The notes under the pieces: generated by a model
The model's database searches: none
Told to the model about the DNA's origin: nothing
The model's input: only the letters and a program-made list of their open reading frames with translations
In this document: piece after piece, positions 1-64,000 of the stretch
Position numbering within the stretch: position 1 is the first letter of the stretch
Layout of the letters: each line of letters opens with the position of its first letter
Assembly (NCBI GenBank): GCA_946965045.2
Contig: OX337236.1
Location: 2,108,001-2,172,000, forward strand
DNA length: 64,000 bases
Source: Epithemia pelagica
Lineage: Eukaryota > Protista > Bacillariophyta
Reading direction: 5' to 3'
Translations under genes and position numbers: made by a program

Positions 1-2555
1 CGATACAAGCCGGCCCGCTGTAAAAATTCCACCAAAAACAAGTGCCGTGACAAGACAGCCACGGAGGATAAAGAATCCGCCTTTTGCAATTCTAATCCCA
101 ACTTGACAATGGCCAATTCCAAATCCAATTTGTCGGCATGAAAAATGGAGGGTGGAAGGGTAGGGGTGGTGATACTACTACTACTAGTGCCCGGCGGATT
201 TTGATACGAGTCCCAATACACGGACCGCAAATGGTTCACCAAGGACGACACTTTCCGTCCGGCATGGTTGGGTGACCGACGCAAGACGGGCGAAACGCCT
301 TCCTGTACCGACTGCGACGAATCGTGTCGAATTGCTTCCTGTTGTTGCTGCTGCAAGGCCAATTCCGAAGCTTCCTTGCATTCCACCCGAATCAAGGTCC
401 CCGAAGGTGCGACCAAGGTACATCCATAGGTTGTGTCATCAGTAAACAATCCCCCGACTACCAAATGACTATTCTCATCGGTATCATCCATCCAGAGATG
501 TTCCAAGTCCACTTCATGTAACAACACTACCTGAGAAGACAATGGTTGTTGTTGTTGGTGTCGTTGTTGAGTGGAAGGAACGACACGATCGTGCGCCATG
601 AGAATGGCGGAACGACGAGTGGCCGTACTGTCTGTCGAGGTACTAGGGTCTCGAGTCGCCTCGACACTCTCGTCGTTGTCGTTGTTGTTCGGTTGTTGTT
701 TGACAACCACCATGGCGGCATAGGCGACTCCATTGTCCGTCACTTGCAATCCCACGACCGACACCAGTGACGGATGAGTGAAACGATCTAACCATGTGAC
801 GGTTGACACGGCCCAACCTCCCAATGACAATGATTCCTTGGATGGCACTCGTCCGGGTTGTTGGAGTTCCAAACACACCCAAACCAACCGATCTTCGACG
901 ACCACACCGGACGTAGCAGAGTCTGTGTGGGGTTGGTTTCCATGGGGCACCTCTCCCATGGCAGTAGCAGTAGTATTTGGAGAGGCTTGTACTTGAACCC
1001 GAACCACGACAAACAATTGGGGACATGGATCCTGGCCCGTTGTCGTCCACGCCGAGGCGGTTGTGGTGGCTGCGGCGGCAGCGGCTTGTTCGACGTGAAG
1101 CGACACGAGGTGCAGGGCGGACGGAGAGGAGGACGACGACCACCAGGATTGCAACAAGGACCACAAGGATTGGGGAGGTGCCACCACTCCAAACTGTGTC
1201 ATGGTCGTTGCCGAATGGCTGGCCTCACGTCCTCCCGTGCTACTACTACTACTCGAGGGTGGTGGACTCCCCCGTACGGCCTGGTAGACGACCAATTCTC
1301 CCGCTCGTGAGACCGTGCCAAACAAGAGCGTACTGGTGTTGTGGATATTGTTGTTGTTGGTGGTGGTGGAGGAATCCATTGTTCCGAGAAACAAGACATG
1401 TCTCAAAAAGCGAGAAGGAGTGGTTGTCGCCATGGCCTCCTCGGACAATGGGGTGTTGGCGTTGGAACGAGCATTCCATGACATCCACGAAAACAAGGAT
1501 GACGACGACGAGGATTCGTTGGTTTTGGCTGTCGTAGCGTTGGGGACAAGTTCCACTTGCAAAATACCATGGCATTGTCGAATCCAAAAGACACGGCCCC
1601 GAGAGGTTCCTACCAACAAGTAGGACTGCGTCGACGAAGCCGTCAAACAAGTCACCACTTCGACTGGACTTGGGGCGGTCGAATCGGTTTCATTGTCGTC
1701 GTGGGATCCATCCTTGCTGGTCAAAAGAGGCAAGGTCACGAGAGATTTATACGCGGGAGGAGCCGGTCCATTGACTCGCATACTCGTCATGGTCGATGTC
1801 ATCAAGGGCTTGTTGGAATGAAGCAAATCAAACGTATGCAATTTCCACAACCAGAGCGATCCATTGGAAGGATGCAGTACATAGAGCCAAATACTACTGG
1901 TGGAGGGTGCTGCGGCTGCGGTTCCATGCGATGCAGCCGCAGCAGTGGCGTGTGGTTGAAAGTTGTGGGGAGTCGATCGTTGCGGTGCTTGCAAGGCAAT
2001 GAGCGGTGACAAGGGACAGGCTGTCGTCCAAGAAGCATGTCGCAAGGTCAAGACGGGAGTGTCAAATTTTTGTTCCTTCCAGGATGACACTCCCGGCAAG
2101 GCGGTATACCAGACATGGACTTGAAAGCCCGAGGCAGATGGGTGGTTGTCATGTGATGTGTGGTCCGAATTTGTACCACCACTGACCATGGCCATCCAAG
2201 GTCCAACTCGAACACATTGATTCGCTGTGGATAAGGGCGTGGTTACGGTGGACGAAAATGACGATGACGAGGGACGATGCTCATCTTCCTCGGATGGTAG
2301 GGGAGATTCCTCCGGATTGATTTCGTGTGGCGATGATGATGGTTCCAATAAATGAACTGGCAAGGCGGCTGTTACTTCCACCAACCAAGGACGATCCACC
2401 GTAGGTTCCATGAGAACCATAGTTGTGGTATTCCCACTTCCGCCCCCTTTGGCTGGACTGCTGGTATTGTTGTCGTTGTTTGTATGCGGCGACACCATTC
2501 CAGTGGTCCGTGCCATTTTGCGGCTGCTGCTGGTAGTTTCCAAGATTCTCTCCAT
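1..2555 (-). CDS. Nucleoporin Nup133-like protein, 5' part (ORF runs off the window start; not in the supplied ORF track)
   Basis: Manual translation gives an open frame from ATG 2555 (MERILETT...) to base 1. It has beta-propeller-like strands (YLLVGTSRGRVFWI), and SRHLFLVEFLQRAGLY resembles the Nup133 motif KAHSFLMDFIHQVGLF. Confidence 0.65.
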   Translation of the reverse strand, partial: MERILETTSSSRKMARTTGMVSPHTNNDNNTSSPAKGGGSGNTTTMVLMEPTVDRPWLVEVTAALPVHLLEPSSSPHEINPEESPLPSEEDEHRPSSSSFSSTVTTPLSTANQCVRVGPWMAMVSGGTNSDHTSHDNHPSASGFQVHVWYTALPGVSSWKEQKFDTPVLTLRHASWTTACPLSPLIALQAPQRSTPHNFQPHATAAAASHGTAAAAPSTSSIWLYVLHPSNGSLWLWKLHTFDLLHSNKPLMTSTMTSMRVNGPAPPAYKSLVTLPLLTSKDGSHDDNETDSTAPSPVEVVTCLTASSTQSYLLVGTSRGRVFWIRQCHGILQVELVPNATTAKTNESSSSSSLFSWMSWNARSNANTPLSEEAMATTTPSRFLRHVLFLGTMDSSTTTNNNNIHNTSTLLFGTVSRAGELVVYQAVRGSPPPSSSSSSTGGREASHSATTMTQFGVVAPPQSLWSLLQSWWSSSSSPSALHLVSLHVEQAAAAAATTTASAWTTTGQDPCPQLFVVVRVQVQASPNTTATAMGEVPHGNQPHTDSATSGVVVEDRLVWVCLELQQPGRVPSKESLSLGGWAVSTVTWLDRFTHPSLVSVVGLQVTDNGVAYAAMVVVKQQPNNNDNDESVEATRDPSTSTDSTATRRSAILMAHDRVVPSTQQRHQQQQPLSSQVVLLHEVDLEHLWMDDTDENSHLVVGGLFTDDTTYGCTLVAPSGTLIRVECKEASELALQQQQQEAIRHDSSQSVQEGVSPVLRRSPNHAGRKVSSLVNHLRSVYWDSYQNPPGTSSSSITTPTLPPSIFHADKLDLELAIVKLGLELQKADSLSSVAVLSRHLFLVEFLQRAGLY

Positions 2556-3430
2556 TCAATAGACACAAAGGTTTCAAAGCCAGTTGAACAAGTGGATTTT
2601 GTTTGTCCACAGGAAGGAAACCAGTTAAAGAGGGAGAAGAGACAAGTCTTCCAGATCTTCCCACTTCCCAACAACAACAATGCGCAATGTGCACAACCGG
2701 CCGTGGTGGTGCGAAGAATGGAAATCCGCGACCAATTTTCATCTTTTCAGCTACCTAAAAGCGACTAAGGATGAAGATGTTCCTGGTTGGCAAGCTAGCT
2801 AGAGAATCGTTCGACACAACTTCTCCTATCAGAATAGTCTGGTCCAAACGGAATACCGATGCATTCAGAATGCATCTTTCTAGCTAGTCGAGACAGAAAC
2901 GTCCCAGATATACAGGAATGAGACGGAACACCATTTTTTGCTACTCCAAATTAACAGGCTCACATCTCATCTTCTGGAGGAGCAACCACCAACCCGTCCT
3001 TCCTTTCGTGGTGTGGTTGTGCTGGGACTGTTCCAAACTCAAAACGACAAGCATGACAAAAAACCGTAGATTGAAATCAGTCGTTGTTGTGTCATGTATG
3101 GGGTGGTCGTCCTGCTCCAGGAGGGCCACACAGCCTTCTGTCCACGCTTGTAGAACTACAAACACACAAACATACACAACAACAACTTGACACGGATCAA
3201 CAGGGGCAAGGGTTTGGGTGTATCCATGGTTGTCCAAGACCATCACAACAGAGGCCTACCACCAAGTTCCAAGAGTCGTGGTGGTGTGCCTACCGCAAGA
3301 ACGGGTTTGGGGAGGGAGAACTCTCGTGTGTTTCCTCACTGCGACCGACACGTTCGAATTTGGTTTCGTTCTCTGGAGAGACCACTGCTCTGCGTGTTGT
3401 TCCTGTATCCTCCACCACAGTTGTGTATCC

Positions 3431-4195
3431 CTAACGTTCTTCATCACGACCATTGGGACAATCCACGACGCCATCTCCTACTCGGGAGGCATAAATCCAA
3501 GTGGAAGAAGAACCACCATGCAAAGCAGAAGAAGACTCATGTTTCGTTTCTCCGCGCTCTTGCCGTTGTTGTTCACGTTGTCGTCGTCGCTGCTGCCGCT
3601 GTGATTGGACATTTATACCAGGATGTGGTGGGTTCTTGCGGTCCTTGGGGGGTTGGATTGCGTCTGTATGAGTGGCGGTGGAATCATCTCCGCAGTCAAA
3701 GACGGCTTGATGAACCAAGACATGAGAGCAGGCGGCCGTATTTGGTTCGTCCTGACCATTCCAACAATCGCAATATCCATCATTGACGCGAGCCGCGGAA
3801 AGTTGTGTGTGGGGTGGAAACAAGGCCCGACACGAAATGGTGTTGTGGCTTGTCGTCGTAGACGACGAGAAGGACATGGACCACAACGAGAATGGGATTC
3901 CCACACCTCCAATCCACCGTATCGCAAGTAGGATCAACATTATCAGCAGTATTAGAACGAAGAGGACTGTGCCATAAAAGTACAGTCGTTGTTGTGTGGG
4001 TTTGCGTCGTCGACGATGTCGCTGTTGGACCGTGACGTGACTGGTACCATTCTTGGGGGGAGCGGCAAACCGAGTGCTACCACTACCAGTCAACGAACTG
4101 CCGTTGCCTTGTGGTGGAGGAGGATGATGCAATGGTAGAACGGTGGATGGTTTGCGTTGACGCAAGGACCACGCGTTCGGATCCGTCGGAGGCAT
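3431..4195 (-). CDS. Membrane-anchored PRKCSH-like (glucosidase II beta subunit N-terminal, LDLa-like) protein
   Basis: 254 aa ORF with one hydrophobic TM segment. Motifs RVNDGYCDC..GQDEPNTAAC and SRVGDGVVDCPNGRDE match the PRKCSH-like domain. Confidence 0.75.
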   Translation of the reverse strand: MPPTDPNAWSLRQRKPSTVLPLHHPPPPQGNGSSLTGSGSTRFAAPPKNGTSHVTVQQRHRRRRKPTQQRLYFYGTVLFVLILLIMLILLAIRWIGGVGIPFSLWSMSFSSSTTTSHNTISCRALFPPHTQLSAARVNDGYCDCWNGQDEPNTAACSHVLVHQAVFDCGDDSTATHTDAIQPPKDRKNPPHPGINVQSQRQQRRRQREQQRQERGETKHESSSALHGGSSSTWIYASRVGDGVVDCPNGRDEER

Positions 4196-4288
4196 GGTCG
4201 AGAACCAACCACCACCACCAAAAAATGAGGCTGCGAAAGATTTCTTCTTGCGATTCCACGATGGCTTTACGTCAATCTACGGATATTG

Positions 4289-4296
4289 TATAAATA
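4289..4296 (+). promoter_or_regulatory. TATA box upstream of the 5S rRNA gene
   Basis: TATAAATA lies about 30 nt upstream of the predicted 5S start. Confidence 0.6.
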
Positions 4297-4318
4297 GGCA
4301 AAATGTACCCTGCGCGTC

Positions 4319-4437
4319 AGGAACGACCATACCACGATGACAGCACCGCTTCCCGTCTGCTCAGCGAAGTTAAGCATCGTCGGGCCCGGTTAGTACTACG
4401 GTGGGGGACCACGTTGGAATCCCGGGTGTTGTTCTTT
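4319..4437 (+). rRNA. 5S rRNA gene (single copy in window)
   Basis: Sequence AGGAACGACCATACC...GAAGTTAAGC...GGTTAGTACTACGGTGGGGGACC...GTTGTTCTT. The 5' and 3' ends pair, and box A/box C-like internal promoter elements are present. Confidence 0.95.
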
Positions 4438-4438
4438 T
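4435..4438 (+). terminator. Pol III terminator (T4) of 5S gene
   Basis: TTTT directly at the 3' end of the 5S sequence. Confidence 0.6.
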
Positions 4439-4880
4439 ACTAATTTGACCAACTTTTTCCTGGAATAGGGCCAGTTCCCAGTTCCACAACATGTTACTCC
4501 ACTTGTCCTGTGTCCAGGAAGCTTCAATGCGGTCAACTAAAGGTATACTTCGGGAACTGGTTGACGCTCCCTATATGCTTGTCGAGATCCTCCGTAATCT
4601 ATGTCGCCATACCTGTTGCTACATTCGAGCTACCTCCATAGAAGAGTAAGCAAACATCAAATCAATCATATCAGAACGGAGAGTTGGTAAAAACCTATAC
4701 ATTTGACTATCTTATAACTAGTGGTATTTGATAGGAAGGTAGCTGCCACAAGAGAGCCCAATAAAGATTCGCTTGTCGTGGTATTTGGCTTGCTCTCTTG
4801 TGCCACTGGTATGGTGGTGTGTGGAATGTTTGCAGAGTCAACACTGTTCGATCTTCTTCTTTGTGCGATCCTCCTGGGAT

Positions 4881-6050
4881 TTATTCCAAGCTATCGGCTG
4901 CAATCTTGATAATGGGTACCGTCTGTCCGGGATCCACTTCATCGTTTTCCCATTGCATATCTTGTCCCTTTTCCCAGGCTTCTTGAAAGACTTTGAGAAT
5001 CTCCGATTTGGCATCTTCAATGGAAATCACGGGGATTCGAAAGCCAATTCGGAACTCATCCGTTTGCAACTTGTTCCGTCGTGTACCCATTTGGGTCGTG
5101 ATACGCAGGTCCATGCCCAATCGATCGACGGTCGTCATGCGAATCTTGACAATTTCTTGTTCGACACCCAACAAATGGACGGCCGTGCTCATCAAGTCTT
5201 CGGTATGATCGCGGTTCATGCGTTGCAAAATTCCCGGTGCTTCCGTGGCCAAAATATCGGGGTTGGCGGCCCGGTAATCGTCGGGTTCAATCCATTGCGA
5301 CAAGACCCCAAAGCCACCCACGAAGTAAATTTTTTCGGGAATCAAGCGATAAAAGGCAAATTTGGGCGAGTCCATGACTTGATCGGCATAGGCATGGGCA
5401 ATGGAATACCGCATCCGCAAGGCGTCCATGTCCTCCGCCGTGGCCGGTATTTTTTCCAACGTCCCCGTCAAGGAACATCGGGAGACATCTTGGGCGCCGC
5501 CTCGGGACGAGGATGAGGTGGAGGAGCCACTCAATTGGCAAAAGAGAGAGACCAATGGGACGGCCTCATCCGATTCTTGTTGTTTCTGAACATTGATGGT
5601 ATGCATACTCATTTCGTTCATGAGCAAGACCGGATTGCCGACATCGTCCAAGACATAGTCGACAAAGGAGCCAAAGGGAGCTCCGGCAATGCCATCGTGT
5701 GCCGAGACGGTACACAAGGTTCCCGAGGTACACACACTGGAGACCGTCCGTGCCTTTTCATTCACATTTAATCGAATTTGGGCCATGTAATCGTCCGGTC
5801 CAAACAAGGACGATGAGTCGTCGGCGCTTTCGCCGTTGGTGGCCGACGATTCGGCGGCGGCGTTGCCATTCACCAAGGTGGCAAATGCCATGGAGCGAGG
5901 ATCCGACGGCGCTGATCTGCTGGACAAGGGCGATGGTGATAAAACAAAGGCATTCACCTGGCCGCTTGCCAGAAGGACAAGCAGTGCGGTCGCAGCAATC
6001 ACCACCTGTCTCCCTCTTCTCGTCGTCGTTGTTGTTGTTGTGGTCCGCAT
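4881..6050 (-). CDS. Plastid-targeted pyridoxamine-oxidase-like split barrel + DUF2470 protein (glutamyl-tRNA reductase-binding/HugZ-like)
   Basis: 389 aa with a signal peptide ending VNA-F (ASAFAP-like). Motifs ARTV..GTLCT..GAPFGSFVDY and HMN-like RMNRDH...MTTVDRLGMDL. Confidence 0.75.
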   Translation of the reverse strand: MRTTTTTTTTRRGRQVVIAATALLVLLASGQVNAFVLSPSPLSSRSAPSDPRSMAFATLVNGNAAAESSATNGESADDSSSLFGPDDYMAQIRLNVNEKARTVSSVCTSGTLCTVSAHDGIAGAPFGSFVDYVLDDVGNPVLLMNEMSMHTINVQKQQESDEAVPLVSLFCQLSGSSTSSSSRGGAQDVSRCSLTGTLEKIPATAEDMDALRMRYSIAHAYADQVMDSPKFAFYRLIPEKIYFVGGFGVLSQWIEPDDYRAANPDILATEAPGILQRMNRDHTEDLMSTAVHLLGVEQEIVKIRMTTVDRLGMDLRITTQMGTRRNKLQTDEFRIGFRIPVISIEDAKSEILKVFQEAWEKGQDMQWENDEVDPGQTVPIIKIAADSLE

Positions 6051-6650
6051 CTTTTTGGCTGTGTTGTTGCGTTTTCGGTTTGGTGTTATGGTTTCAATGA
6101 GACGACTCCTCTATGATGCACGCACGGATTGGAACTACTTGCAATCCAAAAAGCCAACAAACGCAAGAACCAATGTGCTTGTGCAGAGTTCAAGGAATGA
6201 ATGAGAAAGTGTGGTCCGTAGGACGTGTACGTGGGTTGCGTTGGGGCAATTTGTGTTGATTGTTGATGGCAAGTTGAACCGCGAGCCAACAACGCTCCCC
6301 GAGCGGTCTTTCGACTTTCGACGCCCCCACCAACTTCCACGTCACGAAAGGGCCCATTTTCTGGGGGCCCATGCTCTAGTACCAACCGTTTCACCCCCTT
6401 TCCCCATGAGAATCTTGGGGGGGAGCATGTCGACAGAGGGGGGCGAAAGATCTTTCATCGTGTCAAAAAGTTATCTTTTCAAAATTTGCAAGACCGAAAA
6501 GACAACGACAAGGATCGAACACCCACCAACACTCTTCCACAAGACGCCCACACGTCCCTGCTGTGCAAGGCGAGAGACAGTAGACAGAACCCTTCCAACG
6601 AAAATCACTTGACTACGGATACGTACTACGTAGTAGCAACTAGCACGACC

Positions 6651-8597
6651 ATGGCAACATCTCCAACGACAACGACTGCCTCTTCGAATGGCAGTATGGA
6701 TGATTGGAATGTAGATATTGTGTTACAGGTGCTTCCCTACTTGTCCCTATGGGATGCCAATCATTTCCAGTTGACATCCCGTCGCTATTGGTATTTGGTT
6801 CAGGAATACCGTCGTCTCCTCTTGCCCACCTCCAACATGGTCACCATGGCCACGGAGGAACTCCAATCGACAGCTCACTTATACGGTAGTATAGCTCAAG
6901 GACTGATGCAACATGCAGCCCAACACAAACTGCAAACGGTACCCAATTTACTCGTTGGTAGTTGTACCACACGCAGTACCTTGCCTCAAGCCCTGCCAGC
7001 CTGGTGTCCATCCCACAGTGTGATTGTGGGAACCGTATCCGATTCGGTCCAAGTCACGTCGCCGACCGTCGAGTCCGATTCCAATGCTGGACTCATGCTT
7101 GCCACTCTACCACCCAATTCGATCTATCCCTTTTGTCTCGCCGCCGCCACCACCACACGCGCTCGATCCAACCGTCATGACACACCAGGATTCCCGAGGA
7201 GTGCTCGTGAGTTGGTTCAACAGATTCGTCAACACGCGGAAACGCAGTTTCAAGGCCAACCTCCCCAAGCGATCTTGGTCTATGGGACGGGACCTGACGC
7301 CACTCAAATTGAAACTATTCTCGAAACCTTGCAACAAGCCTTTTCCCAGGAAACAACCATTGTCGGTGGCTTGTGTCAAGGTGGCTACGTATCGGAACCC
7401 ACTTCTCAAATCTCTCGAGCGGAATTGGAAGGCCTGTCATCCTCGGAATTGATGGTATGGTATCGGGGATTGGGTGGACGATCCAGTGCGGCTTCGTCCA
7501 ATCATTGGACCCGCAAGGAATTGATGGATCGTGTCGGACAAATGCTCCACGAACGACCCTATCGATTGCGTCTCATTACGGACGACAATGGTGGCGTGGC
7601 CATGTTTGGGGTGGCACTCTTTGGAACGGTTCCGACAATTCATACCCTCGTGTCACGTGGCGTCCAGTCCTTGACACGGCCCACACCCACACCCACCCCC
7701 TCCCTTTCCTTGTCACCCACCTTGGCCAGTCACAATTTTGTCATTGATCAAGCCGCCTTTTATCGTCCACACAATGACGAGTACATTTTCCAAAGTCGTC
7801 GTGTGGGTGGTGGTGGTACGACGGCGGGTCGTGATTCCTTGCCAAGCTATCACATGGTTCGGCGAATTCGGGATATGGATACGGGCAAGGTGTATACACC
7901 CACCGAATTGCAAGCCCGATTTGGCAATCCAGATTTTATTGGCTTGCAGCGTCCTGGTCAAAATGGATTTACCTTGCATCAACCACATTTCATGTCCTAC
8001 AATCTCAATGCCTATATTTTCTTGCACACAAAGGGTGACAACCAGACGGAGGACGAAAACAACAACAATCAGGAAGATCCATCCACAGCGTCTCTGGAAG
8101 GAAGCTTGATCGATTTGTTTGATATGACGGGACAGGCATGTGTGGAAGATTTGGAACGGACACTTTCCACATGGAAGCAAAACGAAGACCAATCGCAATC
8201 CAAAATCTTGGGTGCCCTTTTAGTTTCCTGTACAGCTCGTGGTCCTCATGCCTCATCGCTCATGTTGGGTCAAGCCATGGCCGATGCCAACTGTTTTGCC
8301 AAGGCCTTTCCACAAGTTCCCTGTTTGGGTTGGTATGCCAATGGTGAAATTGGTCCACCCGCCGTTGTGGCAGCGACAACAACGCCCAATCACAAGGCAG
8401 TACAAGGAGCCTGTTGCCTTCAAGGATTTACCGCCATTTTCCTACTCTTTGTGGCCGCCTCCCCACCACCCCACTCGATAGCAGCCTCCGCTTCCACCAA
8501 TAACACGGCAGGCATTCAGGATGACCCGGAATCGATACAACGAGCCATTCAAACGCAATTGTTGGCGGCACGACGTGGTGACACGAAAAACAAGTAG
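6651..8597 (+). CDS. F-box + FIST domain protein (FBXO22-like), intact copy F1
   Basis: N-terminal F-box-like DDWNVDIVLQVLPYLSLWDANHFQLTSRRYWYLV, FIST_N-like IVGGL, and FIST_C motifs SCTARG and LGWYANGEIGP. Likely ATG is 6651, in frame with ORF 6486..8597. Confidence 0.75.
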   Translation: MATSPTTTTASSNGSMDDWNVDIVLQVLPYLSLWDANHFQLTSRRYWYLVQEYRRLLLPTSNMVTMATEELQSTAHLYGSIAQGLMQHAAQHKLQTVPNLLVGSCTTRSTLPQALPAWCPSHSVIVGTVSDSVQVTSPTVESDSNAGLMLATLPPNSIYPFCLAAATTTRARSNRHDTPGFPRSARELVQQIRQHAETQFQGQPPQAILVYGTGPDATQIETILETLQQAFSQETTIVGGLCQGGYVSEPTSQISRAELEGLSSSELMVWYRGLGGRSSAASSNHWTRKELMDRVGQMLHERPYRLRLITDDNGGVAMFGVALFGTVPTIHTLVSRGVQSLTRPTPTPTPSLSLSPTLASHNFVIDQAAFYRPHNDEYIFQSRRVGGGGTTAGRDSLPSYHMVRRIRDMDTGKVYTPTELQARFGNPDFIGLQRPGQNGFTLHQPHFMSYNLNAYIFLHTKGDNQTEDENNNNQEDPSTASLEGSLIDLFDMTGQACVEDLERTLSTWKQNEDQSQSKILGALLVSCTARGPHASSLMLGQAMADANCFAKAFPQVPCLGWYANGEIGPPAVVAATTTPNHKAVQGACCLQGFTAIFLLFVAASPPPHSIAASASTNNTAGIQDDPESIQRAIQTQLLAARRGDTKNK

Positions 8598-9560
8598 GAA
8601 TTACAACAAAGCAATCAGCTCTTATGATTTTTTGCTTATACCATCGCTTGATCGATCCAAGCGACTCTTGGAGCAACTCTTGTACATTTGGTTTCATTGG
8701 CATGCTTGTTGAGTTGTCATTATCTTTGTTCTTAAGGCTTTTCCTAAACTGTCAAGCGCCTCCAAGTAGAATATAATTAAAATTATTCGTGCGGAAACGG
8801 ACTATTCGTCGATCTATTTCTTCGTATTAGTGCCAATTGAAAATGTTGTGGTGCTTAGTTCTCCACCCGACACATCTATACTTTTTGGTCGACTTCTTCC
8901 TTTCCATTATTCTGTTCTTTCTCGTGTACCTACCTTACAAGAAACGAAAAACAATAGTATAGTGGTTCATCCAGTGTTGGCTGTTGCTTCAACCAGAGAT
9001 TCAACCCATGTGGCTCTTTTGTCCAATCATTGAGGCCGAGCAGTATTCGGACAGGAATGGAAAGCCCATACAAATGCCAATCAAAGTTGGCTTGTTTAGA
9101 GATGGAATGGCGCCAGGGCAGTCGGTCGAGTAGGCCTAGCTGATCTTCCGGGGCAGCTGAGAAATAGACTATAGACCATTTTGGGGAGGCAGCAAAAGAA
9201 GAAAGGTTGCTTCGGTCTGTCTCGCGTTTTGTTCTCAAGAAGCAAGTTTGTAGACGTACTGGGGTCCCCCGGCGTCAAACCCCACTACCAAGACCATGAC
9301 CACATGTAACGCACGTGTCACGAGTCAAATCTTTTGGGTGCATGACGATGACGGGGTCTCGTGTCTCGTGTCTCGTTCTCGATATATTCTCAATGGAAGA
9401 TCTCTTCCCAGAAGTTGCGCAAGACCAATGGAAGAGAGACCATTCAAAAGTTGCAAGACCGAAGAGACAGAGAGAAGAATCGAACACTCACCAACCCTCT
9501 TCCGCAAGCTGCCCACAATTTCCAACTGGACAAAGAGCTTCCAAAAACACCTACCACACC

Positions 9561-11490
9561 ATGACAGCATCTTCAACGACAACGACTGCCTCCACAATTG
9601 GTAGTATGGATGACTGGAATGTGGATGTTGTGTTGCAGGTGCTTCCTTACTTGACCTTTTTGGATGTCAATCGCTTCCAGTTGACATCGCGTCGCTATTG
9701 GTATTTGGTTCAGGAATACCGTCGTCTCTGGCACATTCCCAACATGGTCACCATGACTAGAGAGGATGTGCGATCGACAGCCTACAGCAGAAATATACAA
9801 GGAATGATGCAATACGCGGTCCATCATAAATTGCAAACTTCGCCCAACTTTCTTTTCGCTAGCTTTGAACCGCAGAGTGCCTTACCACGAGATTTGCCGG
9901 GATAGATTCCCTCCGACTGTGTCGTTTTGGGGACAATATCCGCCATTTTGCAAGCCACCGTTCCCATTCGCGTGATCGGCCCTGAAGATGGACTCTTGCT
10001 CGCCACCCTACCACCCAATTCCACGTAACCGTTTAGTTTTTCCACTACTAGAGAAGAAGGACTACCTCGATCGTCCTCTGCGAACACGATCAGCTCCACA
10101 ACTTTGGCTGCCACCCGTCACTTGATTCAACAATTGCAAACTCACGCAATGCAGTATTTTAACGGCAAAAATCCCTCGGCAATCGTGTTGCATGGCTTAA
10201 ACTGTGGAGAAAACCAAATCGATCACGTTTTGGCAACCTTGCAACAAGCCTTCCCCCAAACCGCTTTGGTCGGTGGCTTGTGCCAGGGAGGCATCGTATC
10301 CGAGTCTTTTGACTCTTCCACAACTGTAAAACAACTGGGAACAATGTCTTCCGGCGGAATTGAGAGAATGGTACTGGTCTTTGGGTGGGCGTGAATACAG
10401 AGCGTCGCGGAGATGGACCCAAGAGGAATTGAAGGATCGCTTGCGACAAATGTTGCACAAAAGATCCTATCGATTGCGTTTCGTATCCTACGGGGATGTA
10501 CAGGGCAAACCTCAGAGTAGTGTTGTTTTTGGAGTGGCACTTTTCAATGTTCCAATACAAGCTCTCGTGTCGCAAGGCTTCGAATCCTTGACGCTTCCAA
10601 GATCACAACTACCATCCAATCCCAACACCACACCGCTACCAGCCACGGCCTTGGCCAGTCGTAACTTTGTAGTTTATCAAGCTGCCTTTTATCGTCCGGG
10701 TCAGGATGGGTACATATTTCAAGGCGATCCTCCCTCTACTAATGATGAGGGACAACCGATAATCGTTCCAGATTCCTCTCTATATGGCTTCCCCTCGTAT
10801 CATATGGTTCGACAAATTCGCAATACGGATACAGGAGAGGTCTACACACCAACCGAATTGCAAAGCCAATATGGCGCTCCGGCCTTGATTGGAATGCAAC
10901 GTTCTTGTGAAAATGGATTTACCTTGTATGAACCTCATGCAATATCCGACCAATACGATGCTTACATCATTTTGCATCCCGGCCCGGAACCAGTTGAGGA
11001 TGGTCCGGAAACAGCATCGCTCGAGGGAAGCTTGATCGATTTGTTTCATCATCCAACGGCACAAGCTTTTGTCCAGGATATAGGACGGAAGCTCCACGCA
11101 GTGCAAGCACAACAAAATGACGTCTTGGGTGCTCTGATCGTTAGCTCGAGTTCCTTCATGGAAGTACAAGAGGCCTTCAAATTTGCCGATGTCTTTCCTC
11201 AAGTCCCGTGTTTGGGTTGGTACGCCCATCGCCAGCTTGGTCCACCACTAGTTGTAGGTGGGGTGAGCAGTGGTACAAGTCAATTGGAGCATGATGAGCA
11301 TCGACAACGAGCCGGTGTCCATAGCGATGCAGCCGTCTTTGTACTGTTTGTTACCCCGCCCCAACAACCAGCTTCATTTGCTTCCTTGTCCAATGCAGAC
11401 ATTCAAGACGATCCCGAAACTATTCAACGAGCGATTCAATCACACTTGTTGCGTGCACGACGGCCCAACAACCAGCGGCAAGACTCAAAG
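9561..11490 (+). pseudogene. F-box/FIST copy F2 (two premature stops and a frameshift; 3' end fused to F3)
   Basis: Homologous to F1. TAG at 9903-9905, TAA near 10026 and a frameshift near 10350. Its C-terminal half reads in frame into F3. Confidence 0.8.
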
Positions 11491-11499
11491 ATTTGCAGT

Positions 11500-13403
11500 A
11501 TGGATGACTGGAATGTCGATGCGGTGTTGCGGGTGCTTCCCTTCTCGTCCTTGTCGGATTCAAATCGTTTCCAGTTGACTTCGCGTCGCTATTGGTATTT
11601 GGTGCAGGAATACCGTCGCCTTCACACCCCCAACATGGTCACCATCACCAGAGAGGATGGGCGATCAGGCTACCGTTGCACCAAATATGCACATGGAATG
11701 ATGCAATACGCAATCCATCATAAATTGCAAACTCCACCCAACTTTCTTGTCGCTAGTTTTGAACGGTCGAGTACCTTACGACGAGAGTTACCGGGCTGGA
11801 TTCCATCCGACTGTGTTGTTTTGGGGACAATGTCCGCTATTCTGCAAACGACTGTTCCTATTTGCTCAATCGGCCCTGAAGATGGACTCTTGCTCGCCAC
11901 CCTACCACCCAATTCCATCTATCCGTTTACTTTTACCACTACTGGAGAAGCAGGATCACCTACATCATCCTCTGCGAACTCGATAAGCTCCACAACTTTG
12001 GCTGCCACCCGTGACTTGATTCAACAAATACAATCTCACGCAACACATTTTTTTGATGGCAAAAATTCCTCGGCAATTTTTATACATGGGATAGAACATA
12101 GAGAGAATCAAGTCGATCACGTTTTGGCAACCTTGCAACAAGCCTTCCCCCAGACCACCTTGGTCGGTGGCTTGTGCCAAGGGGGCTTCGTATCCGAGTC
12201 TTTTGACTCTTCAACAACAGCAGCCCGGTTGGACACAATGTCTAGGTCGGAATTGAGAGAATGGTACTTGTCGTTGGGTGGGCGCGAATACATAGCGTCG
12301 CGGAGATGGACCGAAGAGAAATTGAAGAATTGTGTGCGACCAATGTTACACAAAAGATCCTATCGATTGCGTTTCTTTTCATACGAATATGTATATGGCG
12401 ACCCTGAGAGTAGTGTTGTTTTTGGAGTGGCACTTTTCAATGTTCCGGTACAAGCCGTTGCGTCGCAAAGCTTCGAATCCTTGACGCTTCCAAGATCACA
12501 ACTACCATCCAATCCCAACACCACACCGCTACCAGCCACGGCCTTGACCAGTCGTAACTTTGTAGTTTATCAAGCTGCCTTTTATCGTCCGGGTCAGGAT
12601 GGGTACATATTTCAAGGCGATCCTCCCTCTACTAATGATGAGGGACAACCGATAATCGTTCCAGATTCCTCTCTATATGGCTTCCCCTCGTATCATATGG
12701 TTCGACAAATTCGCGATACGGATACAGGAGAGGTCTACACACCAACCGAATTGCAAAGCCAATATGGCGCTCCGGCCTTGATTGGAATGCAACGTTCGGG
12801 TGAAAATGGATTTACCTTGTATGAACCTCATGCAATATCCGACCAATACGATGCTTACATCATTTTGCATCCCGGCCCGGAACCAGTTGAGGATGGTCCG
12901 GAAACAGCATCGCTCGAGGGAAGCTTAATCGATTTGTTTCATCATCCAACGGCACAAGCTTTTGTCCAGGATATAGGACGGAAGCTCCACGCAGTGCAAG
13001 CACAACAAAATGACGTCTTAGTGCACTGATCGTTGGCTCCTCTGATTCGTCCTTGGATGTACAAGAGGCCTTCAAATTTGCCGATGTCTTTCCTCAAGTC
13101 CCGTGTTTGGGTTGGTACGCCCATCGCCAGCTTGGTCCACCATTAGTTGTAGGTGGGGTGAGCAGTGGTACAAGTCAATTGGAGCATGATGATCATCGAC
13201 AACGAGCCTGTGTCCATAGCGATGCTGCCGTCTTTGTCCTGTTTGTTACCCCGCACCAACAACCACCTTCATTTGCTTCCTTTTCCAATGCAGAAATTCA
13301 CGACGATGCCGACACTATTCAACGAGCGATTCAATCACACTTGTTGCGTGGACGACGGCCCATCAACCAACAGCAAGATGTTGGGAGACTGGAAACTGAC
13401 TGA
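11500..13403 (+). pseudogene. F-box/FIST copy F3 (frameshift near 13020), second half of fused ORF 10360..13029
   Basis: Starts MDDWNVDAVLRVLPF. A 1-nt deletion at about 13020 relative to F2 moves the C-terminus into ORF 13053..13403. Confidence 0.8.
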
Positions 13404-14157
13404 CTTGGCTTATTTGTCGATGAGTATGCGTTCCAGTTTGGTGGACGATCTCTCTATTTTCGGTAAATGTCATAGTATGTCTACAAAACACACACAAACT
13501 TGTAATCTAAGTTGCCTGTACAGCACAATTTTACTAGGTTTCAACATATTGCTGAAGGAAAACATTCTTCAAAACTTTCGTGTGAAGTACTCTTTTACAT
13601 GTCTGACGTACCCGAACCAGAACTGGATTTACGAGCACAACGACTCAGTCGCTTGTCGCTAGACGAATCTTTAAGGGAGCGTGCTTTGGAGAGACATCAC
13701 CAAAACAAAGTTCGGCAACGCGAGGCGGCTTTCGCGAGGCGAAAGACCAGCTTGAGAAGGATCATCAAGAAGAGATTGACCGAGACGAAGACGCATTTTG
13801 GAACCAAAAGGAGTCCATCAACCAGGAATTCGCAGCCCTACGACAGTCCCTCCTAGAGGAAGGAGAAGATATTGTGCAACAATCGGAAGCAGAAGGTGTG
13901 TCGCCCTTGCAATCTCGTATTTCAGGGATTGCTGACTCCCAGATACACCCATTAGGGTGGCAAGTGCTCAACTCAACAGTGATCGAATCCCAATTGGAAC
14001 CAAGGTGGTCGTCATCACCAAAGTGAAGTTAGCCGGCATCCAGCCACAGACATCAAGCAAACCAGCAAGGACTGGTGTCTGATCAGCGTGTGGAATCCGG
14101 TGAATTGGACCCACGAAGAGTTCCGTCGCAAACGTACAAGTTTACGATACGCCCACA

Positions 14158-17100
14158 ATGAGTAGTCGTTCAAGCAGTGGCAACAGCCAGGGACGAAACA
14201 ACCCAACACCAGACCGCACAACATCAACAAGCGGATCAGTGCAATCACAAAGCAATGGTGGACGAGGGGGATGCGGTGGACAAGGACGTGGTCGTGGCCG
14301 TGGTCCATCATCTTTCAAAGGACAAGAACCAAGCCTCAGCAACTGTACATTCAACTATGCAGAGGAGGCACAATCAAAGTGGTATTTAAAAAACATCAAA
14401 CTTTTGGTGGGCTCTATCGGTAGCCACCATACCAAGTACAATCTGCTATTTCAACGGGTAATCGAACAGCTAGATCCTCAAGACCAAAAACCGGTCGACC
14501 CACCAAGCAACCCAAAGGACATTATCCAAATGGAAGAGTGGAAGCTCAAGTACAAGGAGTGCCAAGAAAAGGTGTGAGCTTATGCTGACTTTCGGTCCTC
14601 TTGCTTCAGTCTCTTACTTGGCCAGTGCACCAACATTCTTAAAGACAAATTGAAGGCCAAGCCTGAATATGGGCAACTACTGAACAATTAAGATGGTGTG
14701 GGACTACTGAAGTTGATCAAAACCACTACGTTCACGTATGATTCTGATTGTATCTACAAGGGCGTGGCTTGGCATCATTTGAAAGCAGAATTTTATGGAC
14801 TGAAACGTCAACTCAGGGCCAAGCTCAAGGTCTTGAATGAGATGAAATCAAGTTGTACGATGACGACTTTCTGGCGGATATCGCACAAAAGAATGAGCGA
14901 GAGCATGATAAAGCCAACGGTGCTGATCGGAATGAGGCACAAGAATGCATGGCAATAACAAAGACTACGAGGCCCATCTGCGGAACTCGTTCCTAGACGG
15001 AGTGAACTACTACCCCATGTCGCTGGCAGACGCGCGGGCCGTGCTTGACAATAGAATGTCAACCATATCAACTGTCAATCACCAACAACAACAACGATCA
15101 GAGAACAATTACACATCAAATGCCACAGGAGTGGATTACAACAACACAACGACAACCCATGGATCCTCCACGGATAGCATTAGTGAAATGAGCTCGTCTC
15201 ATCAGAGCGGTGGCAACAATACAAATGGTTCGAGTCAACCACATATTGAGAATGACTGTTCACCCTCTCGTTCATCTAACTCACATGTATCTTTTGGATC
15301 TTCTTCACAGGCCACAATTCCACGAACGTGGATTCTGTTGGATAATCAATTGTCCGTTGATATCATTTCCAACCCAGCACTTGTCACCATCATCAAGACC
15401 TCCAAGCATCTAATTACCATCACCAGTCATGCTGGGTCCAAAATGATCCACCAAGAAGCAACTCTACCTGGTTATGGCCGTGTGTGGTTCGATCCCACCG
15501 GCCCAGCCAACATCCTCTCATTATATAATTTGCATGAAGACTACACCGCTTCCTACGACAGCCAAGAAACAAATATATTCCGGCTACATCATCGACAGTC
15601 AGGTCGAGAATTCGAATTCCATCCGAGCTCACAGGGCCTATATTACCTAGACTAGTATGCTCAATTTAGTAAAACGCCTTTTGTGTTTACCATCGCTACT
15701 GTTAGTGAAAATGAATCCAGATATTCACAAGCAGACGTGCATCGAGCCCGACAAGCAAGAGATCTCCAAGTCAAGCTGGGACGTCCTTCAACAAGAGACT
15801 TCATTAAGTGGACTGATCGATCTCTGTTGCCCAACAATCCCGTCACAAGCGCCGACATTCGTTTGGCCGAAAAGATTTATGGACCGGAACTTGGAGCATT
15901 GAAAGGAAAAACTACAAGGAGAAAATCACCTATCGTACCTTCACATCCTCCAAGTACAAAGAGATCATGATCGGGATGGACATCATGCATGTAAACGACG
16001 TCCCGTTCTTAGCTACTATCTCCAAGAACATCTATTTCTCCACCATTGAAGCTCTGCCGGATATGAATGGTCCAACGATTATAGATCAAGTCCAAAGAAC
16101 AATCAACGTCTACAGAAGAAGGAATCTCCGACCACGCATGTTGTTTCTAGACGGTGCTTTCAGATCCCCTGCTTTAGAGGATGCCCTAGCACCTCTCGGT
16201 GTGACTCCTAATACCACTGGGAGAGATGAGCATGTGGGACTGATTGAACAACAAATCAGAACCATAAAAGAACGAATGCGTGCTACATACAATATGTTGC
16301 CTTTCGATCAGATTCCTAAAGCCATGATCATCGAATTAGCTAAATCAGCTGTGTTTTGGCTGAATGCATTTCCTCATCCAAGAGGAATTTCTGACACGCT
16401 TAGTCCGCGAACCATCATCACTGGTGAGACCATTGATCATCAACGTCATTGTCGCTATACCTTTGGGGATTATGTTCAACTACAGGAGGAACATGACAAC
16501 TCCACGAACCCCCGAACCATTGGTGGCATTGCCTTACGCCCCACTGGCAATCGGCAAGGAAGTTATGACTTTTTCAATTTGTCAAGTGGACGAGTTGTAA
16601 CACGCAACTACGCCACAAAGCTACCGATGCCTGAAGAGGTCATCAAGAGGGTACACACCTTAGCAGAGGCACAGAGGATGATGCCCGGCTTGGCATTTGG
16701 GAACCGGGATAATAGAATTGTCATGTTTGACGATGACAATCCAATGATGCAGGATGATGATGAGGATCCTTATGAGCCACCAGCCGATGCAATGGAAGCA
16801 AATGAGGACACCCTCCATTACGACTATCCCGTCGAGGAAGGAGAAGTGGAGCAATTACAAAAATACAATGAGCCCATTCAGGGCGATCCTCCCATGGAAT
16901 TCCATGACTTGGTACAGGACGAAAATCAAGGAGTGGCAATAGAGCCAATCCAAGGAGTGCAAGACGTGATTGAGATACATGATGTGCCTCAACCTGGCAC
17001 AAATCAAGGAGTGAATCAAGAGTTCCCCGATGTGGAACAGGAGTTGGGTCATGAGACGGATTTGGAGTCGGAACAGGATGAAGAGCTGGAGTTGGTAATG

Positions 17101-17310
17101 GATGTGGATGATGGAAACAATGATATGATTGATCCAACAGTGGTGGCCGAAGAAGTTGATGAGACGGAATTGCTTGACAATATGGTTGAGCAGCAAGAAG
17201 TAGACGATAGCATGGTTTTAGAGGATGATCTTGAACAAGCCACTGACGTGCTACAACAAGGCACCGATACGGAACCGGAGGAGACTGCACAAGTAGTGGG
17301 TACAGACAAG
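14158..17310 (+). mobile_element. Decayed, 3'-truncated Ty1/copia (CoDi-type) retrotransposon: gag, protease, integrase; RT/RNaseH absent
   Basis: gag motif LLGQCT..LKDKL..DG.GLLKLIK, protease WILLDNQLSVD, pre-integrase ARQARDLQVKLGRPS, and integrase MDIMHVN.VPFL / EHVGLIEQQIRTIKER. Several stops (14575, 14689, 15653) and frameshifts. Confidence 0.85.
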
Positions 17311-17852
17311 AGCAATCCAACTCCTCGACTGATCAGTCGGACCCTCTTCCCTTTCAAACAAATTTGGGACACCATATACTGCAGCCCATTCCAATGAATC
17401 ATGGGTGGTGTCATCGGAGCTCCTGCTATCTATGCATGATCATCGGGACGGGTGGAAGCCATCCTGTAACCAGTTACGGATGTGTTCAATGTCAACATTG
17501 CTTCCACCCCGAATGTTTCTCGATATATCACAACAGCTGGAAGGTAGTATATCGGCATCCGCTCCGCGGAGTGGGGCGGCACGAGGAGGGGGAAGCAGAT
17601 TTGGCGGTCCCCGACGAGGAGCTATTGCCCTTCTCGGAGTCAATAGCCCCGACAAGTGCCCCCACGACCAGGTCTCCAAGTCCCCCCCCCCCCCTCAATT
17701 AACTGTCACACTTTTTTCCCAGGACTGTTTTTTGCTCCGCACTACCTTTTTACGAGCTCATAATCCTCTGCACTTGCTCCCGCCACCGTCGTGGGCAATA
17801 TAAGGCTATATTAGACGAAAATCCTACTTCCATTCCGAGGAGCTATAGTAGC
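17310..17852 (+). mobile_element. 3' end of a long-TIR DNA transposon with piggyBac-like Cys-rich transposase tail
   Basis: ORF remnant CYLC...TSYGCVQCQHCFHPECFSIYH. 17540-17852 is an inverted copy of 28446-28832 and ends GGAGCTATAGTAGC. Confidence 0.6.
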
Positions 17853-18222
17853 CATGTACAACCACAGGTGCCTTGTAATTCGAGACCATTTAGAAGAGTT
17901 CTGGAATGAGGACTCTCACATGTTAGAATGTAACATGGAGGGGTCCAACACTCCCAGCAAGGAGGACATTTAGAATAACCAACAAGAACGACGCAGCAAA
18001 GGCATCTGCGTGAAAGAGTCAGAGGTTAGGGAGTTTAGAGAAACGGAAGACTAAAAGAGGACCAAGACAAGAGGACCAATACAACAACGTACCAAAGCAA
18101 AAGGAATATATGTGAATTGCATACAAAATCAAACTTAGGATCATAACATGTAATGAACCAATTAGGAAGGAACAAGAATAGTAATAACGAAGTAATAGTA
18201 TTATAAGGAATACCAATACAAA

Positions 18223-18765
18223 TTATTCATTATCATTATCGGACGACGAACTGGTAAGTATGTCACCTCTCTCATCACGCTCTGCTTTGTCATGGTATGC
18301 AGCATTCATCTCAGAGGGTGTTGGGCCATTGCAAAATCCAACATATTCTCCTTTAGGATCCGGATACATCTTGTGAATAATGGTCTTGACACACTGTGGA
18401 ATGCAAACTCGATTCCATCGTCCCAAGCTCCCATACTTCGGAGCAATGTAGAACTTGTAGGGATGGTGTCGAGTCGCTCTGTGATGTCCTTGGTTGCGTT
18501 TATGTGCTTCGGATCCAGCGGTTTCCAAGGCAACTTTGTAAGTAACTCCGTCACATGGAGCAAGACCGCATTCATCACAAATCAAATCATTTTCGGGCTT
18601 GATAAAGGATGACATGACAGCTGAGGGTTTCGAGTCACCAGTTTTCTCGCTGTCTTCTGTGTTGCCATAAGAGGGTATGTCACTCTCGTCCTCTTTCTCT
18701 TCTGTACCTGTTTGTTTTCTTCTTCTGCTTGTCTTTATCGACCATTTTCTTAACGTCGGAGTCAA
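18223..18765 (-). CDS. Small CxxC-containing hypothetical protein (possibly 5'-frameshifted)
   Basis: Motif CDECGLAPC...YKFY..KYGSLGRWNRVCIPQCVKTIIHKMYPDPKGEYVGF. First in-frame ATG is 18615; an upstream ATG at 18745 is out of frame. Confidence 0.5.
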   Translation of the reverse strand: MTPTLRKWSIKTSRRRKQTGTEEKEDESDIPSYGNTEDSEKTGDSKPSAVMSSFIKPENDLICDECGLAPCDGVTYKVALETAGSEAHKRNQGHHRATRHHPYKFYIAPKYGSLGRWNRVCIPQCVKTIIHKMYPDPKGEYVGFCNGPTPSEMNAAYHDKAERDERGDILTSSSSDNDNE

Positions 18766-18940
18766 TTACCTTTTGGTTGATTGCTTGAAGATTGATTGTT
18801 TCGTTCTTCTTCTGGGCTTGCTGTAACAGCTCACCACCCAACGGACTCAGGAAAAGTGGAGAGGACGAGGCCTTACACACATGCTTGTAGTTCGCAATGT
18901 CGTTGTCGTCTATATATATCGATTGTGATTCCGAAGAAGG

Positions 18941-19090
18941 TGTGTCTGGCCGTCCTCTCGCGTCGGGCGCGCCCGGCTTGTCGGGAGAATGACTCGACAG
19001 GCAATTGTCTTGTCGGGCATGCGCCCTCGTTGACCATTGCCCTCCTCGTCATTCTACCCTCCGCGCCGGACGGTCCCTCCTTGAAAGGAC
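18941..19090. repeat. 150-bp GC-rich segment, inverted copy of the MITE core at 25718-25867
   Basis: Direct reverse-complement comparison shows near identity. The TIRs are absent here. Confidence 0.85.
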
Positions 19091-19099
19091 TCGACCTAC

Positions 19100-19277
19100 T
19101 GTTTATTACGTATCGAACGTGACTCGTCATATCACGGGAATGGAACGTTCCAGGAACGTTCCTTTAGTATTTTACCTCCTACTGGTGTACTTGTCGGTCA
19201 AGGGAAAAGTAGATGTAACTTGTGCTTAGTCTTTTCTTAACAAAGTGAACTTGCTCTCTACCGACGTAGATAAGTGA
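19100..19277 (+). repeat. 5' LTR (about 178 bp, TG...GA termini)
   Basis: Matches the three 3' LTR pieces with one substitution that I could see (ACTGG vs ACCGG) and an 11-nt loss in the 3' copy. Confidence 0.85.
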
Positions 19278-19324
19278 GTTTATCAGACCCACGGCTGTGG
19301 AAGTGAAGAGACCCCAGAAGTAGA

Positions 19325-20389
19325 ATGACTACTACGACGCGTGCGACGACGAAAGCTGCGGCGGCAACCGCCGCTGGAGGAGGTGGAGAAGAAGGGACGG
19401 GTGGAAGCGGAACGACGGGGACTACCACGGGTGGTTCTGGTCGTCCGAAGGTGAGTGAACGTGGAACAGGGAATCGGAAACCAAGCGACGCACCTGGTGC
19501 AAGCGCGAGTGGCAAGAAACCGGCTGCGAAACCAGCTCCGAAACCGGCCCCAAGGGTTCCCGGGACCGGTGGCGATACTCGCGGCGGGATGAGGCGAGGA
19601 GAGGAAGGCGCCGGAGTGGGAACTCCAGAGGAACGCGCCAGAGGGAGCGCAACAGCGCCGGACGATAGCGCTGGAGTAGGTGCAGGAGCACCGAGAGGAA
19701 GTGCCTATGGCACTGGAGTCGGCGCAGGAGCGCCGGGAGGAAGCGCTGAGGGAGGTGCTGCAGCACCGGAGGCAGGCGCAGGAGTGCCCGGAGGTGGAGG
19801 TGACGGTGGGGGTGCACCGGGAGGAGGCGCAGGAGCGCCGGGAGGAGGAGGTGCAGGAGCACCAGGAGAAGGTGCAGGAGCACCAGGTGGTGGTGGAGGA
19901 GCACCAGGCGGAGGCGGAGGAGCACCAGGAGGCGGGGGAGGCGGGGGTGGTGGACCAGCTGGACCGCCACCGCCGCTCTCCGCGGTAGGGATGGCTTTGA
20001 CTGTCTGTGGGGCCAATCCCTTCGAGATTTATGCGCTCGAGTTTACCAAGCGGTTGAACACGATGGAGTCGTATGGGCGAATGACTGCGGACGACGTCAC
20101 GCAGCTCGCGTCGAGACTGGAGAAACGCCCGTACCCGTACACTGTGTCCCTTCCTACAAGCGTAGTCAAGAACATCCAGGGCTTGTGTTTCTGGTCAGCC
20201 CGTGCGCGTCGACAAGGACGAATTATCCGTAATGGAGATTTCGACCAGTACGAACTCTCGGAAGCCTTGGATGGCATGGAAATTCAAGCTGAGAAGTCTG
20301 TTGCACCTGATATTAAACCCCCTCAAAGAAGAGAATTGGGAGGAATGGTCCCAAGAATTTCAGACATACCTGTCCCACATCCCAGGTAA
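19325..20389 (+). CDS. Copia gag N-terminal ORF with long Gly/Ala/Pro (GAPGGG) repeat
   Basis: 354 aa ORF starting 48 nt after the 5' LTR. It joins the downstream gag-pol frame by a +1 shift at the C5 run 20318-20322. Confidence 0.7.
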   Translation: MTTTTRATTKAAAATAAGGGGEEGTGGSGTTGTTTGGSGRPKVSERGTGNRKPSDAPGASASGKKPAAKPAPKPAPRVPGTGGDTRGGMRRGEEGAGVGTPEERARGSATAPDDSAGVGAGAPRGSAYGTGVGAGAPGGSAEGGAAAPEAGAGVPGGGGDGGGAPGGGAGAPGGGGAGAPGEGAGAPGGGGGAPGGGGGAPGGGGGGGGGPAGPPPPLSAVGMALTVCGANPFEIYALEFTKRLNTMESYGRMTADDVTQLASRLEKRPYPYTVSLPTSVVKNIQGLCFWSARARRQGRIIRNGDFDQYELSEALDGMEIQAEKSVAPDIKPPQRRELGGMVPRISDIPVPHPR

Positions 20390-23300
20390 ACAAAAGGCAC
20401 CCTTAGACTATGTGATCCGTCCCGACCTAGATCCGACACATGTATTTGCTAGCACGAGAGAGGAGGAGATGTATAGCTACCCTCTAGGTGGCCCGTTCTT
20501 TCGCGACGATAACAAGGCGGTTTTCCGTTTGCTTAGTGACTTGGTCAAAGACCAGTCTGCAACATGGATACAACCATTTCAGGCATCCCAAGATGGCCGC
20601 CGTGCATGGCAGGCTCTTGTTACCCATTTCGATGGTGGAGGACAGAAAGAGAAACGTATCTCGAGGGCTGAAGCGACGATCGAATCCTTGACCTATAATA
20701 ATGAGCGAGTGTTTAGCTTTGATTCCTATTCGGCTAAATTACTCAAGGCGTTCCGTACCCTCGATGATACCCCCAGCCAGCGGACTCCGGCACACCAAGT
20801 TCGAGTTCTCCTTGAAAACATTAAGTTTACGACCCCCGAGTTCGCCGTCATCAAGAGTCACGTGCGTGCGAATTACCGATCGGATCTCCAAGGTGCAATC
20901 ACCTATATTTCTCGGGAAGTGTCGGAGATATTCCCGGCTGTTGTTCCAGGACAACGTAATCAAGCCCGCCACCGTTTTGTGTCCGAAGCCGCCTCACAGC
21001 AGCCACCCCAGAGTCGTGCCCGTAGTTTTTCTGGTCTTGAGCAGAACAACGGCATATACACCTTCTACGGTGTCGATGTCACCGACGTCACTCGTTGGTT
21101 CACGTCCCAGGAGATGAGAATGCTCGGGGCCAGTGGCCAAGCATACATTTATCAAGAGCGTGATCGATTGCAGGGGGGTGGTGTTGGTGGTGGCCGAGGC
21201 ACCCGTGGTGGCCGCGGATTCGGCGGCCGGGGACGAGGTGGTCGCGGTGGCGGTGGTGGACGTGGAATTGGCGAAATCCACACGAACGACCAGTCGGTCA
21301 TTACCGACATTACCAATGACCAAGGGGAGCAACGGTCGACGGCGACGGGGACGGAGACAGGGGCGAACGACCGTGGTAGCAACAATGGCCGTAGATTCGG
21401 GGGCGGGGCATACCAGGGAACCGGTGGTGGCAGTGAGAGCAATGGCGATAGACGCAGAGTCAGCGTGGTCAAATGTGGCCCGCAGAGACGTGTGGTGGGG
21501 AAAATGGAGAAGGTTTGGTTGTCGCATGAGAACGGAGACAAAGAAATGGGAAGAAATGAGATGGATACGATGGCGGATACTTGTTGCGCCGGGAAAAATT
21601 GGACGCTGCTTGAGACGACTGGAATGGAATGTTCCGTAAATGACTTCGCGGGGAATCAAGTGGGCAAAAGTTCCGTACCGGTTGCCACGTGTGCAACAGT
21701 CGTACGAGAACCGGGATCGGGAGTTGAAGTGGTTGTCATAGGACACCAAATGCTATGGTTCGGAGAGAAGTTAGATAAGTCGTTGCTAAATCAAAATCAG
21801 ATCCGGCACGCGGGACATGTCTTACGGGACGACCCCACGATGAAGAGCAATGGATTCGGAATCTGGGCAGATGGCCTACATATTCCGTTCGAAGTACAGG
21901 GAACCACAGTGTTCTTTGAGTCACGTGCACCAGATCGACATGAGATTGAAACGCTACCGTCGGTTACGATTACCCGACAAGAGTTATGGGACCCGCATCA
22001 TGTCAATATTACAAGCCCGCAGTCAAGTCCCTACCAGGAAGCGTACGGTGACACCGACGCCGAAATCGGCCTTGTCTCGAGCTTGTTAGCACCGTCGGGA
22101 ATAGTCCGCAAGCTGACAGCGGTCCCGGTCCCGCGAGTTCGACAGGTTGCGACCGATCGACACTCGGAAGTTACTCCCGAACTACTCAGTCGCAAGTGGA
22201 AGATCGGGTTAGATACGGCTCGGGCAACCCTCCGAGTGACCACCCAACGTGGTATCCGAACGGCGGTGGCGCCAATTACGCGGCGCTATAGGGTGGACAA
22301 CTTGGCACTTCATCGAAATCGCTTACAAGGACGGTTCTTTACTGATACATTGTTTTCTAAAACGCTATCGCTATCCGGCAACAAGTGTGCACAAGTTTTC
22401 ACCGACGGCCAGTTCTCCACTGTATACCCACTCGAGAGCAAGGCACACGTCGGACGGGCCCTTGCCCGTTTCATAGACGAAGTGGGTGTTCCGGAGAGTC
22501 TGACTGCCGACCTAGCAGGCGAACAGGCCGGTTCTTCAACTCTCTTCAACAAGCTGGTCCGGTTTCACCGGGTCGATATGCGTTGGTCCGAAAAGGGTAC
22601 GGGGAAACAAAACCACAAAGCCAAACGGGAGATCGGGCTCCTGAAGCAACGGTGGCACCGCCGTATGGCCGATTCCAACGTCCCACGTCGCTTGTGGGAT
22701 TTCGGCCTTGTTTACGAAACCGGGCTGCTCAGCCGTATTGCCCGGGGACCAGACGGGCGCTCAGGTGTCGAACGCATTACTGGCAACACGCCTGACATCT
22801 CCGAATGGGTTGATTTTGCTTTCTATGACTTGGTTTGGTATCACAATAACGACAAAGTTGATGCAACGGACGAGCAGGTACACCTTGGCAGATGGCTGGG
22901 AATCGCTCACCGAATCGGTTCGGATCTTTGCTACTGGATCCTCACGAAAAGTGGCAAAGTGGTCGCCCGTACAACCGTGCAACACGTCACCAAGGATGAC
23001 CTTAGCAAACCGGAGATTGTCGAAAAGGTAAAGCAATTCGAGTTGATTGTTGCAAATCGTCTGGACGAGCGTGATTTTACGGACAATAATAGTGGTGGAC
23101 CAGGATACCTCGAAGACGTTTACATCGAGGAAGAAAAACGGGGACGAGCGGGAGTAGTGCCCACTGACGAAGAATACGGGAACATGATCCAAGAGGAGAT
23201 ACCAGAAGTCGACGACAACGAGCCCGAATATGATGAATATGTTGGCACCCAAGTCCAGATAGACGTCGGAGGCGAAGCGCTTATAGGAACCGTAGAGAAA

Positions 23301-25586
23301 CGACAAAAAGGGTTAGACGGGAAGCCAACTGGGAGAAAACACCATAATCCGAAATTCGATACGAGAACTTACTCAGTTAAATTCCCAGGCGGGGTTGTGC
23401 ATGAATTTACGGCAAATGTAATTGCCGAGAACATGTTCTCAAGGATGGACGACGAGGGAAAGCGACACTTCGTCGTTAGCGAGATCGTTGGGCACAGGAG
23501 AAGCGGGGACGCCGTGTCGACCGAAGATGGCTTTTACCTTTCCAGCAATGGAAATAAGCATAGCAGGAAAACCACGAAGGGATGGGAGATTGCCGTCGAA
23601 CTGAGGGACGGTACGCAGATGTGGCTGCCGCTGAAAGATGTGAAAAATGGATACCCGATGGAGTTAGCAGAAAACGCGGTCGCGCAAGGAATTGAACAGG
23701 AACCAGCGTTCCATTGGTGGGTCCCGGCTACGCTCAACCACATGAGGAGGATCCTAAAGAAGGTAAAGAAAAAATACTGGAGAACGACACATAAGTATGG
23801 GATTAAACTTCCCCACTCCGTAGAAGAGGCCCTGAAAATTGATCGAATCACGAGCACGACCTATTGGAAAGACGCGATCGAGAAGGAGTTGAGAGTTGTG
23901 AAAGTGGCTTGGGAATCACGGGAAGATCTGGATTTGGGGGAGGTCCGAGCCGGGCGGCAACTAATCGGTCACACAGAAATTACTTGTCATATGGTTTTTG
24001 ATGTGAAAATGGACCTGACCCGAAAGGCCCGACTAGTCGCAGGAGGCCATCTTACCGACGCTCCCAGTAGCCTGACGTACTCCAGTGTCGTCAGCAGGGA
24101 TTCAATCCGGATAGCATTTCTACTTGCTTCACTCAATAACCTGAAAGTGCTGGCCTGTGATATAGGAAACGCCTATTTGAATGCCCCATGCCGCGAGAAA
24201 ATTTGGTTTCTCGGTGGTCCTGACGTTGGGACTGAATACCAAGGAAAGGTTTGCGTTATGGTGCGGGCATTGTACGGCCTCAAGTCGTCAGGTGCGAGTT
24301 GGAGGGCTACATTGATGGCCACTCTGTACGAGATGGGCTTCGAAGACACGAAGGCGGATCCATGCGTACTCCGACGCAAAGCGAAGAAAGACAGTGGAGA
24401 AGAGTACTACGAACTCATTCTAGTTTATGTTGATGACATCCTACTCGTGAGTCACAACCCACAGCCCGTCCTTGATGAGATCAACAAACATTACAAAATC
24501 AAGGCGGGCAGCATCGGTGAGCCGTCAACATATCTCGGGGCTCAAATATACAAGCATAACTTACCGGATGGAAACTGGGCATGGGGTATGTCCAGTGAGA
24601 AATATGTTACCAACGCCGTCAAGATCGTCGAAGGCTTACTCCAAGAAGACGGGGACGGTCACCACTTGAAAACAACCGCGAGAGTCCCCGTGCCAACATC
24701 TTATAAACCCGAACTGGACACGAGCCCTGAACTTGATGCTGACCTCACAGCCTGATATCAACAGTTAATCGGGATCCTCCGGTGGGCGGTCGAACTCGGA
24801 CGTGTCGACATCTACCTCGAGGTTTCATTGTTGTCTCAATTTCTGGCAAGTCCGCGAAAAGGGCATCTAGAAGCCGCGTACCACATTTTTGCATTCTTGA
24901 AGACTCACGTGAAGCTGAAGCTTGTCTTCGATCCCAAGGATGTTAAGTTGGATGAGTCATGTTTCCATCGGGTGTCGACCTCCGAGTGGAAAGAATTTTA
25001 TGGGAATGTGGCCGAGGAAATCCCTGTCGACATGCCAACACCCCTTGGACGAGCCGTCAGTACGACTTGCTTCGTCGATGCGGATCACGCCGGGAATCTT
25101 GTGACTCGCCGATCTCACTCCGGCATCATCATCTTTATTCAGAACGCGCCCATCCTCTGGTACTCTCGAAGACAGAACACTGTCGAAACGTCAAGTTTCG
25201 GCAGCGAGTTCGTCGCGATGCGGATTGCGAAAGAGATGATTGTTGGTTTGCGTTATAAACTCCGGATGTTTGGTACTCCCGTCGAACAACCAACCGATAT
25301 TTTATGCGACAACCGCGGCGTCGTCAAGAACACAAGCATTCCATCGTCCGTGCTGAGCAAGCGCCATAACGCGATCAACTACCACTCCGTCCGTGAAGCC
25401 ACGGCTGCTTCGATCATCCGCGTCGGGAAAGAAGATACTGCCACCAATATTGCCGACTTGTTCACCAAAATGTTACCCCGTGAGCGTCGAAATGAGCTTC
25501 TCTCACAGTTCACATATTCGGCCGCATTCGGATCCTCTGGACCGCCGGTTATCGATTCACGGGTCGCGACTCCGTCCGATCTTTGA
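20310..25586 (+). pseudogene. Copia gag-pol polyprotein (gag C-term, protease, integrase, RT, RNase H) with one premature TGA at 24753-24755
   Basis: Motifs EMDTMADTCCAG (PR), FTDTLF/LTADLAGEQ (INT), RKARLVAGGH/DIGNAYL/LYGLKSSG/YVDD (RT) and FVDADHAG/CDN/NIADLFTK (RH). ORFs 20202..24755 and 24828..25586 are in the same frame. Confidence 0.9.
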
Positions 25587-25627
25587 TTGCAAACCATGCG
25601 ACATGTCCTCGCTGCTTTGCCGGGGAC

Positions 25628-25699
25628 TGTTTATTACGTATCGAACGTGACTCGTCATATCACGGGAATGGAACGTTCCAGGAACGTTCCTTTAGTATT
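25628..25699 (+). repeat. 3' LTR piece 1
   Basis: Identical to 19100-19171. Confidence 0.9.
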
Positions 25700-25703
25700 A
25701 ATA

Positions 25704-25873
25704 CTTCCCGGTGTGGTGTCCTTTCAAGGAGGGACCGCCCGGCGCGGAGGGTAGAATGACGAGGAGGGCAATGGTCGAGGAGGGCGCACGCCCGACAAGA
25801 CAATTGCCCGTCGAGTCATTCTCCCGACAAGCCGGGCGCGCCCGACGCGAGAGGACGGCCAGACACAGGGAAG
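25704..25873. mobile_element. Stowaway-like MITE (170 bp) with TA target duplication
   Basis: TA|CTTCCCGGTGTG...GACACAGGGAAG|TA, with 12-bp imperfect TIRs and no ORF. Confidence 0.65.
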
Positions 25874-26042
25874 TAGTAAACTTACTCCCTATCAAGCTGT
25901 GTAGGTAGTGAGAATTCATGGAAGATATGTCACACTAGTGTCACGCATGTGTCACACAAGTGTCACACAGGAGAGGGAAACCGCGCGACCCGCACGAAAC
26001 TACTTCCCGGTCCTACAAAAAATTCCTACTCCTACTGTAGTA

Positions 26043-27961
26043 CTCCCTCCGGCTCTTTTTTATCGCACGAAGTTTTGAAAAATGACATAACGTCTCGAGC
26101 GCCAGCCCGTTGGCGCTAAAAATTATATAGATCGAAAGCTCTTTACAAGACCTACATTTCGATGTATAATTTGTATGTTCGATCTCTCATTCCTGGAGAG
26201 TTGTGGGCAACTAAAACAGGAAAATTGACAAAGACAGACTTTTGCGTACCGGTTCTAGACCCCCAGGCCCAGCCAAGCCATGCCACCTTCAGGGCAGGCC
26301 CGCAGGGGTGCAAAGTACAAGGAGTTACGGTCAGAAGACCGTGGGCGTGCGATTTCCATTCTCATGGCTTCTTGCCAGAATGGGTCCTTGCCCAGAGGTG
26401 CTCTTACATCCGTCGCCAAAATGTTTGATGTGCACCCCTCCACCATAAGTAGATTGTGGAAGCGTGCCGAGCGCACACGTGCCGAGGGCGTAATTCATTC
26501 GCCCGAAATTTCATCCGGGACAAGCTTGCGCGGACGATTTCGTATTTCTTCTTCTCCTGCGGTTAGGGAAACGGTTAAATCCATCCCCCTCATGATGCGT
26601 CGATCTCAGAATCAACTCTCCGCCGTTCTGGGTGTGGCAAAATCCACGGTGCAGCGATGGATCAAGAAAGGCAATCTTCGATCACACACCAGTGCTTTGA
26701 AGCCATACCTGACAGAAACCAACAAACTGGAAAGATACCTAATGGCAACTTCATTCATCAATCCCCAGAAACCCGGTGAGTACCAAGACATGATGGATAT
26801 GATACATGTGGATGAAAAATGGTTCCATGTTTCAAGGGATGGACAGCGCTTCCTGTTGACAGACGATGAAAAAGACCCCCTGAGAACCTGCAAACACAAA
26901 AGCCACATCACCAAAGTGATGTTCTTGTGTGCAGTTGCTCGTCCTCGCTTTGTTACAGCACTGAATCAGTGGTGGGATGGGAAACTTGGCATTTGGCCAG
27001 TTGGTGAGTGGGTTCCAGCACAGCGAAACAGCGTGAACAGGCAGAGAGGGACCCTTGTGTGGAAGAATACTTCTATCACTAGGGATGTCTACAGGGATCT
27101 ACTAATGGAATGTCTCATGCCAGCTATATTGGAGAAATGGCCAGAAGCTGACAGGAACAGAAGGACCCTGAGGATTCAGCAGGACGGAGCAAAAAGTCAC
27201 ATTCAAGAAGGGGACATCTACTTCGCTGAATTTCTGAGGGCCATGGAGGAGTTGGGAGTCAAGGCTGAGTTTTTCACCCAAGCTGCAAACAGTCCTGATA
27301 CAAATATCTGTGACCTGGGTTTCTTTCGTGCAATCCAGAGTCATAGTTTGATTGTTGGGTCGAGTGAAGGGCAACTGATTGAGTCGGTGCAGTCTGCCTT
27401 TGCTTCATACCCTAGACAGAAACTGAACCACACATGGCTTACCCTCCAGTCCTGTTTCAATCAAATAATTGAACAGGAAGGAGGGAATGACTACAAGATT
27501 CCACATATGAACAAACAGGGCATGGAGAGAAGGGGGGAGCTTCCCCATGTGCTGCAAGTCACAGACGCTCTCTCCAGCCCTACAAGCAGCAATCTGCAAG
27601 AGTAGAAACTAATCCTATTAGTCCTACAGAATACCTGGTTGACCTCCAATTGAGCAAGGAGGCAACCAGGGGCTACGGCCAATGATTGTACCCATAGGAT
27701 AGATCATTGTGTATTGCGTTGTTGTTGCTGCTGCTATTCGTGGTTTTTTTTGGTGGAGGGAGATTGCTGAACCGTTGAGGAGTGAAGATTGAAGGAATGG
27801 ATAGATTCTGTGGCACGTGTCACAGGGTATGTTCATCTCTAAAATTCGACTCCGAATGAGCCGGCCATCCTCCTGTAGAAATGTACCAGGTCCTACGACG
27901 GGTGTTTATGCGACTGATTTTTAGAAAAAAAATTCGTGCGATAAAAAAGAGCCGGAGGGAG
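26043..27961 (+). mobile_element. Intact Tc1/mariner transposon of the plant-type (DD39D/Stowaway-related) lineage
   Basis: Perfect 29-bp TIRs CTCCCTCCGGCTCTTTTTTATCGCACGAA (26043-26071 and 27933-27961). TA TSD on both sides. Confidence 0.95.
26280..27605 (+). CDS. Mariner transposase (441 aa)
   Basis: N-terminal HTH region. Motifs IHVDEKWF, FLCAVARPR, WDGKLGIWP, QQDGAKSH and NSPDTNICDLGFF. Confidence 0.95.
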   Translation: MPPSGQARRGAKYKELRSEDRGRAISILMASCQNGSLPRGALTSVAKMFDVHPSTISRLWKRAERTRAEGVIHSPEISSGTSLRGRFRISSSPAVRETVKSIPLMMRRSQNQLSAVLGVAKSTVQRWIKKGNLRSHTSALKPYLTETNKLERYLMATSFINPQKPGEYQDMMDMIHVDEKWFHVSRDGQRFLLTDDEKDPLRTCKHKSHITKVMFLCAVARPRFVTALNQWWDGKLGIWPVGEWVPAQRNSVNRQRGTLVWKNTSITRDVYRDLLMECLMPAILEKWPEADRNRRTLRIQQDGAKSHIQEGDIYFAEFLRAMEELGVKAEFFTQAANSPDTNICDLGFFRAIQSHSLIVGSSEGQLIESVQSAFASYPRQKLNHTWLTLQSCFNQIIEQEGGNDYKIPHMNKQGMERRGELPHVLQVTDALSSPTSSNLQE

Positions 27962-28005
27962 TATAAAAATGTGAGACGAACTACCTACAAAGTCTGGTAT
28001 GGAGC

Positions 28006-28082
28006 TAGTATTTTACCTCCTACCGGTGTACTTGTCGGTCAAGGGAAAAGTAGATGTAACTTGTGCTTAGTCTTTTCTTAAC
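28006..28082 (+). repeat. 3' LTR piece 2
   Basis: Matches the 5' LTR up to 19241. It begins with the duplicated TAGTATT also seen at 25693-25699. Confidence 0.9.
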
Positions 28083-28093
28083 GCCATTCGTAA

Positions 28094-28146
28094 TCGAGTA
28101 GTAAATACACTACTCCGATAAATTCGAGTAGTAAATACACTACTCC
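28094..28146. repeat. Two tandem copies (30-bp period) of a 23-bp hairpin unit TCGAGTAGTAAATACACTACTCC
   Basis: Direct repeat; each unit has the stem GAGTAGT/ACTACTC. Confidence 0.85.
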
Positions 28147-28445
28147 CATATCTTCCTCTCTTTGTATGATACTCATTATTGACGTCATATCATTTTGAAC
28201 CCTTTATTCTGGTAGATTTTGCCATTTGGAACATTTTGATATATGATATTGTACACCGATTCCTTCGTTATCGCTCTCATCCTCTCGTTTGAAAGTTCAA
28301 CGATTTTCCTCATTTTTGTTGTCTGACTCCAAAGGTCCATGTTTGATTGCTGATTTCTTTCTCCCGAAGTACAATCAAGTGCCAACCTTCTCCATTCTGC
28401 TTTGTAACATTACAACGAACTGAAATACAAAAGGCCATGTCGTCA

Positions 28446-29543
28446 GCTACTATAGCTCCTCGGAATGGAAGTAGGATTTTCGTTTAATATAGCCTTATAT
28501 TGCCCACGACGGCCGCGCTCTCATACGCGAGCAAGTGCGGAGCTAAAAAAGCTAGTGCGGAGCAAAAAAAACAGTCCTGGGAAAAAAGTGTGACAGTTAA
28601 TTAGGGGGGACTCGGAGGTTATAGAAGCAAGCGACATCCCCTCTTGGTCGTGGGGGCACTTGGCGGGGCTTTTGACTCCTCGGCGGGCAATAGCTCCTCG
28701 TCGTGGACCGCCAAATCCGCTGACGCGGATTTAGAAGGCGGTCCACTTCTCGGAGCTATTGCCCTTCTCGGAGTCAATAGCCCCTCCTCGTGCCTCCCCA
28801 CTCCGCCGAGCGGATGTAGAATTACTACTTCCGATTCCATTGAAGATACGCAAACGTCCACAAGCGCCTATTCGCAACCATTGCTTGACTCATCAACCCA
28901 AGACAACGACTCAAGCCAAGTGTCATCAGTGCCTGCTCCAGTCCCTACCCAACCTTCACGACAACCACCACGACTCCGTTTCTCATATGCAAAGCGAAAG
29001 CTGTACGCACCGCATACATTTTGGCTCGATCCAACGTACACCGACAGGTTTCAGCAGTCGTTCCCTTCTCGCGACATGAGAACTCCGTTGGTTCTCGAAG
29101 GGCAAATTATCGCTTGTCCCACAACCAAAAATGGCCATATGTACGTGGTTTCATGGGACCAGCGTAATTTCCCCACGCTAAATCCTCAATGGGTGCGCCG
29201 CCAGTTCACTTCGTCGCCTTATATCAAGGAGAAGCTCCAGCAATTTATTGTGGACTTCGACGAAGCAACACTTGCACGGAAACATGAATCTCAGAGGAAT
29301 AACGCAACCGCACCTCCAGCGACAGTGACACAGACAGCCACTGCACCTCAACAACCTCTTGCAGAAACAAGAACGACAACGAACAATCCCTCGACTACTA
29401 TAGAGCCTGATCGACGGGCAACAAGAACTACATCGCCTCTCCAGCAAGGTACCAACGAAACAACAACGTCCGTCCCTAATACAATCGAGAGAGCACGACG
29501 ACGGGCAGCACTCACCACTGCAACTGGAGAAGAGTCGTCACCA
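28446..29543 (+). mobile_element. Opposite (putative 5') end of the long-TIR DNA transposon, with ORF remnant
   Basis: Starts GCTACTATAGCTCC. 28446-28832 is inverted-homologous to 17540-17852, and ORF 28644..29564 continues with globular-looking sequence (LEGQIIACPTTKNGHMYVVSW). Confidence 0.55.
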
Positions 29544-29568
29544 GCTCTCTACCGACGTAGATAAGTGA
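29544..29568 (+). repeat. 3' LTR piece 3 (distal end)
   Basis: GCTCTCTACCGACGTAGATAAGTGA is identical to 19253-19277 and is followed by CTACT. Confidence 0.8.
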
Positions 29569-29625
29569 CTACTTTCTCCGTTCTTAGTTTGAAGGGGACT
29601 CAGAGAATAGTGGGCCAATTTTACC

Positions 29626-31754
29626 ATGATGAGCGAATCAACAGCGGAAGAAGCTGGTTTTGCTACTACAGAAAAAAGAGGAGAAGATGACGGTGATCAT
29701 GTGGGACTTAGCAAGAGGCGGAAGATCGACCTTATGACCGGAGACGTGGATCTGGGTGCAGCTTCTGTTGGAGCTGACGAAATGATTGTACATGAAGCGA
29801 CAACACCTTTGGATGAAGCGAAGATTGAATCGAAGCCAGCGGCACTGCCAACAGTTCCACCACCAGTGTCAACGGCAGCGGAAACATCAGCAACGCAGGA
29901 GCTGCATGCGTCGACGTCGTCCCGACTGTTTCAAATCCCTGACATCCCTACGACAGATGATTTAGTTGTCAAGGTTGTTGATTTCGAAGACGACATTCAG
30001 CGGGCGCAAATGGAAGCAGACCTTCGCAACGAAAGCAAATTCATATCGAAAATCACTGAGGGAACAACTGCTTGGAAATTCAACAAGGAACGGAGCGAAC
30101 AAATCAAAGGGCTACTTGAATCCAACGAGGTGATAGACGAGCACGGAACTGGCCTTCACTACTACAACCTAAGTGAAGATCATGGCATCGACATGGACAT
30201 GGCAGGAAATCCGAATCTTATCACTCGCCCTCACAGTCGCAGAGTCGTTACTGCAATCGAGGACGTCTGGAAGAATCATCAGCGCACTCTGAGCTATATC
30301 ATTGGACCACCGGGTGTAGGCAAGACTAGGACGTTACAATTGTTGCTTCGACGATTTCTCCTTGACACATCAGGCGATTCGGCAAAAAGCATCCGCTACT
30401 ACAGCCAAAAGGAAGAGTTTGCTTTGTGGATTATTCTCGTTGATGACAGACTTTCGGTTTTCATGGCGACGGAGGAAGAGAATCCGCAGGGATTCTTCAT
30501 GACGGAAAGTCTGTCAGGAAGCATGTTTGAGAAATCCGTGGTTCTTCTTGACCCAAAAGAAGCTGAAAAAGGAGGAGCTGAGTTTGTGCATTCGCGACGC
30601 CACATGGTTGTTGCTTGTAGCGCAGACGAAGAGCATTTTCCAATTGACCCGAGCAAAGTCTTGGAACCTCTTTCACTTCTATATCGGATTGTGGACGCGC
30701 GATGAGCTGCGTCGCGTCACCGAGCTCAAGTTGATACCCCTGGAGAAAGGTGATACGATCGATACTGGCGTCATCGACCAAAGAGCCAATAAAGTTGGAG
30801 AAGCACCGCGATATATTTTTGCGAAAACGCTCTACAACCGCCGTGTCAAGCGCATCCAAGAACTAGCAAAACTGCTTGATGCCGACATTGTCCGCAGCGC
30901 GCTCACGGATAGGGCTGTTGAGCGAAATGGAACCGTTGCTGGCTGTTTCTTTGCCCATATAAACAACTTTTCTGTCGACGGGAGCTCAGACTACTCGATC
31001 CCGAATATTCGATACCTTAGTCGCTTTTCTGTGGCGACTATCTACGAAGCACATCGGTCCACTATGCTGTCGGCTATGGCACAAGCTACCAATGATGACG
31101 GAGGCCTTTTTGAGCTTCTGGCAGGTTGGGACGTCCATACTGGGGGCGACTTTGTAGTTCGAGAGATGGTGTATACGCGGGAAAAATCAGCTGAAGGAGC
31201 TCAGGAAAGTGAGGCGAAGCAAGCAATTCTGAAGTCGACAAGATCTACGCTGTCTCTTGAAGCGCAATCGAAGACCAAGTTTCTTCCACCGGATACGCCA
31301 ACGGAAATCACTCGAACTGGTTGTGTCCAACCTTTGCTGCAGTTTGGCGAAGCTCCATTCGTAGCTGCCACATTTGTTGGTCTTTCAAAGTGCTATCCGG
31401 CCATTGATTACATTGGTAAAACGCCGGGACGTCTACCAAGCTACAACTGGCAATGATCATGATCGAAATGGTTGGATTGAGCTTCTTGTCGATGCAGGTA
31501 TATTGGTCTCTGAAAAGTCACCGCTGGCAGTGGCCGAGGACGCGAAAGACCTCACTTTCTACTGGGTTGTTCCTGCATGGAAAGAGGATAAATGGTCCAA
31601 CGCTGCCAAGACTCTGCGAAGGAAGGACTGTAGCGGACTATCGACAAGAGATATTGCAGTGGCAAACAAGGCCCTGCGGGACCATGTGGTGCAGAGAGTC
31701 CTGCTCATTCCCCTTCATAGAGCGACGGTCGTGACCGCGGCATCATCAATGTAG
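29626..31754 (+). pseudogene. Crinkler/RHS-type P-loop NTPase + REase, copy A' (two 1-nt frameshifts; may be assembly artefacts)
   Basis: Walker A YIIGPPGVGKT, VVLLDP, GEAPRYIF, C-terminal YPAIDY...YQAT...FYWVVP. Near-identical to 35115-37163 except for extra bases in homopolymers near 30663 and 31418-31421. Confidence 0.7.
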
Positions 31755-32057
31755 AGAGTCCGAGTGTCGTACGGATACTTGATTCATCATGCATTGCATA
31801 TAACGCACGTGTTAAGTTTAATCCATTGAATCTTTTGGGGGCGTGACTATGACGATGACGGGGAACAGCTCTCGTTTTCAAACTCTCAATGGGGAAGATC
31901 TCTTCCCAGAAGTTGCAAGACTAGTGGAAGAGAGACCATTCAAAAGTTGCAAGAACGAAGAGACAGAGAAGAATCGAACACTCACCATCCCTCCTCTTCC
32001 GCAAGTCACTCACAATTTCCATCTGGACAAAGCGCTTCCAAAACCACCAACCACACC

Positions 32058-33210
32058 ATGGCAACATCTTCAACCACAACGACTGCCTCCACGATTTGCA
32101 GTATGGATGACTGGAATGTGGATGTGGTGCTGCGGGTGCTTCCCTATTTGTCCTTTTTGGATGCTAATCGTTTCCAGTTGTCTTCGCGTCGCTATATCGT
32201 TTCCAGTTGTCTTCGCGTCGCTATTGGTATTTGGTTCAGGAATACCGTCGTCTCTTTCACACTTCCAACGTGGTCACCATCACCAGAATGGATGGGCGAT
32301 CAGCCTACAGTTGCACAAAGTATGCGCAAGGAATGATGCAATACGCGGTCCATCATAAATTGCAAACTTCGCACAATTTTATTGTCGCTAGTTCTCAACC
32401 GTCAAGTACCTTACGACGAGAGTTACTGGGCTGGATTCCCTCCGACTGTGTCGTTTTGGGGACAATATCCGTTATTTTGCAAACCACCGTTCCCATTTGC
32501 TCGATCGGCCCGGAAGATGGGCTCTTGCTCGCCACCCTACCACCCAATTCGATGTATCCGTTTAGTTTTACCACTACTGGAGAAGCAGGATTACCTACGT
32601 CGTCCTCTGCGAACACGATGAGCTCCACAACTTTGGCCGCCACCCGTGACTTGATTCAGCAATTACAATCTCACGCAATACAGTATTTTGAGGGCAAAAA
32701 GCCCTCAGCAATTTGGATACATGGGATAGAATATAGAGAGAATCAAGTCGATCACGTTTTGGCAACCTTACAACAAGCCTTCCCCCAGACCACTTTGGTC
32801 GGTGGTTTGTGCCGTGGCGGCTTCGTTTCCGAGTCTTTTGACTCTTCAACAACAAGAAACCAGTTGTACACAATGTCTAGGTGGGAATTGAGAGAATGGT
32901 ACTTGTCATTGGGTGGGCGCGAATACAGAGCGTCCCGGAGATGGACCCAAGAGAAATTGAAGAATTGTGTGCGACCAATGTTACACAAAAGATCCTATCG
33001 ATTGCATTTCTTTTCATACGACGATGTGTATTACGAGCCAGAGAGTAGTGTTGTTTTTGGAGTGGCAGTTTTCAATGTTCCGGTACAAGCCGTTGTGTCG
33101 CAAGGATTCGAATCCTTGACGATTCCAGCAACTGGAATACCATCCATTCCCAACACCACACCACAGCCACCCAGGGCATTGGCCAGTAGTATCTTTGTAG
33201 TTCATCAAGC
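32058..33210 (+). pseudogene. F-box/FIST copy F4, frameshifted by a 29-bp tandem duplication and 3'-truncated
   Basis: Unit ATCGTTTCCAGTTGTCTTCGCGTCGCTAT occurs at 32167-32195 and 32196-32224. Homology to F5 ends at CATCAAGC (33210). Confidence 0.85.
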
Positions 33211-34225
33211 CCTCGCAGTTGTGGTTGGCCTTGGTTGTGCAGGGAGGAGCCTGTCCCATTGGATTGGCGGAAGAAGCTCAATGGTGTTTGGAATGCGATC
33301 CTCCTCGTGCCATGTTCCCTCGTGATAATCCAGAGACGAACGCGGGGCAACAGTACTGGAACACCGCAACGACGACCCGCACCCAATCTTTCTCGTTGAC
33401 ACCCGACGAACCTTTCTGCAACAATGATACTCGCAATCAAACTGCAACACACGAGTGGTCCATTCTTCGACGATACTTGGAAGGTGGGTTGGGACGGATC
33501 CACAAGAAAAACCGTCCACCCATGGTTCCTGGAATGTCTTGATCCCATCCTCGGTTGCCACGACAGCAGTGGTGATGATGCGAGGCATCTACGGCCAACC
33601 CCTCTTGGACTTGATGAAGGCAGCAAGGACAACAAGTCCCGTCGTCCAAGACCCGTCACCCACACTGACGCATCCTCCTGGACGACAACGACGACGTCGT
33701 CGTCCGACTCTCAATCCTACCGATTTTCGTCGTGTTCCCCCTCCGTCCCAACGAGAATGCCAAACTTTCCAACAAACATGTCTTTCCCTACGACAATCCT
33801 TATCCTTACCGGCCCTGGTCATGGTGCAGGTTCGAATCGAACAGGGCAAGGGCACATTGATTCCAGGCAGTCGCTTGATTCCGTATTTAACATCAGCACC
33901 CAGCAACACTGCCAACCACAAGGATGGCCACGACAACAGTCATGCACTCGAATCCGGTTCCCCCGAATCCCCCATGGGGTTTGTGACGGCCAGTGTCGTT
34001 TCCCCGTCGCGAGGCCGTGGTCATGGAATGGCCGTGGTGGGTGCCGCTCGATTCCTCGACGCACTCCGTCGGGCACCGACCGATCAAACCTTGGTGCAAG
34101 TTTGCGAATTTGCCACGAGTCCACACCAATCTCTGGACCAGCGTCGTCTCTTGGCTCATGTGGTAATAGCTGGTAGGAAACCCACTCATGCTCCGTTGTT
34201 GGTTTCGATCCGGCCACTCTTGTAA
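33211..34225 (+). pseudogene. POP1: 3' fragment of POP1 (RNase P/MRP subunit): POPLD + C-terminal domain, frameshifted near 33520
   Basis: LWLALVVQGGACPIGLAE...MFPRDNPETNAG (POPLD-like) and MGFVTASVVSPSRGRGHGMAV (POP1 C-term-like). No 5' half is present. Confidence 0.7.
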
Positions 34226-34727
34226 CACAGGCACACATATACACTCCTGTTCCTTGTGGGCTTGTGGGATATGACTCGAGAGAACTAGACTGGTGCGGGT
34301 TTTCCATGGCTGACCGCGACACACCCAAACGTTGATGTTCGTTTCTCGTTTGTCCCGGTGCCCTTGGGCAGAGTAGTATGAAATGTCCTCCATCATTTCC
34401 TCCAGCAAATGTGGAGAAGTAGATCGCTGTGCTAGAAAATCTTGTTCCACTATTTCGTCTAGAACAATCGTATGGATCAAGAACATTTTCTGGGTCATAT
34501 GAGTATAGGAGTATTAACATTAGTGTCGTGGGTGGGTGTCGTGGTGGTGGTAGAGTGGGTAGTGGTAGTCGGTCGCGGAAGAGAATTCTTCGGTCGCGGA
34601 ATAAGTCAGGCGGACAGCGGACAGGCAGCCATGGTATCTTTTGTTGGACGCGCGGCATGATGGTCGGTCCAGACCATTCGAGACATCCTCTGTTCCTGGC
34701 AAGGCAGTCACCATCATCATCATCACC

Positions 34728-37163
34728 ATGATGATGGCCACCACCACCGCCGCCGCCACCCGTGGGATTGGCGTTTGGTGTCGCCACAGGATTTCATTGC
34801 CATTGATCCATTCCAAGACCAACAAAACGATTGGAATAGTGGCATCCTGCAACCCGGCTGGGACACTTGGAACATGTCTTGCCGGAACCACGGTGCGGGC
34901 GTTGTCGTCGTCTTGTTCATCATCCATCCTGCTCTCCTCCTCGCCCCTGGGTGGATCCACCATCCGTCACCATCCAAACACAATTTGTGGTTCTTTTTCA
35001 CAAACCATGGCAGTCTCCAATCCCCTCTTGTTGGGAGTTCCGAGCATTTCTCGTGTTCCAGTGTGGCATCACCAACAACACCGCGGCATGGCGGGTCGCA
35101 AGAAACGAAAATCACATGTGGGACTTAGCAAGAGGCGGAAGATCGACCTTATGACCGGAGACGTGGATCTGGGTGCAGCTTCTGTTGGAGCTGACGAAAT
35201 GATTGTACATGAAGCGACAACACCTTTGGATGAAGCGAAGATTGAATCGAAGCCAGCGGCACTGCCAACAGTTCCACCACCAGTGTCAACGGCAGCGGAA
35301 ACATCAGCAACGCAGGAGCTGCATGCGTCGACGTCGTCCCGACTGTTTCAAATCCCTGACATCCCTACGACAGATGATTTAGTTGTCAAGGTTGTTGATT
35401 TCGAAGACGACATTCAGCGGGCGCAAATGGAAGCAGACCTTCGCAACGAAAGCAAATTCATATCGAAAATCACTGAGGGAACAACTGCTTGGAAATTCAA
35501 CAAGGAACGGAGCGAACAAATCAAAGGGCTACTTGAATCCAACGAGGTGATAGACGAGCACGGAACTGGCCTTCACTACTTCAACCTAAGTGAAGATCAT
35601 GGCATCGACATGGACATGGCAGGAAATCCGAATCTTATCACTCGCCCTCACAGTCGCAGAGTCGTTACTGCAATCGAGGACGTCTGGAAGAATCATCAGC
35701 GCACTCTGAGCTATATCATTGGACCACCGGGTGTAGGCAAGACTAGGACGTTACAGCTGTTGCTTCGACGATTTCTCCTTGACACATCAGGCGATTCGGC
35801 AAAAAGCATCCGCTACTACAGCCAAAAGGAAGGGTTTGCTTTGTGGATTATTCTCGTTGATGACAGACTTTCGGTTTTCATGGCGAAAGAGAATCCGGAC
35901 GGATTCTTCATGACGGAAAGCCTGTCAGGAAGCATGTTTGAGAAATCCGTGGTTCTTCTTGACCCAAAAGAAGCTGAAAAAGGAGGAGCTGAGTTTGTGC
36001 ATTCGCGACGCCACATGGTTGTTGCTTGTAGCGCAAACGAAAAGCATTTTCCACTTGACCCGAGCAAAGTCTTGAACCTCTTTCACTTCTATGTCGGATT
36101 GTGGACGCGCGATGAGCTGCGTCGCGTCGCCGAGCTCAAGTTGATACCCCTGGAGAAAGGTGACACGATCGATTCTGGCGTCATCGACCAAAGAGCCAAT
36201 AAAGTTGGAGAAGCACCGCGATATATTTTTGCGAAAACGCTCTACAACCGCCGTGTCAAGCGCATCCAAGAACGAGCAAGACTGCTTGATGCCGACATTG
36301 TCCGCAGCGCGCTCACGGATAGGGCTGTTGAGCGAAATGGAACCGTTGCTGGCTGTTTCTTTGCCCATATAAACAACTTCTCTGTCGACGGGAGCTCAGA
36401 CTTCTCGATCCCGAATATTCGATACCTTAGTCGCTTTTCTGTGGCGACTATCTACGAAGCACATCGGTCCACTATGCTGTCGGCAATGGCACAAGCCACC
36501 AATGATGACGGAGGCCTTTTTGAGCTTCTGGCAGGTTGGGACGTCCATACTGGGGGCGACTTTGTAGTTCGAGAGATGGTGTACACGCGGGAAAAATCAG
36601 CTGAAGGAGCTCAGGAAAGTGAGGCGAAGCAAGCAATTCTGAAGTCGACAAGATCTACGATGTCTCTTGAAGCGCAATCGAAGACCAAGTTTCTTCTACC
36701 GGATACGCCAACGGAAATCACTCGAACTGGTTGTGTCCAACCTTTGCTGCAGTTTGGCGAGGCTCCACTCGTAGCTGCCACATTTGTTGGTCTTTCAAAG
36801 TGCTATCCGGCCATTGATTACATTGGTAAACGCCGGGACGTTTACCAAGCTACAACTGGCGATGATCATGATCGAAATGGTTGGATTGAGCTTCTTGTCG
36901 ATGCAGGTATATTGGTCTCTGAAAAGTCACCGCTGGCAGTGGCCGAGGACGCGAAAGACCTCACTTTCTACTGGGTTGTTCCTGCATGGAAAGAGGATAA
37001 ATGGTCCAACGCTGCCAAGACTCTGCGAAGGAAGGACTGTTGCGGACTATCGACAAGAGATATTGCAGTGGCAAACAAGGCCCTGCGGGACCATGTTGTG
37101 CAGAGAGTCCTGCTCATTCCCCTTCATAGAGCGACGGTCGTGACCGCGGCATCATCACTGTAG
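34728..37163 (+). CDS. Crinkler/RHS-type NTPase + REase, intact copy A with a chimeric presequence-like N-terminus (811 aa)
   Basis: Uninterrupted ORF with the same NTPase/REase motifs as A'. The first about 130 aa (34728-35114) are not shared with A' and contain no D or E. Confidence 0.75.
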   Translation: MMMATTTAAATRGIGVWCRHRISLPLIHSKTNKTIGIVASCNPAGTLGTCLAGTTVRALSSSCSSSILLSSSPLGGSTIRHHPNTICGSFSQTMAVSNPLLLGVPSISRVPVWHHQQHRGMAGRKKRKSHVGLSKRRKIDLMTGDVDLGAASVGADEMIVHEATTPLDEAKIESKPAALPTVPPPVSTAAETSATQELHASTSSRLFQIPDIPTTDDLVVKVVDFEDDIQRAQMEADLRNESKFISKITEGTTAWKFNKERSEQIKGLLESNEVIDEHGTGLHYFNLSEDHGIDMDMAGNPNLITRPHSRRVVTAIEDVWKNHQRTLSYIIGPPGVGKTRTLQLLLRRFLLDTSGDSAKSIRYYSQKEGFALWIILVDDRLSVFMAKENPDGFFMTESLSGSMFEKSVVLLDPKEAEKGGAEFVHSRRHMVVACSANEKHFPLDPSKVLNLFHFYVGLWTRDELRRVAELKLIPLEKGDTIDSGVIDQRANKVGEAPRYIFAKTLYNRRVKRIQERARLLDADIVRSALTDRAVERNGTVAGCFFAHINNFSVDGSSDFSIPNIRYLSRFSVATIYEAHRSTMLSAMAQATNDDGGLFELLAGWDVHTGGDFVVREMVYTREKSAEGAQESEAKQAILKSTRSTMSLEAQSKTKFLLPDTPTEITRTGCVQPLLQFGEAPLVAATFVGLSKCYPAIDYIGKRRDVYQATTGDDHDRNGWIELLVDAGILVSEKSPLAVAEDAKDLTFYWVVPAWKEDKWSNAAKTLRRKDCCGLSTRDIAVANKALRDHVVQRVLLIPLHRATVVTAASSL

Positions 37164-37466
37164 AGAGTCCGAGTGTCGTACGGATACTTGATTCATCATG
37201 CATTGCATATAACGCACGTGTCAAGTTTAATCCATTGAATCTTTTGGGGGCGTGACTATGACGATGACGGGGAACAGCTCTCGTTTTCAAACTCTCAATG
37301 GGGAAGATCTCTTCCCAGAAGTTGCAAGACTAGTGGAAGAGAGACCATTCAAAAGTTGCAAGAACGAAGAGACAGAGAAGAATCGAACACTCACCATCCC
37401 TCCTCTTCCGCAAGTCACTCACAATTTCCATCTGGACAAGGAGCTTCCAAAACCACCTACCACACC

Positions 37467-39150
37467 ATGGCAACATCTTCAACCACAACGACTGCCTCCA
37501 CGATTTGCAGTATGGATGACTGGAATGTGGATGTGGTGTTGCGGGTGCTTCCCTATTTGTACTTTTTGGATACAAATCGTTTCCAAAAGTCTTCGCGTCG
37601 CTATTGGTATTTAGTTCAGGAATACCGTCGTCTCTTTCACACTCCCAACGTGGTCACCTTCACCAGAATGGATGGGCGATCAGCCTACAGTTGCACAAAG
37701 TATGCGCAAGGAATGATGCAATACGCGGTCCATCATAAATTGCAAACTTCGCACAATTCTATTGTCGCTAGTTCTCAACCGTCAAGTACCTTACGACGAG
37801 AGTTACCGGGCTGGATGCCATCCGACTGTGTCGTTTTGGGGACAATATCCGTTATTTTGCAAACCACCGTTCCCATTTGCTCGATCGGCCCGGAAGATGG
37901 GCTCTTGCTCGTCACCCTACCACGCAATTCGATGTATCCGTTTAGTTTTACCACTACTGGAGAAGCAGGATTACCTACGTCGTCCTCTGCGAACACGATG
38001 AGGTCCACAACTTTGGCTGCCACCCGTGACTTGATTCAGCAATTACAAACGCAATACAGTATTTTGAGGGCAGAAATCCCTCAGCAATTTGGATACATGG
38101 GATAGAAAATAGAGAGAATCAAGTCGATCACGTTTTGGCAACCTTACAACAAGCCTTCCCCCAGACCACTTTGGTCGGTGGTTTGTGCCGTGGCGGCTTC
38201 GTTTCCGAGTCTTTTGACTCTTCAACAACAACAAACCAGTTGGACACAATGTCAAGGTGGGAATTGAGAGAATGATATTTGTCATTGGGTGGGCACGAAT
38301 ACAGAGCGTCCCGGAGATGGACCCAAGAGAAATTGAAGAATTGTGTGCGACCAATGTTTATCCTATCGATTGAAAAGACGATGTGTATGACGAGCCAGAG
38401 AGTAGTGTTGTTTTTGGAGTGGCAGTTTTCAATGTTCCGGTACACGCCGTTGTGTCGCAAGGATTCGAATCCTTGACGCTTCCAGCAACTGGAATACCAT
38501 CCATTCCCAACACCACACCACAGCCACCCACGGCATTGGCCAGTAGTATCTTTTTAGTTCATCAAGCTGCCTATTATCGTCCGGGTCAGGATGGGTACAT
38601 ATTTCAAACCGATCCTCCCTCTGCTATTGATGAGGGACAAACGATAACCGTTCCAGATTCCTCTCTATAGGGCTTCCCCTCGTATCACATGATTCGACAA
38701 ATTTGCAATACGGATACAGGACAAGTTTACACACCAGCCGAATTTCAAAGCCAATATGGCGCTCCGGCCTTGATTGGAATGCAACGTTCGGGTGAAAATG
38801 GATTTACCTTGTATCAACCTCATGAAATATCCGATCAATACGATGCTTACATCATTTTGCATACCGGCCCGGAACCAGCTGAGAACGGTCCGGTAGTTGT
38901 AGGTGCGGTGAGCAGTGGTACAGTCAATCGGATCATGATGAATATGGACAAAGAGCCTGTGTCCATCGTAATGCGGCCGTCTTAGTCCTGTTTGTTACCC
39001 CGCCCCAAGAGCCACCTTCATTTGCTTCCTTGTCCCATGCAGACATTCAAGATGATCCCGAAACTATTCAACTAGCGATTCAATCACACTTGTTGCGTGG
39101 ACAACGGCCCATTAACCAACCGCAAGATGCTGTGAGACTGGAAACTGATT
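37467..39150 (+). pseudogene. F-box/FIST copy F5 (frameshifts, stops, internal deletions)
   Basis: Homologous to F4/F3. Frameshift near 38050, TGA near 38273 and TAG at 38668. Its 3' flank matches the F3 3' flank (13381-13509). Confidence 0.85.
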
Positions 39151-39521
39151 GACTTGGCGGGAAACGTATGTTATCTACTCTTCTTTGTCGATGAGTATGT
39201 GTTCTAGTTTGGGTCGTGGGTGGTGGTGTTGCGTTGTCCAGGGAATTGGGTGGACGATCTCTCTATTTTCTGTAGATGTAATTAGTATTCCTACAGAACA
39301 CACACAAGTAGTTTCTAGGGTCTTCTCCTATTCGTTTATCATAATATATTGTATATACAAAGATTTCTTCACCATGGTCTTTGCAGCAACAATTGTTCCG
39401 AGTAGGGAACCCGCAAGTCTCTTTGACTGGACACGAGCGTAGTCCTGGGTCATGTTCATGTTGCTGCTAGTGACTCTGGCTGTGTTGTTTCTCATGGTTT
39501 CGTTCCATTCTCTAGCACGAA

Positions 39522-41786
39522 TTACTTGGGGACCAGTGCCAAGACCAAAGTTGCCCCCAAGGGATCCGTCGAGGAGGACGACGACGACCACCATGCCCAC
39601 CAGGTTCGTGTCAAGAGCCATCCCATGCCATAGCCCGTGACCAGACACACCAAGAGGACTGCCACAGCTTCCAAACCAAAGGCCCAGGGATTGGTGGCCG
39701 CCGCCGCCGCGGAGGATTCCATGGATTCTTCCGTCCGGGTGGGCGATCGGGGTGGTGGTGGTGATTGGGGAGCCGTTCCTCCTCCCACAAAACGACTTTT
39801 CCAAATGCCCAAACTCCCCATACACAAACACGACAAGAGGACAAAGAGGGTTTCCGGTTGAATGAGGGGACCTGCCGTGGCGGCAGTCTCATGGTCCGCA
39901 ATCACGACCTTACCCGTATCTTGTTCGACTTGTTGTTGTTGTTGCTGGTGGTGATGCTCTTGTGCGGCTGCCACCAGTGTTTGCAAGCAACAAATCGTAC
40001 TAGGAATCAAGGCAAAGAGCGAAAATCCCACCATCATACAAAAGGATTCTCGCCGGGCTTCGGAGACAGCCATGCGAACCGAATGCCATTCGTCGTCCTC
40101 CTCGTCCTCGTTGTCGCCCCGGGTATTCGAAGCATGATGATGTGGTGGTGGTGGTTGTGAATCCACCATGTACTCGTGAGGATTCTTGGCTTGCCAAGGA
40201 TGTTGCTGCTGCTGATGTTGTTGTTGGTAGTGGTCATACGGATAGGTACCAGGAGGATAGTCTGGACCTCCCGTAGTGGCGTTGCTCGCTTTGGCCGTTT
40301 CCAATGCCATGGCCGAGAGGGACAGGGCCGAACTCGGGTTGTTGTTGCTGCTGTGCATGGAATGATGGTTGGTCAAGGGATCACCGAGCAAGGCACTGGT
40401 CAACAAATCCGGATATCCTTCAAGGGTATCGGCCAAACTCATGGCATCAATTTTGAGCATTCCTCGTTGTTGCAACAGGGCGTGGACCAATTCGGCCTTG
40501 GCTCGGGCCGTATGGTGCAACACATGCTCATGCCAGGCGGCCCGTTCCACCGCCTGGACGCGCGTCCAGGTCCGAGTCGTCCAGACATGACCCCACGCCA
40601 TACAGACCGCATCGGCCACACAGGCGGCAGCGGTAAAGGCCAAGACAAACAAGGCGACATCCAAGGGAGGAGCCGCCGCCAGGGACAAGGGATGGGTCGA
40701 CGACGAGGACTCAACGACATGACTTGTTGTACTTGTTTCCAAGGATGACGACGACGAATCGTAATAGGGATGCGAAAAGGCGAGCAAGCCGGTTCCCCAA
40801 AAGGCGGCCAAAATACCGGCACCCGTCGACATGCCATCAATGGCTCCGAAACAAAAGGATCGACACTGAGTTTCGGAAATGGCGGGCCACAGAAAACACC
40901 ACCACCATGGTCGGTGTCGTTCCTGTGCACCATCCTGGTGAGGTGGTGGTGGAGCATCGGGATGACTGTACCAAAATTCGTGATGATCCTGTGCTTGCGG
41001 GTAGTGTTGTTGCTGCTGCTGATGTTGCTGGTAGTGTTGTGGATGCGAGGGTGATGGTTGTTCTTGTGATGATGATGATACGGCCCCATACGAAACCAAT
41101 CCACCCGTGTGTGCGACGGATCGTGACAGAGACAGGGAGGGTGTTGCAGTAGTCCCTAAATTCGTATGGGAGTCGCCACCACCCACAAAGGCACCCAACA
41201 AGACAGAATGCGATCCATGCTTGGCCGACATGCTCGCCGTTCGATGAGGAGACGATGATCCATCGTGAGGGTTGTTGTTGTTGTTGTTGTTGTTATTGCT
41301 CATGATGGAGGATGGTGTTGTCGTATGGGGCATTTGAAGAGAATTGTGACGTGTGGGAGGACCTTCGGCACCATACGACAAAGAAGAGGATGCCAAGGGC
41401 TTTAAGGAATTCATCCACAAGGTGCCTTGTCCGACACCCTCTTGTTGTTGCTGGGACGGCAGGGGTGTTTCCGACACCACGGGATTCAAGGTATCCAAGG
41501 TACTTTGGGAAAGATCGTCATCGTCGTCATTATCGTCCCCATTCCCATTGTGTGTTGGAATATAGGGTGGTGGTGGTTGATGTTGCTGTTGTTGTTGGAG
41601 TTGTCCAGCTTGTTCGTTTTGCAATTCAATCATGCGTTGCATTTGTGCTTGCACACTCGAAATGCCCCCTCCACCCGATCCTTGTTGTTGTTGCTGTTGC
41701 TGCTGCGGTGCGGTCGTCACCGAGGAACCGTTGTTGGTTCGGTGGTTCGGAGAGCCCGAAGTAGTAGGTGCAGTGTTATTTCTCAT
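39522..41786 (-). CDS. VIT1/CCC1 family vacuolar iron/manganese transporter with long low-complexity N-terminus
   Basis: Motifs RSFCFGAIDGMSTG, ADAVCMAWG, ERAAW...KAEL and ARRESFCMMVGFSLFALIP. Confidence 0.8.
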   Translation of the reverse strand: MRNNTAPTTSGSPNHRTNNGSSVTTAPQQQQQQQQGSGGGGISSVQAQMQRMIELQNEQAGQLQQQQQHQPPPPYIPTHNGNGDDNDDDDDLSQSTLDTLNPVVSETPLPSQQQQEGVGQGTLWMNSLKPLASSSLSYGAEGPPTRHNSLQMPHTTTPSSIMSNNNNNNNNNPHDGSSSPHRTASMSAKHGSHSVLLGAFVGGGDSHTNLGTTATPSLSLSRSVAHTGGLVSYGAVSSSSQEQPSPSHPQHYQQHQQQQQHYPQAQDHHEFWYSHPDAPPPPHQDGAQERHRPWWWCFLWPAISETQCRSFCFGAIDGMSTGAGILAAFWGTGLLAFSHPYYDSSSSSLETSTTSHVVESSSSTHPLSLAAAPPLDVALFVLAFTAAACVADAVCMAWGHVWTTRTWTRVQAVERAAWHEHVLHHTARAKAELVHALLQQRGMLKIDAMSLADTLEGYPDLLTSALLGDPLTNHHSMHSSNNNPSSALSLSAMALETAKASNATTGGPDYPPGTYPYDHYQQQHQQQQHPWQAKNPHEYMVDSQPPPPHHHASNTRGDNEDEEDDEWHSVRMAVSEARRESFCMMVGFSLFALIPSTICCLQTLVAAAQEHHHQQQQQQVEQDTGKVVIADHETAATAGPLIQPETLFVLLSCLCMGSLGIWKSRFVGGGTAPQSPPPPRSPTRTEESMESSAAAAATNPWAFGLEAVAVLLVCLVTGYGMGWLLTRTWWAWWSSSSSSTDPLGATLVLALVPK

Positions 41787-42446
41787 GGTGAGAAAAAGGG
41801 ATGATGTAATAGAGAGATGGGAGGAGATCTCCCTTCTACCCTCTACCTCTTTACTTCAGCCAGACAAAAGGATGTAACTATGTATGTGTAGTGACCTGAG
41901 GTGACTTGGTGTAGGCAGCAACCGCAACACACAAGTTTATCTCGAGTTTCTATCTTGTCGCCGGTAGGGGGAGACAGGAGGAAAGGATACGGATCCCAAT
42001 GACATCTGTCATCTTGGGATGGATGCGAAAGTTGAGATGCGAACCAAATTCCTATCATTCGTATCATTCTTGCGGAGGGCAAAATCATGGTTCCACTTTT
42101 CCATCATCGTTCCGGGGAGTCCATTTACATATTATGCGACTATTCAGCGATCCATCATTTTGGGACGCACTTTTTCCAGAATTACGTCAGTTTCCAACCA
42201 CTCATCGATCGATCTTTTGATGGATTGGATCCTCTCTCTCCGTATGGATTGTGTCATCCACCCACATTGACTCATTGGTATACACAACCAAGAGAGAGAG
42301 AGAGAGCCGTCGTGGATCACCCGTTTGCGTCTTCCAAAACACAAAGGTTTCCTTGCCAGAGACACTCTCACTTTTTGGCTTGGGATATTGGCACTCTGTC
42401 GTTACATCAGCATCTTTGTTTTGGCATACACGGTCTTGGTTTGTGA

Positions 42447-44309
42447 ATGAGGATCTGGATCGCCCACTCCATCCTCGTCCTCCTTGTGACGGCGGTGGTG
42501 GCAGCAACCACGACGACGACGACGACGACAAGAAGGAGCATGTCTTCCAGGATCGTTCCAGCCGCTGCCTTTCAGCTGCCTCGTCCCTACAGCCAACGAG
42601 TTGCGGCCCACGCCTTGGCCGCCACCTTTACCCCGCAACCACCACCACAACAACAACGATTGTATCATTCACGCGTTCTAGGTGGTAATGATGCTCCATC
42701 CGTTTCATGTTCCAGAACAAGATTTGCACTCGGACCGCTTCGATGCACAACCACTACGACTACTACGACTACGACCGAGGAGGGAGGCGAATCGTCATCT
42801 TCCACGGCAGACAATGACAAGATTCACAATCGATTTTCCCGAAAAAACTTGTCGTTGGAATTGCGCACCTTGACACAAAACTTGGAGGTTGTCACGAGTC
42901 ATTTGGAAGCGCGACGGGCCTCGTCGGAAACCTTGGAAGCGGCACAAACCATTGCCAATTTGGCCTCCACACGGAGTGCCTTGATTCAAAAACGCGATGC
43001 CTTTTTGAAACAACGCAACGATGCGTCCGCCTTGGTGGGCAAACTCTTAAGGAATCAAAAAAATGCCGACGGCAAAGACGAGGAGGACGACGACGTGACG
43101 GAACAATTGGAACAAGCCAAGGCCACGAGTACCGCTGCCGCGGAAGGAGCCGAAACGGTGGAGGTGGAATTGGAACAATTGCAAAGTCAAATGGATACCT
43201 TGCTCGCCGGTATTCCCAATTTGTTGGACGATGTCGTGCCAGATGGTGCCGATGAAAACGACAATGAGGTTGTGGCGACTTGGGGCGATACTCGGGCCTT
43301 GCCGGAACGGTTGGAATGGACGGATGAATTTGAACCAGTCTGGCACGACGATGTGGCCACGCGATTGCAAGGATATGCGGCCGATTCGGCCGTCAAAATG
43401 TCCGGTGCTCGATTTGTGGCCTTGACGGGTGTCGTGGCACAATTGGAACGGGCCTTGGCCATGTTTTTTATGGATTTGCATACCGGTCAGCATGGTTACA
43501 CCGAAGTGACGGTCCCCTACGTGGTCGGTCGATCGGCCTTGGAGGGAACCTCGCAGTTGCCCAAATTTCAAGAGGATTTGTTTGCCATTACACCGGAATC
43601 GCATACCTGCAACGGAGAAGATGCCTTTTTGATCCCGACCGCCGAAGTGCCCGTTACCAATTTGCATCGGGAACAAGTCTTGGAGGAATCGGACTTGCCG
43701 CTTTCGTACGTGGCTTGGACGCCGTGTTTTCGGGCCGAAGCTGGGAGTTATGGACGTGATACCAAGGGCTTGATTCGAACCCATCAATTTCACAAGGTGG
43801 AGCTGGTCAAAATTACGACACCGCAAAAATCGGATGACGAACACGAGGCATTGACGAAGCATGCCGAAGCCTGTTTACAGGCTTTGGAATTGCCCTATCG
43901 AAAGGTACGGCTGTGTTCGGGTGACATTGGCTTTTCGGCTCGGCATTGCTATGACTTGGAAGTATGGTTGCCAGGAGCGGGAGAATATCGAGAAATTTCT
44001 TCTTGTAGCAATACGGGAGACTTTCAAGCACGACGCATGGCGCTACGGTATCGTCCGAGGGCGCCACCACCACCACCAGCAGGAGATGACAAGAATTCCA
44101 ATAAGAAGAAGAAAAAGCCACAAAAGGTGAAACCAGTCTTATGTCATACCATTAATGGGAGTGGATTGGCCGTAGGACGAACCTTGGTGGCCGTCTTGGA
44201 GAATTACCAAACTCCATCCGGATCGGTGGTGGTCCCGACCGTGTTACGACCTTACATGGGAGGACGAGAAATTTTGCATCCTCCCACCGACGAGGCTTTG
44301 ACAGAATAA
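42447..44309 (+). CDS. serS: Seryl-tRNA synthetase, organellar (signal peptide + transit-like leader)
   Basis: Coiled-coil arm. Motifs LIPTAEVP, FRAEAGSYGRDTKGLIRTHQFHKVE, EISSCSN..DFQARR and HTINGSGLAVGRT. Confidence 0.95.
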   Translation: MRIWIAHSILVLLVTAVVAATTTTTTTTRRSMSSRIVPAAAFQLPRPYSQRVAAHALAATFTPQPPPQQQRLYHSRVLGGNDAPSVSCSRTRFALGPLRCTTTTTTTTTTEEGGESSSSTADNDKIHNRFSRKNLSLELRTLTQNLEVVTSHLEARRASSETLEAAQTIANLASTRSALIQKRDAFLKQRNDASALVGKLLRNQKNADGKDEEDDDVTEQLEQAKATSTAAAEGAETVEVELEQLQSQMDTLLAGIPNLLDDVVPDGADENDNEVVATWGDTRALPERLEWTDEFEPVWHDDVATRLQGYAADSAVKMSGARFVALTGVVAQLERALAMFFMDLHTGQHGYTEVTVPYVVGRSALEGTSQLPKFQEDLFAITPESHTCNGEDAFLIPTAEVPVTNLHREQVLEESDLPLSYVAWTPCFRAEAGSYGRDTKGLIRTHQFHKVELVKITTPQKSDDEHEALTKHAEACLQALELPYRKVRLCSGDIGFSARHCYDLEVWLPGAGEYREISSCSNTGDFQARRMALRYRPRAPPPPPAGDDKNSNKKKKKPQKVKPVLCHTINGSGLAVGRTLVAVLENYQTPSGSVVVPTVLRPYMGGREILHPPTDEALTE

Positions 44310-44771
44310 CCACGTGTCTTGTTGTAACAGTCCTCTCAACTCTCTCTACTACTAAGTATTCCTAGTAACAATGTGCCTTTGTATGTCATGGATTCGAACC
44401 AAGGTGGAGAGATTGTGGTAACCTTAAATTTAGGCGGTCCTGTTTTGGTAAGTACGAGCATCTTCAGTACGGTTGTCTCCTCGGGTCCCGGACAGACATG
44501 CCAAAAGAGCCAATACCGAGCAACTCACTCTCGAGTCCAAAGATTGTTTGGTATTCAGGGACCGGACCAGAAAATATTCACCAATCGCTTCGAATAGGGG
44601 CACGATACCCAGAGGAATTCCATCCTGATTGGTACCTCCACGGGGTACTTCACCCTCACAGTAGAGCGCTGTACGACGCTCCGAAAAGTCGGTTGTTGTC
44701 CCTCTCTTCTAACTGAAAGTCATTTCTTGTGCCCCTAAAGCTGCCAATGTTTATCGACATGAAATTTAGGT

Positions 44772-46391
44772 CTACTCCATGAGTTGGACGGTCGTCGGCT
44801 GCGGCGACATTCGCATAAAGCATTGGCAGGATCGGAAGTTTTCCTCAAACACCAAGGAACACCGATCGGGAGCCAAAGCCGGGTGTCCTCCAGTCATACG
44901 GCAGTCCACGACGAGCCATTCGTCGGCTTTGACATTCTGATACTTTTCTGTGATACGACCAAGATGCTCTCCAATTCTGTCCCCGTCACGAAGCAATTCC
45001 AGTCCCCATTTGGCGCCATTCTTTATGTAGAAGTCGAGCTCTCCATGTTTGAATTCGCCATTGACCAAGGCCTCTGTGCCATACTCGGGAACAATCCGAT
45101 ATGACGGAGGAAGCAGCGTGGCAATAGATTCATGAAACAGTTGCTGGAAGACGGCTTTCTTCGGAGTTTGCAGGATGCCCGCCTTGTTTTTTTGACGCGC
45201 CACTCGGAGACGACGTGCAGATAGTCGCGAGGTTGCCATTGTAACTAATTCAGCCAGACTCTCCGGGGGTTCAGTGCTAAGACTCGCCCGTGGGTATAAA
45301 AATGAGTAGTAAAAGCTGGCGGCTGCAGGGCTAGTGAAACGATTTCTTTTCGACAAGATTCCTGCCTTTTTCAACCTGTTGACGGGATCGCCACGGAAAG
45401 GAGACGAGGTAAAACCTTCACCACCGTCAACTTTATAAGCCTCAACAATTGCATCAAGGACATCGCTACGGGAGTTGGGGTTAACCGTTTTCACAGGAAA
45501 ACAACGTTCAAGGAGCTCCAAGAATGCTATGCCTTCATAAAGTTCCTTAATCGCAGCCTCTTCATCAAGGCTCTCCATTGATTTGTTATCCTCTGAAAGG
45601 ATTTTCCGTGCAATTAGATCCATCCCGATGACGAACGCAGCTACATTTCCTTTCGTGAGGCGGAATAGGGCTGATTCGTGCGTACACCAGCTAGGGCGAA
45701 CAAACCTGATATTGAAAAGACGTCTTGCCTCGTCTTCCGTCAACAGCAGGTTTTCAACTTGAATGCGGGGCTCGCTTCGTAAAGCAACGGGCGAGTCAGC
45801 TTCGTTCGCCAAATAGTCCGTTGCTGCAACCACAACGATCACCCTGGTACCCACAAACTCCATGGAATTGCGGGTTTTCACAACGACTTCCCAAAAGTCC
45901 TGGAACATCTGTCCTCCACAGAGCTTCTGCGCGTCGTCGAAAAGAAGCCAAACCTCAGAGTAAGACTGTAGCCCGGCCGAAAGGGTTTTGTGTTCGAAGC
46001 AAACTCCTGTTCTGTTGCGTACGTAATCAAACAAATCGAAATCCGGTTTACAAGGTTGTGATGGACGGACAATTTGAGCGTGGATGTTGTTGTTGTTGTT
46101 GTTCTGATGAAGGCTTCGAATCATCAATTGCATCAAACTTGTTTTGCCACTGCCAGGGGGTGAGCAAACAACCAATAATCCACTCTGTCGAGCTTGTTTG
46201 ATCGCATTCTGCACGAGATCTTCTCGCTTGAGGTAGGAATGTGGATCGCTTACGATGAGTCCATCCTGGGGGCCAATTTGACGGCGTTTCATCTCCATCG
46301 CTTCCGCAGATTCGTCTGACTTGGAGGATTGCTGAATCGTATTCCATGCTTGTTCTCCGTCGTCCCGTTTGCCGTCGCTTCCGTCTGACAT
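44772..46391 (-). CDS. Crinkler-type NTPase + REase protein, family B (539 aa)
   Basis: Walker A SPPGSGKTSL, Walker B LLFDDAQ, and REase FQQLF...GELDFYIKNGAKWGLELLRDGDRIGEH typical of Crinkler C-termini. Confidence 0.8.
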   Translation of the reverse strand: MSDGSDGKRDDGEQAWNTIQQSSKSDESAEAMEMKRRQIGPQDGLIVSDPHSYLKREDLVQNAIKQARQSGLLVVCSPPGSGKTSLMQLMIRSLHQNNNNNNIHAQIVRPSQPCKPDFDLFDYVRNRTGVCFEHKTLSAGLQSYSEVWLLFDDAQKLCGGQMFQDFWEVVVKTRNSMEFVGTRVIVVVAATDYLANEADSPVALRSEPRIQVENLLLTEDEARRLFNIRFVRPSWCTHESALFRLTKGNVAAFVIGMDLIARKILSEDNKSMESLDEEAAIKELYEGIAFLELLERCFPVKTVNPNSRSDVLDAIVEAYKVDGGEGFTSSPFRGDPVNRLKKAGILSKRNRFTSPAAASFYYSFLYPRASLSTEPPESLAELVTMATSRLSARRLRVARQKNKAGILQTPKKAVFQQLFHESIATLLPPSYRIVPEYGTEALVNGEFKHGELDFYIKNGAKWGLELLRDGDRIGEHLGRITEKYQNVKADEWLVVDCRMTGGHPALAPDRCSLVFEENFRSCQCFMRMSPQPTTVQLME

Positions 46392-47324
46392 GGTAGGCTC
46401 GATTCACAGTATTGGTAAGGAGAGTCTCCGAAAATTTGTTGTTTCAGGCCGATCCTTTCGCTTGGTGCGGGGTGTGCCGTCACAATGCGAGAGCTATATC
46501 ACTCATCCGACGACGAGGTCCGAAGAAAAACGCACGGACCATGAGACTCCTTCAGGATGGAACGCACGAGCGAGCGAAGCCGCCGTCTCCGATACTTGGC
46601 ATAGAGTGGTCGATCGAGACACGAACCTCCTCCGTACACGCGGGCTTCCCATAGCGAGAACAACTCCAACGTCCACATGAAGACATATACCTAGTTTGTG
46701 TCGTTGTCCATCGCCAAAGCTCTCATCTCACAAGCTTCTCTAGCTTATCGCTTCGACCCGGGCTAGCTGTCGATACTACGAATTCCGGTGTCCACATCCG
46801 TGTACTCCCTAGAAAGAAATGGTGAGTCATGAGATTCCGTGACTGCCTCTTTTTGTGAGTTGAGGAGGGTTGCTGAGGTAATGGAATGCACTCCATCTAT
46901 CATTCACGAATCTGCAAGACTCATACTTCCGCTTGGGATAAGCTTTTTGCGTGACTGCCTCTGCGTGACGCGTGACCAAAAGAAGACAGACACCCAAAAC
47001 TGGCCGACGACCACCCCCCAAGAAAGACAAATGACCGACCGAGCGGTAATGTCGAGATCCATCAAATTAACTCTGTGTGATTGTGATTGGCGTCTTGGCG
47101 TTTGATTCCACACCACCATTAAACTCTTCCTGCCTTTGAGGTTCCTGCAGTCTCACAAGCAGACGCAAACAATCACTCGATTATTCTCATCCTTCCTTTT
47201 GTTTTGGGGGACGAACCAAAGCTGGTGCACAACTGCACGTCGTATCGACTCGATACCATCTCTTGACAAGACGAGACAATCACGCTACTTGAGTTCTCGG
47301 AAGATAACAAGGAACGGCGGCATC

Positions 47325-48609
47325 ATGTTTTCGGGATTTGTCACCAAACGCGGCGGAAGCAACTCTAGCAATACAAACAGCAACAATGGGAGTGGCACAA
47401 AAACCACCTCCATGACCACCATGGAAGAAGGCCAATCCGTCGTCTCGGAAGATGTTTCTACGACAATGCCACTCTTGTCGTCGTCATCGGAACCGCCCTC
47501 TTCTTCTCGCATGAGTCCCGTCGGAACGAGTTCTTCCCCATCCAGTAACAATACTCCTCCTCCTCCACCTCCACCACCGCCATCCAGTGCCGGTGCGTCG
47601 TCCAAGGCGTCGGTGGTTTCCGCCATGGGTTTGGCTGTCTTGTTGTTGCTGGCCTGTCAAAATTGTGCCAAAAACTTGGTGATGCGGTTCGTCATGAAAG
47701 ATCAACCCAAGTTCTTGACCTCCGCGGCCGTCTTGGGATCGGAATGCATCAAATTGACCTGCTCCGTCTTGTACATTTTGTGCATCCAGAAAAAGTCCTT
47801 GGCCAGCATTGCGCGACGACATGCGCAACACGCTCCTCTTGGCAGTACCGGCGTCGGCCTACAATTTTCAAACCAGCATGGAATACGTGGCCTTGGCCAA
47901 TCTCAATGCCGCCGCCTTTAGTGTCCTAGTACAAACCAAATTACTCTTTACCGCCACCTTTTCGGCCACGATTTTGCGCAAACAACTCAAGTACATTCAA
48001 GTCTTGTCACTCGTTCTCTTGACGACTGGAGTCATGTTGTGCAATCTCAAAACATCGTCGTCCTCCGTATCGTCCTCGAACGATGCCTCTGCGAATGCCA
48101 CCAAGGGAATTTTGGCCACCCTCGGCATTGCCCTATCATCCGGCTTTGCGAGTGTGTATACCGAAAAGGTGATTAAAGGATCGGGTATTCCTCGCAAGGT
48201 CAATATGGATGAGTACGGATTGGCCTATACACAAGTGCAATTGGCAGGCATGTCCATTGTCGCAATTGGTGCCTATGCCGTGGTACGGGATTGGTCCATT
48301 ATTGTCCAACATGGCATGTTTTACAACTTTACCTACGGGGCCGCTCTCAGCTGTCTCATGTCGGCCGTGGGCGGTTTGATTGTGGCATCGGTCTTGAAAT
48401 ATGCCGATTCCATTTTAAAGGGCTATGCGACAGCCTTGTCCGTCATTTTGACCGGTATGCTCAGCATGGTCTTGTTTGGGACACAATTGTCCACGATTTA
48501 CTTTTTGGGCATTGTCAATGTCATTTGTGCCGTAGTCTTGTACAATGGCAAGGATTTGGATCAATTCATGTGCCAAACACGGGACCTCGCGGCAACCGCC
48601 AGCACCTAA
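47325..48609 (+). CDS. SLC35A-type nucleotide-sugar (UDP-Gal/CMP-Sia-like) transporter, with an apparent frameshift at about 47810
   Basis: Motifs LLLACQN..KNLVMR, AAVLGSECIKL, LAVPASAYNFQ, QTKLLFTA, SGFASVYTEK and GGLIVASVLKYADSILKGYA, split over ORFs 47136..47921 and 47809..48609. Confidence 0.85.
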
Positions 48610-48971
48610 GGAATTCAGTGCTGCAGGAAGCGACAGTATTGGACCCCTTACGTTGCAGAGACACGACAACTCCAACGAGGGACAACACTCTTGACAAATG
48701 AGAAACCAAACCATTTGGTTGCCACGCTGGGACAACTGTATTGTAAAGAATACATCGAACAATAGTATAGTTGTTGTTGTACCAAGATTCCCGACTACCT
48801 TTCCTTATATAGAAGACCCTATTCAAAACGGTGCCCTATATCTTTCTCTCGTCTGAAGTTTCCATGATTTTCTATGACAAACGAACCAAACAAACATTAT
48901 TTTTCTAGAGAGGGTCTTCTCCATATACCAATACACAATTCCTCGGCCGTAATGGTCTTGTGTTGTTCTTC

Positions 48972-51380
48972 TTATTCCCTCACCACCGATAGGGGTGTGA
49001 CACTCCCATCGTCCGACAAGCTGTGGGGGACAGAAGGAGGATCGGACGAACTTGTGTTGGTGTTGGCATTATTGGTTCCATAATAATCCAAGGACGAGGA
49101 GGGATAGGCCGGTGCCGTCAAGGGATCCACACCATGCAATCGACATCCCACCATCATTTGTTCCGGTAATTCATCCGTTTGATTGCCTTGCACGACAAAG
49201 CCCAAATCCAACGTCAAGACTTGTGTATAGGCCCGAGCGACGGACAAGATGCCACGTGCCGCCGAACTGGCGGCAATGTCCAAGTCAGCCTCCCAATACA
49301 ATTCCTTGTCGCCTTCGGGTGGTTGGTACACATAATTGATGGGAACCTTGTTGCCAATCAAGGCCGGTTTTCCACCTACAACCGATCGAACGACCCAGGG
49401 ACCCTTGACAATCACGGGGACAATTTTGAAGCATCGATTCTTGTAGTCTTCATCATTGAACAAGAAACGACAGGCACATCGTTCCCCCGGTGTCATGTTT
49501 TTGGTCAAGGCTTCGAGTTTTTTCTCATCCATACTGTCACTACCACCCGATTCGTATCCGGCCCGTACAAAGGGTACAAATTTGCGAGGAATCTCAAAGT
49601 ACAAGACCAAAACACCCCAGGGCAAACGAAAGTTGATGAGAAAGGTGGGCACGTCGCGAAGTTGACCATTCAAGACTTTGGGGTTGCTCCCGACATTTTC
49701 CGGACAGGTATCGGTCAAGAACAATTCGGCACCACGCATGGGGAACAAAAACTCTTTGGAGGGAATCTTTTTCTTGTCCACCAAATAATTGGCTCCTCGA
49801 ATCTTAAAGTCGGCCGCCCGCGATCGACCCCAACAATTGGTCACGGAACCCAATTCGGCACCTTCGGGAAATTCCGACATGGGCTTGCCCGCCAATTCTT
49901 CTTCCAGGGCTGCTTGTTGTTGTTGCTGTTCTTCTTCCGTCACTTCTCGCAACAGTGGCTGTTGTTCCGGTGTTCCGGGAGGACGAGTCGACAGTACCTT
50001 GCCATCGGGCGACAAGGCCGAGGACGAAGAGGAAGCCAGACTACCCAGTGCCAGGTTTGTTCGCGAGGCCGAAGTCAGCATGGTTCGTTGCAACAGACGA
50101 CGACCAGACAAGTCGGGTGGCATGACGGGCATGGCCGTTTGGTTGCCAAGAGCGTGAGGATGATGAGGATCGTTGGAACGACGTGGCGTATGCAATCCCA
50201 AACAATAGGCAGCAAACAAGACCAGCAAGGCCCAATCGGCATCTATTTGGAGTTGCAAGGACGCCGCACGAGACAAGACGACACCCAAGGCACCGGCTAG
50301 GGCCACGAGAAACCACGGATTGCGACTATTGTTTCGCCATACCGTCGCCACAAAGGCGGGTACTTGTCGTCCCCAACCTGTGGACCTTGATTTGCTGGTA
50401 CGACCCAGAGTCTCATCGTCATCGTCCAATTCCAAACTGGCATGACTGCCCAATTTGTCCAATTCCTGAGCATCATGTGCTCGCATGGCCATGGATCGAC
50501 GATCCTTGCGAGTCAATGGTACAACTTGAGAAACTTGTGCAGGTTCGGTCAACGTAATTTTTTTCTTTTCATCATCTCCTCCCTTGTGACTGCTGATGCC
50601 TCCACTACCACCACGGCTATTGGCAGGCAGTCGTTCGGATGCAAAGGAGGGTGTGGAAGGTTTGTTATGATTAAGCCGCATTGGTTCAGAACGCTGCTTG
50701 TTGCTGCCATTATTGTCTTTGCCACTACCATCCATGAAATTGAGCAAGCCGGCTAGAGGATTCAAAATGGGATTATTGTCATTCGTATCCTCTCCTTCGG
50801 ATCGTCCAGGTCCCACCATGTGGTCCTCGAGAATGGTGTGATCCGTGAAGAAAAAGGTTCGAATGACATTGGCCACTTGACTGACAAAGACATCGGTAGG
50901 ATTTAACAAGGTGGTGGTATCTTGTGGAAAATGAAGACACGTCGTTTCCAAGACAGCATTCAAAACACTGCGACGTTGTTTGGATAAGGCCTTGACATGA
51001 TGATAATTCATGGTAACCACTTGTTTGTGTTGCGATTCAATCAAATGCGTCACCGTTTGACAATATTGAATCAACCGCGTCCCTCGACTCGTCAACAACG
51101 AGTCCTTGTGTTTCTCCTGTACCGCCTGACAAATGTGTTTCAATTCCATGACGAAGGCCCGAAATGCCTTGTACGTTTTGCTCAAGTAAAAGGGATCAAA
51201 CGTGCCAGTACCGCCACTGCCCGTAGACGATGATTCTTTGGGTTGAACGAGAATAATGTAATCGGTCCGAACCGCTACACCTCTCTTGACTCGATAATGA
51301 TCGACATGGGTCACTTCTGCCATGACATTGTGTTGTTGCAAACATTGCAAAAACGGATTTTGTTCCTTCTCGTCCGACAT
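48972..51380 (-). CDS. EDR2 C-terminal (DUF1336) domain protein with PX-like N-terminus
   Basis: Motifs FKIRGANYLVDKKKIPS, RCFKIVP.IVKGPWVVRSVVGGKPALIG and YWEADLDI. The N-terminal PX-like call is weaker. Confidence 0.8.
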   Translation of the reverse strand: MSDEKEQNPFLQCLQQHNVMAEVTHVDHYRVKRGVAVRTDYIILVQPKESSSTGSGGTGTFDPFYLSKTYKAFRAFVMELKHICQAVQEKHKDSLLTSRGTRLIQYCQTVTHLIESQHKQVVTMNYHHVKALSKQRRSVLNAVLETTCLHFPQDTTTLLNPTDVFVSQVANVIRTFFFTDHTILEDHMVGPGRSEGEDTNDNNPILNPLAGLLNFMDGSGKDNNGSNKQRSEPMRLNHNKPSTPSFASERLPANSRGGSGGISSHKGGDDEKKKITLTEPAQVSQVVPLTRKDRRSMAMRAHDAQELDKLGSHASLELDDDDETLGRTSKSRSTGWGRQVPAFVATVWRNNSRNPWFLVALAGALGVVLSRAASLQLQIDADWALLVLFAAYCLGLHTPRRSNDPHHPHALGNQTAMPVMPPDLSGRRLLQRTMLTSASRTNLALGSLASSSSSALSPDGKVLSTRPPGTPEQQPLLREVTEEEQQQQQAALEEELAGKPMSEFPEGAELGSVTNCWGRSRAADFKIRGANYLVDKKKIPSKEFLFPMRGAELFLTDTCPENVGSNPKVLNGQLRDVPTFLINFRLPWGVLVLYFEIPRKFVPFVRAGYESGGSDSMDEKKLEALTKNMTPGERCACRFLFNDEDYKNRCFKIVPVIVKGPWVVRSVVGGKPALIGNKVPINYVYQPPEGDKELYWEADLDIAASSAARGILSVARAYTQVLTLDLGFVVQGNQTDELPEQMMVGCRLHGVDPLTAPAYPSSSLDYYGTNNANTNTSSSDPPSVPHSLSDDGSVTPLSVVRE

Positions 51381-51483
51381 GGCGGTGGTTGGATCCTTCT
51401 TCGTCGTGTCTCGTTCTCGGAAAGGGAATTGGTCGGTGAAAAAGAATCACAACAATGAAAGCCACTCTCTCCCAACGTTTGAG

Positions 51484-51485
<2 letters not shown>

Positions 51486-51522
<37 letters not shown>
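51486..51522. repeat. (CT)n microsatellite upstream of the EDR2-like gene
   Basis: About 18 CT units. Confidence 0.95.
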
Positions 51523-51525
<3 letters not shown>

Positions 51526-52481
51526 GCTGGCCTCTTGCTCGATAACCTTTCTCTTTGCGGACTGTCTCCGTTGATTGTGGTCTCTCGCCCGCAAGATCTC
51601 AATTGGTTTGTTGTTCTTCAAGCAACTTTTGTTCGTTCACGCCAAAAATGCGCCACCGAAGACCGCACCCGAGCGAGCATGCAGGTCGCTTACGCTGCGA
51701 AGTAATCAACTTCAGCGGAAAGTTCTGAAATTCAGGATAGTAATTCAAAACGAAAAGAGATTCATCCCCGCCTAAGATTATAAATCCTAGCGCCATGAGT
51801 TCACAAAAGTCGTGACTACGGAATCATGCATGCAAGTTGACACGAAGACACAAGATTCCCATAATTAGGTCGTGGTCGTGGACAAAAGATCTCGAGAGAT
51901 CCACGCTCACGCTCACGTTCGTCGACCGTGACCGGTGGACTGACCGCTGACAACTATTTTCAAATTTTTGAAAGAATGCACAGACAAGCTATGAAGTCTA
52001 TGTCTGGTCTGATTCTGATGTCGCCTAGGAGTAGGAGCAGGGACACAGAGGTCAATCTACTGGGAAAACGACCCAAAGGAACAAACAAAGTATGAGATCC
52101 CAAGAGTTCTATACATCAAACCCCCCACTTTCACAAGCAAGGAAGAGAGATTGAAAGCAAGGAGTCCCGCAAACCCTCCACGTTGGTGGAATGCCACAGC
52201 TTTGCTTGTTGGACGATGTTTCCGCTATCCCGCGTTCAACGGTCCATGCTTCTTTTACTTTAGAAAGAAGTTGACTGCTGCTACATGAAAGTCAAATGAT
52301 GGTTCACACCCAATCGTTGCAATGATGACGGGGAGCGTTTCGGTCACCATCCTATTCCCATGCACACAGAGAAGAATACTTTGTTGACCTTGCTAGAGCT
52401 TGCTTGCGGGGGCAACTTTTCATTGCAAGAGAGTTGGATGCAACCCCCTGTCCTCCCATCCATGACCATCCTCCACCCAGT

Positions 52482-54351
52482 TTAGGGCTCGTTGGAGGAG
52501 GGTCCCGATGGCACCGCATCACCGTCCTGATGGGTGGCAATAGGAACAACTTGACCTTGTCGCGAGGCAAACAATTGTTCCACTTCTTCCAAGGTCAACC
52601 CCTTTGTTTCTGGAATGTACTTGCCAATGAACCAAATACTACAACAAACAAACAAACAAACAACCACAGACATGCACATGTCAGACTTGGTCGAGCGCGT
52701 ACGTACATACTGGAACTGGCGTACACGGACGCACGTACCTGACAACGTTTAAAATGGCAAAGATACCAAAGGTGGAAGCCAAACCAAGCCATTGCTGAAG
52801 GACGGGGACTCCAAATTGTACCACCGCATTGAGCAAGAAATTGAGTTGGACCGCGACGGCCACGGCCGCTCCCCGAATGGTCAAGGGAAAAATTTCACTG
52901 GTCAGTAGCCAGGTAATGGGACCAAAGCCCACTTGATATCCACCAATGTACAAAAGCATGGCTCCCAAGGTAACGAGCTGGGACCAAAGGCCTCCTGTTC
53001 CTTCTTGGTCATCTTCCGTGTCTGTCGCAGACGTCGTATTCCTCGACAGCAAGCCGCCAAAGGTGGCGGTCAATAAAATGAGGGCGACCAGCATGAGGGA
53101 ACAACCCAGTTTCAAGAGTCGGACACGGCCATAATATTCAACGGTACCCGCTGCCACCAAGGTGGCCACCAACTTGAACAGGGAGACTGCAATCGTGGCA
53201 GACCCCGTGACGCCAGCACGACGAAAAATTTGCGTCGCATAGGACAAGACCGATGGTTGACCTGTTACTTGTTGCAAGACCACCAGTCCAAAACCAGCAA
53301 TCAAGGGACCCCGATACTTGGGTTGCAATAACAACCAAGTCGACTTGTCCTCCAAAGAGGGCACTGATGAAGGAGCGGTAGGTTCCACTGCAGCAGAAAC
53401 GGGTGCAGGTAACAGCAAGGAGGATCTTTCATTTTCAGGTCCTTGCTGTGCCGACAGACTCGATGATGGTGCCTGTGGAATCAAACCTTCTTGTTCCAGA
53501 GCCCTCTGCATAGATGCCAATTGATGGGCAGCGACTGGTCCACGAGGAAAAACAAACTGTAGCGATTTCAAGGCAGCGTCCTGCCCGTGTTGTTGCCCAG
53601 ATTGCAGCAACAACCAACGACACGATTCCGGAATGGCATAGGTGGCCAATACCAGCATTGCAACAGCAGGAAGTACGCTACAAACGTAGGTCCATCTCCA
53701 GTGCGAACCAAACGTATTACCAAGCGTATATCCCATTACAATGCCTAACACGATACAAGCTTCCTTGAGGGAAACCAAAATCCCTCGAATCGAGGACGGT
53801 CCCATTTCTCCCAAATATGTAGGTGCTGCATGCATAGATACACCAATGCCCAAACCATAAATCATACGCCCCAGCACAAAGATGGCAAATCCCAACCAAT
53901 TCGCAAGGCTATCAGCGGCATATTCCAAGGTTGCTCCCACAATGTACAAGAGAGCCCCCAATTGAAGTTCGGTACGTCGACCGAGGGAATCCTGTTGCCA
54001 GAACAAGAGGCCACTGGAAATCAAGGCACCTGCCGATGCCAAGGCCACCACTGTTCCTTGCCAAGCCGCCGAGGCAGCAATCAAGTCCGACCATCCAGTC
54101 TCGGACGTTGGTTCAGTCAAGGCTCGCAAGACAAAGCTTGTCGCGGCAATGTCGTACCCAAACAAGAACCCACCCAAACTTGGAACCACAAACACGAGAG
54201 CTACTGCCCAGAGGGAATAATCGTTGCTGTGTTGATCCTCGATTGCCAAGTACGAAGCATCCTCATCTCCGACTGGCCCTGGCGGCTCTGGCAGCGGTGC
54301 AGCGGAAGAAGTATCGAGATGACCCGGTGAATCATTCTTGGATGACGCCAT
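52482..54351 (-). CDS. MFS sugar porter (VGT/xylose-symporter-like); exons 54351-52739 and 52638-52482
   Basis: Motifs LGGFLFGYD, LGRRTEL, YLGEMGP..IRG, LQQVTGQ, FGPITWLLTSEIFP..IRG and PETKGLTLEE. GT-AG intron 52738-52639 restores the frame. Confidence 0.9.
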
Positions 54352-54758
54352 TGTCGCGAAAGTGTCTGCTGGAATCAATTCGGTATCTCTCTTCCCGCTT
54401 GTCTCCTTCTGAATTCAAAATTCTGAAGGCGTTGTGTTGGGTAAAGATTCACAGAGAATGTCGTCTGCCGTCTACTTGTTTGAGGATCTTGCAAAAGGGG
54501 TACAAATGAAAGCGGTGATGACGAAAAATGATGGCCCTTCGATGATGTTCTGAAATTTCTGAGAATTTTGAAAAGATTCCTGACTTAAACGCTTCCAAAG
54601 CGCGTCTCAAAAGCGATCTTTTCCGGCCATGCGGTCATGCCGCATGCCGACGATGGGTCATTTCACATTTTCTTTCGCTTTTTCTCGATACTCAGATCAT
54701 TCATTACTGCTTTGCGGTTATTGCGTTCTTCTTGTCGTCGAATTAGTGTTAAGAAACC

Positions 54759-56073
54759 ATGTCGACAGACGTACCTAGTGGAGAGACCACCGGAAAGGTG
54801 GCCTTGATTACAGGCATAACAGGTCAAGATGGATCGTATCTGACGGAACTGTTGTTGGAAAAGGGCTACACGGTACGTGTTGCTGTTGGTCATGCGTCAT
54901 GCCAAGTTATTATGCATAAGCATTTGGCTACCCTTTGCTTCTCGGTTTGCCTGCAGTCCGTCCTCATGTTTGCGGCCGACCATCCTTTGGGGTTCTGTTG
55001 TTTGATGGATGACTGATCTGCTCACTCTGTCGTTTCTTTGTTTACGTTTGCAATCTCTCGATTGCTACGACTTTCAGGTACATGGCATTGTCCGTCGATC
55101 ATCTTGCTTCAATACGGGTCGGATTGATCACTTGTATCGGGATCGTCACGAATCGGGTGTCAAATTGTTTTTGCATTATGGTGATTTGTGCGATGCCACC
55201 AATCTCATTACCATTATTACCAATACACGTCCGGACGAGATTTACAATTTGGGGGCCATGAGTCATGTCAAGGTGAGTTTTGACATGCCCGAATACACGG
55301 CCGATTGCGATGGATTGGGTGTCTTGCGCATGTTGGATGCAGTCCGGGCTTCGGGATTGGAAAAGTCGGTGCGATTCTACCAAGCCTCCACCTCCGAACT
55401 CTACGGTAAGGTACAGGAAGTGCCGCAGTCCGAAACGACTCCCTTTTATCCTCGATCCCCCTATGCTGTGGCCAAACAGTATGCCTTTTGGATCATGGTC
55501 AACTATCGTGAAGCCTACGGAATGCATTTGACCAATGGTATCTTGTTCAATCACGAATCGCCCCGACGAGGACGAACCTTTGTGACACGCAAAATTACCG
55601 CGGGTGTGGCCCACATTAAGGAGGGCAAACAAAAGTCTTTGTTCTTGGGTAATTTGGATGCCAAACGCGATTGGGGACATGCTCGTGATTACGTCGAAGG
55701 AATGTGGCGCATGCTGCAAGCCGAGGAAGCCGACGACTATGTCTTGGCCACCGGCGAGACTCATACCGTACGAGAATTTGTCGAAAAGTCCTTCCGCATT
55801 GTCGACATTGAAATTGTGTGGAGAGGCGAAGCAGGTTCGGTGGACGAAATTGGTGTCGATGCCAAGGATGAATCGCGCGTCTTGGTCAAGGTCGATCCTC
55901 GTTACTATCGACCTACTGAAGTCGACCTGTTGTTGGGAGATCCCACCAAGGCCAAGACCAAATTGGGATGGGTTTCTCAAACCTCCTTTGATGACCTGAT
56001 CAAGGAAATGGTCGAAGCCGATCTGAAAATGGTACGCGGAGAGCTTTACGATCAAGACCAAAATCCCGAATAA
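54759..56073 (+). CDS. GMD: GDP-mannose 4,6-dehydratase; exons 54759-54872 and 55078-56073
   Basis: Motifs [41 protein letters not shown] and [12 protein letters not shown] intron 54873-55077. Confidence 0.95.
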
Positions 56074-56100
56074 GAGAATGTGTCAAGTCTTTGAGCAACT

Positions 56101-56157
56101 GTGAACCTTGCACTCGCTTTCTCAGTGAATCTTGCACACGCTTTCTCAGTGAATCTT
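56101..56157. repeat. 24-bp tandem repeat (about 2.4 copies) in the GMD 3' region
   Basis: GTGAA(C/T)CTTGCAC(T/A)CGCTTTCTCA units. Confidence 0.8.
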
Positions 56158-56587
56158 TTTATCTCTATGATAGTCTTTAATATGAGCCACCCGTCCTCTC
56201 TCTGCGCGTTGCTGATTGTGTTGGGGTCTACACATCCATCGTCTTTCGTAGTGACGCGCATGACTCTGTCAATACCTTCAGACTTGAGATCCCTACCAGC
56301 AGGTATAGGTGATCATCCCCATGATCCGCTCTACTCTCGTTGGGAGGCAGGAAAAAACCGACGCAAAGCTCTCACATCGATGCTCCTACTAGGAGTAATC
56401 GGAAACCTTCCAATGCTTCCGAAAATATACTCTAGGAGTTGGAGCACATTGCAGAAATGGGTAACTATCACTCTATGATTCTATGATATACGGAAGACAG
56501 TCAGACGTCAAAACGAAGATACCTTACAACTCTCATCATATCTAAGATCCAACAACCAGAGAAGGAAGACCATCCAAACTACCTAAT

Positions 56588-57589
56588 ATGAGAAGCAAGG
56601 ACGAGGGATGTCCATTCAATTTGCCGAAAGTTCTGGCTCTCTGTCTTTTGAGTAGAACTGTGAATGCTTGGACGACAACGACAACGACGACGAGAGCGAA
56701 ACCATGCGCGTGGTCGCCATGGCATCACCACCCAATCATGACAACCACCACCACCACAAGAAGAAGAAGACCATTGGCACTGCCGCCACCCACCACCTTG
56801 TCCCCCACTTATGGACAATCGCCTTTGCTGGTGGGGGCATTATATTTCTCGTCCTCGTCCTCTTCTGGACCATCACAGTATCCGCAACTTCCCAGCAATT
56901 ACAGGGAACATGGTCAAGAACTGATTGTCCAAGCGGCCGTGACCCAAAGTGGTCTTGCTCCTAGTCAAATTGCCGTGGATTGGACAAAACGAGGCAAAAT
57001 AATTGTGACCGTGTCCAGTGACAATATTGTTTTGGATGACGACGAAATCGACGACGACGGTCTGTGGGACGCATACGATGATTCCATTGTGAACGAAGAC
57101 GACTATGACGACTTTGAACTCGATTGGGCAGAAGAAGAAGAAGAAGAGGATGACGACACTGGTATCTTAGTCAATGAGGATGGCAATGATGGGAGTGTCA
57201 ATGTCGTGTCCTTGGCCCGTGCGATTAATGCAGCTCTGGAAGAGGACGCCATTGGAATGGCCATTGCAGAAACACACGAAATTGAAGTGACCACACCCGG
57301 CGCTTCTGACGAACTGGTGGGTCCAGTCATGTTTCAAGCCTATCAAGGTTTTGATGTGATTTGTCAGTATTATGATAGCAAAAAGAAGAAAAAGAACAAG
57401 AAGAAACCGGACGAGGATGACTCCACAGAAGGACAAGAACGGCCGATTCAAACCGTGGAAGGTCGTTTATATGACCGTGACGAAGAGTGTACTACCATTA
57501 ATCTCAAGGGTCGTATGAAGAAAATCCCCAATGAGGATATCATTTCCGTCAAACTTCCCAAGGCCAAGAGGGAAAAGGGAGTCTCGTAA
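56588..57589 (+). CDS. RimP-like ribosome maturation factor, probably plastid-targeted
   Basis: Leader with signal-like VLALCLLSRTVNA-W. Motif EIEVTTPGASDEL...FQAYQGFDV...VEGRL resembles RimP LEVSSPG...F..F.G. Confidence 0.6.
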   Translation: MRSKDEGCPFNLPKVLALCLLSRTVNAWTTTTTTTRAKPCAWSPWHHHPIMTTTTTTRRRRPLALPPPTTLSPTYGQSPLLVGALYFSSSSSSGPSQYPQLPSNYREHGQELIVQAAVTQSGLAPSQIAVDWTKRGKIIVTVSSDNIVLDDDEIDDDGLWDAYDDSIVNEDDYDDFELDWAEEEEEEDDDTGILVNEDGNDGSVNVVSLARAINAALEEDAIGMAIAETHEIEVTTPGASDELVGPVMFQAYQGFDVICQYYDSKKKKKNKKKPDEDDSTEGQERPIQTVEGRLYDRDEECTTINLKGRMKKIPNEDIISVKLPKAKREKGVS

Positions 57590-58648
57590 GAAACATGACA
57601 CACATTCGTTCGGAGAAAATGACGTAGTTTCCTTGAAAATAGCCTCTTTCTTTCGTTGAGATTTATCGTCAACCACCCCATCCCCCATGGCAAGCATTAT
57701 TCTCGGCGTCTGCGGTAGATGCGTGTTCCATCTCCACGGCTCCGAAAGAGGCTGGCATTGATACCGATGGCATAGATGAAGGAGACCATCCCAGAAACCC
57801 GCTGATTGTGCCATTTACGTGTGGATTGAGATTCTCTTTAAGGAGTAGAATGTACTGTAGGAGTTACGGTGGATGTTACCGATAGATGCTTCATCACAGT
57901 TTGATTTCCAAAAACTCAAAATGTGAGGGTACATTCAACAGGTCATCCTGCTTTTATGTTTTTTTCAGTTGTGGTTGGCTTCTCTCGTCCCATCCGGATT
58001 TTTCCAGCCGGGGGCATATAACGAGGCACGACTGGCTTTTCTATAGAACGTTAAGTACTGCACGGCACAATTTCAAATTTTGGATTTAGACACGTGAGGG
58101 GCATAGCAAATCAAAAACTATTACCACGATTGCCAAGAACGCTGGCATATTCAACTAACGTCTTTATGCCCCACAATTACAACAGACTTGTAACGGTTGC
58201 GGCACGCACATTCGAATGCGAGTCCAGAATGTCTGTGCAGGATGCGACGGTCGGACAAGTCAACGGACACTCACGCAAGAGTTCCACGGCATCGTCTCAC
58301 ATTCACATGGTGCAGCTTTCGTCCCCGACAATAATACACTCATACCCATCCCCAACAAATAGTTGCAAAACAATCAATACACACACCAAAAGGTCAAGAA
58401 TAACGCAGTCCACTCAACACAAGTCTTCTGGTTTCGCGCAACTGGTTGGGCGATTGGCAGAATAGCAAGTGTTGGGACCTCCATCCCGCGTTATCACGAT
58501 TGTATAGACGGGTCCCCTTGGTTCTTGGTTGTCGTTGTTGGGAGTTGCTGGGTCATGGTGATATATACGTAGTGATTGGTGGTTTTTTATTTTTTGTGCA
58601 AGACAGTGGTTCTGTGGTTTCTTGCTGTGGGTGTTGTTTGTTGTCACA

Positions 58649-61498
58649 ATGAGAGCCATGATCCAACGCGCCCGGAGTCGCTCACCCTTACGACGACGTC
58701 GAAGAGCCGCAGAGTTGATTGATGATATTCGAGAATGGGAACAGAGTCGCCAAGAACAACCGCATGAACGTCTGGTACAGGAATCATCATTTCCACCCCA
58801 AAAACGACAACAACAATCGTTTCAGGAAGTTCCTGCCTCCGCGTCACCATTGGAAGAACTACCACCACCACCGCCCCAACACGAATCGAACAACAAGGCA
58901 GAAGAAGCTTCTCCGCCTTCCTTGCCTTCCTCGGCCTCGTCTTGGTCGTCGCTCCGCCGTGAACCACCGGCGCACGCCGAAGCTCCCTTGCCGTCGCCTC
59001 CGCGATCGTGCTTTGAACCACCGTCCGAGTCGGCAGCCATTGAAGTTGTCCTGGAGACATCACCAGATCGTAGCCACATCAAAGGCAAGCAACAACCTTT
59101 TATGCGTCGACGACCAGGGCCATTGCATCAACAACTGGATCCAGAAGAGGAAGAGGAACAACAACAAGAAGAAGAAGCCTCCTCCAGGATGCCCTTGTCT
59201 CCACCGATGCCACCTCAACCGCAACGACCATTAGAGCCACCAATGTTTACTGCTTTTGAGACGACGCTGGAAGGAACCACTCCGGAGCAACAACCTCCAC
59301 AAACTAGAGGTGGTTCCTCTTCTGTTCGAGCTCGCAAACATTTCAAACAAAAGTACATGAAGGAAAATTCTCATCCCAACGAATTTTTGGGAGAAGGCAC
59401 TCGTCGTTGCTTTCCATTTAATCACGTGAATCACCACAACCGACGCCTGGAGGGCGAGGATCGACCCAACAAGAATTATTACGCGTCCGCAACGACCAAC
59501 ACAAACACCATGCCACACGTTGTGATCCCACCGTCTCCACAATCCTCACGGCAATCGTCAGAACGATCCGTCTCACGAGGACGTGCCACTTCTCGCGGAC
59601 GTGCCAACCATCCCTTTCGGACCAAATCTTCTCCCAAACATGGATCGACGGCTCCCAGCTCGAAATCGGTCGCGTCGTCTTCGCAGATCAACACTATCAA
59701 TACAACACCACCTCGACGACCCACCAAACAACAGTTGGTCGTCCTGTCTCCCTATCGACGACGGTCCAAAGGAGGCAGTACCAAGAGCAGTACAAGTACC
59801 ACAACGCAAAAAACGGGTGGTCCACACACTGCACAGCACTATGCGAATGAAACTGTTGCGAGTACACCCAGTAGCACGATGCGAGGCAATCCTTCGCCAT
59901 CGGAATCTCCCATGGCCACTTCGACCAACAAAACTCCGACCAATCTCTGGGAATCTCCCAATTATTCCTGGCCCTTTGGCAAAAATAATAAGCAACAACA
60001 AGATCCGCAGCATGAGACTACCCCAAAGGACACCCCTGAGAGCACGGTCAAATTGGACAACAGTGATCATGGAACCAAGGATGAAAAGAAGGAGGCGGAA
60101 GACGAGTTTCCATCGGAATTGTTGATCCCCAACAAACCATCCTCGAACAATCCGAGATCTTCCATGTCGTCCTCCAACCGAGTAGAAATGATGCGCAGCA
60201 AATCTGTCTTTAGTGAAACGTCCTCCTTGCACAGTTCGGTCGATCTGGGTGGTGGGACCGAATCCAACTTGCAGCAAATTTTGAAGAGTATTGAAAGTAG
60301 TTTGGATTTGGCCACCCAAAAGGGCCAACGCATTGATCGTCAAATGGTTTATCAGACCCTCATGGATATTTCGCAATCGCTAGGAGATGACCAGGAACAA
60401 CAGGCAATGCAAAAAGAACTCACCACTCTCATGAGATCGCGCACGGGAGAGGACAGTCAGTATACTAATAATAATACTAAAAGAGGAGGAAAAGTACAAG
60501 GGCCGGGTTATGATGACGACGAAGAGGAAGAACAAGACCTTGCCACGACCATTAAACCCAAAATGGTGCGTATTGTATCTCCGGAAAAGACACGGAGTGA
60601 GTATCTGGATGATTCTCGACGATCTGGAGAAGATGATGACTCGACCATGGATTCTTCCTATATCAGCAAAGACGATACTATTACGTTTCTTCAAGAATTT
60701 TTCAGTTTGAGCCACATATTTGGAACAGCGGACAACAACAATCGAGCTGTGGCGGCTGTGGCCAAGAAAGAGGGAGATAACTGGGATGAATTCATGGAAG
60801 AGCATGGGTTGAAAAGGCCCAAAAGAAGAGATGGTGTTCCCATGTTGAGAACCTACTCGGAAGAAACGGGATCAGATGGATCAGCATTTACTTCAGGTCG
60901 ATTCTCCAAGGAATCCTCTTATATTTCAGGAGAACAACGATCGAGATATTCCAGTCATCGCGGAGGTACTGTTCGGTCCGGTGAGACAACGAGTACCGCA
61001 ACAAGATCCTGGTGGAGGCATGGTGGCAATAACCAGCGTGCATCCCGCCGTGACACGTGGAATCGGTATCACAAAACCATTGACGAGAAAGACGAAGAGA
61101 ATGAGGAAGGGCCACAGTCATTATTGAAACCGCGGCTGAGCAAGACGTTGCCATCGCCAGCAAATGTGACTGGCCCTCGTGAAGCGCGTCGACACAGGCG
61201 AGCTACCACCGTCTCACCGCCACCTCAACGGCGTTTCTTTAGAAGAAACAGCAAGCGTCGAGAATTATTGGTGCAAGACAACGAGGAAGAGGACGATATA
61301 CTCTATGGCGGAGAAGAAGAAGCTGCAAGCGTTGCCTTTTCGCTTAGCAGCATTGAAAGTGAACAATACAATGAAGGTGGAGACCGGTATTCCGCGCACG
61401 CTGAACACAAACCTAGAGGGGATACATTCTCTCGACGGAATCGACGACGATCCAAAAGTTTGGATGGACGGCGGAGTTCACGTGCGGCAAAGTTTTGA
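58649..61498 (+). CDS. Hypothetical low-complexity protein (about 950 aa)
   Basis: Long uninterrupted ORF, S/P/Q/R/E-rich, with no recognisable domain. Confidence 0.6.
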   Translation: MRAMIQRARSRSPLRRRRRAAELIDDIREWEQSRQEQPHERLVQESSFPPQKRQQQSFQEVPASASPLEELPPPPPQHESNNKAEEASPPSLPSSASSWSSLRREPPAHAEAPLPSPPRSCFEPPSESAAIEVVLETSPDRSHIKGKQQPFMRRRPGPLHQQLDPEEEEEQQQEEEASSRMPLSPPMPPQPQRPLEPPMFTAFETTLEGTTPEQQPPQTRGGSSSVRARKHFKQKYMKENSHPNEFLGEGTRRCFPFNHVNHHNRRLEGEDRPNKNYYASATTNTNTMPHVVIPPSPQSSRQSSERSVSRGRATSRGRANHPFRTKSSPKHGSTAPSSKSVASSSQINTINTTPPRRPTKQQLVVLSPYRRRSKGGSTKSSTSTTTQKTGGPHTAQHYANETVASTPSSTMRGNPSPSESPMATSTNKTPTNLWESPNYSWPFGKNNKQQQDPQHETTPKDTPESTVKLDNSDHGTKDEKKEAEDEFPSELLIPNKPSSNNPRSSMSSSNRVEMMRSKSVFSETSSLHSSVDLGGGTESNLQQILKSIESSLDLATQKGQRIDRQMVYQTLMDISQSLGDDQEQQAMQKELTTLMRSRTGEDSQYTNNNTKRGGKVQGPGYDDDEEEEQDLATTIKPKMVRIVSPEKTRSEYLDDSRRSGEDDDSTMDSSYISKDDTITFLQEFFSLSHIFGTADNNNRAVAAVAKKEGDNWDEFMEEHGLKRPKRRDGVPMLRTYSEETGSDGSAFTSGRFSKESSYISGEQRSRYSSHRGGTVRSGETTSTATRSWWRHGGNNQRASRRDTWNRYHKTIDEKDEENEEGPQSLLKPRLSKTLPSPANVTGPREARRHRRATTVSPPPQRRFFRRNSKRRELLVQDNEEEDDILYGGEEEAASVAFSLSSIESEQYNEGGDRYSAHAEHKPRGDTFSRRNRRRSKSLDGRRSSRAAKF

Positions 61499-61968
61499 TT
61501 CAAGGACCATGATAAAGGATGGCCATAGTGTGAATTGTTTTTGTTTTGTTGTAAGAGGACTGCTAGTAACGGGTTCAGAAGGAACATGGCAACAGGCAAA
61601 CTGGGTCGAGGGGGAAAGAACTCCGTTGCAAATGCATTCCGAGGGGGGAGGCCTACAACATGGTGAGCCGGCTAGGAATATGAATATCCACTCTGTATTG
61701 TACATTTAATTGCACTTGCGAAGTGCAGAAAATAAATGAAAACGTCTCGATTCTTTATCGGCATCTAGTGAACCACTAGTAACTAGAAAGCTTAGAATGA
61801 AGGGAGCTACTTGGATGACCAATACGGATATGACAAACAGTCCTTCAATAGAACGAGTTGGCGGTTTCCCCGAGGTGGTACAATGGTGGTCATCTCCTGT
61901 GCCTCACAGTCAAGTCTTGAGCCAAGGTAAGTGGCACAAAATATGACAAGGGTAGATGATATGTGTGT

Positions 61969-62717
61969 TTATACAAGTTTTTCAAACTGAACACCGTCTA
62001 GCACACCACCACGAAGGGTCCGACTAACCAATCGTTCGAATTGTCGCACATCTTTGCGAAACAGTTCAGCCGCCTCGTGATTCAACGGATCGTCAGGATT
62101 AGGCTCATAAAACAAGTAAATGAGTCCATAAATGACAGCGTTAATGTCCAACACGGGTTTCCAATCCTCGCGCAAAATATTCAAACAAACTTTGCCTTGT
62201 AAATCAATGTTTGGATGGTAAATTTTGGTGCCACATTCCACCTTAGGTGGAGAATGTGGGTAATGAGGAGGAATCACGAAGGAAAAACGATAGGTAGCTC
62301 CTTTCCAGTATCCTGAGTCAGGAGATATCGAAACGTTGAATGATGTCAAGTCATTGGGGTTGGGAAACGTGACCTCGGCAACTTTTCCACCGTCCAATTC
62401 GGCAATATCTGGCGGGTATTGTAAATCGGTGAGAAACACAACAAACCGAGACAAACAATGAAAGTCAATGCTAACAATGACCAACCTTTTTGAATCCGAA
62501 TTTCACCCGGCGTACGTTTCTTGCCCGATGTTTCCCCCTCTTCATTTTTGGTCGTTTTCTTCCCGCCAATACCCAACAAGGATATTTTTTGCTGTTGCGC
62601 CGGCTCTTCAGCCGATGAGGAGGGCTTCTCAGCAGTGGAGGTAGATGCCTCTTGCTGTTGTTGCTGTTGCAGTTGTTGTTGCTTTTCCGCTTCTCGTTTC
62701 TTTTTCAAGGCCAACAT
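61969..62717 (-). CDS. UBC12: NEDD8-conjugating enzyme Ubc12/UBE2M; exons 62717-62486 and 62408-61969
   Basis: Motif KRTPGEIRIQK|DIAEL...KIYHPNIDLQGKVCLNILREDWKPVL. GT-AG intron 62485-62409. Confidence 0.95.
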
Positions 62718-63142
62718 GGTGAATGTTACGGACGCGACAGATCAAATTTATGAAATTTGGAAACCCGCAAAAGAAGGAAAAAGAGAGACGACAAAAAAAT
62801 CTTCTGATTATTTTCGACAGAAAAGACCCGCGCAAGCGTGGGAACGCGCGCGCGCGAGACCACCTTTTGACGACCCATATGCGATCCGATTTATCTTCAT
62901 CAACCATCACATCAACCTCCAACAAAACAGCCACCCAAGACCCAAGATGCTGGCTTCCTTTCTTGATGGCAAAGGTTGACCGCATGCGGACAATGCATTG
63001 CTTTCATGCATTGCAAGGTATCCAGAATCGTTTCGTTGTGATACGGCCACGAGTGAACCATGTAGTTCTACAGGTTTGATGGAGTTCATCGAAGGAACAT
63101 TGGCCGACGACGGCCGTTCGTACACTGACATCGAATCATCTG

Positions 63143-64000
63143 ATGGACACAGCCACGATTCTTGCGCCTGAGTTTCGTCACTTGTCTCCATGCTTTGGAG
63201 CAGCGCTGCTGAATACCAAAAATTTGGCGTGTCTACAAAACTTGATGAACATCGGAGACTTTCTCGAAGACTGCCAACGTGCAGACGTTTCGGGTGATAA
63301 CAAGAGCGACGAAAAGGTTCTATCGAATGAAGCTTCTGTGGATGGCTTGTGGCATCCTTGCCAATTGGCGAACCAAATATTTTTCCAGCCACATGAACAA
63401 GCTACAATTCGAGTCACGAAAAATAGGTCAGTTCCAGCGGCACATATGACACCGGCCATAATGGGTGCGCTTTGGGGATTGTCCATGGCCAATACCGTCC
63501 ATGATCCTGCCCTGAGTGAAAAACGGTTTCGAAAGCTCTTAAAAGATCACTGTGGGATACGATCCAATTACGTTTTCGATGAGTGGACAGGAGTCTCGTT
63601 GGTTCGATGGAAAGAGTTGATGAAACACATGCCGACCTTCAAGCAAAGCAAGAACCAATCAACTCTTTCTCAGTATCTGTGCAGTGCCGTTTGGAATGCT
63701 GCGTTGTGGGAGAAGAGTATGTCGAAGCAATGCCTCATGGATTACCGTCTACACCTGGAAAAGAGCTCCAATATGAAAATATTTGCCCAAAATGAATTGG
63801 CAACAGCTCTCAAACACTGTTCGGTCGCTCGTGAGGAATGGTCGAACGCCCGTTTTTCAGAAGATGAAACCGATTCACAATCGATCCATTCGGCAATGGA
63901 TTTATTAATGGACAATGGCGTATTTGGTGCAACCACCATCCCCACGCAACAAGAGGACTCGACCATCGCTCGTGCATTGGAACTGGTTTGTTGTGCCGCT
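63143..64000 (+). CDS. Hypothetical helical protein, 5' part (open to the window end; not in the ORF track)
   Basis: Manual translation gives MDTATILAPEF...MNIGDFLEDC...SAVWNAALWEK..., with no stop to 64000. Upstream exons are possible. Confidence 0.55.
   Translation, partial: MDTATILAPEFRHLSPCFGAALLNTKNLACLQNLMNIGDFLEDCQRADVSGDNKSDEKVLSNEASVDGLWHPCQLANQIFFQPHEQATIRVTKNRSVPAAHMTPAIMGALWGLSMANTVHDPALSEKRFRKLLKDHCGIRSNYVFDEWTGVSLVRWKELMKHMPTFKQSKNQSTLSQYLCSAVWNAALWEKSMSKQCLMDYRLHLEKSSNMKIFAQNELATALKHCSVAREEWSNARFSEDETDSQSIHSAMDLLMDNGVFGATTIPTQQEDSTIARALELVCCAA

Follow-up and report, generated by a model that had tools for sequence, protein, structure and literature searches.

The gene at positions 34728 to 37163 of the window (the whole 64,000-nucleotide stretch of Epithemia pelagica DNA analysed here, C9:2108001-2172000 of a genome of 60.5 Mb in 23 contigs) is, on comparison with its relatives, a young chimeric gene, and its chimeric origin by segmental duplication is nearly certain. 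The explanation that we find best for the whole, and to which we incline on balance, is that a segmental duplication joined the upstream DNA and the leader of one gene (D) in frame to a gene of the type of A′, and that the resulting gene (A) would encode a precursor with a mitochondrial import signal. The features concerned are as follows.

29626-31754, forward strand: A′, the parental-type copy, with its native acidic N-terminus (24 codons before HVG); present as three open reading frame (ORF) pieces.
33211-34224, forward strand: 3′ fragment of POP1 (RNase P/MRP subunit), homologous to the end of a 928-codon ORF, situated just upstream of the D module and part of the duplicated unit.
34225-34727, forward strand: D-derived upstream DNA, comprising the 3′ end of D's upstream neighbour, intergenic/promoter DNA and a probable 5′ UTR, copied together with the leader.
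34728-35090, forward strand: presequence-like ORF, codons 1-121 of D (MMMATTT...HHQQHRGM), with zero Asp/Glu and with R119-G120-M121↓A122 as an R-3 match.
35091-35112, forward strand: first seven codons of the predicted mature D (AGRKKRK) plus one base, the final D-homologous stretch in the alignment of seven copies.
35113-35114, forward strand: two-base junction CA, assignable to neither parent.
35115-35336, forward strand: start of the A body from codon 25 (HVGLSKRRKIDLM...), a disordered linker with the conserved KRRKI(D/E)LM basic motif, a putative NLS.
35337-36401, forward strand: probable AAA+/STAND-like P-loop NTPase region of Crinkler/RHS type, with a helical continuation (Pfam, HMMER and Foldseek).
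36402-37163, forward strand: C-terminal domain with a probable restriction-endonuclease (REase, PD-(D/E)xK-like) fold (AF2 model and VIA neighbours).

From its ATG at 34728 to its stop at 37163 on the forward strand, A reads as a single frame of 811 codons that is free of stops. A 3.5-kb segment is present twice in the window (29698-33210 and 35115-38567); A and A′ are 98% identical over 2,498 nt and 95% identical from there up to 38567/33210, and their homology starts at exactly 35115 in A and 29698 in A′. In the multiple alignment, homology between D and A runs to 35112 (...CGAAAAT) and homology between A′ and A begins at 35115 (CATGTGGGA). Because both homology boundaries coincide, A is a recombinant with D and an A′-like gene as its parents. 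Read from 5′ to 3′ it consists of some 500 bp of upstream DNA, D codons 1-128 plus a single extra base, the two-base junction, and the A′-type sequence from codon 25 onward, all in frame; the fusion thus exchanged 24 native codons for 129 and kept the reading frame, and the N-terminal stretch of A ends QQHRGM-AGRKKRK-S.

Contigs from four independent genomic DNA runs of the organism break at 35112 and 35115, and their loose ends continue into D sequence at the first of these positions and into A′ upstream sequence at the second. These four runs behave like genomic assemblies (even cover, contigs of up to 509 kb and breaks at repeat junctions). Separately, the run search returned one metatranscriptome run that shares 5% of the query words.

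The donor D lies 200 kb from A on the same contig, on the minus strand (C9:1911218-1911955 for the part from MAGRKKRK). Its frame has the same MMMATTT start, continues through ...HRGMAGRKKRK-LSAKEKHRRKMKDKQK... and reaches a stop after 245 residues; beyond the leader it reads ...RKKRK-LSAKEKHRRK, unlike A. An earlier note on this DNA had placed the onset of A/A′ homology at 35115 and 29698, had read an uninterrupted fused frame of 811 residues, and had proposed that the 5′ end and promoter of another gene were captured; the alignments bear out all three statements, and the search for a donor locus that it recommended led to D, including about 500 bp of its upstream DNA.

D itself is, as judged from alignment, a conserved diatom protein whose N-terminus occupies the position of the acid-free leaders, ending in R-x-[F/M]↓[A/S], that its orthologues carry. 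A word search gave 39 homologues and a profile search 60, all from diatoms where named (Discostella, Cyclostephanos, a Bacillariaceae MAG and Epithemia clementina, the last at 52% identity). In the alignment the family has a conserved core (QH.EWV.FQ.SI.V.GFETGQ; RYSDEETERLLAEAY..IP.R.GKRGTRNLKRQ) and a constant order of parts, with an R-x-[F/M]-[A/G/S/T] motif followed by a K-rich linker and then by the core. The motif is preceded by 20-97 residues, with 0-2 Asp/Glu against 1-8 Lys/Arg, in 17 of the 20 aligned orthologues (typical starts are MSLLASQVTALTRQVGRISL...). Leaders are also present in ORFs from MMETSP transcripts, P0190 having about 100 acid-free residues that end RWF↓SS and P0188 having 43 residues that end RWF↓AS, and two D orthologues share the M at the motif position (RGMAG/RGMTG). 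As to the function of D, Pfam gave just a chance-level Phosducin match, a PDB sequence profile search was empty, the ESM Atlas returned nothing above noise, and none of the 60 family members from the profile search carries a functional name. Compared with this family (of which Epithemia clementina ACA910_014542, P0002, is an example), A has taken its first 128 codons from D, with 100% identity in the leader ORF, and lacks the entire D core (QH.EWV.FQ.SI.V.GFETGQ ... RYSDEETERLL...).

A textbook matrix-targeting presequence is a basic, acid-poor N-terminal extension that ends in R-x-(F/Y/L)↓(A/S), the R-3 site of mitochondrial processing by MPP/Icp55. The leader of A resembles such an extension in composition, with no acidic residues and an abundance of R, S, T, A and L: the stretch 34728-35114, described in the earlier note as about 130 residues devoid of Asp and Glu, encodes 129 residues with zero D/E, among them 19 S, 13 T, 12 G, 11 L, 10 A and 9 R. 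It also resembles one at its end, where RGM↓AG of A and D aligns with RSF↓AT, RYF↓AS, RPF↓AS and RWF↓SS of the orthologues, M replacing F/Y/L. Up to this site the leader has 121 residues, which is unusually long for a presequence. Under a first-order Markov model of the local composition, the probability of a stop-free frame over this stretch is 0.028, that of a frame without D/E 0.001, and that of both together 5e-5. The remaining five frames over 34728-35114 are likewise long and open, each with 6-20 acidic residues, so that composition explains part of the openness but not the missing acidic residues.

Because the orthologues of D carry acid-poor leaders and the R-3 motif, the earlier guess of a presequence, made from composition, is now backed by comparison. 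BLASTP of the leader of A against the leader of the Epithemia clementina D-family protein was not significant (E = 0.3), and the N-terminal alignment of leaders has a merely suggestive ...TR..G...RISL resemblance. We regard the leader shared by A and D as a probable cleavable mitochondrial presequence.

The A family began differently. A′ starts at 29626 with MMSESTAEEAGFATTEKRGEDDGD-HVGLSKRRK, the acidic N-terminus that had been claimed for it, and two close relatives of the A body from other organisms, among 126 found with HMMER, do not carry this leader: P0041 (47-52% identity) starts MKKKRKIELM, and P0042 has an acidic stretch (...KQEREVEDEADRG) followed by GKRRKIDLM. Since both relatives lack the leader and begin near KRRKI(D/E)LM, the A family did not ancestrally possess the D-type leader, a point that the earlier note had wished to see checked, and the acidic start of A′ is of the ancestral type. 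KRRKI(D/E)LM is a conserved basic motif and probably an NLS; it falls within body residues 1-74, which AlphaFold models as disordered (pLDDT < 50).

Which of these N-termini a ribosome would use depends on the start codon. In-frame ATGs of A are located at 34728, 35007, 35088 (MAGRKKRK) and 35151, and a start at any of the last three instead of the first would leave a short leader or none. A reading that we consider rather unlikely takes the D module as the source of just a promoter and a 5′ UTR, with translation from M121 (35088) or M142 (35151) giving a nuclear Crinkler/RHS-type protein that has gained, at most, an extra basic cluster strengthening its NLS. Such a reading would suit the context of the ATG at 35088, with G at both -3 and +4, and the presence of M at the motif position in the two D orthologues mentioned above; it would likewise suit the conservation of KRRKI(D/E)LM at the N-terminus of A-family relatives and the report that CRN proteins are nuclear (PMC5289972), and, with several frames open over the leader, an open frame alone is weak coding evidence. 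It is opposed by the absence of acidic residues from this frame only, by the long leaders that D orthologues, including transcript-derived complete ORFs, have before the same motif, and by the conservation of the 385-nt leader ORF, which is the most conserved segment of the duplicated unit and lies directly downstream of DNA that varies and contains frame-breaking indels. ENA gene calls were dropped as evidence on start codons, being mutually inconsistent (D is called from MAVSNPLL, the second copy of A from MTGDVDLG, and a 153-codon ORF in another frame).

The conservation of the leader ORF can be followed through its sister copies. The segment 34225-35112 recurs at 96-99% identity at six further sites on C9, including the D locus, for seven copies in all; the six other sites are 170-200 kb upstream on the same contig and on the opposite strand. 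The leader heads A, a second copy of A, several WW-domain genes and D, and the description of A as a new chimeric gene accordingly holds as to its recombinant nature and not as to its being unique to the locus. The second A-type chimera is intact (C9:1937737-1940232, with an 832-codon frame) and lies directly downstream of a complete POP1 gene, the 928-codon ORF that carries PF06978 and PF08170. A WW-domain protein (B type) in a 5.68-kb tandem array carries, fused to it in frame, the module and A-body codons 1-37; the D/A junction and the A/B junction that follows it thus both keep the frame. The B-type (WW-domain) bodies were considered as relatives of the A body and rejected (hhalign probability 0.14).

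When the window unit (33211-38567) is compared with its sister in the array, the leader ORF has 0 differences in 385 positions, and the other segments differ by 1.2-2.6%. Across the seven module copies, the 454 nt upstream of the first ATG contain 10 variable sites and about seven indels, mostly of lengths that are not multiples of 3, whereas the 385-nt ORF contains one variable site and one 3-base in-frame indel; the contrast of 17 changes in 454 nt with 2 in 385 nt gives a Fisher p of 0.002 with indels and of 0.014 with substitutions only. We take this as suggestive of constraint on the leader ORF in the chimeras. Gene conversion among the seven copies could also keep the leader this uniform, but the upstream part of the module would then be expected to have been evened out as well.

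The same comparisons bear on the view that A is a by-product of a duplication-prone region, unexpressed or unselected and intact merely through its youth. The copies of A differ at only about 2% of synonymous sites, and A, A′ and the second copy give a dN/dS of 0.5-0.7 from about 30 substitutions, a number that we judge too small to tell from neutrality. The parental-type A′ is already frameshifted twice, two 1-nt insertions relative to A and the second copy having broken it into three ORFs; several sister chimeras in the array are broken as well, and one in three random junctions would be in frame. These points speak for decay or indifference, and we nevertheless think this view unlikely: A and the second A-type chimera are intact, with open frames of 811 and 832 codons, the leader ORF has fewer changes than its flanks, and not only are the D/A and A/B junctions both in frame, but two B-type copies also keep frames of 906-907 codons.

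The body to which the leader has been attached is probably a Crinkler/RHS-type, AAA+/STAND-like NTPase without a header and with a probable REase-fold domain. A Walker A motif (GPPGVGKT) is located at 35721-35744 and LLDP(K)E near 35955. The A body itself gave just sub-threshold Pfam P-loop matches around GPPGVGKT, and PF07999 (the RHSP P-loop domain) was matched by 9 of 52 aligned HMMER relatives (best E 3.7e-11); because the A body stays below the Pfam cut-offs, its homology to PF07999, and hence its membership of the RHS-type NTPases, is transitive, via these relatives. A direct search of the genome with PF07999 gave no match, and control genomes were equally silent, which makes this negative uninformative. 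The regions before the NTPase are highly variable among the relatives, with 0-430 residues. The AlphaFold model of the body (pLDDT 80, pTM 0.82) resembles AAA+/STAND ATPases in Foldseek (RuvB, CED-4, NLRC4 and RFC, E ~1e-4).

The C-terminal 253 residues, modelled alone with AF2 (pLDDT 84), had no significant match in Foldseek. In a VIA search, the top rows for this domain were nearly all PD-(D/E)xK nucleases, at Z scores of only 4-5.2 that the tool rates as middling, with R.BspD6I, Card1, Bse634I, FokI, Can2, SgrAI, Cfr10I and CdiA-CT as top neighbours. The corresponding motifs of A are AID (36810-) and VYQAT (36840-); the family consensus is LIDFAGPGRxVYQVT, with a nearly invariant Q, and the pattern ID...x9...YQxT has Q and T in place of the customary E and K. 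The Crinkler header PF20147 was found neither in A and A′ nor in the 52 relatives, and the whole genome contains just marginal matches to it, on C6 and C7; a hydrophobic signal-peptide core was not seen on inspection of the N-termini of A and A′. The label ‘Crinkler nuclease’, used for A in the earlier note, is thus too strong, the header being absent, the REase fold just probable and nuclease activity putative.

Translation of A from the first ATG (34728) would give a precursor with an import signal and the processing site RGM↓AG, after which two basic clusters follow, RKKRK from D and KRRK of the A family. The most likely outcome would be mitochondrial import, or dual mitochondrial/nuclear targeting, of an ancestrally nuclear protein, and any action of the NTPase-REase module on nucleic acid would thereby be moved to a new compartment. 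Because the leader is long and is followed by two basic clusters, nuclear or dual targeting of A is a serious alternative. An attack on mitochondrial DNA by the product of A is speculation.

Still broader, and in our estimate improbable, is the idea that the D leader is a portable mitochondrial-targeting cassette repeatedly placed before conflict-type genes (two NTPase-REase copies and several WW-domain genes). In that case evolution in this diatom would be building up a group of proteins that are encoded in the nucleus, directed to mitochondria and act on nucleic acids, with possible roles such as mitochondrial DNA control or elimination or defence inside the organelle.

According to the portion of PMC5289972 that cites Zhang et al. 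2016, the RHSP P-loop domain has been united with Crinkler C-termini under the name of ‘CR’ proteins, for which NTPase + HTH + REase is the commonest architecture. A is like these proteins in the relationship of its P-loop NTPase to the RHSP P-loop domain (through the relatives that match PF07999), in the REase-fold nucleases that are, at middling Z scores, the best structural neighbours of its C-terminal domain, in the variability of the N-terminal regions of its relatives and in its basic NLS-like motif. Unlike Crinklers, A does not have a Ubl-type header (PF20147) or LxLFLAK or HVLVxxP motifs, and, unlike Crinkler effectors, it has no apparent secretion signal and belongs to a diatom rather than to a pathogen. 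In A, unlike in CR proteins, the place of the ‘header’ would be taken by a presequence of mitochondrial type that comes from a housekeeping-like gene. The top literature matches did not include a Crinkler-type protein carrying such a presequence, which is not proof of absence. Were A expressed from its first ATG, the ‘header swapping’ known for Crinkler/RHS-type proteins would be extended to an organelle-targeting header.

There is a second precedent in plants, in which mitochondrial genes transferred to the nucleus have taken over presequences of other nuclear genes through duplication or exon shuffling. As in those cases, one nuclear gene supplied a probable presequence, copied together with a promoter region, that became fused in frame to the coding sequence of another. 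Unlike them, the recipient in A is not a former mitochondrial gene but a conflict-type, NTPase/nuclease-like gene with an ancestral NLS-like motif, and the event is very recent and has been repeated on several bodies in a tandem array. Expression from the first ATG would make A a case of compartment change in a single mutational step, in which a nuclear-type ATPase/nuclease-like protein gained a complete import signal and a promoter together; if A is not expressed, it is no more than what a duplication-prone region commonly produces. The two parents and their product are present in one genome at about 2% divergence, and the event is therefore open to experimental dissection.

The acid-free, presequence-like leader module, derived from the donor gene D and fused to the Crinkler/RHS-type NTPase body in the chimera A, recurs in a tandem array on the same contig. 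Each array unit runs from this module through 37 A-body codons and on, in frame, into a protein that carries two WW domains. The fusion frames are intact at 906–907 codons in two array copies and split in the remaining ones. At the complete POP1 gene, which encodes an RNase P/MRP subunit, the start of the donor module directly adjoins the stop codon. The downstream gene with a weak FIST N-domain match was duplicated together with the A body, and homology between A and its parental-type copy A' ends within or close to it (33210 for A', 38567 for A). The features concerned are:

G000:C9:1911000-1935100 (loci L018-L021), minus strand, tandem array, period ~5.68 kb
C9:1901289-1903700, un-fused paralogue
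L024:4339-7077, complete POP1, immediately upstream of the second A copy
Window 33211-34224, 1-kb POP1 3' fragment, moving along with the duplicated unit
Window 32207-33325 (3' of A') and 37356-38105 (3' of A), gene weakly matching FIST N-domain (PF08495; E = 0.0026)
G000:C6:3199530-3201599 and C7:407346-433550, marginal matches (23–26 bits) to the Crinkler header family, PF20147

The PF20147 matches may represent true header-bearing Crinkler/RHS-type proteins elsewhere in this diatom genome.

Across the leader region (window 34400-35400), all six frames contain stop-free runs of 104–265 codons, and one ENA gene call there is a His-rich 153-codon ORF in a different frame (MMVGPDILCSWQGSHHHHHHH...).
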